Of a stretch of DNA of 64,000 bases, positions 1-64,000 are shown one piece after another. The position numbers were made by a program, and so were the translations under genes. This DNA comes from Octopus vulgaris (lineage: Eukaryota), in assembly GCA_951406725.2 (NCBI GenBank), contig OX597839.1, positions 31,248,001 to 31,312,000 on the forward strand, written 5' to 3'. Within the stretch, counting starts at the first letter, position 1. The number at the start of each line of letters is the position of its first letter. Under the pieces are notes generated by a model that saw only the letters and a program-made list of their open reading frames with translations, ran no database searches and was not told the origin of the DNA.

Positions 1-512
1 ACTGCTTTACCAAAACTGACCTGAGGCTAAACAACAACAAAAGCAACAGCCACCAAGACCTGTCCCCTGCTGGAAGGGAAACTTGCAGCCTTTGCTGTTT
101 ATAAAGACCCAGATTCAGCTGAGAGTGTTTGAGATTAATGAATACATGACAGTGAATAAATCCAGCTAAATCTAGATCTCTGTCCCTGGGGACACCACCC
201 CTCCCTTGCTACTGCCACCCCTCACCACCCTTCCATCACTACTTCCATTTCACTCCGAATGCTAAGTTATTATCGGTTTTTGCTGTAAAACAATCTCCAG
301 GTGTGCTGGTCAAGTTCAGCTGTGGACATCTGTGTCGTTAACGTATACCTGCACAGGTGGACTGTCTTCTTAGCTGGGTACTTTAGAATCATATCTGTTC
401 TGTCCACATACCTCTCTCCACAACTGTAATGTCAACATACTTCTGAACAGGTGTAATGCTAATGTACCACTATACTCTCAAACTGCTCTCTCTCTCTCTC
501 CCTCTCTGAATA

Positions 513-575
<63 letters not shown>

Positions 576-1520
576 ATATGTGAGCTTGCTAAACCACTCA
601 GTAGCCCCTGCAGTTTCTGCAGGGGCAAAGCGTCTGTGATGCTTATTTCACCTGTGTGTGTACACACACACACACACACACACATGCGCGCACACACAGC
701 TGTACAGTCCAACACACATCTAATTCCAACTCTGAAATATAAAACATCTTTATACAACTTACTCGTGGTGATGGTCGCAGTGGGTGTTATTTAGTGTGAG
801 ATAATGTACGCCTGTGTAATAAACACACAGTTTGAAATTTATCAACAAGGGGTCATTTCCTTCAGGGAGGCCCTAATAATTTACGGCAACACTGTAATTT
901 GATAAAGGTTCTGTGACTTAAGGTGGTGGCAAAGAATAATGTTTGGGTGTGGTTCTTCCATTTGCTATATTTTTACTTTTGATGTTTAATGTTGTTGTTG
1001 TTATTTAACTCCGTGTTGGCCCTCACCCAACATATTTGTAATGCAAGATATTCCAGCCATAAATACCCAGCTATTTTTAGAGCTTGGTGTCCCTAGGATA
1101 ATACTCTGTGTCCATTTATTAGATGGTAGGATCTAATGGTGTAATGGGCACCGGCACAGTTGGAGGGCCAACTCAGAAGAAACCAGTATCAGAGCTGCCT
1201 GAAGATTTACTCTGGTCCCGAAACCTAAACCTGATTCCAATGTCGACCCTGGCCAAGGTCAACTTTGCCGTTTTTATCATTATTTATTCAAATTCTTTTG
1301 AATTAATCCTGCATTGTCTCATAGCTTCAAGATTTCAATGATGTGATTATTTACTTTTAGAATGACATTGTAGGGTAGGTGTGAAAGGCAGGATCTGATG
1401 GATCTGAACATAAAACAGGTAGAATATCTGGGCCAGATGTGGCTGATTCAACACTTTGGGAACGAGATTATTCTGCCAAATGTTCTGCTTGAATTCTCTT
1501 GTGGGTTTGAGATTTCAATA

Positions 1521-2050
1521 ATCCTTTCCACTATGGGAAACAAGGCCTGAAATTCTATAGGAGGGAACTAGTTGGTTACATCCACCCCAGTGTATGACTG
1601 GTACTTAATTTATCCCCCCACTTCCCTGCAAAGGATGAAAGGCAAAGTATTTCACTGGTACTTAATTTATCGACCCCCGAAAGGATGAAAGGCAAAGTTG
1701 ACCTCGGCGGAATTTGAACTCAGAATGTAGCGGCAGATGAAATACCTATTTCTTTACTACCCACAAGGAGCCAAACACAGAGAGGACAAACAAGGACAGA
1801 AAGATGGATTAAGTCGATTATATCAACCCCAGTGCGTAACTGGTACTTATTTAATCGACCCGAAAGGATGAAAGGCAAAGTCGACCTCGACGGAATTTGA
1901 ACTCAGAACATAGCAGCAGACGAAGTACCACTAAGCATTTCGCCCGGCGTGCTAACGTGCTTGCCAGTTTGCCTTTTTGGGGTGGGTGGGATGGGGTGAA
2001 ATGCCGCTAAGCATCTCATCCAGCGCACCAACGATTCTGCCAGCTGGCCC
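1521..2050 (-). mobile_element. Cluster of tandem/nested copies of tRNA-derived SINE family B
   Basis: AAGGATGAAAGGCAAAGT occurs three times, twice followed by GACCTCG.CGGAATTTGAACTCAGAA (B box GAGTTCAAATTCC on the minus strand). The head GATTCTGCCAGCT is at ~2040. Confidence 0.8.
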
Positions 2051-3029
2051 CTTTTCTTAATAATAATCATAATAATAATAATTATTATAATCATCAGAGT
2101 GCTGTTGGCTGTGGCGCCACCAAGTGGCAGGTTGAGTGAATCAGGTTAGTCTCTGTCGTTGGCTCGAAATAATATGGAACCATTTTCATTTAGATAATGG
2201 CAGGTCTGTAGAGGAAGGGATTGATCTCCAAATCCCTTTTTTTCTTTTTTTTTTTTTTTCACCTGTCATTACATCAAAAGTTGAATTAATAATGGAAGAG
2301 ATTCCGTTTCTGGTTTTGCAAAACTGACTGGGGTCGGGGTCGGGGTGGGGGTCACTCATTTGTGCTTTGTGTGTGTGTGTGTGTGTGTACATATACATTT
2401 GTATGTGAGTATGTATGTATACACATCTTATAGATGTATATGTGTGTATGTACATGTATATATATATGTATACATGTATGTATATATATATACATACATA
2501 CATGTAAATATACATACAGATGTATGTATATATATATATATTTGTGTGTGTGTGTATATATATATATACACACATACATATACACACACCCTGTAATTAC
2601 ACTTTTTTCATTGATTCTCTGGTGACAGGCAATAAATTATTTCCCATGGATTGTGGTTTGTTGTTGTTGTTGCTGTTGTTGTTTCTTAGATGTCATGTGG
2701 CTGAGTGGTGAAGAAGTTTGCTTTGCAACTGTGAGGACCTGGTTTCAATCCTCCTGCAAAACTTCTTTATCTCCAGGTTGACATAGATTTTCATCTTTTA
2801 TTTGTTTCTGTCATTAAACTGTGGCCATGCTGGGGCACCACCTTCAAGAATGACCCCAGTACCTTTTTTTTTTAGACTGGTACTTACTCTTTCAGTCTCT
2901 TTTGCTGAATCGCTAAGTTATGAGGACATTAACAAACCAACACTGGTTGTCACACTGTTTTTTATTCATTGTTTGTTATTAGCACAAGAAGTGCTCTGAT
3001 GACCTTTCTCTCTTAGTACCAGGTCACTT

Positions 3030-3290
3030 TGTGCCATCTCGACTCAAAACTCCCACCCTCTTCATCCAAAAGCTTTTGTGCTTCCACAAATAAGGAAGTC
3101 TTTCTACAATCATTGCTTTTTTTCTCCTCAAACTGCCAGACTTTGGAACTTTCTTTTATCTCATTGTTTTCCTTCTACCTATGACTTCAACCCTTTTGAG
3201 TCCAAAGCAAATTAATTCCTCTCACCTTAATTTCTCCTTCTTCATGGTTCCTCACGGTTCTTGCCTTGTTTTGGATGTTCAAAGAGAAAA
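3030..3290 (+). mobile_element. Non-LTR retrotransposon ORF2 C-terminal/3' end remnant
   Basis: Degenerate peptide FFSPQTARLWNFLLSHCFPSTYDFNPFESKAN resembles the FFPRTxxLWNxLP..FP..Y.L..FK tail of CR1/Jockey/I-group LINEs. Confidence 0.55.
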
Positions 3291-4265
3291 ACAAAAAAAC
3301 AGTTGATTGAATGTTGGAAAAGCTATTGTTGAAACCATTGGAGCAGCAGCTAGTGGGGTTTGAGGAGTATTTGGTTGCTATTTCTGACAGATGGTATTTA
3401 TCTCAGCCCAGTCCCACAGACATTACCTTGTCTCTCTCTTCACAAAAACAGTGATCCAGAAACCTGGAACCAATTTCAACCGAACGCCACAAGTTCTGAT
3501 ATAAAATTAAAAACAATACATTGGCTAAAAGCAGGACAAGATGGTCATGTTTAGATCATCTTTGTTAATTGGTTTGCTCAGTCATAGCTGGCCTACGGTT
3601 AAATAACAACAACAATGCAAGGCCTGTAACATGATCGAGATAATCGTTCCATCTTTTGACCAGTGAATCAACACATTTAACGATTTGGCTAAACCAGATT
3701 CTATCGTTCCATGAATATATTCCACCCATTCTTTCATTTGTTTGTTCTTTTATTCTTTCATTCCACCGATTTCTTGATCTGATGCGACCAAAAGTAAGAC
3801 AAGAGTTTTAAATTAATGTCTTGTTCTGACATTTGAGAAAAACAAAATCGTTCCCACCGACTCCAGCAGAGAATAAGGGTTTGGTTAGAGCCAGTAGGTC
3901 TGTTATGTTTTAGTGGCATAGTGACAGGAAGAAGGGGCAGCACCCATGACTAATTTCAGGGCCCCTGTGACTACTGGAAGGCTGGTGGACAGACAGACAG
4001 ACAAGCTTGCCATCAATCCATGATACTTACAATGGACTGACCCATGCTAAGGACACCAAGGAATCAAGTGACATCTGATGGTGTTAAAATGGGAAATGAA
4101 TTACATCCACTTCTCAATAACAGGAAGGGTCCTTCCTTTCAACAGGCTTCCTCACAGTTTTCTTTAATCAAATTTCATTGGCAAGACTTTGGTTGATCCT
4201 TGCCTGTTATAGTAGAAGAGTTTTGCTCTTACATATACATCTCCTTAATTATGGCTCTACTTATA

Positions 4266-5085
4266 CAGGGGATGATGGGTAAGTTGTCACCATTTTATAT
4301 TTTTAATTTCACGCACTTGCATTGTTCATTTTTAATTTTGTCAACTACACAGTATAGCAGGGTCAGCTGGGCACTGTCTGTGAGAAGAAATTTGGAAATG
4401 ACATGCTATACTGCTGGACATGCATGCTGGAAGCTCCAATACAAACATTTCAGAGTGTTTGGGTGTCATTCTGAGGACATGTACCGAGAATGATAAAAAT
4501 CAAACATCATGGTGTTTGGAGTGATCAATAGTGATGTTGACGTTATGCTTCCATTCATCTTCCCACACGATCTCAGACTCAACATGGAGGCCTACATCAA
4601 GTGCCTAGAGGAAGTAGTGCTTCCCTTGGTCAAGAGGGTGGCTGCTGAAAGACCCTATGTCTGGAAACGGGACTCTGCGCCATGCCACAGAAGCAGGAGG
4701 ACCCAGTCATGGCTGTTAGACAATTTCTGTGAATACATCACCCCTAACCTCTGGCCACCTAACTCCCCAGACTGCAACCCCCTTGAATATTATGTGTAGG
4801 GTGCAGTTGAGTGAGAGACCAACAAAACTCCTTGTAACACCAAGGATGAAGGCAAGGATTATGGCAGCATTCACCAACTTAAACAAGAAGATTGTCCAGA
4901 AGAGTTGCAGGAGATTCCGAAGTCGTCTGGAGGCTGTGGTTGAAGCTAATGGCAATTTTATTGAATAAATTTACTCTTTAGTATTTCAAGATATTTTTAG
5001 GTAATGTTGGTAAATAGATCTGTTAAGATGAGACGTGTGTGTTATTTTCCTTTTTACGTAAGTCAAACGACAATTCATTCACTGC

Positions 5086-5091
<6 letters not shown>
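4266..5091 (+). mobile_element. Internally deleted Tc1/mariner DNA transposon, DD37D (maT-like) family
   Basis: ORF 4509-4799 reads ...WKRDSAPCH...WPPNSPDCNPLEY with 37 residues between the acidic positions, and continues into CRRFRSRLEAVVEANGNFIE. Degenerate TIRs (CAGGGGATGATGGGTAAGTTGTC / GACAATTCATTCACTGCACCCT) are flanked by TA. Confidence 0.85.
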
Positions 5092-5136
<45 letters not shown>

Positions 5137-5229
5137 ACTTGTGCATTCCTATTTATATAATTAATTTGATATATTTCTACATATGTATCTCCATTTATAT
5201 AGCTGTTCTTATATATTTCTATTTGTATG

Positions 5230-5262
<33 letters not shown>

Positions 5263-5584
5263 ATACAGTTTGCTGTTCCATTAAGGTAAGATCAACAAAG
5301 GCAGTTCTCCATCCAGTGAGGGATAAATATCATTTATCATTTAATGTACACAGCATAAAGATGTGTTATAAAAACCAGCCTAGACACACATCTCCAAGCA
5401 AGAAACTGTTAGTAGTTCATATCTTCACACTGTGTACATTAAATGATATATATATATATGTATGTATGTATGTATAGAAGATGGTAGGGGTTCGCTCCCC
5501 TGCTTGCAATATATATCAGCTGCAGATTGCATCACTAACCAGCTGAAGGAGGCGTCCTCCTTGGGGTTAAAAAATGCTTGTTGA

Positions 5585-5621
<37 letters not shown>

Positions 5622-7552
5622 CATCATCATCATCATCATCATTTAGCGTCCGTTTTCCATGCTAGCATGGGTTGGACGGTTCAACTGGGGTCTGGGGAGC
5701 CCGAAGGCTGCACCTTGTACTTTAAAAGGTTATCTCTACAGATACTCTACAGGAATTACAGTCAGTACTGATTCCTGCTACAATGTTTCGTATATGAGAC
5801 GTCAGATGTAAACAAATAATGAGATTGAAGATGAGGAAAGAGTAACAGGTGTATGTGGCATATTTCATGGATTTTTGGCCCTTCATCAGCCCCCCCCCCT
5901 CCAACCCTTTAATCTTCCTCAAACACATTACTTAAACAACCACTGTACACAGCAGTGTTTGGTTACTGGATTTACCAATTTTACTTATTATCCATTTCCC
6001 CCGGGATAGGGTGCCAGTCCATCATGGCATTACTCAGTTTTGCTGAACTGACTGGAGCAACATGAAATGAAGGGTTTTGCTCAAGAACACAATTCATTGC
6101 CTGATCCAGGAATTGAAACCACAATCTGAGGATCACGAATCGAACACTCTGACCACTAAGTCATACACTTCACAACCCTAGTATATGACTGGTACTCAAT
6201 TTTTATTGACACCAAAAAGATGAAAGGCAAAGTTGACCTTGGCAGAATTTGAACTCAGAACGTAGAGAGTTGGAGCAATTACCACAAATGACCCTCAATC
6301 AGATGCTGTGAGAATGATTCGGTCAACTTGGCACTTTGTGTGATCAACCATGGAATTGAGAGAGAGGGATTTGGGGCTGGGAAACTGGAATGGAAACCTC
6401 TTGTGTGTGCATGCATGCATGTGTGTGTGTAATTTGATTTCTGGACCAACTCTGTCTTGAGACAGGCTCACTGGGGGCCCTACAGGTCTGGGGGAAGAAG
6501 CCTGATCCTTACTTATATAAAAGCCTGGTGCATTGCTTTAGTCTGGTGGTGGGGGTGGGGGACAATGTCTGCTGAGAATGTTAAAGGCATAATTAAAACC
6601 CTGCTGATATTTTGTCCCCTGCTGCACCAATCCTGCTAACCCAATTATATATTAACCACCATTTATCAATATATTGATCCCCTTCCATTAAAATACAGAT
6701 AACCATCAATTCATATATTTTTCAGTGAACCAATAAACCAATAAACCTTCTCTCATTTCTGCAATAAATATTTATATGATTTCTCCTAACTTCACATGAA
6801 ATTCCAGTAGATTCTATAGATTATTATTATCATTTTTGTTGTTTTTGTTATTATTATTATTATTGTTATTATCATTTTTGTTGTTGTTGTTGTTATTATT
6901 ATTATCATTATTGTTATTAATGTCTCATTGAGATGAACCTGTTGCTAGGAAGTTGGAGTTTCATCTTTAAACTCGATATTTTCCTCTGACCGGAAGTTTG
7001 TCTTTCAATGCTTTTGTCCGTTCTTCTTAGATCCACATAAGTTCTTCATAAAACAGAGAGAGAGAGAGGGACATTTGCAACTACAGAGAGAGAGAGAAAG
7101 AAAGAAAGAGATGTTACAAACACACACATTAAAAACAAGCACACACACACACACATACATGGGTTTCAGGTTTAAGACACTGAAATTATAGTACATCATA
7201 TAATTGCTTTCTTATATATATACATACATACATACACACACTCAACAAAACACACACCCTTATTTGTGTGTGTATCTGTGTATGTGTTGTCTGCCTGTGA
7301 TGTATTGTGTGTGTGTGTATTTGTTGTGCTGTGTGTGTGTGTGTGAGGCTATAAGTTTTCCAAATCAAAGACATTATTTTTATGATTGTCTTTTATTACA
7401 ACTTAGATTGGTTGCTTTTGAAAGAAAAACTCCCTAAATCTCATAATAATAATAAGTATGTCCACAGGAATAGTAAAAAAGCAGAAGGTCAGATGGACTT
7501 TCCATTGGAGTCACTCAAATAACATATGTATGTGTGTGTTTGTATGTATATA

Positions 7553-8210
7553 TCATCATCATCATCATCATCACTTAACGTCTGTTGTCCATGCTGGCAT
7601 GGGTTGGATGGTTTGACCAGGCTGGCAACTTGGAAGACTGCACCAGACTCCCATCTGATTTGCCATGGTTTTCTCTGGCTGGATGCCCTTCCTAACGCCA
7701 ACCCCTCTGCAGAGTGTAATGGGTGCTTTTATGTGCCACCGGTACAGGTGCCATTTGCATGACGGGGGTGCTTTTCCATGCCAATTTGCATGATACCAGT
7801 ATTTGCCATGACTCTGAGTTTGCTTGGCTTGATGGGTCTTCTTCTCAAGCACAATATAATGCCAAAGGTCTTGGTCATTGCCACCGTGGGGCCCAACACT
7901 CGAAAGGAACTCAGCCACATTGCCTCCATGAGGCCTAACGCTTGAAAGGTGTTCTTTACATGCCACCAGCACGGTTGCTCCTGGCTTGACGGGTCCTTGC
8001 AAGCACAGCACATCGCCAAAGGTCTCAGTCATTAGTCATTGACTCTGAAAGGCTCAAAGTTCGAAGATCATGCTTCACCACCTCATCCCATGTCTTCCTG
8101 GGTTTACCTCGACCACAGGTTCCCTCCACAGTTAGAGATCGGCATTTCTTTAAACAGCTGTCCTCGACCATATGCATTGTGTGGTCATACCAGCACACCA
8201 CATCTGATGC
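7553..8210 (-). mobile_element. Family C repeat: RTE-associated SINE/LINE-like element with a (GAT)n tail
   Basis: (CAT)n-TTAACGTC..CCATGCT.GCATGGGTTGGA and GGATGCCCTTCCTAACGCCAACC motifs. Related pieces lie at 5622-5720, 10940-11045, 14450-14610, 43222-43540 and 44065-44415. Confidence 0.65.
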
Positions 8211-9080
8211 CTATATATGTCTATACACACACACACATACAGATTCTGCATGAGGAGTAGACAACCACCACACACTTTTTTGATATTTTTAATCGGCAGA
8301 ACTGCAAAAGTCATTCAAGAGGTATTTCGTGTATGGCACTTATCAACTGTGCATGTATATATGAGTGTATTTATGATATCATACACACACACACGTGCAC
8401 ACACAACAGGCTTCTTTCAGTATCCGTCTACCAAATGCACAAGGCTTTGGTTGCCCTGGGCTAATGTCGAAGACATTTGCCCAAGGTGCCACAGTGTGGG
8501 ACTGAACCTGGAACTATTTGTTTGGGAAGCTAACTTCTTATCTCGTGGAAGAAGATTTTTTCGCTGTTTCTGAATGAGTCCTTCTTTGGCAATTGAGAAA
8601 AGTTTCTCTTTTGCCATCGTCTGTCTTTGAGAGAATGACCAAAGTGAAGAGTGGCAGGAGATTGCCATTAATTCCCTGTTGCACGTGATTGGGAGAGAGA
8701 AGTGGCGAGAGGGAGAGGATGAGGATTAGGGATGAAAGGAGGTGGAGAGGGAAGAGGAGAGTTAAACACAGGAGGGGTCAGAGTGTTGTTGGTCAGTTTA
8801 AAGAGGGGAGGGATTTTTTTTTCTTTAGCCAAGTCAGTGACCAAAGTGAACAGCTGGTCTCTGTCTATAGACACATTTAAACTGTCAGAATCTGGAAACT
8901 GACCGGAAAATGTTTATTTAAATGTGTGTGTGTTGAGAGAGTAACTTTGAAAAGATAAAGTTCGTGGATGGATGTAGACAGTGGTTTCTTGTGTGTGTGT
9001 GTGTGTGTGTGCTAAAATCCTAACAGATACATGTATGTGTGTGTGTAGGTACATATGTATATAGGTAATCATTTATGTGT

Positions 9081-9383
9081 GTTTCATTAGACTGTGGCCA
9101 TGCTGGGGCAACATGTTGAAGATTTTTTAGTGAAACGGATTGACCCCACTACTTTTTTCTTTATAAGCCTGACACTTATTCTATCTCTCTCTTTTGCCAA
9201 AAGTTAAGGGATGTAAACATACCAACACCGGTTGTCAAGTGGTGGTGGGGGACAAACACAGACACTAAGACACAAATTTATAGAAGCTATAGTAGGAGAC
9301 ACATACCCAAGGCACCACACATTGGGACTGAACCCAGAACCATGTGGTTGGGAAGCAAGCTTCTTACCACACAGCCATGCCTG
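9081..9383 (-). mobile_element. SINE family A (internally deleted)
   Basis: GGGACTGAACC...CCACACAGCCA head and GGCCATGCTGGGG tail. Confidence 0.75.
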
Positions 9384-9744
9384 TATGTTTCTTAGGGATT
9401 TATTGAAGTTGTTCCTTACAAAGTGAAGCTGTCCCCTAACAAAGTGATAAGGCATTTGCCCCCGGGATTAGGAAATATTTGGGAGAAATTAGATGTAGTT
9501 ATTGATGCGAATGTGTGTAGCTGTACTTATAATCATGTAATGAGTGCGCATTTCTCATTACTACATAAGTATATGTGCGTGTGTGTGAGAGATTTAATTT
9601 TATGTATGTATGTCTGTGTGTATGCCTCAAACACGTGTAAGGATCTTTCATTGAAATTTAGCCAACTAGATAGTCATGTTTATATGTATACACACACGTG
9701 TATGCATGTGTGTGTGTGTGTGTATATATATGTACATGCTCACA

Positions 9745-9790
<46 letters not shown>

Positions 9791-9881
9791 TGCCTGTATA
9801 TGAAAATGTATATTTAAATATCGACAGGTAAAGGAACTAGTGTCAACATGAAGGATAAATATTTAAATATATGTGCAGTAT

Positions 9882-9907
<26 letters not shown>

Positions 9908-9912
<5 letters not shown>

Positions 9913-10005
9913 TATAAAATATGTTCGCATATTTCTCTTTCAATATATATATATATATATATATATATATTGAAAGAGAAATATGCGAACATATTTTATA
10001 ATATA
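9908..10005. repeat. Perfect palindrome centred on (AT)n
   Basis: ATTATAAAATATGTTCGCATATTTCTCTTTCA-(AT)n-TGAAAGAGAAATATGCGAACATATTTTATAAT. Confidence 0.95.
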
Positions 10006-11811
10006 CACACATGTTTGTAATATATTTATATAGTATGTTTTTTTAATATATATATATACTTTATATGCCTGCTTGTCTATTACATAAAGATGTATATGTA
10101 TGTGTGTGTGTATGTGTAATATATGTATATATACACACTGCCAAACATACAGACAGAATACGTAAATCTATTAAATGTATATTGAATTTCATTTACCCTC
10201 TCCAACCCTGCCAGCCACCCCGCCAGATACCCCAGCCCCCAAGGCAGCCAGACAGACAGACAGGCTGACAGGTCTAACCATTTAAAAAGTGTTGAAAGAC
10301 TAAATAGCTTCTTAGAGTAATTTCATCTTGTACCTGTCAGTTATTGATAAACATCAGAGACATAGCAACATCGCAGTTGGGCCCAGAACCTTCAGACATA
10401 CACACAACATAGCAGGTTTCTTAGGCCCTACCCCACTCCTCACATCTGTCTAAGTATATACACACATACATACATACGTTACACCCTTTACAAACATAGC
10501 ATAGTTGTGTCTATAACCCTCGGCCTTACATACAAACACATATATGGTTCCATATATATTTATGCATACCTACATTATATCTCTCCATCTGCCTACCTAT
10601 CCGTCTGTCTGTCTAGTCAGGGTTGTGTAGTTAAGAAGTTTACTTCTCAACCACATGGTTCCAGGTTCAGTCCCACTGAATGGCACCCTGGGCAAGCATC
10701 TTCTACTTTAGCCCAGAGCCAAACAATGTCTTGTGGATTAATTATTTGGTAAATGGAAACTGTGTGGAAGCCTGCCTCATATATCTGTCCATGTGTCTAT
10801 ATGTGTTACTGTCTCCTTATCTCAACGTTTTGTGGTGGTCATAAATGGGTATCACCTCTTCTGTCCTTCATTTGCAGTCTTCCCTGAAAAACGCATCAGG
10901 CCAGGGGATAAATATCCCCTTGCTTGCAAATTGGTGAGGGTTGCTGTCAGAAAGGTTGTCTGGTTGCACAAAATCCTGCTTTAACAAATTGCATCTAACC
11001 CATACAAGCATGGAAAAGTGGACGTTAAAACAACGATGAAGATGATAAACTAAGCGTGTCCCTGTATACACACATCTCAGGCAGTTCCTTATTTTAAATG
11101 GTGTCACTCCCAATTAGTCGGAGCCCCTTTTAATTGGAAGCCATGGACGTCTGTGTGGTCATCTGTGAATGGAGCACTTTGAAGCAAAATGCAGGAGACT
11201 GCTTGAGGAGAGGAGGAGATGCCATTATCAACCCCCCCAGCGGCTGTTGTTCAGAGTCACTTTCGGTGCCCCCAGTGCCACGGGATCTGCTTCTTTCATA
11301 TCAGTCCTGTCAGCTGTGTCCCCTTCTCAGGAGAAGCATTATGTTGAGGTTGAAAAACGAAAATGTTGGTTGAGCAGCAGCTAAGCATCTACCTGGGTAC
11401 GCACACCCTTTATACACACTGCACAACAACTGGGAAAAAAACTCTGGCCTCTATACACACACACACACTCACTTCCATATAAGCATATACTATTTTACTG
11501 GTTTCAGGCATAGGGTTGTGGCCATGCTGGGGCACAATTTCCAAGGGTTTTCGTCAATTTTGGCATCATCTGTATTTTGTATGATATTCGTTTTTTTTTT
11601 TTTAATTAAGCTTTGGAAGTAAATGAATGACAAATGCATCAGATGGATGGGATGGGATGGAGGTGGATCAAATTACCACAAGGTATTTTCATCCAGTTGA
11701 TGTACACACGTGCATGCATGTGTGTGAAATGTAAAACATACATAAATATATGTGTATTGGTATATGTGTATACAGGTACGTGTGCATAAAAATGAAATAT
11801 ATATATATATA

Positions 11812-11978
<167 letters not shown>

Positions 11979-13868
11979 GAGGTTGCTGATTAATTGCAAG
12001 TCACAAAAAAAGAACAAGGAAAAAGGGAAAAAGCTCCTGTTTTTAAGTGGCAGGGAGGTGGGAGGAGGTGGTCTTATGCCTTATCCTTTTTGATGGAGGG
12101 ATAAGCAGGGGTGTTATAGAGGGGATACATAACTCCCTCAGATTATATGGCAGTGAGTGCCTACAGACATTCATGTGTGTGTGTGTGTGTTTATACATTT
12201 ATGTTTGTGTATATCAATGTAAAAGGCTTGTTTGTGTTATTTATGCATCAACAGTTGACATAGAAATTCACTCAGTAGAGATCAATAAAATATTTCCTAG
12301 ATTAAAATCTGTTTTGTGGTCAACTAGGATTAGAAACTGTGGACATTGAACAATGAACCCCTTCTATTTGCTTTCTTTCTTCTCTCTATCCTTCCTTGCT
12401 ACAATTGTGCCAGAGCAGGAATGTGTGGCCATAATGGACAGGTGTGAATGCATAGACCCAACTTGTTTTGAAGTGGCGTGCAGCCCCCTGTCCTGAGGGG
12501 GGCCGATGGGAGTGTGATGTTTCATGTTCTTGCTTTCTCTCTGCTGTCGGAGTTCATGAAGTGGGAAGCTCCAATGTCTTCCAGTCGACTGGGACTTCTC
12601 AATCTGCTGTATATGAAACCTACGGACACTGACCACCCGGTCCACTTGAGGTCCAACATATCAATGGACATGAAAATATATATTTTATTAACAGATCTGT
12701 TAATGGTGATATGAAATATGTATCCTGTGTGTGTCAGGGACAGGAAACCCTCCATTTAGTTCTGTGGATATAACAAGGACAGATAAAGGTTCAGAGAGGG
12801 ACTATGGAAATGTATACCCTTTATGACAGCCTTGAGAGCTACAGGCACAGGACCCTATATCAAACATGGCATCTAGTCCCCCAAATATAATTGAAAGGAC
12901 TGCATGAAGGTTTGGAGGGAAATGAAGAATAGGTTTGAACTTGTTCCCATCTCTAATGCGTGTGCTGTATGCTGGAGTAAATTCTTTGTCAATTAGAATA
13001 TTTCTAATGTCTGTTTTAGAAACTGGTCCCATGGATAGAACCGACTTAGATTTGACATTTAATTAACCAGAAAGAAAAGAAATGAAAGTAAAATGAGATG
13101 AGTTTATGTGACAAAGGTTTAAATATTTCTTTATTTAAATAAAAAGTTCTTTTTATGAACAAATGGTTTTATTTCCAGCAGCAAATATTAGGGAAAGAAT
13201 TTCATTAAAGCATTACATTAAATTGATGTAAAATAAACAGAAACAACAGAATTCCTTCTTTGCTATTCTCCTTTTAGCTTTGTTTTTCTGTTTTTGGTGA
13301 AGCCATATTGCTGTGTTCTTCAGTTTTGGAAAGACGCAAGAAACAATTGAAAATTTGCTAAGGGAATATGTAGATAAGAACATTCAGTTCTGTGGAAGCG
13401 TTACCAAAATATTGGAGGTTGCTGACTTGCATGCAATTCCAACATGTGGAATTCTAAGAGAGATGTCTTTGGTTTTCATTTTTTTTTCTTTGTAGAGGTC
13501 CTTTTTTTGTTTTTCCCGCACATTTAAAAACGGATTTAAAACATGGCGTGAGGCCCTGGAATTAGAAACAATTAAGGTATTTAATGGTGACTGCTGATCC
13601 TTGTATAAATGAAATGTCCTGTCTGTCTGTCTGCCTGTTTTCTCCTATGTGGATTCCTCCATCGATCCATCCATTTGTCTATCCATTCCACCATGTCACA
13701 CTGCACCAATATCATTTCAGCTTCCCTAGATTCCAATATCTCTAACATTGGTTGATTTTGATTCCACTTGAACCTCCCCTCCACATCACACCCAAACTCC
13801 ATGTCTTATTCCATTCTGAGTTACATCTCTCACTCCTTATCTACACTCTATCCCTTCTCTCCATGGTA

Positions 13869-13909
<41 letters not shown>

Positions 13910-13957
13910 ATATGAGAAAAGTAGCTAGCTTGTTCTAAGTCGTAACAATACATAGAG

Positions 13958-14430
13958 AATACCAAACTCATTCCCTATGGATACCGTATTTATTACAACT
14001 CGTGGCTTGTAAACGTATCTAACTCGCTTTTCGCTCGTTAGATACGTTTAAGCCACTCGTTGTAATAAATACGGTATCCATAGGGAATGAGTTTGGTATT
14101 TTATTTATTACACACGAATAAACGACCATATTTTATTAACCCAATAACTAAATTCTTCACGTTTAGTTGTAACTTATGAATGACAAAAGTAGTGCCGTCA
14201 CCGTGACCTCAAGTCATCACCATGGATTGACCAATCAGAAGCAGCGCTGTCACCATGATCTCGGGTCATCACCATGGATTGACCAATCAGAAACAGCGCT
14301 CGCAGTATCTGACATATGTTAGATACCAAAAATATCTCAGTGTTCTCACTCACATGTGTGTAATAATTGGTGTTAACGTATTTTTTTGCCACTATAACAT
14401 GGCTGTTCCATAAAGAACTGTGTTATTACA
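13958..14430. mobile_element. Non-autonomous palindromic DNA element (Crypton-like?) with a 143-bp hairpin and tandem CCAAT repeats
   Basis: Near-perfect inverted repeat at 13958-14100. Two ~52-bp tandem units containing ATTGACCAATCAGAA at 14197-14300. An additional TTATTACACA/TGTGTAATAA pair. Confidence 0.55.
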
Positions 14431-14684
14431 TTTTAACCCCAGGAAAAAGGTTTCTGCAGCTGGATGCCTTTCCTAATGTCGATCACTCTGAGAGTGTAGT
14501 GGGTGTTTTTTACATTCTACCAGTACAAGGGCCATTCAGGCAGTACTGGCATTAACCACGCTCAAAAGGTGCTTTTTACATGCCACTAGGATGGGAGCAG
14601 CACTGGCATCAATATATATATATGTGTGTATGTATGTATGTATGTATATATATATATATATATATATATGCACATACATATATA

Positions 14685-14848
14685 CGACGGGCTTCTTTCA
14701 GTTTCTGTCTACCAAATCCACTCACAAGGCTTTGGTCGGCCCGAGGCTATAGTAGAAGACACTTGCCCAAGGTGCCACACAGTGGGACTGAACCCGGAAC
14801 CATGTGGTTGGTAAGCAAGCTACTTACCACACAGCTACTCCTATGCCT
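14685..14848 (-). mobile_element. SINE family A 5' half
   Basis: Near-identical to the reverse complement of 42430-42592. Confidence 0.8.
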
Positions 14849-16883
14849 ATTCAATTCTCAACCAATTCTTGCTGACCTGATTAATTCTACATAAAGCTCC
14901 ATCCACCATACTTTTCCCTCTTTTATTTTTCTCCCATCTTGTCTACCTTGCCACATGTCTACCTTTCTGTCTGTTTGTCCTCTTCTTTGTCCTACGTTCT
15001 TGATGTTATCTTCATCTCTTAACCTTGCCCTTGCACTTCTGTTCCGCTTCTCTTGATCTCACTCTTGTCACAGATCTAACCCCTTCCCCTTCTTCCACCT
15101 CCTCTCTCTCTCTCTTTACTTCCTCCCTCATCCCTCACACTACTCCTACCACCTATCACTGCCTTGCCCCCACCTCTCTCTTTCCTCACACTGTACCTCC
15201 ACCACCTCCTTCCTTTATCTTGATTCCATCCTTCATTCACCAAAGACCAAACCCGATAACATCTCCCTAAATATTCTGCCTCTCAGAAGAATGGCAAATC
15301 ATTGAAATGTTGGATCCTTTCACTCGAAGCAACAAATCAATTCCTTGAATTCCAAGAACTAACCCCTCCCCCTCCCCCCCGACGGCCTCCCTCAATAATT
15401 GCTTTGTTCAACACCTTACCAGTAATTACGCCTGGGAAGATTGATATATTTACCCCTCAAACATTTAGTATGTAATTACTGTAACACATACTTCACATGT
15501 CAACAGCTATTTCTAAGGCAGCAAGTGCTTCACTTACATCCACTCCATCCCCCAGTATGCACCTGGTATGCATCTGGAATGCATAAGCTGGTTTACTGAG
15601 TTAAAGAAGCGAAATTAAATTGTGTTGATGGGAGATCGTTTTGACTACGAACAAAGTCTCTCTCTATCTCTCACTCTCTCTCTATCTCTCACTCTCTCTC
15701 TCTGTCTCTCTCTCTCTACACACACACATACATGAATAATTAGAAAAAAATCATATATCTACACACATACACACATTCATACACGTGTGTGTGTGTTTGT
15801 AGGTATTCAGATGCATGCATATATACATGTGTGCATACATACATACATGCATACACACACACACAAATACATATATATATATACATACATACATACATAC
15901 ATATATATATACATAGACACATACATATATACACACACACTCACACATGAATGTATATAGATAGATAATGATAGATAAATTGAATGATAGACAGACAGAT
16001 AGGTAGATAGACACATGTATATGTGTGTGTATGTATGTATGTATGTATATATATATATATAAAGACACACACATACATAAACACTTATATTTCAAAATTC
16101 CAAGATCGTTTTAAACATCTGTATGTATATATATATATATATATATGTGTATATGTAAAAAAATACAAACTGGGACAAGAACGCAAAACCATAAGAAGAC
16201 CATACAAAAAACATGGACGGGACATTCGAAGCCTTCAATCTTCAGTCAAGAACCGGATCATCCTCACAATTTCAGCTGATTAATCTTGAGATCGCTCCGA
16301 TCCGGCCAGCCCGAAGGAAAAACTAAGCTACGAGCACTAGGTTTCTTGGAAAAAGGATCGAATGTATACGAAACAAGGACAGAAAAACGGACGATGCCAC
16401 ACGAATATAAATACAAATATACACAGATGTGTGTGTTCATGTGTGTGTGTGTGTGTGTAGTTTATTTGTGGCAAACAAAAGAAACAAAGGCGAAAGTACT
16501 CAATACCCGGTGTGATTATATTTGTCCGGCTGAATTGAAGTTTGTTTCTCCTTCAGCCTTATTCATGCAGCAACATGGAGGAATACATGTCCATGTTGCC
16601 ACCTGAATGAACAGGTAAACAGGGAACTTAAACAGTTGCATGTAGCTTCAGCCGGAGAGACGCACAGACACAGCCAGAAGAGGTTTGACAGGTTCAGAGG
16701 AACACAATCGGAGCTCCAGGAAAATTAGGGAGCTAATAGGGGATCTGTTTTCATACTTGAGAAGCCATTCAGTAAAAATATTGCCCCCCCACCCAAGTGT
16801 AGCTGTATATATGTGTGTTTCTGAGTTACTGTATATACATGTGTGTATATATGTACGGGTGTGTATTTGTGTCTGTGTGTACA

Positions 16884-17258
16884 GGCGTAAGCATGGCTGT
16901 GTGGTAAAATACTTGATTCCCAACCACATAGTTGCAAGTTCAGTCCCACTGCATGGCACTTGAGGCAAGTGTCTTCTATTATAGCCCCAGGCTGACCAAA
17001 TCCTTGTGAGTGGATTTGGTCGGGAGAAACTGAAAGAAGCCTGTCGTACATATATCTATGCGTGTGTGTGTCTGCTCACCACTGCTTGACAACCAGTGTT
17101 GGTGTGTTTATATCCCTGTAACTTAGCAGTTCAGCAAAAGAGACTGATAGAATAAGTACCAGGTGAAAAAAATAACGACTGGGTTTAATTCATTTGAGTA
17201 AAATTCTTCAAGGCAGTGCCCCAGCATGGCCGTGGTCTCATGAATGAAACAAGCAAAA
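16884..17258 (+). mobile_element. SINE family A, full length
   Basis: A/B boxes, the core and a CCCAGCATGGCC tail. Confidence 0.8.
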
Positions 17259-17600
17259 CCAATCAAAGACTATGCATGTCTGATAAGAGCAACGAAAGCC
17301 AAAACGTAATGTTTCCCTGCCCCAGGGCTTCGTTACTCACCCTCGTGCGTGCATTGAGTCCTTCATTTTGTTATGCTTCTATATGTAGGACAAAGAACAC
17401 ACACACGTGTGTGCGTATGTGCATGTGTGTATATTTGTGTGTGTGTGTGTATGTTAGAGGGTGGGGTGGGTGGAAGAGCGTCGATAGATTTGTAACGTTT
17501 TATTTCTTCGTTTGAAGTTAATGACTCACTCTGCATATCTCTTCCAAGGTGCGTGCAGCCATTCAAGCGATGAGAGCATGAATATACATATTACGGAAAT

Positions 17601-17631
<31 letters not shown>

Positions 17632-17632
17632 G

Positions 17633-17671
<39 letters not shown>

Positions 17672-17789
17672 CATGCCATGCATAGATACCATTTGTGTGT
17701 GTGTATGTATGTATATATATAGATGTAAGTATATATATATATATATGTATGAAAATCTATATATAAGTATGTATACATATGTATGTATG

Positions 17790-17820
<31 letters not shown>

Positions 17821-17842
17821 ACATAGGTATATGTATGTATGA

Positions 17843-17882
<40 letters not shown>

Positions 17883-17934
17883 GTATGTGTATATATATGT
17901 ATATATGCATACATATTTATATAGATGTATGTAC

Positions 17935-17979
<45 letters not shown>

Positions 17980-18688
17980 GACACATATATATATAAAGAA
18001 ATATACACACATATAGATATACACACCTACACTTCTACTCCCATAGATGCACACATGTTTGTTTGTCTCCATTGATATGTGATTCGGTGGAGCACCCACC
18101 TAGATATTTTCGGTGCAAGACCTGATAATGGCAATAGTGTGAAAGTTGTCGGGTTTCGGTCCTTTATCGTATTCGTTCATATTTTCACAGCCATTGCTAT
18201 CTGGCCTGCAATCAGCTTTACCGTTCTTACAGAGATTCTCGAGACTCTGTGGCATCTTCTGCTGGTTCCACAAGTCAGGTGACCAAGTTCGTTTTCATGC
18301 TTTCTTAACTTCGGCTTTCATTGCAGCTTCATCACTTCTGCAGATAATCTTCACTCGCAAATAAACGTCTTCTTATGTCTCACTTCTAACATATATACAC
18401 AAGCGCATGCACACACACACACACATATATTAATATATATACATATATATATAAATGTATATGCATATATATATGTTAATGTATATACATATAAATATAT
18501 TAATGTAAATACATACATATATATATTAATGTATATACATACATATAAATATGTGTATATATATATATATATACATATATACACATACATATTTACATAT
18601 ATGTATATTATTTATATATATTCTGTCTCTTGTTGCATGTGTATGTGTCTCTGTGTGTGCATAAATACACACATGCTCACACTCACAT

Positions 18689-18730
<42 letters not shown>

Positions 18731-18732
18731 TA

Positions 18733-18950
18733 TAAGTGTGCTGAATGGTTACAACACTGGTCTGCTAAAGATAGACCCCCAAATGGTCTAAGAACCATTT
18801 AAATTATTACTCTACTTTATTTTCTAAATCCTTGCTGTCTATTTTTCCTCACTTACAACCTTGTGTTGTGGAATAATAATCTAAGTGGTTCTTAGACCAT
18901 TTGGGGTCTATCTCTAGCAGACCAGTGTTGTAACCATTCAGCAACCTTAT
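18733..18950. mobile_element. MITE-like element with ~75-bp terminal inverted repeats next to (TA)n
   Basis: GCTGAATGGTTACAACACTGGTCTGCTA.AGATAGACCCC.AAATGGTCTAAGAACCA and its reverse complement flank a ~65-bp spacer. Confidence 0.7.
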
Positions 18951-19047
18951 TATAATTTTAATATAAATTAACCATTATGGAATTTTTAATATGCTGGCCT
19001 CTGACAAATCATTAAACAATGATTTTATCCTAATTATGTATAATATA

Positions 19048-19241
19048 CTCTTTTACTTGTTTCAGTCATTTTGACTATGGCCATGCTGGAGCACCGCCTT
19101 TAGTCGAGCAAATCGACCCCGGGACTTATTCTTTGTAAGCCCAGTACTTATTCTATCGGTCGCTTTTGCTGAACCGCTAAGTGACGGGGACGTAAACACA
19201 CCAGCATCGGTTGTCAAGCAATGCTAGAGGGACAAACACAG

Positions 19242-19288
<47 letters not shown>

Positions 19289-19451
19289 TACGACAGGCTT
19301 CTTTCAGTTTCCGTCTACCAAATCCACTCGTAAGGCTTTGGTTGGCCCGAAGCTATAGTAGAAGACACTTGTCCAAGATGCCATGCAGTGGGACTGAACC
19401 CGGAACCATGTGGTTGGTTAGCAAGCTACTTACCACACAGCCACTCCTGCA
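19048..19451 (-). mobile_element. SINE family A, full length
   Basis: The reverse complement is nearly colinear with 42430-42793. Confidence 0.85.
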
Positions 19452-20075
19452 CCTTTAATGTATATATTAAAAATGGCGACGGCTGGTTTGGCTTTATGGT
19501 ATATCATCAGTTCCGAAAACCTGTTGGCCCAAGGTCTTCTTAAGAATGAGGTGATCCCATGAAGCAGCCTGCCCCATTTTTAATATATACTCTCTGAATC
19601 TTAGTGTTTGCTTCTTTCGGATTTATGTTTTTTACAGATGATATATCTATCTATCTATCTATATCTATATATATATATATACATGCACACACACACACAC
19701 AGTCACACAGAGTGGGATGAATATATATGTCTATATATATGTGTGTGTATATATATATATATATATATTTCCGTGTTTGACACAATGGCAGTGTTGAGTC
19801 AAAAATGGTAACTTAACAAATTAGCAATTTATGTATATAGGGCAATAAAATAATTAACAAGTTGAAGCAATCAGTGTGTGTGTGTGTGTGTGCTTAATAT
19901 AAAAGTACATTTGTTATTGTGTGTGTGTTTACTATGAAAATGAATTTTGTGTGTGTGTTGTGTGCTTCCCTCTGTGTTTTGTGTTAAATAAACAGCCAGG
20001 CTTTAGCACAAACACATTTGTTCAGTAAATGTGTTTGCTTGCTAGGGTAGGAATATGTGTGTACGAATGTATGTA

Positions 20076-20116
<41 letters not shown>

Positions 20117-20249
20117 ATACATACTTATATAAAGACATGTATATGTATTTATATATATATATATATATATACACACGCACATATATATATACATATATAT
20201 ATATACATACATACACAAATGTGTAAATATACAAGTGTGTAAGTCTGTG

Positions 20250-20281
<32 letters not shown>

Positions 20282-21189
20282 AGAAAGGATAGTCACGGCT
20301 GAAGCCCTCCTCCTCCTTTATGAGTGGGCAAGGGTCTAAGCCACAACAGCACCATTGCCAGACAATTACTTGACAGTCCTTCCCACTCATTATCAGTCAT
20401 TCATTAATTCAGACAGACAGACAGACTAAGCAATCAATCATCAGCACCCTCATCATCATCATCATCATTGCCAGTCTTCCTTATGTCAGGGTACCACCTT
20501 TTGAACTGCATTTAACCACATATATATATATACACAGTACATGTATACATCAACCATGAAAGGTGACGGGGCATGAGAAGTGAATGTATATATTTATATC
20601 CAACCATTTGTTATCCTTAAGATCACAGCCGTTAACAAGTGTTTAGATAAATACATTCACCTCTCATACCTCTGGACCTTTCAGGATCTATATACTCCTT
20701 ATTAAATAATTTCATTGATCGGATCTCCTGGATTTCAGCTCCATGGGCATTCTGCATTATACTTCTCTGTATTGCATTTGTGGTCTGCTAGCTGGGTCCT
20801 TTGGAGGAGCTTTCTGTGATAGCCACATGGTTTTATGGATCCATATATTACAACTAAGAATTTATTACTCAGCTGTAACTGGGTAACGCTGCAATGGAGT
20901 AGCCTTCTGATTGGGGGAGGATGTTGGCCTGCTCTCCTCACCTGTGGGGTTGCATCATTCAATGGCTAAAACACTGCAAAACACACATTGTATAACAGCA
21001 TCTGATAATCTGGTTGATCATGGGATATATATTTCAGCTGCATGAAACTTTTGCATTATGCTCCTCTGTATTTGATTACTTTGTGGTCTGTTAGCCAAGC
21101 CTGTTAGAGGAGCTTACTGTGAAAGCCACACAATTCTATGAATCCATTTATTACACTATATATACAAATATATATATGTTTTATTTTTT

Positions 21190-21478
21190 AATTGTTTCTG
21201 TCATTTGACTGTGACCATGCTGGTGCACTGCCTTGAAAAGTTTTTAGTCAAACAAATTGACCCTAGGACATTTTTTGCAGCCTGGTATTTATTCTATTGG
21301 TCTCTTTTGCCAAACCACTAAGTTACAGGTTGTAAATACACCAACACTGGTTATCAAGTGAAGATGGGGGACAAACAGACATATAGACACACACACATAA
21401 TATATATATATGACAGGCTTCTTTCAGTTTCCATCTATCAAATCCACTTACAAGGTTTTGGTTGGTCCAAGGCTGTAG
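21190..21478 (-). mobile_element. SINE family A (5' truncated)
   Basis: Tail and body motifs present. Confidence 0.7.
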
Positions 21479-21552
21479 GAATATAAGGAATGCAGTGAAT
21501 GGCAAAAAGAGGAGTGTCCTGGACACAGAACTACAGTTCTAAAATAACATGT

Positions 21553-21634
<82 letters not shown>

Positions 21635-22379
21635 GATGTGTGTAAATATATATCTCCATCAGTTTCAGCGATGAGGTTTTAATTGTTTGACTAACCTGAA
21701 TTGCCTGCACCTGAATAGATTGTGGGTAGCTGAGTATTCCACAGACATGTGTACTGTTACGTAATTCTCACAGACACACACACACTCTCTTGCATGCTTG
21801 CACTGATTTAAAATCTGGCAGTCTCTAGTTAAAACCTGATTACTCTTCATTAAATGCCACTCACCCAACCAGCCACTTACCACCCACCCACCAACCCGAC
21901 CAACCAATCAAAGAAACCTCAGCTCAGATAGAATTCTTCCAAATCTGTTTTTTCCAAATCTTTTGAGGCAGAAGAAAGTCCAAAATTTCTTTGAATATTT
22001 TCATACTTTTCGTTTGTTTTTTTACCAAAACATCTTTTTTTTATTCAGTTTAATTCTTTCTTTGTTTTTTTTTGTTATTGTTGTTGTTTAGCCCTGGGTC
22101 ACTGAACAGGTTTTAAGTGCAAAGCATTACAGCTTTGATCAGCTTGTTCTTCTCTGCAGGCATTGTGTATTTAGGAGTACATCATCTTGTGTCCCCCTCA
22201 CCATCTGAAGATGATTCGGATGTCATTTGAGGGAAATTTGGCTGCTCTCTTAGCAATTCATGCTACTATGCAGAGGATCCATTCTTTGTATCTTGTTATT
22301 ATTGTTGTTTGTGTGTCTCACACACATTCATCCTGATGAAACCTGCAAACAGTAAACACACACACACCTTGTTCTACCT

Positions 22380-23366
22380 AAGCACTTTTGCTGTCCATTC
22401 TTGTAAACTCCACTAGCTTTCTTTTGGGTTCAAGTCGGGGGGAGAGAAGCAGGCCATTTCATCCACAGAAGCCTAATTGTTGCAGATGCTCTGTAGTTTT
22501 CTTCACCGAATGCAAAGGTGCATTATCTTGCATGAATATTATGGTTGTCTTGGAGGTGATTCCTTGATTTTTTAACCAGGCTTCAAGCTGCTCCCTCAAA
22601 AAGGCTATATAAGCATCCACAGTCATTTTCCAAGGACCAGCCATAATACTTGCCCAAATCATTATGTCACCTCTCCCCCGTTGGTATCTCATCCATCCCT
22701 TGTTTCAACCACCAGGCCTATCAAGGGCAGAATGAGTTTGTCCATAAACAAAACTTTTGAAGAGTCGACCTTCATACCATCTTCTGCCCTTTCAGATGAT
22801 AGTGTTTAAAGGAGGCCTTTTAACTGATGTTACTGGTTTTCCAACCATTTCCAGAAGATGGCATTGGGTAGTTCTGGACACAGTTGTGTCACCGATGCAC
22901 TTGGAAAGTTCACCACTTGTAAGACCTGGGTTCCTTAAAGCCTCACACTTAATTTGTGGCAGAGAACATTGAGAAGCAGCACTCCACTGACCCTTGTCGG
23001 CTCTCTAATGTATCTTCGTAGGAGACATAACAAATTCTTTCACAATTTGGTGAAATCTTCCAATTATTTTAAAGATTTACCTTTTTCAAGTTCAGAAGTA
23101 ATAACAGATTTCTTTGAAGCAATTAAGTAATATTTATGGCCCATAATTACATGATTACCAGACCACTCGTTAATAATTTGCAACACTGAAAGTTCGTGGA
23201 AATCAGGCAGATGGCCATGGTTTATTTACACTTAGGCAAAACCTCAGGTTTTTTATACACCACGGGCATACAACTGTTGCCATCATTCTGTCGAAATTTC
23301 ATTGAATTTCAACAAGAAGTTTTCAAATACAAAAGTGTTATGTGATTAATAATTTGAAACGCAGTG
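22380..23366 (-). mobile_element. Decayed Tc1-like transposon (DDxE), truncated
   Basis: The minus strand encodes IMIWAS..GPW..FMQDNAPLH..KWPASLPDLNPKE with stops and frameshifts. A Tc1-like terminus CACTGCGTTTCAAATTATT lies at 23366. Confidence 0.8.
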
Positions 23367-24320
23367 CTCACACGCACACACGTGCACCTTTATGTATTCA
23401 GACTGCAGCTGTGCTTGCTCTGCTGTGAAGTGCATATGATGTTCATGTGAATGTACCTTGTATGTGTTGCTTACACAAAGTGCATTCTGTCGAAACGCAA
23501 CCACTTACCTCTCCGTCTCTTTTACCCACCTCCTCCCACAGACTGCAATACATTTCTGCCCACCCACAGTGACCTCCACTGTTAACACTAAACACTTTAT
23601 AAGTCTGACCATTCCTTATCAACTTAACTCTTTACATTCTCAGCCACGCTTGCCTGGTTTCAGATCATCCCCCCCTCCACCTTTACGGCTGTTTTGTGTG
23701 TGTTTATTTGTCCATCTGTTCCTTTTTCTCTGCCTTATTAATATAAACCCCTCCGACCGCTCTTGACACAGCCCTTAACTCCCTTTTCCCCTGATCTACA
23801 TCTTGTTATAAATTAGCTACTGCCACACTCCCACTCTTTAATTCCTCCTCCTCCTCCTGTAACACTCTACAAACCTGTTGCCTTGGGTTCCAGATTTTAC
23901 TATTCTAACACATGTGTACACACATGTACACGTGCTTACACTCTCTCAAACAACACACGCTCATACACACATACAAACACTCTCACACACACACATACAT
24001 AAAATGTTCCATCCTGTTCATTTTTTTTTTGTTGGACTCGCTCCTTTTATTCCTTCCCCCTCTCTCTCTTTTACAAGAATGAGAAAGCACTGCCTGTGCT
24101 GAGAGAGATGAAAGAGAGAAAGAAAGTATTATAAACAGAGATAGATTAGATAGATAGATAGGTGGGTGGGTGGGAGTAATTTGTGTATGATATGAAAATG
24201 AAGGGAAATGTTGAAAGGGTTTTGGTCATCACAAGGTTATAGTAGAAGAGGTGGAGGGAGAATTTGACTGACACAGAAGAGAGAGGGAAAATACACGCAC
24301 GAGTATATAGTCTTATATTT

Positions 24321-24703
24321 TTTTACTTGTTTCGGTTGTTTGACTGCAGCCATACTGGAGCACTGTCTTTAGTTGAACAAATTGACCCCAGGACATATTC
24401 TTTGTAAGCCTAATACTTATTCTATTGGTGTCTTTTGCCAAACTGCTAATTGACAGAAATGTAAACACATCAACATCGGTTGTCAAGCAATGGTGGTGGG
24501 GAGGACAAGCGCAGATACAAATAACAAATACACTCACACACACATATATATATATATACGATGGGCTTCTTTCAGTTTCCGTCTACCAAGGCTTGTGTTG
24601 GCCTGAGGCTATAGTAGATGATACTTGCCCAAGGTGCCACACAATGGGACTGAACCTGGAACCATGTGGTTGGGAAGCAAGCTTCTTACCACACATTCAC
24701 TCC

Positions 24704-24707
<4 letters not shown>
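24321..24707 (-). mobile_element. SINE family A
   Basis: Same head, core and tail motifs in reverse. Confidence 0.8.
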
Positions 24708-24753
<46 letters not shown>

Positions 24754-26244
24754 TAAATTTTTTTCTATTTAAGCAACCAGTAAAACATTCAGTTTGAAAA
24801 TGGCTATTTGAAGCCTGGAACTCATAAAGAGAGTAACTTACTGAAAACATTGTTATTAAAATAGAAATCATCCCCCACCAAAAAGCCATCTCTACTAATT
24901 TTTTGAAATACACTACACACACACACACTCTCTCTCTCTCTCTCTCTCTCTCACATGCACACACAGACAGAAAGAGAACAGAAGAAAATAAAAGGTGGGG
25001 CTGGAATTGAAACGAGAATAACTGAAAGAAGACAAAATGAAACCTAAAAGGAAAATAAGGAAGCAGAAATATTAGTGTTGACTGAAAGGGAAGAGAAATA
25101 AACCCTATCATTTCTTGTGGGTACTTTGATAGTGTATACACTACTTTGGGTACTTTGCTAGTGTATACACAAACACACACAAGCACTTTAAGCCTGTTAG
25201 TCTGAAGTGTGAAGGAATGTGTATACATGTTCCCCCCCCCCTCTCTCTGTCTTTCTTAATCCAGTTTATGCTTCTGACACACACTTAGCCTACTCGGTGA
25301 AATGTTTATGTAGATATGTGTGTGTTTGTGTGTGCTGTTATGAATGAGATGTATGTTTTGGCAACTGATCACCATGGCAATGTTTTGCTGGAAAATAGTG
25401 TGGGATGGTGGTGGTGGTGGTGGATGACAAAATAGTAAATTTTAAAAAAACAGTGAAAACCAAAATATTCCATGTTTTATTTCTGATGGAATTGTTGAAT
25501 GTAGGGATGGAGGAGAGATAAGGAGAGAGAGAGAGAGAGAGCAAAAGGAGGGAAAAAGAGAGAGAGATAAAGTGGTATGTAACACAGGTGCATCAAACAA
25601 AATGTCTGGTGTGACATCTTGGGCAAGTGTCTTCTTCTTCTATAACCTTGTGATGACCAAAACCTTGAGTGCATTCGGTAGATGGAAACTGAAAGAAGCC
25701 TCTCGTATATGTATACATGTGTGTGTGTGTGTCTACCACCACTTGACATTGGGGCACATTGAAACTTCATCGATATTACTTCTTTCTTCCGTATGTTTAG
25801 TTTTCGACTGGTTTAAATGTCGTTTGTGCACCCCTATTTGGCCCCTTATTATGTACATCATGCTGCCTAATCCTTTCCTCACTCTACCGTTCTCCCAGCC
25901 TTCTCTTCCATTCTTACAGATTTTGAAATGAACTTTAATCTCCCACATTAATCACACTTTGTTGTGTTTCTTGTGTTTTCTATACAAGTTGTTTTTTGGG
26001 TAACAATTTGTCAGAAATTGACTTTATCTTCCGAACAAACATTAGCTCTGCAGGTGAATGGCTTGAACAGGTGTTCGGGTTGGCTGTTATCCTGTAAACC
26101 CTTAAGAATTGAGTTAGGGCTGCAGTATTGCCTAACTCATTTCCTGATTTACTTGGCGGTGCTCCAGCATGGCTGCAGTCAAATGACTGAAACAAATAAA
26201 AGAATAAGAGTAAAAGAGTAATACACACACACACATACACACTC

Positions 26245-26392
26245 ATGATGGGCTTCTTTCAGTTTCATCTGCCAATTCCACTCACAAGACTTTGGTTGAC
26301 TCGAGGCCACAGTAGAAGACACTTTGCCCAAGGTGCCATGCAGTGGGACTGAACCTGAGACCACGAGGTCAAGAAGTGAACACCCACTCCCA
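26245..26392 (-). mobile_element. SINE family A 5' half, ~90 nt upstream of a TMEM26 exon
   Basis: GGCTTCTTTCAGTTTC...TTGCCCAAGGTGCC...GGGACTGAACC. Confidence 0.75.
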
Positions 26393-26484
26393 CTAACATA
26401 TACCCCCCACCCCACCCCACCCAGGTACCTGACAACTAAAATCCCAATCAATAACTAAAGCAGAGAAATGGTTTCTCGTTTCAG

Positions 26485-26650
26485 GTTCTGCCCCAGCGTC
26501 TTCATTTACCTGCTCAGCGTCGTTCCTGCCATTTGGTTCCTGGAACTCTACGAAATGGAAAAACGGATTCAGAAAGACATTAACTCAACGCTGAGCGCTT
26601 TTAACGAATCCACCCACGACCTACACGCTCATTTAGGACGCTTTCTTGGG
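26485..26650 (+). CDS. TMEM26: TMEM26-family protein, internal exon (W|FCPSVFIYLLSVVPAIWFLELYEMEKRIQKD...GRFLG)
   Basis: Acceptor tttcag ends at 26484 and donor gtaatc starts at 26651. The peptide resembles the TMEM26 motif WFSPxxFLYLxSxVPxxWxLEL. The exon starts in phase 2 and ends in phase 0, matching the next exon. Confidence 0.88.
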
Positions 26651-27269
26651 GTAATCCACCTTTAATCATTCTCTCTTCTTCTCAACATTTGTTTCATGAG
26701 CCAAATGAGGAAGCTTTTATACGGATGTCTCTCTATGCTAGAAGTAACAGCTAGATTCCCTCAAATCACACCATCATCACTTAATGTCTTTTCTCCATGA
26801 CTTGACTACGTAAAGAATATATAAGAGAACATTGGATGATGTAGTCCTAGATGTATTAAGAAAAAAAAGACAGGATGGTCATGAGTGGAACCTTAACAAC
26901 AACAACCTCTGTTTCCTCTTCGACTGCAATCCTATTTTCCAATATATTTCATCAAATTTAAAAGCTCTGCTAATTATTTGTTTTAGTTATTGGACTGCGT
27001 GGCCATACTGGAGCAATATGCTGAAAATTTTTGTTTATGTTGATCTCCATTTGTCAAGCCACTAAGTTATGGCTTATAAACAATACATTAGATATTAACA
27101 TTAACAATTTCCATGGGGAAGGTCATGTTAAATAACCGACTGTTTCTAATGTTTATTTTTTAACCCTTAATTTAAGGATAAATGAGATCCTGGTGGGTCA
27201 CTGGTGGGAAGGATAAGCATTATAAGGGATTCCACTGAAGAACCCCCCCACCACTTATCAATGAATATT

Positions 27270-27722
27270 AGTTTCAAATTTTGGCACAAGGCCAGCAATT
27301 TTTCAGGAGTGGGTGAGTCGATTATGTTGACCCCCATTATCTTTTATTTTTTCGGGGTCAACGAAATAAGTAGCAGTTGAGCAAAGTCGACCTTGCTGGG
27401 ATTTGAACTCAGAACATAAAGACAGATGCAAAGCTGTTTAGGCATTTTGACGGGTGTGCGACTGATTCTGCCAGTTTGCTGCTTTGTAAAATTTATAAAT
27501 ATTGGTTTTAAATCTTGGCCCAAGGCCAGCAATTTAGGTGTGGAGAGTTGTGGGTGGGGAAGTTGATTACATTGACACCCCCACTCCACCCGGCCCTTAT
27601 TTTATTGACCTCAAAAGACGAAGGGCAAAGTTGACTTTAGTGGCATTTGAACTCAGAACATAAGGATGAATGAAATGCCACTTTGCATTTTGCCCAGCTG
27701 GCAATTCTGCCAATTTGCTGCC
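27270..27722 (-). mobile_element. Two tandem SINE family B copies in a TMEM26 intron
   Basis: Two TTTGAACTCAGAACAT cores, each with an AAGGCCAGCAATTT tail. Confidence 0.75.
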
Positions 27723-28138
27723 TAATTCTGTCTTCAGATCTTTTAATCCCTAATTCTGTCTTCGGATTTTTTAATCCCTAATTCTGTCTTCAGCTTGGAA
27801 CTGGATCTCTTACATCAGTCTCTACAACCAACTGAGGAATCTCCAACCCATTTTATACCTACATTTCTAGTTCCCTTCTATGTGAAATTTGGATAATGGA
27901 TATACATGTTAAGGGCACAGACACTCACGTTGGCCACGGTGCCAGAAACCCCAGAACTGGTTCTGAATGAAGTTCTCACTTTTAGAACAAATATTTCCCA
28001 AATTTTATTTCATACCAAATTCTAAACAAACAACATCCAAATCCATTTTTTATTCTTTTGCTCTTTTTAGGCATTGCACTGTGGCCATGCTGGAGCATTG
28101 GCAGTCTTTATAATCATATTTTTATTATTTTTTGTTAG

Positions 28139-28348
28139 ATGAAGTTTGAGATCCACATTCCGTTAAGGCTTTCGTCCGACCAATGGATCCGCACTTTGGA
28201 ACAGTTCCTCCTGCTCCTGCTCATTCTTGGACGGTGGCTCCTTCCCAAAGGGAAACTCACCCACGACCAACTCTCACAGCTTCTCTTGGTTTATATTGGA
28301 ACAGCAGCTGACATCGTGGAATTCTTCGACGCTTTCAAAGAGAAGGAA
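28139..28348 (+). CDS. TMEM26: TMEM26-family protein, internal exon (MKFEIH...WIRTLEQFLLLLLILGRWLLPKGKLTHDQLSQLLLVYIGTAADIVEFFDAFKEKE)
   Basis: Acceptor ttttgttag and donor gtacgt at 28349; 210 nt, phase 0/0. Contains the hallmark GRWLLP..TxDQLSQLLLxxxGTAADIxEF signature of TMEM26. Confidence 0.93.
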
Positions 28349-28636
28349 GTACGTTGTATGCTTAAATATCATCATCATCATCACCATCATAAGAATATCA
28401 ATATTAATAATAATAATAATAATAAAAATAATCAGAATTCACTTCTACCACTGGGAAGGATGTTTACTCTTTCAAATACGTGAAGGAAGGGTTTGCCCAA
28501 ATATTCTTGTTATTGGTGGACATTCTCTGCATGCTTTCTATACATTGCACATCTTTGTAGGTAGACAAGCTATATGGATGTTTGTGTGTGTGTGTGTGCG
28601 TATATATATGATGATGATGATGATGATATATAATAC

Positions 28637-28671
<35 letters not shown>

Positions 28672-29561
28672 CATACATATATATTGGTCTGTATAGTCCC
28701 TCGTATATTCCTTTTTAGATGGTAATAGAATATCTTTCATTGATATGTCCATGTTCTCCATATATATATATATAAAATACATGTGTGTATGTATGTATAT
28801 ATATAATATTTTACACACACACAGATATACGGTATTGTAAAGGTAAGACATAAGGATAAAACTCTTCCACATGCATCCCGGAATTAAAAGAGAGAATGCT
28901 GCCATCATATGTGAAGAGATGTCTGGTGATAGTAAAAAGAAGGACAAAGAAATTCTTTTGTGTATCTCCACAAGGAAACAAAAATAAGTCAACCATGTCT
29001 ACTGACTTTCTGCCTCATTGAAGACATTGGTTGATCTTCCCAGGGGAAGAGGAGATCAGATCAGTTCAGTGCAGTGTTCAAAGGTGATGGTGGTGGCTCT
29101 CTGGAAAGACTTTTTCTTTCTCTTCTTAATTATTTATCTAGAGTCTCCAATCTTATTTATCTGTTTTATATTCCAACCAACTCTTTAAAAAAAAAATGAA
29201 AAAACATCACCCCACCAAAATCTCAACACTACATGATAATTCCAGATTAGGAAAAATAGGTAATGGGTGTCTATGCACATTTCAGGAGTTATTGCTCTCT
29301 CATCAGTGCCACATTCAATCCATCTACCATCACATTGCTTAAATACCCACTAAGTTTAGTGGTATAACACATTCCTGACAACTAGTAATTAATATTTACA
29401 TACTAATTCAAAATAATGTGAATAAATAAGCCTTATATTTGACAGATTAATCTGAATGCAAAATGGTTAAATTTGATTTATAAAATAGGATTTTAATGAG
29501 TGTTAAATTCATTATCTGCTTTAATGACCTGTAAACTCATTAAATTTCTTATTTTGTACAG

Positions 29562-30314
29562 GTTCGTTATAACAAGTTACTGTGTATAATCATCTTGAGT
29601 ATTTGGTCAATGAGTTTGATCCAGTTCTCATTGGTTCTCACAGCATCCAGCGCCCGTCACGACCAGTCAGGACTGGTATCCCAAGAACGTAAATCACGCT
29701 TGAAGAACTGTTGCCAAGCTGATGTCTATGGTATTATGATCTCGATATTCCTGCAAGATGGCCCATTTTTGGCGCTTCGATTGATGCTTATCTTCAAGTA
29801 CAAAGTGGACAGCTACACAAATATCTTCTTCACATCCAAAAACAGTCTTGTCATTATTCTCTTAATCTACAGACTCGTGGTTGTACAGATAGAGATGAGG
29901 AAATCAAATTCACCAAAGATATCTCTACCGATTCATGCCAACCGCAAGTACCAAACAGTCCGAGCCATTCATGAAACCGAAACGAACTTCCCGACTCAAA
30001 GGAACATGTTGCCGATGAACCAATCCCCCAGTAAACCCAACGGGGGTATAAGGGGCCGGGAATTCTACAGGACTCACCAGCTGAGCCAGCCTGCTCTGAA
30101 CTCGTCCAGTCACCAGTTGTTACCTGTCTACCAGCAACAACAACCATCGAGTCTACCTCATTTGTCCTCGAGGAAGGGTAAAGCACACATGAGTCACTCT
30201 AGTTTGCACTCGAGCCATTCTAACCAACATCTCACCCAAAAACCACTTTTCCCTCCAAATCAAAACAAAATGACTCGGTCCATGACCACAGACAGAATCA
30301 ATTCACCCGTCTGA
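29562..30314 (+). CDS. TMEM26: TMEM26-family protein, terminal coding exon (VRYNKLLCIIILSIWSMSLIQF...SIFLQDGPFLALRL...FFTSKNSLVIILLIYRL...RINSPV*)
   Basis: Acceptor ttttgtacag ends at 29561 and the exon is in frame with ORF 29595-30314. It carries the QDGPFLxxRL and FFxxKNxLV..LxxYRL TMEM26 motifs. The stop is TGA at 30312-30314. Confidence 0.93.
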   Translation, partial: VRYNKLLCIIILSIWSMSLIQFSLVLTASSARHDQSGLVSQERKSRLKNCCQADVYGIMISIFLQDGPFLALRLMLIFKYKVDSYTNIFFTSKNSLVIILLIYRLVVVQIEMRKSNSPKISLPIHANRKYQTVRAIHETETNFPTQRNMLPMNQSPSKPNGGIRGREFYRTHQLSQPALNSSSHQLLPVYQQQQPSSLPHLSSRKGKAHMSHSSLHSSHSNQHLTQKPLFPPNQNKMTRSMTTDRINSPV

Positions 30315-30334
30315 ACCCCCCCCATCCTAGATAC

Positions 30335-30340
30335 AATAAA
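30335..30340 (+). promoter_or_regulatory. Candidate polyadenylation signal AATAAA just downstream of the TMEM26 stop
   Basis: AATAAA lies 20 nt after the stop. In AT-rich DNA this could be chance, and the true 3' UTR may be longer. Confidence 0.3.
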
Positions 30341-31169
30341 CGTAAAAAGAAACATTCACACACAAACGACATTCTATTAATCTTCTCTCTTCATCCAGGA
30401 CGGTCAACAGACTTGCCATGAGAATCATCCTCACCACCAGATGGCACCACTAAGTATTCCTAAAATTCTTAACTTTTATTTCTTTTGTTGTTGCTTTCTG
30501 TTTTTTTTTTTTATACTGAATTTCTTTTGGGACGTCGTTACTAGGATGTTTTTTTTCTTCAGTTTTTGTTTGACCCAAGGTCAACTAAATGGGCTGACTT
30601 ATGATGATGTTCCGACCATGACCATCACATAAGATCTAGCACAAGGCTTCTCTAACAGTGCATTGCAAAGTGTCTCTTGGTGCTCCACAGAGTTTTAAAA
30701 AACTGAAGAGTTTAGTAAATCCCTTATTAACTCTTGGATGTCTTAAAAAACAAATACCTCATAAGTCATCGTTTTATTTTAGACATCAGTATGATTAATA
30801 ATACATAGTAAATGTTAGTTTCACATATGTGTGTGTGTATGTGTTGTATGAGATATGGAGTCCTAAAATTATGTGGCTTTCACAGCAAGCTCCTCTGACG
30901 GACTCAGCTATCAAACCACAAAGTAATGCAGAAGATTTCAATCAATGAAATTACTTGACCGTAAAAAGTCAGGTGGTTTGAGAGGTGAATGTATCTATTT
31001 AACCATTTGACGTCCTCAGGATATTTTGCAGCCTTCTTCATGTAGTAATAATTACAGTTAGGAAAAAAATTGTATTTACATGTCTGCATTAATGCAAAAC
31101 AATTCTGCATTCAGAAATCAGTGCAAAATCTGCTTCTAGTCCTGAAGGGGTCACTCACAATGAGAACTT

Positions 31170-31690
31170 GAATTAAATTAAATAAGTTTTGACCAGAGAC
31201 AAACAAAGTAAGATAATTGCAATCTCACCTTGGGAGGAACAACTCTACACGAGTTTCTGATCTTGTGGAGATATACTTAATATATTAGGGAGGTGGAGCT
31301 GACAGAATTGTTAGCGTGCTGGGTGAAATGTTTAGCGGTATTTCGTCCATCTTTACGTTCTGAGTTCAAATTCCGCCGAGGTTGACTTTGCATTTCATCC
31401 TTTTGGGGTCAATTAAATAAGTACCAGTTACACACTGGTGTCGACATAATTGACTTAATCCCTTTGTCTGTCCTTGTTTGTCCCCTCTGTGGGTAATAAG
31501 GAAATAGACATACTTAATATTTTGGATTAAAGGTGAATTCCATAATCTTGTGAGTGGTCTTCATAGGGATGAGGCTTTGCTCACTCTATGACCGTGTTGG
31601 AACAAAGAAAAAACCTCGACACTTTAAGAAAGCAGGTTTGTGTATCACATTTAAGGACAACTGTAAAGTAGTAAATTTTCTAGATGCTTA
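31170..31690 (+). mobile_element. Penelope-like retroelement RT fragment, interrupted by a SINE
   Basis: Degenerate peptides TLGG..RVSDLVEIYL, GLHRDEAL (cf. GLYRDDGL) and AGLCITFKDNCKVVNFLDA (cf. GL.IT...N.K.VNFLD). Confidence 0.65.
31289..31507 (+). mobile_element. SINE family B inserted in a Penelope RT with a probable target-site duplication
   Basis: Head GGTGGAGCTGACAGAATTGTTAG and B box GAGTTCAAATTCC. It is flanked by near-duplicate GAYATACTTAATAT (31270 and 31507). Confidence 0.8.
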
Positions 31691-32242
31691 TCTAGTGCAT
31701 GTCCTACTTTAATTAATATGAAAAAGTTTTAAGCATAGACAATAGAAACCCACTAAACCCTACTTTAACTGTCAGAAGGATTAAGGATAGAGGTGTGAGT
31801 ACAATTGCTAATCGTATGTGTGCTAAACTTCAAAAACTAAATCCCAATGAATATCCTAGGAAATATATTGATGATGGTTACAATTATTTGCCATCTGACT
31901 GGAATAAACTAATAAAACTAGAATGTGTTATGCCTGTGATATGCCCAATATAATAACTGTGAGCAGCCATAAAACTGGCGTCCTAAAATTATGTGGCTTT
32001 CACAGCAAGCTCCTCTGATGGACTCAGCTATCAAACCACACAATAATGCAGAAGATTCAATCAATGAAATTACTTGACCGTAAAAAGTCAGGTGGTTTGA
32101 GAGGTGAATGTATCTATTTAGCCATTTGACGTCCTCAGGATATTTTACGAAGTAAAAAGGAAGAAAAAAGATCTGTTTGTGAAATTATAGATAAATCAGT
32201 GAATATTGTACTTAAGTCATTAATGATGATAATGATAATAAT

Positions 32243-32451
32243 GGTTTCAAATTTTGGTGCAAGGCCAGCAATTTTGAGGGAGTAAGTCGTTTACAGTGAC
32301 CCCAGTGTTCAACTGGTACTTAATTTATTGACCCCGAAAGCATGAAAGGTGAAGTCAACCTTGATCGAATTTGAACTCAGAACTTTAAGACAAATGAAAT
32401 GCTGCTAAGCATTTTGTCCAGTGTGCTAATGATTCTGCCAACTCAGCACCT
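32243..32451 (-). mobile_element. SINE family B in an (AAT)n tract
   Basis: Family B motifs. Further copies at ~52258-52454, 57488-57650, 57850-58055 and 59235-59440 (minus), and 60075-60335 and 62312-62510 (plus). Confidence 0.75.
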
Positions 32452-32589
32452 TAATAATAATAATAATAATAAAAATAATAATAATAATAACAACAACAAC
32501 ATTAATAAAAGTAACCCTCTAGATGTTGCTAAATTACTTTAGGCTCCACAACATCTAATTGGAATAAGCTTAAAAATAAAAATAATAAT

Positions 32590-33350
32590 AGTTTACATAG
32601 GAATATTTTGTGGTTCATTCCTCTCCCTCCAGTCTATAAGTTGCTTCAAATTGGGTTTGAAATCTTTTTGAAGCTTCAGAAAAACACTTCCCTATGTCCT
32701 ATATCATAAAATCTTCAATAGACACACGGTTAAACTGGCTTACTCTACCATGCCTAATATTGCTGAATATACAGTAAAATTTAACCACTCTTAGCCATCT
32801 AAATAACTGAAATAAAACATCTGATGCAAATAATCAACATATTCATGTACTTGATTCTAATAAAAGAACTATTAATGATAGTCAAACTGAAACCATCATA
32901 CCTACCAAAAGTCAGACTAATCTTGCTCTATGTAACTTTCATAAGAAATCATTGTGTCCTATTAATAACCAGTGCCTTAAGAGAAATATAGTGTATAGGT
33001 GCTCTATCACTGCTTCTGACAAAGAACATGTTTATATTGGTGCATCCTCTTCATCATTGAAACCTCATTGGAATAATCACAAATCCACAATCAGACATAA
33101 AGACAAGGTTAGTAGTACTTTTCTAGCTAAATTTGTACATTCTCTCACTGATAAGAGTGTTGGAAATACACTTGCTTGGTCTATTGTATGTAATGCACAG
33201 CCGTTATAAGGATAGTGGTAGTGATTGGTGTGGTCTTTGTACCTGAGGCGTTCCATATCAATAAAGTTAAATCAAATATTATCAATCAACATGATGAATT
33301 AATTATGAGATGCCAACACCTTAAATACAAATCGTTCCTAAATGCTAACA
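32590..33350 (+). mobile_element. Penelope-like retroelement linker plus GIY-YIG endonuclease fragment
   Basis: Peptides RNILWF, KHFP..YHKIFNRHTVKLAYSTMPN and CPINNQCLKRNIVYRC...VYIGAS..HWNNHKS...LAWSIV, followed by a CGLC and RCQH tail. This is typical of a PLE C-terminal GIY-YIG domain. Confidence 0.85.
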
Positions 33351-33649
33351 GTACTTAACCTTATACTTAATTATTACACCTATAAATATTATAGCCTAGA
33401 TCAAAGCAATTGTATAATTCCCAAACCTATGGTTAACTATTATTTGGTCTCACCTTAATAATAGATTATTTATCAGACCATATTCAGACATTCCGCTATT
33501 TGTGAATTACTTATTATCCATCATTTTATAACATTCCAGCCTATTACATTTTATGTCTAAACCATCTTTTGTAGATCATTGAAGTCGTTAATGAAGACCC
33601 CCTTGATTCTATCATCTTACACTCTTCATTGACTTTGTCTATTATCATT

Positions 33650-34215
33650 ATTATTATTGTGTGAGAGAGCAGCGCATGCCATCAAAGTGACATTGGGGTA
33701 CAAAAATACAAAGTCCAGTATACCTATCATGACTACCCGTCTGATAAGGGTACACTAGGGACATGCATCACAACTGTATGTGCATGACATGGTGATCTCA
33801 TATCAAAATAAACAGTGCATGACCTTACAGGTGGAGCCCAGTTAGAATTTTTGTCAGGTTGAGTAGCCCATCTCACTCAAAAGGTCCCTGAATAAAGCTT
33901 GTTTAAGGATGATGAATGAAGCACACGTGTTCCCAGAGGTAAATTATTCACATCCCAAAGAATTCCTCTCAACACACGGCTATGATGCTCTCCAACTACT
34001 TCTGCTTGTGATCAGAGATGCACATATCGTCACCCACTAAGGGACATGGTCAACTGGTTATGGTCAAACAAATCTGTGGTATTGAGCAGAATATTTGCTG
34101 TAGCCCATCTTTTATACCAAGACAAAACAATATACATAACACTTCCAATCAGTTAAGATCAGAAGCCATGAGAGCCACTGCCTGGTACTGCATCAGGGCA
34201 TTTATTATTATTATT
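33650..34215. mobile_element. Probable interspersed repeat bounded by (ATT)n on both sides
   Basis: A ~560-bp higher-complexity block begins and ends in ATT microsatellite, consistent with a microsatellite-targeted non-autonomous retroposon. The family was not identified. Confidence 0.35.
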
Positions 34216-34843
34216 ACTATTATACACAGTTCATAAAAAATTACTTTTATAATCCTGTCCGTGGATTCAATCTGATAGAAGTGTTTACTATTTAGCATTA
34301 AGGATTGGCTATATGTTTACATCCACAATCTTCTATATGAGATCACATACCTGTCTGGTGTATTGAGGTGTGTATAAATGTATGTCTGTATGTTTACATT
34401 TTATTCTTCTTTGCGTGTATTAGTTCAGTTATATGTAAGATCTGTATATATATATATCTCAGTAGGTCTGGACATTTTGATGTGTATGTGTATATATATA
34501 TATGGTTATATATAGTTGCAGTGAGGATATTTAGACCTTTTATAGGGATATTTTGATCCAAGATAAACTGGTTTAATATATAGTCTTGAAGAGATATTTC
34601 CTCAATGAATGTAATTATATAAAATATCATTAAACATAAAACATTATTGTTGAGTTAGAAAACAGATCTAATGGATACTAATTAATTTATTAATAAATAA
34701 ATTAATTTGTAACCATTAACTCTCTGTTTTCTAACTCAATAATGTTTGTATGTGTGTATACACTATTCTCTGTTTAAATTATAAGTCTTTCAGGTGATGC
34801 AAATACTTTGTCTTTACATTTTCTGTTTTAATCTCTGTGTGTG

Positions 34844-34878
<35 letters not shown>

Positions 34879-37174
34879 ATCAAAGTTTCGGCTGGCTAAA
34901 CCAATGTTGGTGCACAATGCCTTGAAGTTAATCTTTGCTTTGTGTAGCTTCTGTTGAGATAAAAATTTCCTCAGGCTGTTAGGGTAGGTTGTGAAGGAGA
35001 GGTGCTATGGAGAAATTTTTATTGGTTAAATTTGGGGTTATGCTATTGCTTGGAATTTTTTAATTGTTCACAAATAGTAGTTAGGTAGGTATAGGAAGTT
35101 CCTTTGGTCAGACGGTGTACCAATAGTCTTAGTTATCTTTGTTGTTATTGGATTTAATTCTTTGCTTTGACAATGTGACAGTCAAAGTCCCAAGTTTTGT
35201 CCAGTATTTGAAAACTTAGTAATTGGGCGTATCCACTTACTTGGAATGAAATTTTTGTGGTGTTCCTCAAAGAATTTAAGTGGGTGGCATGTTTTAGTGG
35301 ATCAGGAAGTTTCTTCTTTACTTGTTGATGTTATCTGGGAGATATTTCCTGCTTTTCATTGGAAGATGGAGATAATCAGTCAAGCATGTCATGGTGTTGT
35401 TACAGTAGAAATTTCTTTATCTTGTTCACAAGAAGATAAGGGCAGGTGTAAAGGTTATTAGTCTCTGTTTTTCTCTTTAGGGGTTCATTTTTCATTAAGC
35501 AATTCAATAAATATGGGGACATTTTAACCTTTGTGTTTTATGGAGACAAAGTTTGTGGGTTTATGAATATATAAATATTTTCTTCGATTCTGCTTCAAAT
35601 GTGGGAATTTTATAATATATTGTTTCAGGCCAATGGATATATGTGAAAGTGGAGCATTATAAAAAATGTATAAAACTGAGAATAAAATTTAATTTATAAA
35701 TATGTGTGTGTGTGTGTGTGTCTTCATATGTAATTTATATACTTTTTAAGCTATTTAAAAAAATATTTAGTTAATTTACTGTCTCTTCTTAACCTTTCCT
35801 GTTTTTGTTAATATTATGGATGGTCAACTTTCTGAACTTCTATCTAACAACTTAATTAATATGAAACAAGATATCTTTATTTTTAGTGATCAAACCAAGC
35901 TAATTTCAGGCTTCCATACATTCTATGTCTAAAGAGAAAATTTTGTCTGTTTTACCTAGAGTTGAGTCATTGGTGCCACCATGGATGTTACGGTGATCTG
36001 ATGAGCTGGCTTTCTCTTTTTGTATAATGCAAACATGTAAATATAATTTTATTCCAAGCTGAAATTATTGCTACATGAAGAAGGCTGCAAAATGGGTCTA
36101 CACTAAGTACGTACCTCCTAACTTTTTATGATTCATGATCTCCTCTGACAAGGGTCTCTCTCTCCCACACACACATTTTTCTTACTCTCTATATGTATTA
36201 TGTGTATATAGGAGGTATATGTATATACCTCTATTTAGAGGTACGTGTATATAATGTGTGTATATGTATATATATATGTGTGTGTGTATTTATATGCATA
36301 TATATATATATATTTATATGCATATATGTGTGTGTGTAGTGAAGTAGTAGTAGTAGTTATAATAGTGATCCACATGACAAAAGAAGTCGTTGAGTTCAAC
36401 AACTTTTTACTCCGAGTGATTGACTTCTGCACTCTAATTAAGCAATGTACACTAACTGACCTGTTAATAAACGTATCCTAATTAACCTTTGTACATTAAT
36501 TAATCTATGTCCACTGATTAACTTGTTGATCTTATGTGTAATGATAAACTTTTGTATATTAATTGACCTGTGCAGCAATATTTCTTTATATTAAACGAAT
36601 CCCTTCTTGACACCTAGACCAGGGGTGGGGTGGGGGTGCAGAAATATTAATTAAAACAATGATTAAACATAACTTTAATTTATTGACTTTGATTTTTGTC
36701 TAATTCACTCACAAATTGTCATTAAAGGAAAAAATATCTTAATTACTGAACTTGAAATGCTAATCAAAATATTTAATTGCTGTTGTTTAAAGTTTAATTA
36801 ATTTATTCTTTTACTGATTAGTCTTTGTCAGGTCATAGAATCGTTAAGCAGGTCAGATAAAGGGACGTAGCACAATATTTAAATACCACAAAGTGGTTTT
36901 GTTAATTGCCCTAATATACAACATGCGTGCACACACACACACACACATGCAAAGGACATCGTTTCTCCCTTAATGGCTGGTACATTCAAGAAATTCAATG
37001 CTGATTCCTTACCATCATCTCTCCTTCCAGATGTGGAGTCAAGCAGTTTGCACTAGGTGTTTGCCTACCTTCTCTCAAAATGAAGAGGGTTTCAATAAAT
37101 CAACAATTAATCTTGTATGGCATTTAGTAGATTGGTCTTCACCCCCCACACACACCTACTTTTATATGTGTGAA

Positions 37175-38077
37175 TAGGGTCTCCTAAAAGTGTCTATGGA
37201 CATTGAATGAAGATAAAGTCATTGTTTATTAAAATACTGTTGATTTCCACAATTTCATAGACTCTACAGGTATGATGAGAAACCCTTTAAATAAAGGTCT
37301 AGTGGTGTGACATCTGATGAGTGCAGAGGGTATTGTACTTGACCACTTTGTGAAATCTACCTGTTTGACAAAATCTCATCAAGGTAGGCCCTTATATCAC
37401 TGGGGTAGTATAGGGGTACCTCATCTTACTGGAAATAAAGCTCCACATCTTCAAAGCTCTGTTGAATGCTTGGCATCACAGATTGTCATGGCAAGTTCAA
37501 GGGAATGGAACCAGTGACAGAACTATCAAAAAGGAACGGTCCAATCGAGTCCTTTTCATGATAATCCACACCATTCTGTAATTCTTGGTAAATTAACTTG
37601 GTGTGACTCCCTAATAAACAGATTCTTCTTAGGTCCCCCATTGAGTGTCGTTCTGGGGGTTAATTGAGCCATTTCATTTAAATGTGCTTTCATCATTCTC
37701 AACATCTTGCCAAATATCACTCATAAAACTCTTTGGCCTGGATCATCTTCTTGAAGAGTTTCGATTATGACTTTTCCAATGATTGAACCTCAAAATGCAA
37801 TTGATGGATGTTTGTCTTTGAAATTCTTGTCTCATTTGCTGCATAGATTTTCTTCAACTTTGGCCAATCTGTTTCTGATACGTTTTCTTGTGGGGTTTGT
37901 TGAATCTGTTTGAAATTCCCTCCCAAATTCTCTTTCTACTTCAACTGCATTTTCAGATTTCTTTTGTTGAAAACTTAGTCTAGCTCCCTTAATTATTTGT
38001 TAGGGGTTCAATCTAAAAAGAAATGGGAAGGGTCAGTTGTTGAAGTGCATATAGACGTTTTGTGGGAGGATATCCTG
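37175..38077 (-). mobile_element. Decayed DD41D (rosa/VS-type) mariner-like transposon
   Basis: Manual minus-strand translation gives DESTFK.NGSINPQN, ITEWCGLS..IGPFLFD, and YFQ*DEVP...SSDVTPLD with exactly 41 residues between the last two D. The ends are degenerate inverted repeats (TAGGGTCTCCTAAAAGTGTCTAT / ATAGACGTTTTGTGGGAGGATATCCTG). It is absent from the ORF track because of stops. Confidence 0.75.
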
Positions 38078-38248
38078 TGAGCGTATTATATATATATATA
38101 TACATACATATATATATATATATACATACATATATATATATATATATACATACATACATATATATAGGAGTGACTGTGTTAAGTAGCTTGCTTACCAACT
38201 CCATATTTCCAGCTTCAGTCCCACTGCATGGCACTTAGAGCAATATAT

Positions 38249-38283
<35 letters not shown>

Positions 38284-39753
38284 TCATTAATTAAATATAT
38301 TCTGTTAGAATATTATATACTGAATTTATAATGAGTGCTCTTTGTATGAAATGTCAAAAATATTAATACTATAAAGTATTTAGACATTAATACGAGTGAT
38401 TATATATCTTGTATTTTGAAATGATAGCATTAAATTCAATATCAAACAAAATTTCTCATGAAGATATATTTGTCTAAAATAGTATTGTATTAAAAATATA
38501 TGTAAATATATGAAATGTGACAGTTTAAAAATTTGTTAATTAATGCATCTTACGATCGTTTCACGAAAGTATTGTCATTTTAATGGAATTCATTAATGAT
38601 ACACATTGATAGACTATACTTCCACTCGTCAGAGAAGATAAAGTTTTTATAATATATTGAATGTTGTTTTAAAATTAGGAAAATATATAAGAAAGTATTT
38701 TTGAAAAATAGATTAAAATTTACTGGTTTAGATTTATGAAGGTAGACTTTGCTAAGAAAATTTAAAGTTTGTGTATATACACACACACATATCCTCGGTA
38801 AATTCATCTCAGTAATCCCTAACAATTTTGTGTAAACAGTCCCTTATCCTGCATTCCATATTTGAGATGTACAAGGTTGATTTTGATAGTCAAAAGTATC
38901 AGTATTAAATTTTTATTTGTATAATTGGAAGATACCATTTTAAATTCTAATTTAAAAAATAAATTATTATTATTACAACTGTAAAGGTGTATTTATTGTA
39001 GGATAGATGTGTACAGGTTCAAATTCTAAGAAAACCAATTCATCAATTGTTTAACGTATAGTATATGTCGTGTAAATATCTCTATAATCAAAAATATTTT
39101 AATTACTTTGTCAATTTATTTATAATTATTTCCTTATTTTGATATCTCTAAATGGTAAATAATAGACGCTAATGTCAATCTTTGTTGCATCTTTTATAAT
39201 ATTTCAAAGTTTTAGAGAATTTGTGTCTACATGTTGACAAATTATTAAGTTCTTTTGACTAAACAGTAGAATATAGAGGGACTCCTTTGTACAGAGACGG
39301 CAACTATTAGACTTATGTGTGTAAGGTGTAGCAGAATCTGTTATTGACCAATCTAATCTACAGGTAACTTGATTTTGGTTCAATTTGTTTATACAGGTAG
39401 CTAACGAAGTAGTCTTACTAGTGATGTAAGGCTCAAAAGTAATGCAGGTGTGCTGGAAAGCTTTGCTTAAAATTAACAGAACTCCCTGTGTATACCATAT
39501 TACTTAAACTATATATATATGTATATATACATACATATATATATACACGTGTGTGTGTGTGTGTGTGTTCCAACTCCTGTTTGTCGACCAGCATTGGTGT
39601 GTTTGCATCCGCATAATGTAGTGGTTTGGAAAAAGAGACTGATGGAATAAAGAGCCAGGCTTTAAAAAGAAGTATAGGTGCCCCAGCATGGCCACAGTCT
39701 GATGACAGATAAAGATAAAATATATAACTTATCATGATTTCAAAAAGGGATTG

Positions 39754-40971
39754 AAACCCTCATGCTAAATACAAAGTTATACCTTACCACTAAGCCACCC
39801 AAGCAACTCTTATTTCTAGCCTAAAAATAAAAGTATTTAAACCTATTTTTTTGATGATTGGACACAATTATAGATTTAAGTATCACATCTGTGACAGCAA
39901 TTATTGGGGGGACCCGGTAGACTCGTGGGTAAAGGTGTGAGCAGTGCAAAGGGGGATGAAAGCAACCTTGTCCTGGGGGATCAAATCAGGGTGTAGGAGA
40001 GATTCTTTTATATTTTTTGTTTGTTTCAAGGATGCTAAAAAAAAAATATATATAGTTGCAGACAGAGATTGAAACCTCTATCTCTACACAGGATTAGTAA
40101 TTAAATTACCAACCCTTTTACCCACTAAGCCACCAGACCTCACCTTGTGAAACAGTGAAAAAATGAGATATTTAAATCTATTTTTATTAATGATTGGACA
40201 CAATTATAGATTTAAGTATCTCATTTTTGACAGCAATTATTGGGGGGACCCGGTAGACTCGTGGGTAAAGGTGTGAGCAGTGTGAAGGGGGATGTTAGCA
40301 ACCTTGTCCTGGGGGGATCAAATCAGGGTGTAGGAGAGATTCTTTTATATTTTTTTTAGCATCCTTGAAACCAAAAAAAAGAATAAAAGAATCTCTCCTA
40401 CACCCTGATTTGATCCCCCAGGACAAGGTTGCTAACATCCCCCTTCACACTGCTCACACCTTTACCCACGAGTCTACCGGGTCCCCCCAATAATTGCTGT
40501 CAAAGATGAGATACTTAAATCTATAATTGTATCCAATCATTGAAAAAATAGATTTAAATATCTCATTTTTTCACTGTTTCACAAGGTGAGGTTTGGTGAC
40601 TTAGTGGGTAAAAGGGTTGGTAATTTAATTACTAATCCTGTGTAGAGATAGGGTTTCAATCTCTGTCTGCAACTATATTTTATTTTTTTTTAGCATCCTT
40701 GAAACAAACAAAAAATATAAAAGAATCTCTCCACACCCTGATTTGATCCCCAGGACAAGGTTGCTGTCATCCCCTTTGCACTGCTCACACCTTTACCCAC
40801 GAGTCTACCGGGTCCCCCCAATAATTGCTGTCACAGATGAGATACTTAAATCTATAATTGTGTCCAATCATTAAAAAAATAGGTTTAAATACTTTTATTT
40901 TTAGGCTAGAAATAAGAGTTGCTTGGGTGGCTTAGTGGTAAGGTATAACTTAGTATTTAGCATGAGGGTTT
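39754..40971. repeat. ~1.2-kb palindrome of tandem ~336-bp modules containing tRNA-like Pol III cassettes
   Basis: The left arm 39754-~40357 is the reverse complement of the right arm ~40373-40971, with only scattered differences. Within each arm a conserved block recurs at a ~330-340-bp period (336 bp measured in the left arm). Confidence 0.95.
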
Positions 40972-42429
40972 AGCAGTGAGAATATGAGATATTTAAACCT
41001 ATTTTTATTATTGAGTTGATGCTGTGGGAAATTTAATTATCTTAATTTCTACAGAAATTAATGGGGGGAGAGTAGTGGTGCAGATAGATAAAGTATGATA
41101 AGACATCCTTTTTTTTTTTTTTTTTGTTTGATCAACAAGAGTTTAAAAAAAAAACAACCCCACCTTAACAGTAGCTCTAAGTAGAGTTTGAAACCTCAAT
41201 CATCATACAACCTTATTGATGTTAATTATCCACACAACTATGAGTGCAGCATCTGGAATCGCTTCAAAAGCAGGATATCTAAACCTATTTTCGTTCTTCA
41301 TCTTATTTTTGCCTTAACAGAGGACCCAGTAGGCCAATGGTTAAAGTTGTGCACGGACAAGGAACTGGAAGACATCCCGACAAACGTTCAAAACTGATTA
41401 AGATGAAAGTAAAACTTTTTGTCTTAATTTGTTTTTTCTGTCATCTTCTGAAAAAAAAAAAAAATTCTTTAGAAAGACCAAAGTCTTGTAAGTGGACTTT
41501 GGAGACCAAAACTGAAAGCAGCCCTTCATGTATATAGATATATATAATTATTTCTATCTATATATGAATAAACAGATCAACATACAGACGGATCGGTACA
41601 TAGGTTATAAGAACAGACAAGCACACACACACACACACTTTACCGCAAACAAGGACACATACAGAGACAAGGGTCCACGCGTATAGAGATGCACATCCAT
41701 ACAGATAAACATGGGACATAGTTGCAAAACACACACACAAGGAGACAGACGTGCATACATATACGAATACACAAACACATGAATACATACATACACACAT
41801 ACGTACATGCATAGGCACACACACACACACACTGACCCCCCACACGTGCACAAACAAACAAAACAAGGATCGCAGTGTAAATAAGGGACAGTCAAGAGTC
41901 AAGACTCTTGAAGAGGTTGCAAGATGCGACGAAAATTTTAGGAAAATGAAAATAAGAAATAAGTGGAAGTTTTACCGGTGAGTGTTTTAAATTATAAGGC
42001 ACAAAAAGAGAATGACTCTCCCCAGACACAACAGTATATATATATACACACATGTATATATACATAGACATATATATATACATATATGTATATATATACA
42101 TATATATATCTATGTATATATACATGTGTGTATATATACATAGACATATATATATATATACATATATGTATACATATATATATATATATATACACATACA
42201 TATATGTATATGTATGTATATATATAAATCAATAAATGGTGAGGTTGTGTTGATCGCACATGGAGAAATGATAGGCAAGGAGAAATTATGGATCTTTTTC
42301 TTTTGAACGGCAGTTTGTAAGATAATTTCTAGTTAACTAAAAGATCCAAAAAGGCAGAAAGCTAAATTGAAGGTAAATTTTAATGAAAATGGGTGAATGG
42401 AAAATTTAAAAAAATTATTTTTTTTTTAA

Positions 42430-42793
42430 GGCGCAGGAGTGGCTGTGTGGTAAGTAGTTTGTTTACCAACCACATGGTTCCGGGTTCAGTCCCACTGCGT
42501 GGCACCTTAGACAGGTGTCTTCTACTATAGCCTCGGGCCGACCAAAGCCTTGTGAGTGGATTTGGTAGACGGAAACTGAAAGAAGCCCATCGTATATATA
42601 TATATATATATGTGTGTGTCTGTGTTTGTCCCCCTAGCATTGCTTGACAACCGATGCTGGTGTGTTTATGTCCCCGATGGAATAAGTACTGGGCTTACAA
42701 AAGAATAAGTCCCGGGGTCGAGTTGCTCGACTAAAGGCGGTGCTCCAGCATGGCCGCAGTCAAATGACTGAAACAAGTAAAAGAGTAAAAGAG
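42430..42793 (+). mobile_element. Near full-length tRNA-derived SINE, family A (CORE-like body, internal (TA)n/(TG)n, GTAAAAGA tail)
   Basis: A box TGGCTGTGTGG, B box GGTTCAGTCCC, a CCTTRGRCARGTG core and a repeated AGTAAAAG tail. Many homologous copies occur in the window. Confidence 0.85.
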
Positions 42794-43084
42794 ATATCAA
42801 CTCCAACCGGTTTTCGTCGCAATGAGACTTTTCAAGAATTGCAAAGTGAAAAGAAAATTACATTGTTTTTTGCCAAAAGAATAATAAACATATACAAGAA
42901 TTCCAGAATATGTCCACCGATACATTGTAAAGTCTTTTGTGTGTCTGGAGTTCAAAGAAAGTTCTTTTTAAAAAGTTACCTTGGAGTGAGATTAGATCCA
43001 CGTGTTTAGTTTAGGACGTCAAAACAGGAAATGGGGCGGGAGTTATCCAGTTCCTGTAAGGGGAGACAACTCTGTGTGGATTTT

Positions 43085-43850
43085 GTGCTCTTCAATTGGG
43101 ATTGTCAATTTTAAAGAATCCTATGAAAAGTTTCTGGAATTCAAAACCATCCTGAACAACAGACATCCCAACATCCAATTCACTATGGAATTCAGCAAAC
43201 ATCATCTCCCTTTCCTTGATCTCATCATCGTTTAACGTCCGCTTTCCACGCTAGCATGGGTTGGATGGTTCAAGTGGGGTCTGGGAAGCCAGGAGGCTGC
43301 ACCAGGCCCAGTTTGATCTGGCAATGTTTCTACGGCTTGATGCCCTTCCTAACGCCAACCACTCTAAGAGTGTAGTGGGTGCTTTTTACGTGCCAGACGA
43401 GTCTGGCAAACGGCCACGATCGGATGGTGTTTTTTATGTGCCACCGGCACGGGGGCCAGGCGGGGCTGGCAACGGCCACGATTGGATGGTGCTTTTTATG
43501 TGCCACCAGCGCGGGGCTGGCAACGGCTACAAACGGATGAAACCCCTAACAACCAAATCATAACAGACATCTACCACAAACCTACAGACTCACAACAATA
43601 CCTCCTCTTTAGTTCATGCCACCCAAAACACACCAACATAAATATCCCTTTCAACTTAGCTAAAAGGGTATGCACCATTGTCTCGGATCCAAAAACTCGA
43701 GAGATACGCCTTCAAGACCTCAAAAAAAAAACACTATTACAATGCCAGTATCCCTCCACCCTTATAGAGTATGGAATAAAACGCGCCAAAGAACTAGACA
43801 ACAATACACTGAAAACCACCCAACCCAACAATACACACAACCCCAAACCC
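43085..43850 (+). mobile_element. Penelope-like RT C-terminal fragment split by a SINE insertion
   Basis: FLEFKTILNNRHPNIQFTMEFSKHHLPFLD (to ~43220) resumes as NNQIITDIYHKPTDSQQYLLFSSCHPKH..IPFNLAKR (from ~43545). Confidence 0.88.
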
Positions 43851-43907
43851 TTTTTCATTAAAATTTACCTTCAATTTAGCATTCTGCCTTTTTATAATTT
43901 TTCCTTG

Positions 43908-43951
<44 letters not shown>

Positions 43952-46486
43952 CATATATCTACATACATATATGTATATATATATATATATATATGTACAT
44001 ATATATGCATAAATATATATACATACATATATACACATATATACATAAATATATATATACATACATTGGTGCATCTTATGTGCCACCAGCACATCAGCCA
44101 CGATTCGGATAACGCTTTTTACGTGCCACCGGCACGGAAGCCAGTCTAGGTGGCGCTGGCATCGGCCACCTTCAGATGGTGCTTTTTATGTGCCACCGGC
44201 TCAGGGGTCACAACTGCAGTTTCCATTGATTTTGATGTCGGTGTACTTGACTCAATGGATCTCCTCAAGCACAAGGTCGAAACGGTGTTTCTTCACTTGC
44301 CCCCTGCACAGGAGTCAGTCCAGTGGTCCTGGCAACTGCCGGGTGCCAGTCATAGGATTGGTTCAATTTCGATTTCGATTTCGATTTCACTTGCCCCAAC
44401 AGGTCTTCGCAAGCAAGCAATATATATACATATATACATCCAATATACATCCATATATATATATATATATAAAAACATACATATATACATCCATATATAT
44501 ATAGATATATATATATACATATATATATATACACACACATATACATCCACATATACATATATATATATATATTTATATATACGTATATACACAGTGTCTA
44601 GGTGTACCTAGGTTCACATCCCAGCTAAGATTCCAGTGTTAATATCAAGTCCAAGATATTTATGTTTTGTTAAGTCCGGCACAGTTTTGGGGTAGGAAAA
44701 ACCTCACAGATGAATTTCAACATCAGTCCTGCTTTGTGTATTTGCTGCAAGTTGGCAAGGTGGAGAAGACTCTCTGAAAATGCTGGGTTTTAAAATACCT
44801 GAAAGTCATGGACAGGTGAGATAGGTCACCTTTAATCTCATTCAAAAGTGATGGTCATTGATGGTTTACCATTTTTATGGCTATATTCTTTTTTTTTTTT
44901 CATTTCGTTTATCTCATTTTGATGTGATTGCAAAATATTGACAGCACAAGTGCCACCGGGCCAGACATGTTTCAAGGTTCACAGGCCACAGGTGGACTTG
45001 TGCATTTGCTGAGTCCAAGAGATTGGAAAGCCTCCATAATGATGGGAAGATGACTTGGTCAAGATGGAAAGAATGACGCAGTCAAGATAGGATTGGAAGT
45101 GCATTGTGACCAGTGGTATGTAACAACATCAGATGGTCTGGTTGACCCTGTGGTTATATAAATATATATACAGGGAAAGATGGCAGTGGTTGTAAGTTGC
45201 CACACCAATTGCCATGTGGTACTCAGGAAATATCTACCCATGTTGGGTATTTAAACTTAAGTTCTCATTTATTGTGTTACCCTCCAGGGCCAATAAAAGA
45301 GTTTTCAATAATGTACTTGAATTCATCCACTTAACTTGGTTTTATTTTCTATGAAAATCAAAAATCATTATCAAAGAGATTCCAGTCTGGTTGGATGGTC
45401 TCAGGCTGTTTGATCAAGAATCCCTCTGGCGAAATAGAAACTGGTCCAGTGCCGGTCTTGCACCATTTTCTTAAGCAACGTCTTCACCAATCAAAGAATT
45501 CTCACAATAAACTGAAACAGAGATCTCAATAAATTGCATTAAAAAAAATATTGTCAACACACACAGAAATAATTGTTGAAATCAAAACTTTAATTAGCAG
45601 ACATGCAGTCATGTGACGCGATCACATGACCAACATTGCCATGAATGTAGCTGATAGGATGACGACATGATTATAGAAGGGTTTGTATAGAAAGTTGAAG
45701 GTTGAAGAGAGAGGATGGGAAAAAAAGAAAGGATTAGCCAAAGAAAGCCAGTGCTTCATGCATAAAGTATCACAGTAGTTTATTTCAGTAGTGAAACTGG
45801 GAGAATGAATTAGGGTGGAGAGAGAGAGAGAGAGAGAGAGAAGTGAAGTAAACAAACTGGATAAAGGAATATATATAAATATATATATATATATATAAAC
45901 AAATAATAAGAAACAAATGCGAATTTGATTTCCAATACAAAATGAAATAATCAATCAATATTAAAAAAAAAAAAAAAATTTAATAAAAAACCGAAACAGT
46001 GAAGAATTATTGTGAAGGGAATCCATTTATCTGACAGAAGAACAACACCAAGGGTCGATTTTGGTTTTGCTTATTTTTTTGGCTTTTTTTTTTTGGTTAA
46101 TTTTTATTTTTTAAATAGAAAACAGTGATAAAAGTACAAAGGGTTATTGATGAGTTGATTAGTATTGATTTTAGTCATCAGAGCCAAGGCCATGCTGGAG
46201 CACTCCCTTCTCGGGAGGAGTGGGGTGAGTGAGTGAGAGTAAGAGGAATAAAAGGATTAATTAGTGTTACAGCTTCGTTAAATTTCTACTAAACATGAAA
46301 TGAAAAGTTAACAAAGAAACACACACACACACACAACTGTTATGCAATGCACTGAAACTGGCAGTACACAGTGTGTGGCGAGGTTGGATAGTCCCTTATT
46401 TATTTCTATGTTACATGAAATTCTAATTCATATCATCAACATCCTATATATATATAATAATATATATATATATATATATATACATG

Positions 46487-46518
<32 letters not shown>

Positions 46519-46522
46519 CATA

Positions 46523-46665
<143 letters not shown>

Positions 46666-46760
46666 CATATATATATATATATATATGTGTATAATAGTAT
46701 CCCAATGGGAAACTCAGAATAATGAAGATGTGAAGTTTCACTGGTAATTCTTGTTGCTGC

Positions 46761-46807
<47 letters not shown>

Positions 46808-46834
46808 TATGTACTTGCTAATTGTTTATGTGTG

Positions 46835-46871
<37 letters not shown>

Positions 46872-48265
46872 GTATATGCATGTGTAAATGTGGTGCAGTT
46901 TTATATGGGTATGTTTGTGAATATTTATAGATGCATATATATATAGATGCATATATATATACACACACACATGCACATACATGTGTATGTGTGGGGGTAT
47001 ATAAATATATATATACTCATATATATACATACATACATATATACATACATATATATACATACATATGTACATACATATATATATACATACATACATATAT
47101 ACATACATATACATACATACATATTCATACATACATAAACATACATATATATATACGTATATATATATATATATACATACATATATATATATCTAAACTT
47201 ATTTATATACATTCACACACATACATGTAGACACACCAACACAGACATTATAATCTTTATATGTGTATGTGAGTGTGTATAATATATACTTACAAAGTGT
47301 GTATGTGTGAATGATTGTGTATTTTTCATTTTTTTCCCATTATATAGCCGTGATATTTTTTCAATATAAACAAAAAGCTTTCCCCCTCCTCCTCCTCTTC
47401 CTCCTCCTCACTTCCTCACATCAGCAATGTTGTGGCTTTCATCACTGTTTTCTATTTCCATATTCGTCTAAGATTTACTTAAAGCAAGCTACAATGATTT
47501 TGATTTTTATTTCCTTTTTTTTTTCCATTTTTTTCTATATTTTTTTAATCAATGAATGTAAGAAATGATTGCAATATTTCCAATATTATATGTAAATCGT
47601 ATTGTATATTACATATAACAACACACATTAAATGTATATAAAACAGTTTCATCTACATCATCTACGTTAGTCACCGGTTGAAGGAAGAAGAAAAAAAAAA
47701 CAAGACCCCAGCTAATTCCTTTGTGTTTTTTTTTTATTTCATGGTATGTATATCATTATTTTGATTTTTTTCTTTAATTTCATAATAATCCTTTTGTTAT
47801 TTTTGTCGCTTGGATTTAATCTCTGGTTAGAATTGATCCTGCTACCCAACTGTCCAAACATCTCAACCATAGTCACACCAGTTTGTCCTTCAACATGAAA
47901 ATGTGTTATGAGGGATATTTGGCTGGTGTTTCTAGCAGGACAAGCAACCATGTAAAATGTCCCCTGAGGCTAAAATTTGTATAAAGTTGTGGTAAGCTAA
48001 GTTACTATGTAGAATTCCTTTTTTTTTTATACATTACTAATATGTGTGTGTGTGTGTATGTATATATATATACATATACATATATATATACATATACATA
48101 TATATATATATATATATACATATATATACATATATATACATATATATATATATACACACATATATACATATATATATATACATATACAGACACGTGTGCA
48201 TTTATATATATATTCATGTAGATATGTATGTGTTGTGTTTCATGTATGCATGCACACACTCATGG

Positions 48266-48306
<41 letters not shown>

Positions 48307-48802
48307 AATACATAAACACACACATGTAAGTGAGTGGAGAAATGAAAGAGAGTGTCACTCAACTGATTTACAGATTTTGTTGGAATTACATGAATTTTTA
48401 AAATAAAATTTGACTCAGTTGCATGCGACTTAAAGTTTCCTGAATGTGTAGGATGAACCCATCTGATGAGACACCCAGAGAAGATCGGCAGATCTGATGA
48501 GATAGGTTCGTCCTCTGAAGCCTACAAAGCATTATCTCATGTACAGGTGAGTCAAATTATTATTTCTTTCTACTTTAGGCCCAAGTCCTAAAATTTGGGA
48601 CTGGGTGGGGCTAAGTCAATTACTTCGACCCCAGGGCTTACTTGATACTAATTGTATCCAGTCCCAAATTTTTATTAAAAAATATGTGTATATATACAAA
48701 CACATATACATCTATATCTATATATGTGTACATGCATATTTATGTATGTGTGTATGAGTGTGTATATGTATATATATGTGTGTTATATATATATATATGT
48801 GC

Positions 48803-48840
<38 letters not shown>

Positions 48841-50815
48841 GTGCATATATATATATATACATATAGATAGATAGATATGTGTATATATATATATAGATAT
48901 AGATATATATATGTGTATGTATGAATATATATATATATATATCTGTATATTTATGTATTGATATATATATATGTGTGTGTGTGTATGTATGTATAAAATC
49001 CTGTTGTTTCAGCCTAATTTCTATTTTTCCAGCAATTATAAACAGGTCCACGGTTACTGAATGAATCGTATTTGTTGTCCTGCTTAGAGTTATTCCTAAC
49101 CATGCTGTCTTCGTTTAGAATATTTCAACCTCATACCAACACGTATGATTTGCATTATATATTCCCATTCCATTGTTTATACGAAGCGGTGAGCTTCTAA
49201 ATTTGAGCAGAAAGAAGGCGAGGTAAATGAGTCTCTAATGAGAAATGAAACTGGTCAAGTTAACCGAGTTTTAGCAGCTGAAGCCTCTGTGGTTTTGTGC
49301 TTTATCAACATTATCTGTGAGATTAAGTTTAAGCTTGATAAGCAGATTATGTATTATTTCCAGAAACTTATATTCATATACACATATGTACACTTATATA
49401 TATATATATATATGTATATGTATATATATACTTATACATATATGTACATATATATATACATACACATATACACATATATATATTCATACACATACAAATA
49501 TATGTATGTACATACACACACATATAAATGTGTGTATATATGTGTGTTTGTGTAGTGTGTGTGTGGCTGTGTGTGTTGGTTGTGTGCGTATGCAATTTGT
49601 GCTTGTACATTCTTTCTTTCTTCTCTCTTTTTTTTTTGGTTTTTCATTTAACCCCTGTCCCACATTTTTTCCCTCTTATTTACTTCAGCCACACTAAACT
49701 GAAGGGCAAATAATCCAAGGTGTTGTTTATATACAGCGTCATCCAGAAGTCCCTGACAGCAATAATTATAATAATGATAATAATAATAATAATAACAATA
49801 ATAATAATAATCATAACAATAACGAACATTGCAACCGCAATGTTTGTCATAATAAACAATATTTTAACAATAAAGATATAACATTAAGTTATAAATAATA
49901 ATCATAATAACAATGATTTCATTAATTATAATAATAATTATAATGGTAGCAAATGCTTAATTAGTGTGCTGTTTTTTTTGTTTTTTGTTTTTAAATGATG
50001 GATAGATTAATGGTATTCCTTGAAATATAATGAGTCAAAGTTAGAATAGATAGATCGATAGGTAGATAGACAGGTAGGTAGATAGGTAAGTTGGTAGGTA
50101 AGTAGGTACATAGGTGTGAGCCTCTATATATTTTGTGCACAGAGAAATATTGAAAGCAAAAAAGAGTTGCTACTCAAAAAGATATATATATATGTATATA
50201 TATATATATATCCTGTATGTATGCATGTGTATATATATGTGTGTGTGTATATATATATATATATATGTGTGTATATATATTATATATATGTACATTTGTG
50301 TGTGTGTATATATATATATACATATATATTCATGTATGCATATATATGCATGTATGTATGCATATGTATAATATGTATACACACACATATACACATGTAT
50401 TTATAATGGAGTAGCTAATCATGGCAGCAGATTTTGAGGGGAATTCAAAAAGTGAAATTTGCAACATGGGGTCAGTTTTTCATTCAGATTTTAATTAAAA
50501 AAAAAACCCAAACGAGGTTATATATTAACGCATCCAATTGTTGGTTGGAGCAAAGAACTAGCATTTTTTTCTTTGTGTTCTTTGTTTTGTTTTAATTGTT
50601 TGTTAATTTTTTAGGGATTTTTAAAAACGTTTTTTTAAATATTATTAATTGTTATTTTTTGCTTTTCTAGAAAGAAATTAATGATATGACAAGGATGAAA
50701 ACCTTCTCAGCTTGGCTAGAAAAAATTGAACACTTGTAAAAAAATAAAAATAAATTAAAAATAAAAAATCATTAAAAAAAATTTTTTATCTTTTCTTTTT
50801 TGTATTTGCAATAGT

Positions 50816-51163
50816 AGTTTGTCAAAGAGCAGTTTGTCAAACAACAGCTTGTCAAGAGCAGTTTGTCAAACAACAGCTTGTCAAGAGCAGTTTGTCAAAC
50901 AACAGCTTGTCAAGAGCAGTTTGTCAAACAACAGCTTGTCAAGAGCAGTTTGTCAAACAACGGCTTGTCAAGAGCAGTTTGTCAAACAACGGCTTGTCAA
51001 GAGCAGTTTGTCAAACAACGGCTTGTCAAGAGCAGTTTGTCAAACAACGGCTTGTCAAGAGCAGTTTGTCAAATAAACGCCTTGTTAAACATCTGTTCAT
51101 CAAACAGTTTGTCAAACAACAGCTTGTCAAACATGAGTTTGCCAAATAACATTTTGTCAAACA
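50816..51163. repeat. 29-bp minisatellite (AGCAGTTTGTCAAACAACRGCTTGTCAAG)x8 decaying into ~15-bp repeats
   Basis: A directly visible tandem array. Confidence 0.95.
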
Positions 51164-54100
51164 TTGTAATTTTTGAGATGAGAACAACTATAATGAGTTT
51201 GTGGTAATTTTGTTTTTTAAAAAAAAAAAAAGAGCAAAAGACTTTCTAATTCTCTTTTCTGAAATTGCCGTGAAACCTCAGAGGTTTTTTGAAGAACTGA
51301 TAATCTAGCAGAGAGGAAGACAGAGGATCGAAAATATACAAACACACTCTCTCTCTCTTGCACACACACACACACACACACACATATGCACAGACACACA
51401 CACGTAATAAAAGTAAATGGCTCCATCCATTCTGATAATGAGTAAATCAAAGAGATTCTCCTTAACATAATCCTAGAGCACTTTCAATGGAACACACACA
51501 CACACATGTAAAGGCCACAAGAAATCACTCTAGTGATGGCAGCTGAAATTCCAGGCCCTTTGGAATTGTGTTGAGAGAATGTTAATAAAGGTTATGCACA
51601 GGGCCTCCCCAGTGCAGACCACCTCTACACTATATATATATATATATAAATAAATATATATAGATAGATATAGATACACACACACACACACACACATACA
51701 TGTATATATTCACAATAGTATTGTTCTAATTCTTCCAACTCAATGGATAATAGTCGAAGGGGTTACATATCCTTCATAGATTTAATCACTGGGCTTCCAT
51801 TCATTCTCCATCTAACCTCAACACTTGGATTTGAATAAGGAGGCTACAATACAAGACACCTACCCAAGGTACTGTGCCATGGTATTGAACCTGGGGATTC
51901 ATGACTGCAATGAAAACATAACTCTACACCCACCCCTTTGTCCCTGCACACATGGCAATGCATCCACACCACTACACCCAAGAATGGCAAATAAAGAGAT
52001 ATCAATGGATTAACAAAGACTAAAATATTTGTTCCTAAACCCTGTCCACAACAATAGGTAGAAACGTAAGGTATTTGGGGTGGGGGGGCATAGGGAATGG
52101 GTTGTATGGGGGGAGAGCACAAGATCAGACTGATGTTTCTCCCTTAATGAGTGAAAAGGTCAACAGCAACTGGGTCCCTAGAAGGGTCTCTCTACTACTC
52201 TATGACTACCATCTAAACCTGATCATAAAATGTAGTACTAATTACCCTTTAAATTATAAGCACAAAGCCTGAAGTTTTGGGGGCTGGGAGGTCGATTACA
52301 TCGACCCCCAGTGCTCAACTGGTATTTATTTCATCGACCCCAAAAGGATGAAAGACAAAGCTGACCTCAGTGGAACTTGAACTTAGAACATAGAAAAGGG
52401 TGATATGCTGCAAAGCATTTTGTCTAGTGTGCTAGTGATTCTGTCAGCTCACCTTAATCATAACAACAACAACAACAATCTAGTAAAATGCTCTTTTGCC
52501 ACCAAAAATATATCAACAAAAACCATTCCACCCCATAAAAAAAACACAAATGTACAAGTGTTCCCTGCTATTTTATTTCTTATTTCGATGTGAGTTTTGA
52601 GATTTGTGAGACAAGGGTTAAATAGGAGGATGAAAGGTTCAACATTTCATTTCTATAGAAACATCGCAAAAGCAGCTCTGGTTAAGAACTGAAACTGGAC
52701 AGAAAGATTTAGAGACTTTAATGTTGCTATGGCACTGGCTGCCCATCAATACCATTTTGATGGGGTTCAATGGTGAAGGGTGTTAAGATATTGGGGTGTT
52801 GTGGGACTGAGCAGATTACTTCTTATATACACAATGGTCAAATAAAAAAGAAGAAAAACTAATCCTACGAAGTAAAAAAAAAAAACAGCAATCATTACCT
52901 CAGCATATCCTCACTATCAGACTGTCAAACACACGCACGATATGTTCTGATGACCTCATTAGAAACCAACACAACCAGCTATTTGATGACAGAGTATATG
53001 GTACAGTCTCAGATGGGACTGAAGCATGGCATGTCCAAGCTGCAGGAGTTGTGCTTTGTTGTGCCACAGTTTGCACAAACAGTTAAGAGATAAGAAGGTA
53101 ACCTGACTCAAGTACTTGCCATATAAGAGTATGCAAAGTAGTGTCAGATGAGACAGAATGCATAGGTTTCCTCAAAAGTGTTTGTTAAGCTACCTTTATC
53201 TTCCAGAATGGATGGAACAAAGCCGGCCACTTTCACACAACAACAATAATAATATTGATGAATTATTTTGCTGTCCATATCAATTAATTCTTTTCATTGA
53301 AATTAAATGCTGCATTGAGAATTTGGTTAAGACATTTAACCAAAATTTCTGACTTGTATTAAATCAAAATCTTTTTAAAAGCTCAAAACTAAAAATAAAA
53401 ATACAAAAGCAAATAAGAAAATTTTGTAAAAGAAGTGAAAAAGAAAAACAACATTTAAAGAATTTGATTTCTCTCGATCTGAAGGAGTTGTATTTTAAAA
53501 GAGAGATGAGATGATGGAGAGAAGGTTTAGGAAGGGATAGCAGCCGTATGTTTCTCTAGAATAGTAGCAGCATAAATGAAATGAAGTGGCTTCATTTGGA
53601 AACGGAAGCCTCGATAAGAACTAGGTCCACTACCAGACTAATTGTTGCTCTCTACAAGATGCTAGCCACAACACCTACAGAAAATCTTCAAGGATAGAAA
53701 TATTGCGAATTGATATAAAAAAAAAAAAACATGAGGCTGGCAATAACAAGAGATTTATAAGGGTTTTTTTGAATTTTCACATGTGTTTCCTTTTAAGTTC
53801 TAAATCTAAGATATCATTGATGGTAATAAATGCATCAATTCTTAATTTGGTTGAAGGAGAGAGAAAAAAACAAACAAAAAACAAGCAAGGTTTCTTGTAA
53901 AAAAAAGGGTTTTTGTTTAACTTTACTTTTTTTTTGGTTTTTGTTTTTCAAAGTATCTTCTTTTCCTTCTATTTTCCAAAAGTTCTTTCTTAAAATGAAA
54001 TATGGTAAATAGAAACAGTGCAAGATCAAAGACAGGAAAATAATGGTAAAGATATGAGTGAAATGGCAGAGGAACGGAAAAAATAATAATAAAAAAAAAA

Positions 54101-54381
54101 ACAAGGTATTTAGAAACAAACAAGCTTATTTACAATTTGATATATATATATACATACATTTATATATGTTTATATATATATACATTTACATGTGTATATT
54201 TATTTATATATATACATTTATATACACAAATATATATACATAAATATGTACATATATCATATATAAATATATACACACATATGCATTCAGTTATGTGTTC
54301 GTGTGTGTATCTATCTATCTATACATATATAGACAGATACACACATATATACATTTATATTATGTACAAATACACATGTAT

Positions 54382-54426
<45 letters not shown>

Positions 54427-54506
54427 CATGTACATATATGTATGTCCACATGCACATATATATATATGTATATATATATGTCCACATGCACACATATATA
54501 TAAGTC

Positions 54507-54540
<34 letters not shown>

Positions 54541-54541
54541 C

Positions 54542-54582
<41 letters not shown>

Positions 54583-55037
54583 TGCCATGTTAAACTGAAA
54601 AATGACATTAGCCTTCTTCAATGTAGTCCATATATATTTCCCTCAGACTAATTGTTGGAATATGAGAGTTTGGTATTTTAGTGTGGCATTGACGTAACCC
54701 GAATCGTGTGACCCCTGTTCTTTTAAGGGATCAGAGGTTAACGTCAGCATTTGTTGTTCCAGTAGACCTGAAACCTATGGTAGAAGTCATCTGTTATTTA
54801 TCGAAGTCATATCACAATTTGATATTGAAATTACTACAAGACTTTCAGGGTTTCTCATGATAGACTTCTTCAAAAGCCATCTAATATACTAATTCTTCAA
54901 GCACACTCACACACATACACACACACACTCACACAAATGAAGATATTACAAAGAGTTGTCCATAAAATATGATAAAGTGAAATTAAGCCAGAAACATTGT
55001 CATGTTTTCAGTTTAAACATGTAAAAAACACCTGATG

Positions 55038-55076
<39 letters not shown>

Positions 55077-57000
55077 TGTATGTGTGTGCATATATATATA
55101 TATATGTAACACACACATATTTACATATATATATTTATATATGTGCCTATATGTATGTGTGTATATATACATATGTAATGCGTGTATATACATCTATGTA
55201 TATATGTATATGTGTATATGCATATATATATATAAATGTGTGTGTGTGTGCTTGTGTATGTGTATTTGTTAGTATTTATCTATGTACAAAATGCGTTTTA
55301 TGTCGCCAAGATATGAAAGATAGAAAAATGGTGAATGAACAACGAGATTGAGAATGTTAAAAAAAAATTATTATTTTTGTTTTAAATAACAACACCAAAA
55401 AAAAAAAAAAAATCAAAGAGGGAATGGTCAGGAATATTGTGGGGGTTGGGAGATACTTCTACTAAAAAAAGGGGTCTCATGTAAAATTCTAAAAAGGCAA
55501 GCGTGACATATATCTTCATTTGAAATGTTCAGGGCTTTTTTTTTTCCTTTAGATGCATTTTTTTTTGTTGATATTTCTGGAATTTTCTTTTAAAGACAAT
55601 AAAATGCCTTTGTTATTGTTATTATCATTATCATTATTATTATTTTTTCTCATCATTATCATCATCATCATTATTATTATTATGATGTTCCCTTTAGAAA
55701 TTGTAAGCCAATGTAAAGTTGTTTAAAGCTATTAAAATTTTTATCAAAGTTAATAAAATTCTATTGCAGCCTATAAAAATGTTCAATTGGTGTTAGTAAT
55801 TATCAATTAATTAATTAGTAGTAGTAGTAACAGTAGATATTTATTATTGTTATAAGCCTGATAAATTTTGTCAAAGCTGATAAAATTTTATGAAAGCCTG
55901 ATAAAATGTCTTTAATATTTTTTGGAGCCTATTATTGATATTATTATGATAATAATAATTATTATTATCATTATTAAAAGCAAATGATGTAGTTTGAACA
56001 ACAAAGTGAGCCTTTTCTGCTTTTTTTTTTATTATATTTTATGTTTATTTATTTTTTTTTTAATTGAAGACAATTTGTGGTCAGTGATTGAGCAAAAAAA
56101 AAAAAAGTTTTAAAAAACTCCACCCTGCCCCATGATCTGGTTCCTTTTAAAGCTGGTTATATATAAAAAAGATGTTTCAATGCCAAAAAAAAAATATGAT
56201 AATTTTTAACAGTTTTTTTTTATATGAATTTTTTTTTAATTATCATTATTATTGTTTTCTGTTCCAACATTTTCCTCGTTGTACCTGAGTCAAAAAACTT
56301 GACATTTTAGGTATTGACAAATGGTCCCTCGGGTGGAAAACCCTCATCATCATCATCATCATCCTCATCACCATTGTCATCATTATTATTATCAATATTA
56401 TTATTGTTGTTATTATTATTAATTAAGAGGGCAGTGGAGATGGCCAAAACAGTTGAATGCCAGATGAGATATTGTAACATATCCAATCTGGAACCTCGCT
56501 ATTCCAGGTTCCAATCTTGCCAGAGGGTCAACTTTGAAACTTTCATCCTTTTTGGGGGGGCACAGTAGGGAGGAAGGAAGGAAGGAAAGAAGGCGGGGCA
56601 GATGTATAAAATGCATATCATTGATTTAGGGAAGCTGCTACAATTACTGCCATGAGAAATGATACAATATTGATGTCACAAGTCAACAAAGATATTCCAG
56701 AGAGAGAGAGATGAGGAAATGATAATCTAGGCAGGATAAAAAGAGATCAAACCGTTGAAATGCTGGATAAATCTTTTAGATGATCGTCTTCAGTGCCTAA
56801 TTAACAATTTCGTTTTAATTGCTCTGAGGTCAATTAAGGCTCAGTAACCTACTGGGGCCAATCAAATTTAAACTCCTCCACTCAATTTTTTCTAAAGAAA
56901 AAAAAAACAGAAAAAATTTGACTGTGGGGTGGATCAAAATAAACATTGATTAAAGAAAAAAAGAAAAAGGAACACAACTGAGCGATGGAGAGAAATGATA

Positions 57001-57447
57001 GAAAATGGATTTGTAGAAGTGTTGCAGTGTTGGGTTTAATAGCGAAATAGAATGAGAGAGCACCATCAACCAGATAAAACATTGTGGTTGAAAAAAGAGA
57101 CGCATGGAGATGTTAGAGAATAGATGATGTAGTTCCCATTGCAGGTGGCTACAAAACGGCTAGCAAAGAACGTGAGAAAATTGGTAATTATTTGGTGCTT
57201 TAGATGGAAATTTCAAGAATATGGAACACACAGATTACTAATGTTGGATCAATAGTGATTGGTGCGTTTGGTGCCGTTGCAAACAGGTGAATAATGCAAC
57301 AAAGTGCAAAATGTAGCTCATAACATTTGTTTCCTTAAAGAACTCAGCAGTTGTTGGAGCTGCTAACAGGGAGCTGGGATGGAAAGTACAGGGTTTCTAC
57401 CAGATGAAACCCTTAAGCCTTCTCATGAGTGACGATGACGAAGATGA
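57001..57447 (+). mobile_element. R4/Dong-like non-LTR retrotransposon 3' end (restriction-like endonuclease), followed by (AAT)n
   Basis: Degenerate translation HQPD..IVVEKR..IDDVVP..KEREKIGNY..EISRIWN..IVIGAFGAV fits the PD-(D/E)xK RLE motif. It ends directly in an AAT microsatellite. Confidence 0.7.
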
Positions 57448-57448
57448 C

Positions 57449-57485
<37 letters not shown>

Positions 57486-58768
57486 GTTGTTTCAAATTTT
57501 GGCACAAGGCCACCAATTTTGGGGGAGGGGAAAAGTCAATTATATCGACCCCAGTACTCGACTGGTACTTATTTTATCAACCTCAGGAGGATGAAAGGCA
57601 AAGTCAGCCTCGGCAGAATTTCAACTCAGAACGCCAAGACAGACGAAATGAATAATAATGATAATGATAATAATTGAATCCCCCATTGTTAACCTGCAAT
57701 CCTGTGTTTTGCAAGACCCCTAAGAAACATTCTTAAGGTTTGTGGAGACTTGTCATCACCAAACCTCAAGGCAACATTCCTGCTTAAATAGCATGTCATA
57801 GTTTTAGCAGCAGCAGCAATAATAATAATAATAATAATAATAATAATTGTTTCTGATTTGAGCGCAAGGCCAGAAAATTTGAGAAAAGATTAGTCAATAA
57901 CACAACATTGACCCCAGTATTTGTCTGGTACTTCATTTTATCAACCCCAAATGGAGGAAAGGTAAAGTTGACCTCAATGGAATTTGTACCCAGAATATAT
58001 AGAGTAAGCAGAAATACCACAAAGAATTCCTTCCGATGCCATTATGGGTCTGCTAATTAAAAAAAAAAAAAACCAACGAAAAAAAGGCTTCTTATTAAAT
58101 CTATTCTGTCTTTTGAGTTACAGTTTCCAGCAGAGTATTTGCGCCTGTCTTTAAAGTCTTGAAAATATCACGAGGCCCATGGTTGAAAATCTAGTTTTGT
58201 GGTGTGAAGTGGATGAGATACAAAAAGTCAATTGTTTCTCCATTTTTTAAATTTTTTATTTCCATGAAAATCTCATCAGTCTATCGCCGGTGGTGGTCAT
58301 GGGTTATTATTTATTCCCGGAATCAAATGTATCAAAAAAAAAAAAAAAAAGCAAAAAAAGCCATGTAGAATTAAGTGTGAACTTGAACTCCACTCCCTGT
58401 GAGTTAACAGTCTGTGTCTGACCCCTTTAACCACCTGACTATGCTTGCTGTTGTCCCTACCCCTGCTACACCCGACAACAACTCTAAGAAAGGAAGAAAT
58501 AAAGGGAAGCAGATTCCCTCGAGGGACTGGAACTGAATAAGAGATTTGATCCTTTGACCTTTACATCATTGGCTCCCCCTTGCAATAACAACAACAACAA
58601 CAGTATCAACAATAACAATAACAATCATAATAGTATTAATAATAATAGTAATAATAATAATAGTAATAATAATAACAATGGTTTCTTATATAGGCTCCTG
58701 TAGTGAGCAGGTTTGTGTCAAAGGGTTTGTGGCACCGTTTCACGCTCCTCCTTTTGTAAATTCCATCC

Positions 58769-58820
<52 letters not shown>

Positions 58821-59137
58821 GTAATAATAATAATAATAGTAATTGTAATAATAATTCCAAAACTGGAATTGAAACAGAGATGGAGGCGTTAGTTCGGAGT
58901 CGTAAACAGTAGCACAGTGCCCTCTATGACAACAACAACAACAACAATTATAGTGAGATCATAGACAGGCACAACACCTCAGAGTTTATAGAAGAAGAGC
59001 AATAGGTGAGATTGTGTGATGTTCATGCACTTTTTCTGAAGGGCTTTAAGCAATGCAAGGGAAATGGTTGTGTCTAGGAATTGAAACTGGATTACAAAGA
59101 TGATGTACTTAGTTCTGAGCACCACAACCCCTTTATC

Positions 59138-59190
<53 letters not shown>

Positions 59191-59441
59191 CATGATAATA
59201 ATAATCATGATAATAATAATAATCTTTTTTTATTATAGGCACAATACCTGAAATTTGGTGGGGGAGGGGATAAGTCGATTACATAGACCCCAGTGTCTAA
59301 CTGGTATTTATTCAATTGACCCCGAAAGGATGAAAAGGAGAGTCGACCTCGGCAGAATTTGAACTCAGAACATAAGGACAGACAAAATGCCACTAAGCAT
59401 TTTGCCAAGCATGCTAATGATTCTGCCAGGTCACTGCCTTC

Positions 59442-59495
<54 letters not shown>

Positions 59496-60386
59496 ATCAT
59501 TATTTGCATTAGTTAAGTCAGTTTTAAGTCATATTTGCAGTAAACAGGTTTCTATAAAATTGATTTATAGGAAGAAGTGTTTTGGATAAAATTTTACAGT
59601 CTGTTTTGATAAAAAAAAAATACAAAAAAAATTAATTAAAAAAATTTACATAATGAGACCCTGGAATATTTGGAAATAAACTAAAACAAAGAGAATGACT
59701 TTTTTTCTGATTTTATGACAAGCAGTTATCTTGCTTGAATATTCATCTTATAAGGCTGTGGCACAGCTTCTCTAGAAACTATACACACACACATATATGT
59801 GTGTGTGCGTGTGTGTGTGATGCATTTTGTTCTTGAGCAAGACACTTCTTTCCATGCCACTCCAATTCATTCAGCTGGTTAAAGTGAATAATCTTGCCAT
59901 CAACCAGCATCCTGTCCAGGGGAGAATATATCCACCAGAGAACCCAGGAAACTGACCCTATGAGTCTCTATAACTTTGTAAGGGCCTTTATCCTATTTTA
60001 TACATCCATACATATAAGGTGGTGCTCCAGCATGACCACAGTTCAATGGCTGAAACAATGACATTTCTTCTGGCACTTCATGTTCTGAGTTCAAATCCTG
60101 TCATGGTTAACATTGCCTTTCATCTTTTTGGGGGTTGATAAGATAAAATACCAGTCAATATTAGGGGCTGATGTAATCGAATTAAAAATTGCTGGCTTTG
60201 TGCTGAAATTAGAAACACATTATTTTTGAATCAAATTCTGCTGAAGTCAGTTTTGCCTTTCATCTCTTCAGGGTTGATAAAATAACGTACCAGTCATACT
60301 CTGGGGTTGATGATATTGACTAACCCCACCACCTTAAATTAAGAACAGTTATTATCACTATTATTGTTATTATTAAAAATACTCAC

Positions 60387-60567
60387 CTAACCCATGCGGG
60401 CATAGCAAAACAGACGTCAAAATGGACAGGGTTTTGTTGTCAACAGTTTTATACAAGTTATTCTCTACACCATCCGGTGGGTTGGGAGGAGGGAAACGGT
60501 TAAACTGAGCACCAAATCGTAGAATGTTTGGATGAAACGAAATATTGAAGACGGTTTGTAAAGACAT
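60387..60567 (-). CDS. Candidate first coding exon of an unidentified minus-strand gene (MSLQTVFNISFHPNILRFGAQFNRFPPPNPPDGVENNLYKTVDNKTLSILTSVLLCPHGL|G)
   Basis: A non-repetitive ATG-initiated ORF with an upstream in-frame stop, ending at a consensus donor AG|GTGAGT. No homology recognised. Confidence 0.3.
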
Positions 60568-61058
60568 GATTGAGAATTTAACAATGGAATTTCTTCAAAT
60601 AATCACTGAGCTAACTGTTGTGATGTGTGTGTGTGTGTGTGTTATCATTTCGCTTTGGATATAGTGAGACTAATAACCTAGTGTTAGAACTCAATTTGCA
60701 TATACTTCAGAACAAAGTGTCAGGCAAGTCCAGAGCAGTAATAAGAAATTATGCCATGAACTGCAATGGCTTACAGCTGTTTCTGCTACTATAATTCCTC
60801 ATATATGAATATGTTAATCATACTATGTTATACACATTTACATAGACTCACTTATGTATGAGGCATATATGTATGTGTGCTTGTTGAATATAGATTATTA
60901 TTATTATTATTATTATTATTATTGTTATATTTGTATCTGAGCTCTTGTAATACAAGCTATAAGGTTTGTTGTTGTTCTCTAGTATTTTCTATCCATGTTG
61001 ACTGTTGGAGAAATGAACCAGTTATTATTAACTATTTTAATGCCACTTCATTTCGTAT

Positions 61059-61094
<36 letters not shown>

Positions 61095-61710
61095 TTCAAA
61101 ATTGCACAAAAAACGAAAACGAAAGGCAGAGGTAGGTGAAGGAACAACAAACAAGCTGGATTAGTTTGACGCTCAGGAAGAATGAAAAGAAAGCTTTGAC
61201 ATTTTGAGCTGATGCTCTTCTTCAGAAAGGAATGGGGGAAAGAAAACGGGGGGGGGGGGAGGGCAAAGAATGGAGAGAAAAAAAAAACAAGCCTGGATTA
61301 ATGGTTGCATACACACATACAAATATATATATCTATTTACATATACATACATATATGTGTGTGTGTACAAATGCATGTGTATTTGTATTCATGTATGTAT
61401 ATATATATATATATATATGCATACATATTGTATGTGTATCTGTGTATGTGGGGTGTGGTACCTGTTGTATTATTGTTTTGAGTAAAGGGGTGGGGGTCAC
61501 CTGTTGGATCTCTGCTCTGAAACTAGGGTCCATTTGGTTAAATTGCCAAAATGCCTCGTTGGGCTTCATTTCAAACCCTATGCAATGCTATCAGCCCTGA
61601 AATATTGCTTATGTTGTTGTTCATGTCCCTTTATCTATACTGTACTCTGTGTGTCTGTGTGTCTGTGATTATTTATTTTGTTTGTTCTTTATTATCATTC
61701 TTATCATCAA

Positions 61711-61746
<36 letters not shown>

Positions 61747-62061
61747 TGTTATTATTACTTCTGTTATTGCAAAAAAAAAAAAACTCCAACAAATATCATT
61801 GTTAGGGTCACTTGTTAAGAAAGGAGTAAAACGTGACCCCCAGCCCTTACTCTCGGGGTCCATGAGTTGCAAACAGCAGTAACAACAACAACAACAACAA
61901 AAATAAAGGAAGAAAAGGCACATTAATCAATTGATCAATCAATCAATCAATATGGCAATACAACCTCCCCCCCTCCAACCCCGACCCCTTCTAAAAGAAG
62001 CAAGAAAGAACATGAAACAGCTCCCTTCAAAAACGAATCCATGAATAGAGAACTCAGTCAA

Positions 62062-62095
<34 letters not shown>

Positions 62096-62137
62096 GAGTT
62101 GCAATAATAAGGAATCACCACCACCACCACCACCACC

Positions 62138-62171
<34 letters not shown>

Positions 62172-62522
62172 TCATCCTTTCATGACCCCATCATAAAGAA
62201 CCAGCAAATAATAATATGCTGGGGTTGATGTAATTGACTCAAATGCTCCTTCTAAAAATTTGCTGGCCTTGTGCATAAATTAAAAAAACCGATTGTAATT
62301 ACACTCATTAACAGCAGTGAGCAAGGCAGAAGTAATTAGTGTGACGGACAAAATGTTTCTCTTTACATTCTGGGTTCAAATCTCATCCCCACCAAGGCGG
62401 ACCTGGCCCTGAATTCTTAATGCGATTGATAAAATAAAGTACCAGTTAAGTGCTGAGGGGTCAATATAATCAACTAGACCCCATCCTGACAAAGTTTTAG
62501 GCTTTGAGTTTATAATAAAAAG

Positions 62523-62523
62523 G

Positions 62524-62563
<40 letters not shown>

Positions 62564-62820
62564 TAATTATTATTATTATTATTATTATCATTATTATTAT
62601 TATTATTACTATCATTATTATTATTACTATCATTATTATTATTATTATTATTATCATTATTATTATTACTATCATTATTATTATTACTATCATTATTATT
62701 ATTATTATTATTATCATTATTATTATCATTATCATTATTATTATTATCATTATTATCATTATTATTATTATTATTACTATCATTATTATTATTATTATCA
62801 TTATTATTATTATCATTATT

Positions 62821-62876
<56 letters not shown>

Positions 62877-62891
62877 CATTATTATTATTAT

Positions 62892-62945
<54 letters not shown>

Positions 62946-62959
62946 CATTATTATTATTA

Positions 62960-62993
<34 letters not shown>

Positions 62994-63054
62994 CATTATT
63001 ATTTTTATTATTATTATTATTGTTATTATTGTTATTATTATTATTATTATTTTT

Positions 63055-63110
<56 letters not shown>

Positions 63111-63162
63111 CATTATTATTATTATTATTATTATTATCATTATTATTATTATCATTATTATT

Positions 63163-63230
<68 letters not shown>

Positions 63231-63236
63231 CATTAT
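62523..63236. repeat. ~710-bp interrupted (ATT)n microsatellite
   Basis: An ATT tract with ATC/ACT/TTT interruptions. It is the source of the poly-I and poly-L ORFs. Confidence 0.97.
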
Positions 63237-63399
63237 CGTTTCAAAACAATATTTTTGATGGTTTGTTAAGATCAGCTTTAAAAGAGGGTTTTTTGGCTGA
63301 TTCCTTCATCAGTGCAAGGTGAGGTGAGAGAAGGAAGCCTGCAGCTGTCAGCATTTACTCTGCACATCAACAACATTCCTTATCTCACCTCTGTATGTA

Positions 63400-63411
63400 G
63401 ACATGCATGTA

Positions 63412-63465
<54 letters not shown>

Positions 63466-63850
63466 TGTACGTATGTATACATATGTGTATGTATGTATGT
63501 ATGAATGCATGCATGCATGCATGTATGTATGTATATATGTATGTATATATGCATGCATACATGTATGTATGTATGTATGTATGTATGTATGTATGCATGC
63601 ATGCATGCATGCATGCATGCATGTATGTATATATGTATATATATATGCCTGCATGCATGTATGTATGTGTGTGTGTGTGTGTATGCATGTGTGTATATAT
63701 GTATTATGTATGTATGTATGCATGTATGTACATATTCATACATGTATGTATGTGTGTATATATGTATAATGTATGTATGCATGTATGCATGCATATATGT
63801 ATGCATGTGTGTGTGTATGTATGTATGTATTTGTGTATGCATGCATGCTA
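63400..63850. repeat. (AT)n/(ATGT)n/(ATGC)n compound microsatellite
   Basis: Directly visible. Similar compound tracts at ~11796-11978, 17600-18030, 46445-47230 and 54140-54580, among others. Confidence 0.95.
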
Positions 63851-64000
63851 ATATTAAAACGTGAGAATGAGTTCTTAACACTGCATTGGTGGATAAATAT
63901 TTTTTATTTGTTGGGTAACAAGACTACCATTGGTTTCATGCCAAGAGAAATTTATAATTGCTGAAAAATTTCTCTCAGCATGAAACAAATGGTAGCCTTC

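Follow-up and report, generated by a model that had tools for sequence, protein, structure and literature searches.

Head-to-head arrays of candidate RNA polymerase III cassettes dispersed in the Octopus vulgaris genome

Within a 64,000-nucleotide stretch of Octopus vulgaris DNA (hereafter the window) lies a palindrome built of short tRNA-like units, each preceded by a TATA-like motif. This arrangement raises the question of whether such units form a small-RNA expression system, an array of binding sites for transcription factors or a repeat that is carried along by other elements. We consider it probable that they belong to dispersed arrays of head-to-head cassettes, of which some types were transcribed by RNA polymerase III (Pol III) in the germ line, and which have spread as passengers and are mostly decaying.

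Layout of the array in the window

The palindrome occupies positions 39754-40971, with 95.9% identity over 1224 nt and a centre near 40362, and the motif, A-box, T-arm and T-run coordinates given in the initial annotation were likewise found again. The sequence TTTAAATA occurs at 40553 and 40884, and in both cases an A-like box is located 44 nt on, at 40597 and 40928, as had been claimed. The first of these cassettes, V1, also carries in its right-arm copy a T-arm-like hairpin and a T run at 40678-40691. The B box of the second cassette, V2, was correctly described as complete in one arm only, since GGTTTCAATCC is intact solely in the left-arm copy (39758, minus strand).

A conserved block of about 200 bp had been read as a constant promoter that precedes variable cargo. 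The sequence is present. However, about 135 of its about 200 bases are a further cassette, K, located on the opposite strand, where TTTAAGTA is followed 43 nt on by TAGACTCGTGG, then by GGATCAAATC and a T run. Because K lies inside the supposed promoter block, each arm carries cassettes on both strands. The model of a constant promoter with exchangeable cargo is therefore not supported, as the supposedly constant part is a cassette too and no cassette lacks a promoter motif of its own.

Two related cassettes placed head to head make up the repeat unit, which measures about 335 bp. Each cassette includes an upstream TTTAA motif, an A box at +43/44, a B-like box and a T run. The two motifs of a pair stand head to head across a spacer of 19-33 nt, and T/A runs are located back to back between pairs. 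In the window, the array comprises 12 cassettes or remnants whose orientation alternates strictly, and T runs are found in every complete cassette (Table 1).

Table 1. Features of the array, in window coordinates; a dot marks a feature assigned to neither strand.
Feature	Position	Strand	Elements
Repeat of presumed SINE type, 3' part, very abundant	39560..39725	+	One end of ~2-kb unit
Cassette V2/G, left arm	39742..39846	-	TTTAA 39841; predicted start 39811; A-like box 39797; variant B box 39758; T5 at 39746-39742
Cassette K1	39870..40009	+	TTTAA 39875; A-like box 39918; B box GGATCAAATC 39978; T run 40006
Cassette V1, left arm	40037..40181	-	TTTAA 40176; predicted start 40146; A box 40132; variant B box 40076; T10 from 40046
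Cassette K2	40206..40357	+	TTTAA 40211; A-like box 40254; B box 40315; T runs 40343/40350
Cassette K3	40373..40524	-	TTTAA 40519; A-like box 40476; B box 40416; T runs from 40388
Spacer, 23 nt, between two head-to-head promoter motifs	40525..40547	.	CCAATCA at 40533
Cassette V1, right arm (cassette 1 of the initial annotation)	40548..40691	+	TTTAA 40553; predicted start 40583; A box 40597; variant B box 40652; T runs 40678-40691
Cassette K4	40710..40855	-	TTTAA 40850; A-like box 40807; B box 40749; T runs from 40722
Cassette V2/G, right arm (cassette 2 of the initial annotation)	40879..40971	+	Junction 40971/40972 interrupts B box
V1/E promoter stub, motif only	40972..41002	-	
Decayed type D cassette	41027..41127	+	B box gone
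Deletion hybrid (third cassette of the initial annotation)	41145..41288	-	TTTAGATA 41283; A-like box 41240; B-like box 41195
Type Z cassette, degenerate motif	41287..41420	+	A-like box 41330; B-like box 41385; T5 at 41416
Same presumed SINE-type repeat, middle piece	41476..41546	+	Other end of the array

The spacer listed in Table 1 is also present at 39847-39869, 40182-40205 and 40856-40878. The third cassette, on the minus strand, has its elements where they had been reported, but it is not an independent unit: its promoter and A box come from type A (79-85%), and its 3' half comes from type C (82-93%). A contig of run X2 joins 40134 to 40972, and thereby places the promoter of the stub at 40972..41002 on an intact V1 body. 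The ~2-kb unit that ends in the repeat at 39560..39725 is common to the loci on C3, C17, C21 and C26. Depth over this repeat, which like the piece at 41476..41546 we take to be a SINE, exceeds 40,000 in three large runs.

The palindrome itself is a local fold-back of the array. The fold-back is shared by the window and its paralog L074, whose arms extend about 1.9 kb, and among the 21 loci read at 10 kb these two are the only ones with a whole-array palindrome. The idea that the palindrome is part of a design is not supported. Smaller local inversions were observed at L073, L066, L078 and L079.

A dispersed family of cassette types

The genome (2.8 Gb, 227 contigs) was searched with single-sequence queries representing the block, a 22-mer motif and the second unit type. 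There are about 56 array loci, counted by hand as distinct places and to be taken as a lower bound, and they are found on about 20 contigs with roughly one to five units each. Exact matches to the 22-mer motif number 40 genome-wide, compared with none for its reversed control. The 127 cassettes anchored on the motif, which come from 21 loci, represent at least 10 types with identities of about 80% within types and 48-65% between them in gapped alignments. In the alignment, the conserved motif and the A box flank a variable stretch of constant length. The group to which the window belongs is a ~2-kb unit of 75-85% identity found on C3, C6, C9, C14, C17, C21, C24 and C26.

The cargos of V1 and V2 had been called unrelated. 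Judged by the motifs that they share, V1 and V2 are instead two types of one family. This kinship rests on the motifs, because the identity of about 60% between the two would by itself be weak when unrelated types score 48-65%.

The TATA-assisted type-2 Pol III geometry that had been proposed is kept across diverged copies. A type 2-hybrid gene would have its TATA-like upstream element about 30 nt ahead of the start and its A box at about +12 to +14. The A box lies 42-45 nt from TTTAA in 87 of the 99 cassettes with an A-box call (127 anchored), a count that is partly circular because the search profile contained the A box. The B-like box was absent from that profile, and it is present in 96 of the 127 cassettes compared with a shuffle mean of 6.2 and a maximum of 13, although the copies are related and hence not independent. 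In nine of 10 types, most copies carry it. The classical B box has the consensus GWTCRANNC, and this form is found in only 30 of the 127 cassettes, K among them. The V types carry a conserved variant, GGTTTCAAT, that deviates from the consensus at the position equivalent to C56 of tRNA, and the figure of 96 counts classical and variant forms together. In two large groups, each pair combines a GG(T/A)TCAA cassette with a GGTTTCA(A/G)-variant cassette.

In the dispersed arrays, the spacing from TTTAA to the A box is thus 42-45 nt in most cassettes with an A-box call. The CCAATCA sequence is not constant: it was not found in the spacers of the older copies on C6, C9, C17 and C21, and in a second group, named after types t10 and t13, CCAAT lies on the side of the cassette without solo copies (see below). 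The role assigned to CCAAT is therefore not borne out.

One possibility is that the arrays bind TFIIIC or TFIIIB and act at the DNA level, as a boundary, through open chromatin or by helping their carrier, with the RNAs as by-products. The survival of promoter elements and spacing in at least 10 types that elsewhere approach random similarity would be expected in this case, as would the strict alternation of orientation and the fact that K has a classical B box yet neither solo copies nor a fold. However, deletions are frequent in dispersed copies and the window's array is located about 9 kb from the nearest likely exon, and we consider such a role improbable.

With a matrix of the upstream motif built from 35 cassettes, all eight 7SL genes examined reach 10.1-12.9 bits, each time at exactly -36; as paralogs, these genes amount to about one independent observation. 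The same matrix remains below 5 bits in each of 30 tRNA loci, five arrayed U6 genes and two vault genes, and 5 of 2710 background windows reach 10.1 bits. The 7SL TGGC box is about 42 nt from TTTAA.

Several known classes were considered and rejected. ARAGORN identifies no tRNA genes in the window, there is no tRNA match in Rfam at E<=1 and no acceptor stem appears in the folds, so that by these features the cassettes are not tRNA genes, which would show a cloverleaf with acceptor stem and anticodon arm. Rfam scans of positions 38000-43000 and of eight loci yielded only hairpin-driven microRNA matches below gathering scores. Vault RNA lacks support since there is no match to RF00006, and the true vault-family matches are located elsewhere and are unrelated. 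A retrozyme or hammerhead satellite is disfavoured because no ribozyme family is matched at E<=1 (38000-43000) or at E<=0.5 (the eight loci), thresholds at which minimal hammerheads may escape. Finally, the units are not ordinary SINEs, as the initial annotation had argued: arrays were amplified with their upstream flank, copies in arrays retain the motif and spacer, and the solo copies have mixed tails and mixed source subtypes.

Solo copies, RNA folds and selection

Some family members are found outside arrays as solo copies. The V1 body has 20 matches, of which six lie outside arrays and represent five loci, one being locally duplicated. The t10 query has 41 matches, with 12 solos among the 30 loci read; the motif-less locus L253 was set aside because it is an array member broken by an insertion. 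These numbers are lower bounds obtained with single-sequence queries for V1, t10, K, V2, t13, F and old E, leaving out C, A, D, B, Z, t4 and t19. Solos of their own were not found for K (15 matches), V2 (9) or F (8), nor for t13 among 40 matches judged by position alone, and the 24 matches of old E include no new solos. Thus, only one cassette per pair shows a sign of having been RNA.

The upstream motif is kept in none of the 17 solos. Their outermost 5' boundary falls at TTTAA+26..32 in 14 of the 17, and by eye most begin with a purine at +30 while three are shortened at the 5' end. The outermost start of the V1 solos is TTTAA+27/28, and the solos point to a start at about 40583. Starts near 40590 and 40921 had been predicted, and these lie about 7 nt too far downstream. 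A T run is located at or adjoining the 3' end of 14 of the 17 solos (by eye); three t10 solos end earlier. About half of the solos are fused to a 3' tail that is also found behind retroposed copies of vault RNA, U6 and tRNA, and the others have different tails or no tail. Junctions differ between solos, and differing junctions and tails are expected of separate events. A convincing target-site duplication is present at about one of 10 solos. Because both ends occur at these points, read-through transcripts or DNA fragments would not fit, and the solos have the appearance of processed copies that derive from discrete Pol III RNAs. Judging from these boundaries, V1 and t10 were likely made into RNAs of about 95 nt by Pol III. 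The five processed V1 loci support the earlier prediction that cassette 1 produces a discrete small RNA.

The V1 solos are closest to the C26 subfamily, which includes the window. Solos record past rather than present transcription, and the source locus cannot be named from them. In five runs taken as RNA, low-depth contig pieces cover spacers as well as cassettes, and are neutral on expression.

These boundaries bear directly on a simpler explanation, wherein the family is inert and consists of a tRNA-derived satellite or a repeat of the MITE kind. The 'TATA' motif would then represent a terminal inverted repeat, and the solos would be fragments that arose by chance. The motif does make inverted repeats of 18-22 nt, single inward-facing pairs exist at L064, L069 and L078, and decay appears neutral. 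However, the agreement of solo boundaries with the predicted start and terminator largely refutes this explanation, and the motif is situated at the same distance from 7SL starts. Furthermore, the spacer measures 19-33 nt, the ends are variable and visual inspection of the single pairs at L064 and L069 revealed no target-site duplication. An inert repeat is thus highly improbable, and we return to the preferred reading of transcribed passengers.

The predicted V1 RNA of about 100 nt would form three hairpins, with fold z-scores of -3.9 (left arm) and -2.5 (right arm) and a mean of -2.65 over 16 copies. Scores for V2 (-0.1) and K2 (+0.2) are near zero, and V2, K and the hybrid fold no better than shuffles. 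The mean for t10, the type with the most solos, is -0.3, and no fold common to types was found when types were compared. Promoter architecture rather than RNA fold has been kept over the long term, which points to selection on transcription or factor binding.

In 13 orthologous t10/t13 units, the boxes have 25 substitutions in 1008 positions compared with 111 in 3441 for the flanking LINE/SINE DNA (p=0.25; three of 16 loci were dropped as non-orthologous, and p=0.93 for all 16). Moreover, 23% of A-box positions are deleted in t10/t13 units. Purifying selection on the boxes after dispersal was therefore not detected in these units. Relative to the remaining sites of the arrays, the boxes are better preserved (p=4e-5), a comparison that is confounded by monomer mixing and homopolymers. 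Most dispersed copies look like neutral, decaying passengers, and the deep conservation between types suggests constraint in a few source lineages.

Perhaps the family instead provides regulatory small RNAs selected by the host, like primate snaR or rodent BC1, such that the V1 and t10 RNAs are functional in the cell. V1 folds do beat their shuffles, four C26 loci have intact V1 cassettes that were duplicated recently, RNA levels were high enough for 17 solos to arise, and pieces of the family are found in runs labelled as three organisms. The lack of a fold common to types, the value for t10 and the substitution and deletion counts given above stand against this view. We consider it distinctly unlikely, and a host-selected expression system gained no support from the single selection test.

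Spread of the arrays and comparison with known systems

Arrays of the t10/t13 group continue into a SINE head and a LINE fragment, the frame of which presumably resembles the end of an RTE-clade element. Seven of the 16 loci run into the (ATG)n or (TA)n tail of this fragment with unrelated DNA beyond, and nine break off earlier. The 5' ends of the units are staggered. No convincing target-site duplication was found at the seven full-length units, of which several ends lie in microsatellites. As judged from these ends, the units most likely spread by LINE-driven retrotransposition of a composite read-through transcript.

For the window's group, no LINE tail was found at a common end. Microsatellites, SINE pieces and a Penelope-like piece delimit its units. 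The piece beside the group-1 arrays resembles a Penelope repeat that includes a hammerhead core, and one frame adjoining it had no match in a Pfam scan. The loci L073 and L075 on C26 share several kilobases of flank, which indicates that segmental duplication contributes.

In the A-box region, the D arm of this genome's tRNA-Arg is matched at 15 of 17 positions by t13, at 13 by old E, at 10-11 by V1 of the window and at 10-12 by the window's types. This resemblance makes a tRNA-Arg-like origin of the cassettes likely. According to the reading that we favour, an ancestral tRNA-Arg-like cassette would have been duplicated in inverted orientation, and the pair would then have been duplicated in tandem. 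On one side, a cassette would have a promoter spacer in common with its neighbour, and on the opposite side the T/A runs of two adjoining cassettes would lie back to back. TFIIIC bound to the A and B boxes would place TFIIIB on the TTTAA motif, and Pol III would start at a purine near TTTAA+30 and stop at the T run. A LINE reverse transcriptase could then switch template onto the oligo-U-ended RNAs, as it does with U6, and give rise to promoterless solos. Whole arrays would have moved within mobile or duplicated units that contain their DNA. Selection would most likely have acted on the transcription of a few source copies or on the binding of factors to them.

A more ambitious interpretation is that the arrays represent a new kind of element, selfish or domesticated, with a conserved payload that consists of multiple Pol III promoter pairs facing outward. 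The geometry would have been selected through more than 10 turnovers of sequence because bidirectional Pol III transcription, or loading of TFIIIB and TFIIIC, lets the unit spread or work. Such an element would keep yielding germ-line small RNAs, for example the structured V1 RNA, some of which might have been recruited by octopuses. We regard this as unlikely, and continue with arrays that spread as transcribed, decaying passengers.

These cassettes are a candidate Pol III small-RNA family of an octopus that is apparently undescribed and has precise predicted ends. They suggest that promoter-bearing Pol III cassettes can multiply and diversify as cargo of mobile units, which would provide a route to noncoding RNA genes like snaR and BC1. 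The analysis also yields a 7SL-type upstream motif for cephalopods, and its candidate Pol III promoters, compact and two-way, could be used in cephalopod genetics to express guide or hairpin RNAs. Should the family no longer be expressed, the arrays would be a well-resolved fossil repeat family.

Among known promoters, the closest parallel is provided by type 2-hybrid genes, for which 7SL is the model in the available text of PMC10498592. These genes (7SL, vault RNA, BC200 and nc886) have A and B boxes, an upstream element and an oligo-T run. The cassettes have an A box, a B-like box that takes the classical form in 30 of 127, an upstream motif and a T run, and both the upstream motif and its register in the cassettes match those of the 7SL genes of this genome. 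The cassettes likely work like such a family, as far as promoter sequence indicates. In contrast to 7SL and vault RNA they have no Rfam match, and the genome has its own separate 7SL and vault genes. They also differ from type 2-hybrid genes in forming alternating head-to-head arrays of at least 10 diverged types with no common fold.

Mobile elements with comparable cargo are the TRIMp3 elements Helenus, Ajax and Cassandra (PMC10886601) and the SVA-like retroposons SVA and SINEU (PMC4494074), which carry Pol III promoters derived from small-RNA genes according to the accessible portions of these papers. The t10/t13 unit resembles composite retroposons in ending in a LINE tail, but its cassettes face both ways. 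Helenus and Ajax, as far as PMC10886601 describes them in its available text, have two direct LTRs and a target-site duplication of 4-5 bp. A TRIMp3 element was rejected because the octopus arrays have alternating orientation, a variable number of units and no direct LTR pair, and no target-site duplication was found.

The solos find a model in U6/LINE chimeric retrocopies, wherein a promoterless, full-length small RNA is joined to a LINE-type 3' tail. The available part of PMC4476161 attributes template switching onto U6 to LINEs of the L1, L2 and RTE clades. These chimeras account for solos and not for arrays, and target-site duplications were mostly not found here.

No published description of the family was found in a search that covered subscription literature thinly, and the family may sit unnamed in Repbase, in Dfam or among the 1102 'unknown' families of the library for which PMC13282606 is the partly available source. 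Within the available texts on other systems, the arrays most resemble primate snaR, Xenopus OAX/satellite I and newt PolIII/TAN. The latter two have a tRNA-like sequence within a tandem unit of several hundred bases (~360 nt for PolIII/TAN), and PolIII/TAN is transcribed in vitro according to the accessible text of PMC10702118. The octopus units differ in that they consist of two opposed cassettes, number about one to five per locus and are dispersed over about 20 contigs. The snaR genes, as presented in the accessible sections of PMC3045588, are also SINE-like Pol III genes that form arrays, have spread mostly with their flanks and have retroposed relatives. However, they are derived from Alu and are demonstrably expressed, whereas expression of the octopus family is inferred from solos, and the head-to-head pairing of the octopus arrays is not described for snaR in those sections. 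Alternating head-to-head arrays of candidate Pol III mini-genes are a real, apparently undescribed variant among such systems.

Palindromic and single-type arrays

The near-perfect t19 palindromes lie between tandemly repeated short units, whose only elements are a B-like box plus a T run. Read-through transcription of the single-type array of K-like cassettes would be expected to yield RNA with long hairpins, and such RNA is a possible siRNA or editing substrate.

Features of loci read from genome G000 (L-numbers; C-numbers are contigs) and of the window
Feature	Location	Strand	Description
t19 palindrome, 280 bp, near-perfect	L078:7069-7349; L079:1631-1910; L136:6202-6481		pair of identical t19 cassettes in tail-to-tail orientation
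K-like array	L066:4420-5330 (C21:22.48 Mb)		six cassettes, single type, alternating orientation
256-codon frame	window 29544-30311	+	~9 kb before array
29-bp tandem repeat	window 50819-51164		young; 8.8 copies, 99% match
Vault RNA tandem pairs (2)	C8:17845131-17845639 (L135); C8:17900033-17900539 (L085)		Rfam match, upstream TATA boxes, T runs
U6-like genes, arrayed (5)	L134 (C1:139423726-139428422)		octamer, spacer, TATA
7SL tandem cluster	C5:143.07-143.12 Mb (L088-L095, L137)		~13 genes, 3-8-kb spacing

Inverted copies and features of the window

In locus L297, two inverted copies of a ~70-nt sequence (3290-3350 and 5510-5590) lie on either side of a t10/t13 unit, as if this unit were enclosed in a small inverted-repeat element. 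Another locus, L139 (C9:86.29 Mb), lies 24 kb from the C9 array unit and is a truncated inverted duplicate, 97% identical, of the beginning of that unit.

Within the window, the 256-codon frame has a presumed resemblance to the final exon of a TMEM26-like gene. The 29-bp tandem repeat is followed by a 30-bp variant.

Vault RNA, U6-like and 7SL genes

There are sixteen matches to the Rfam Vault RNA model above the gathering score in G000 (including L080-L087 and L135). Besides the two tandem pairs, these matches include retroposed copies that carry a LINE-type tail. The pairs are likely to be true genes. Mollusc vault RNAs may themselves be under-reported.

The five arrayed U6-like genes may be variant U6 genes, because their 5' sequence is unlike that of the widely retroposed U6 copies. 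The upstream motif of the array cassettes is present in every 7SL gene examined from the C5 cluster.
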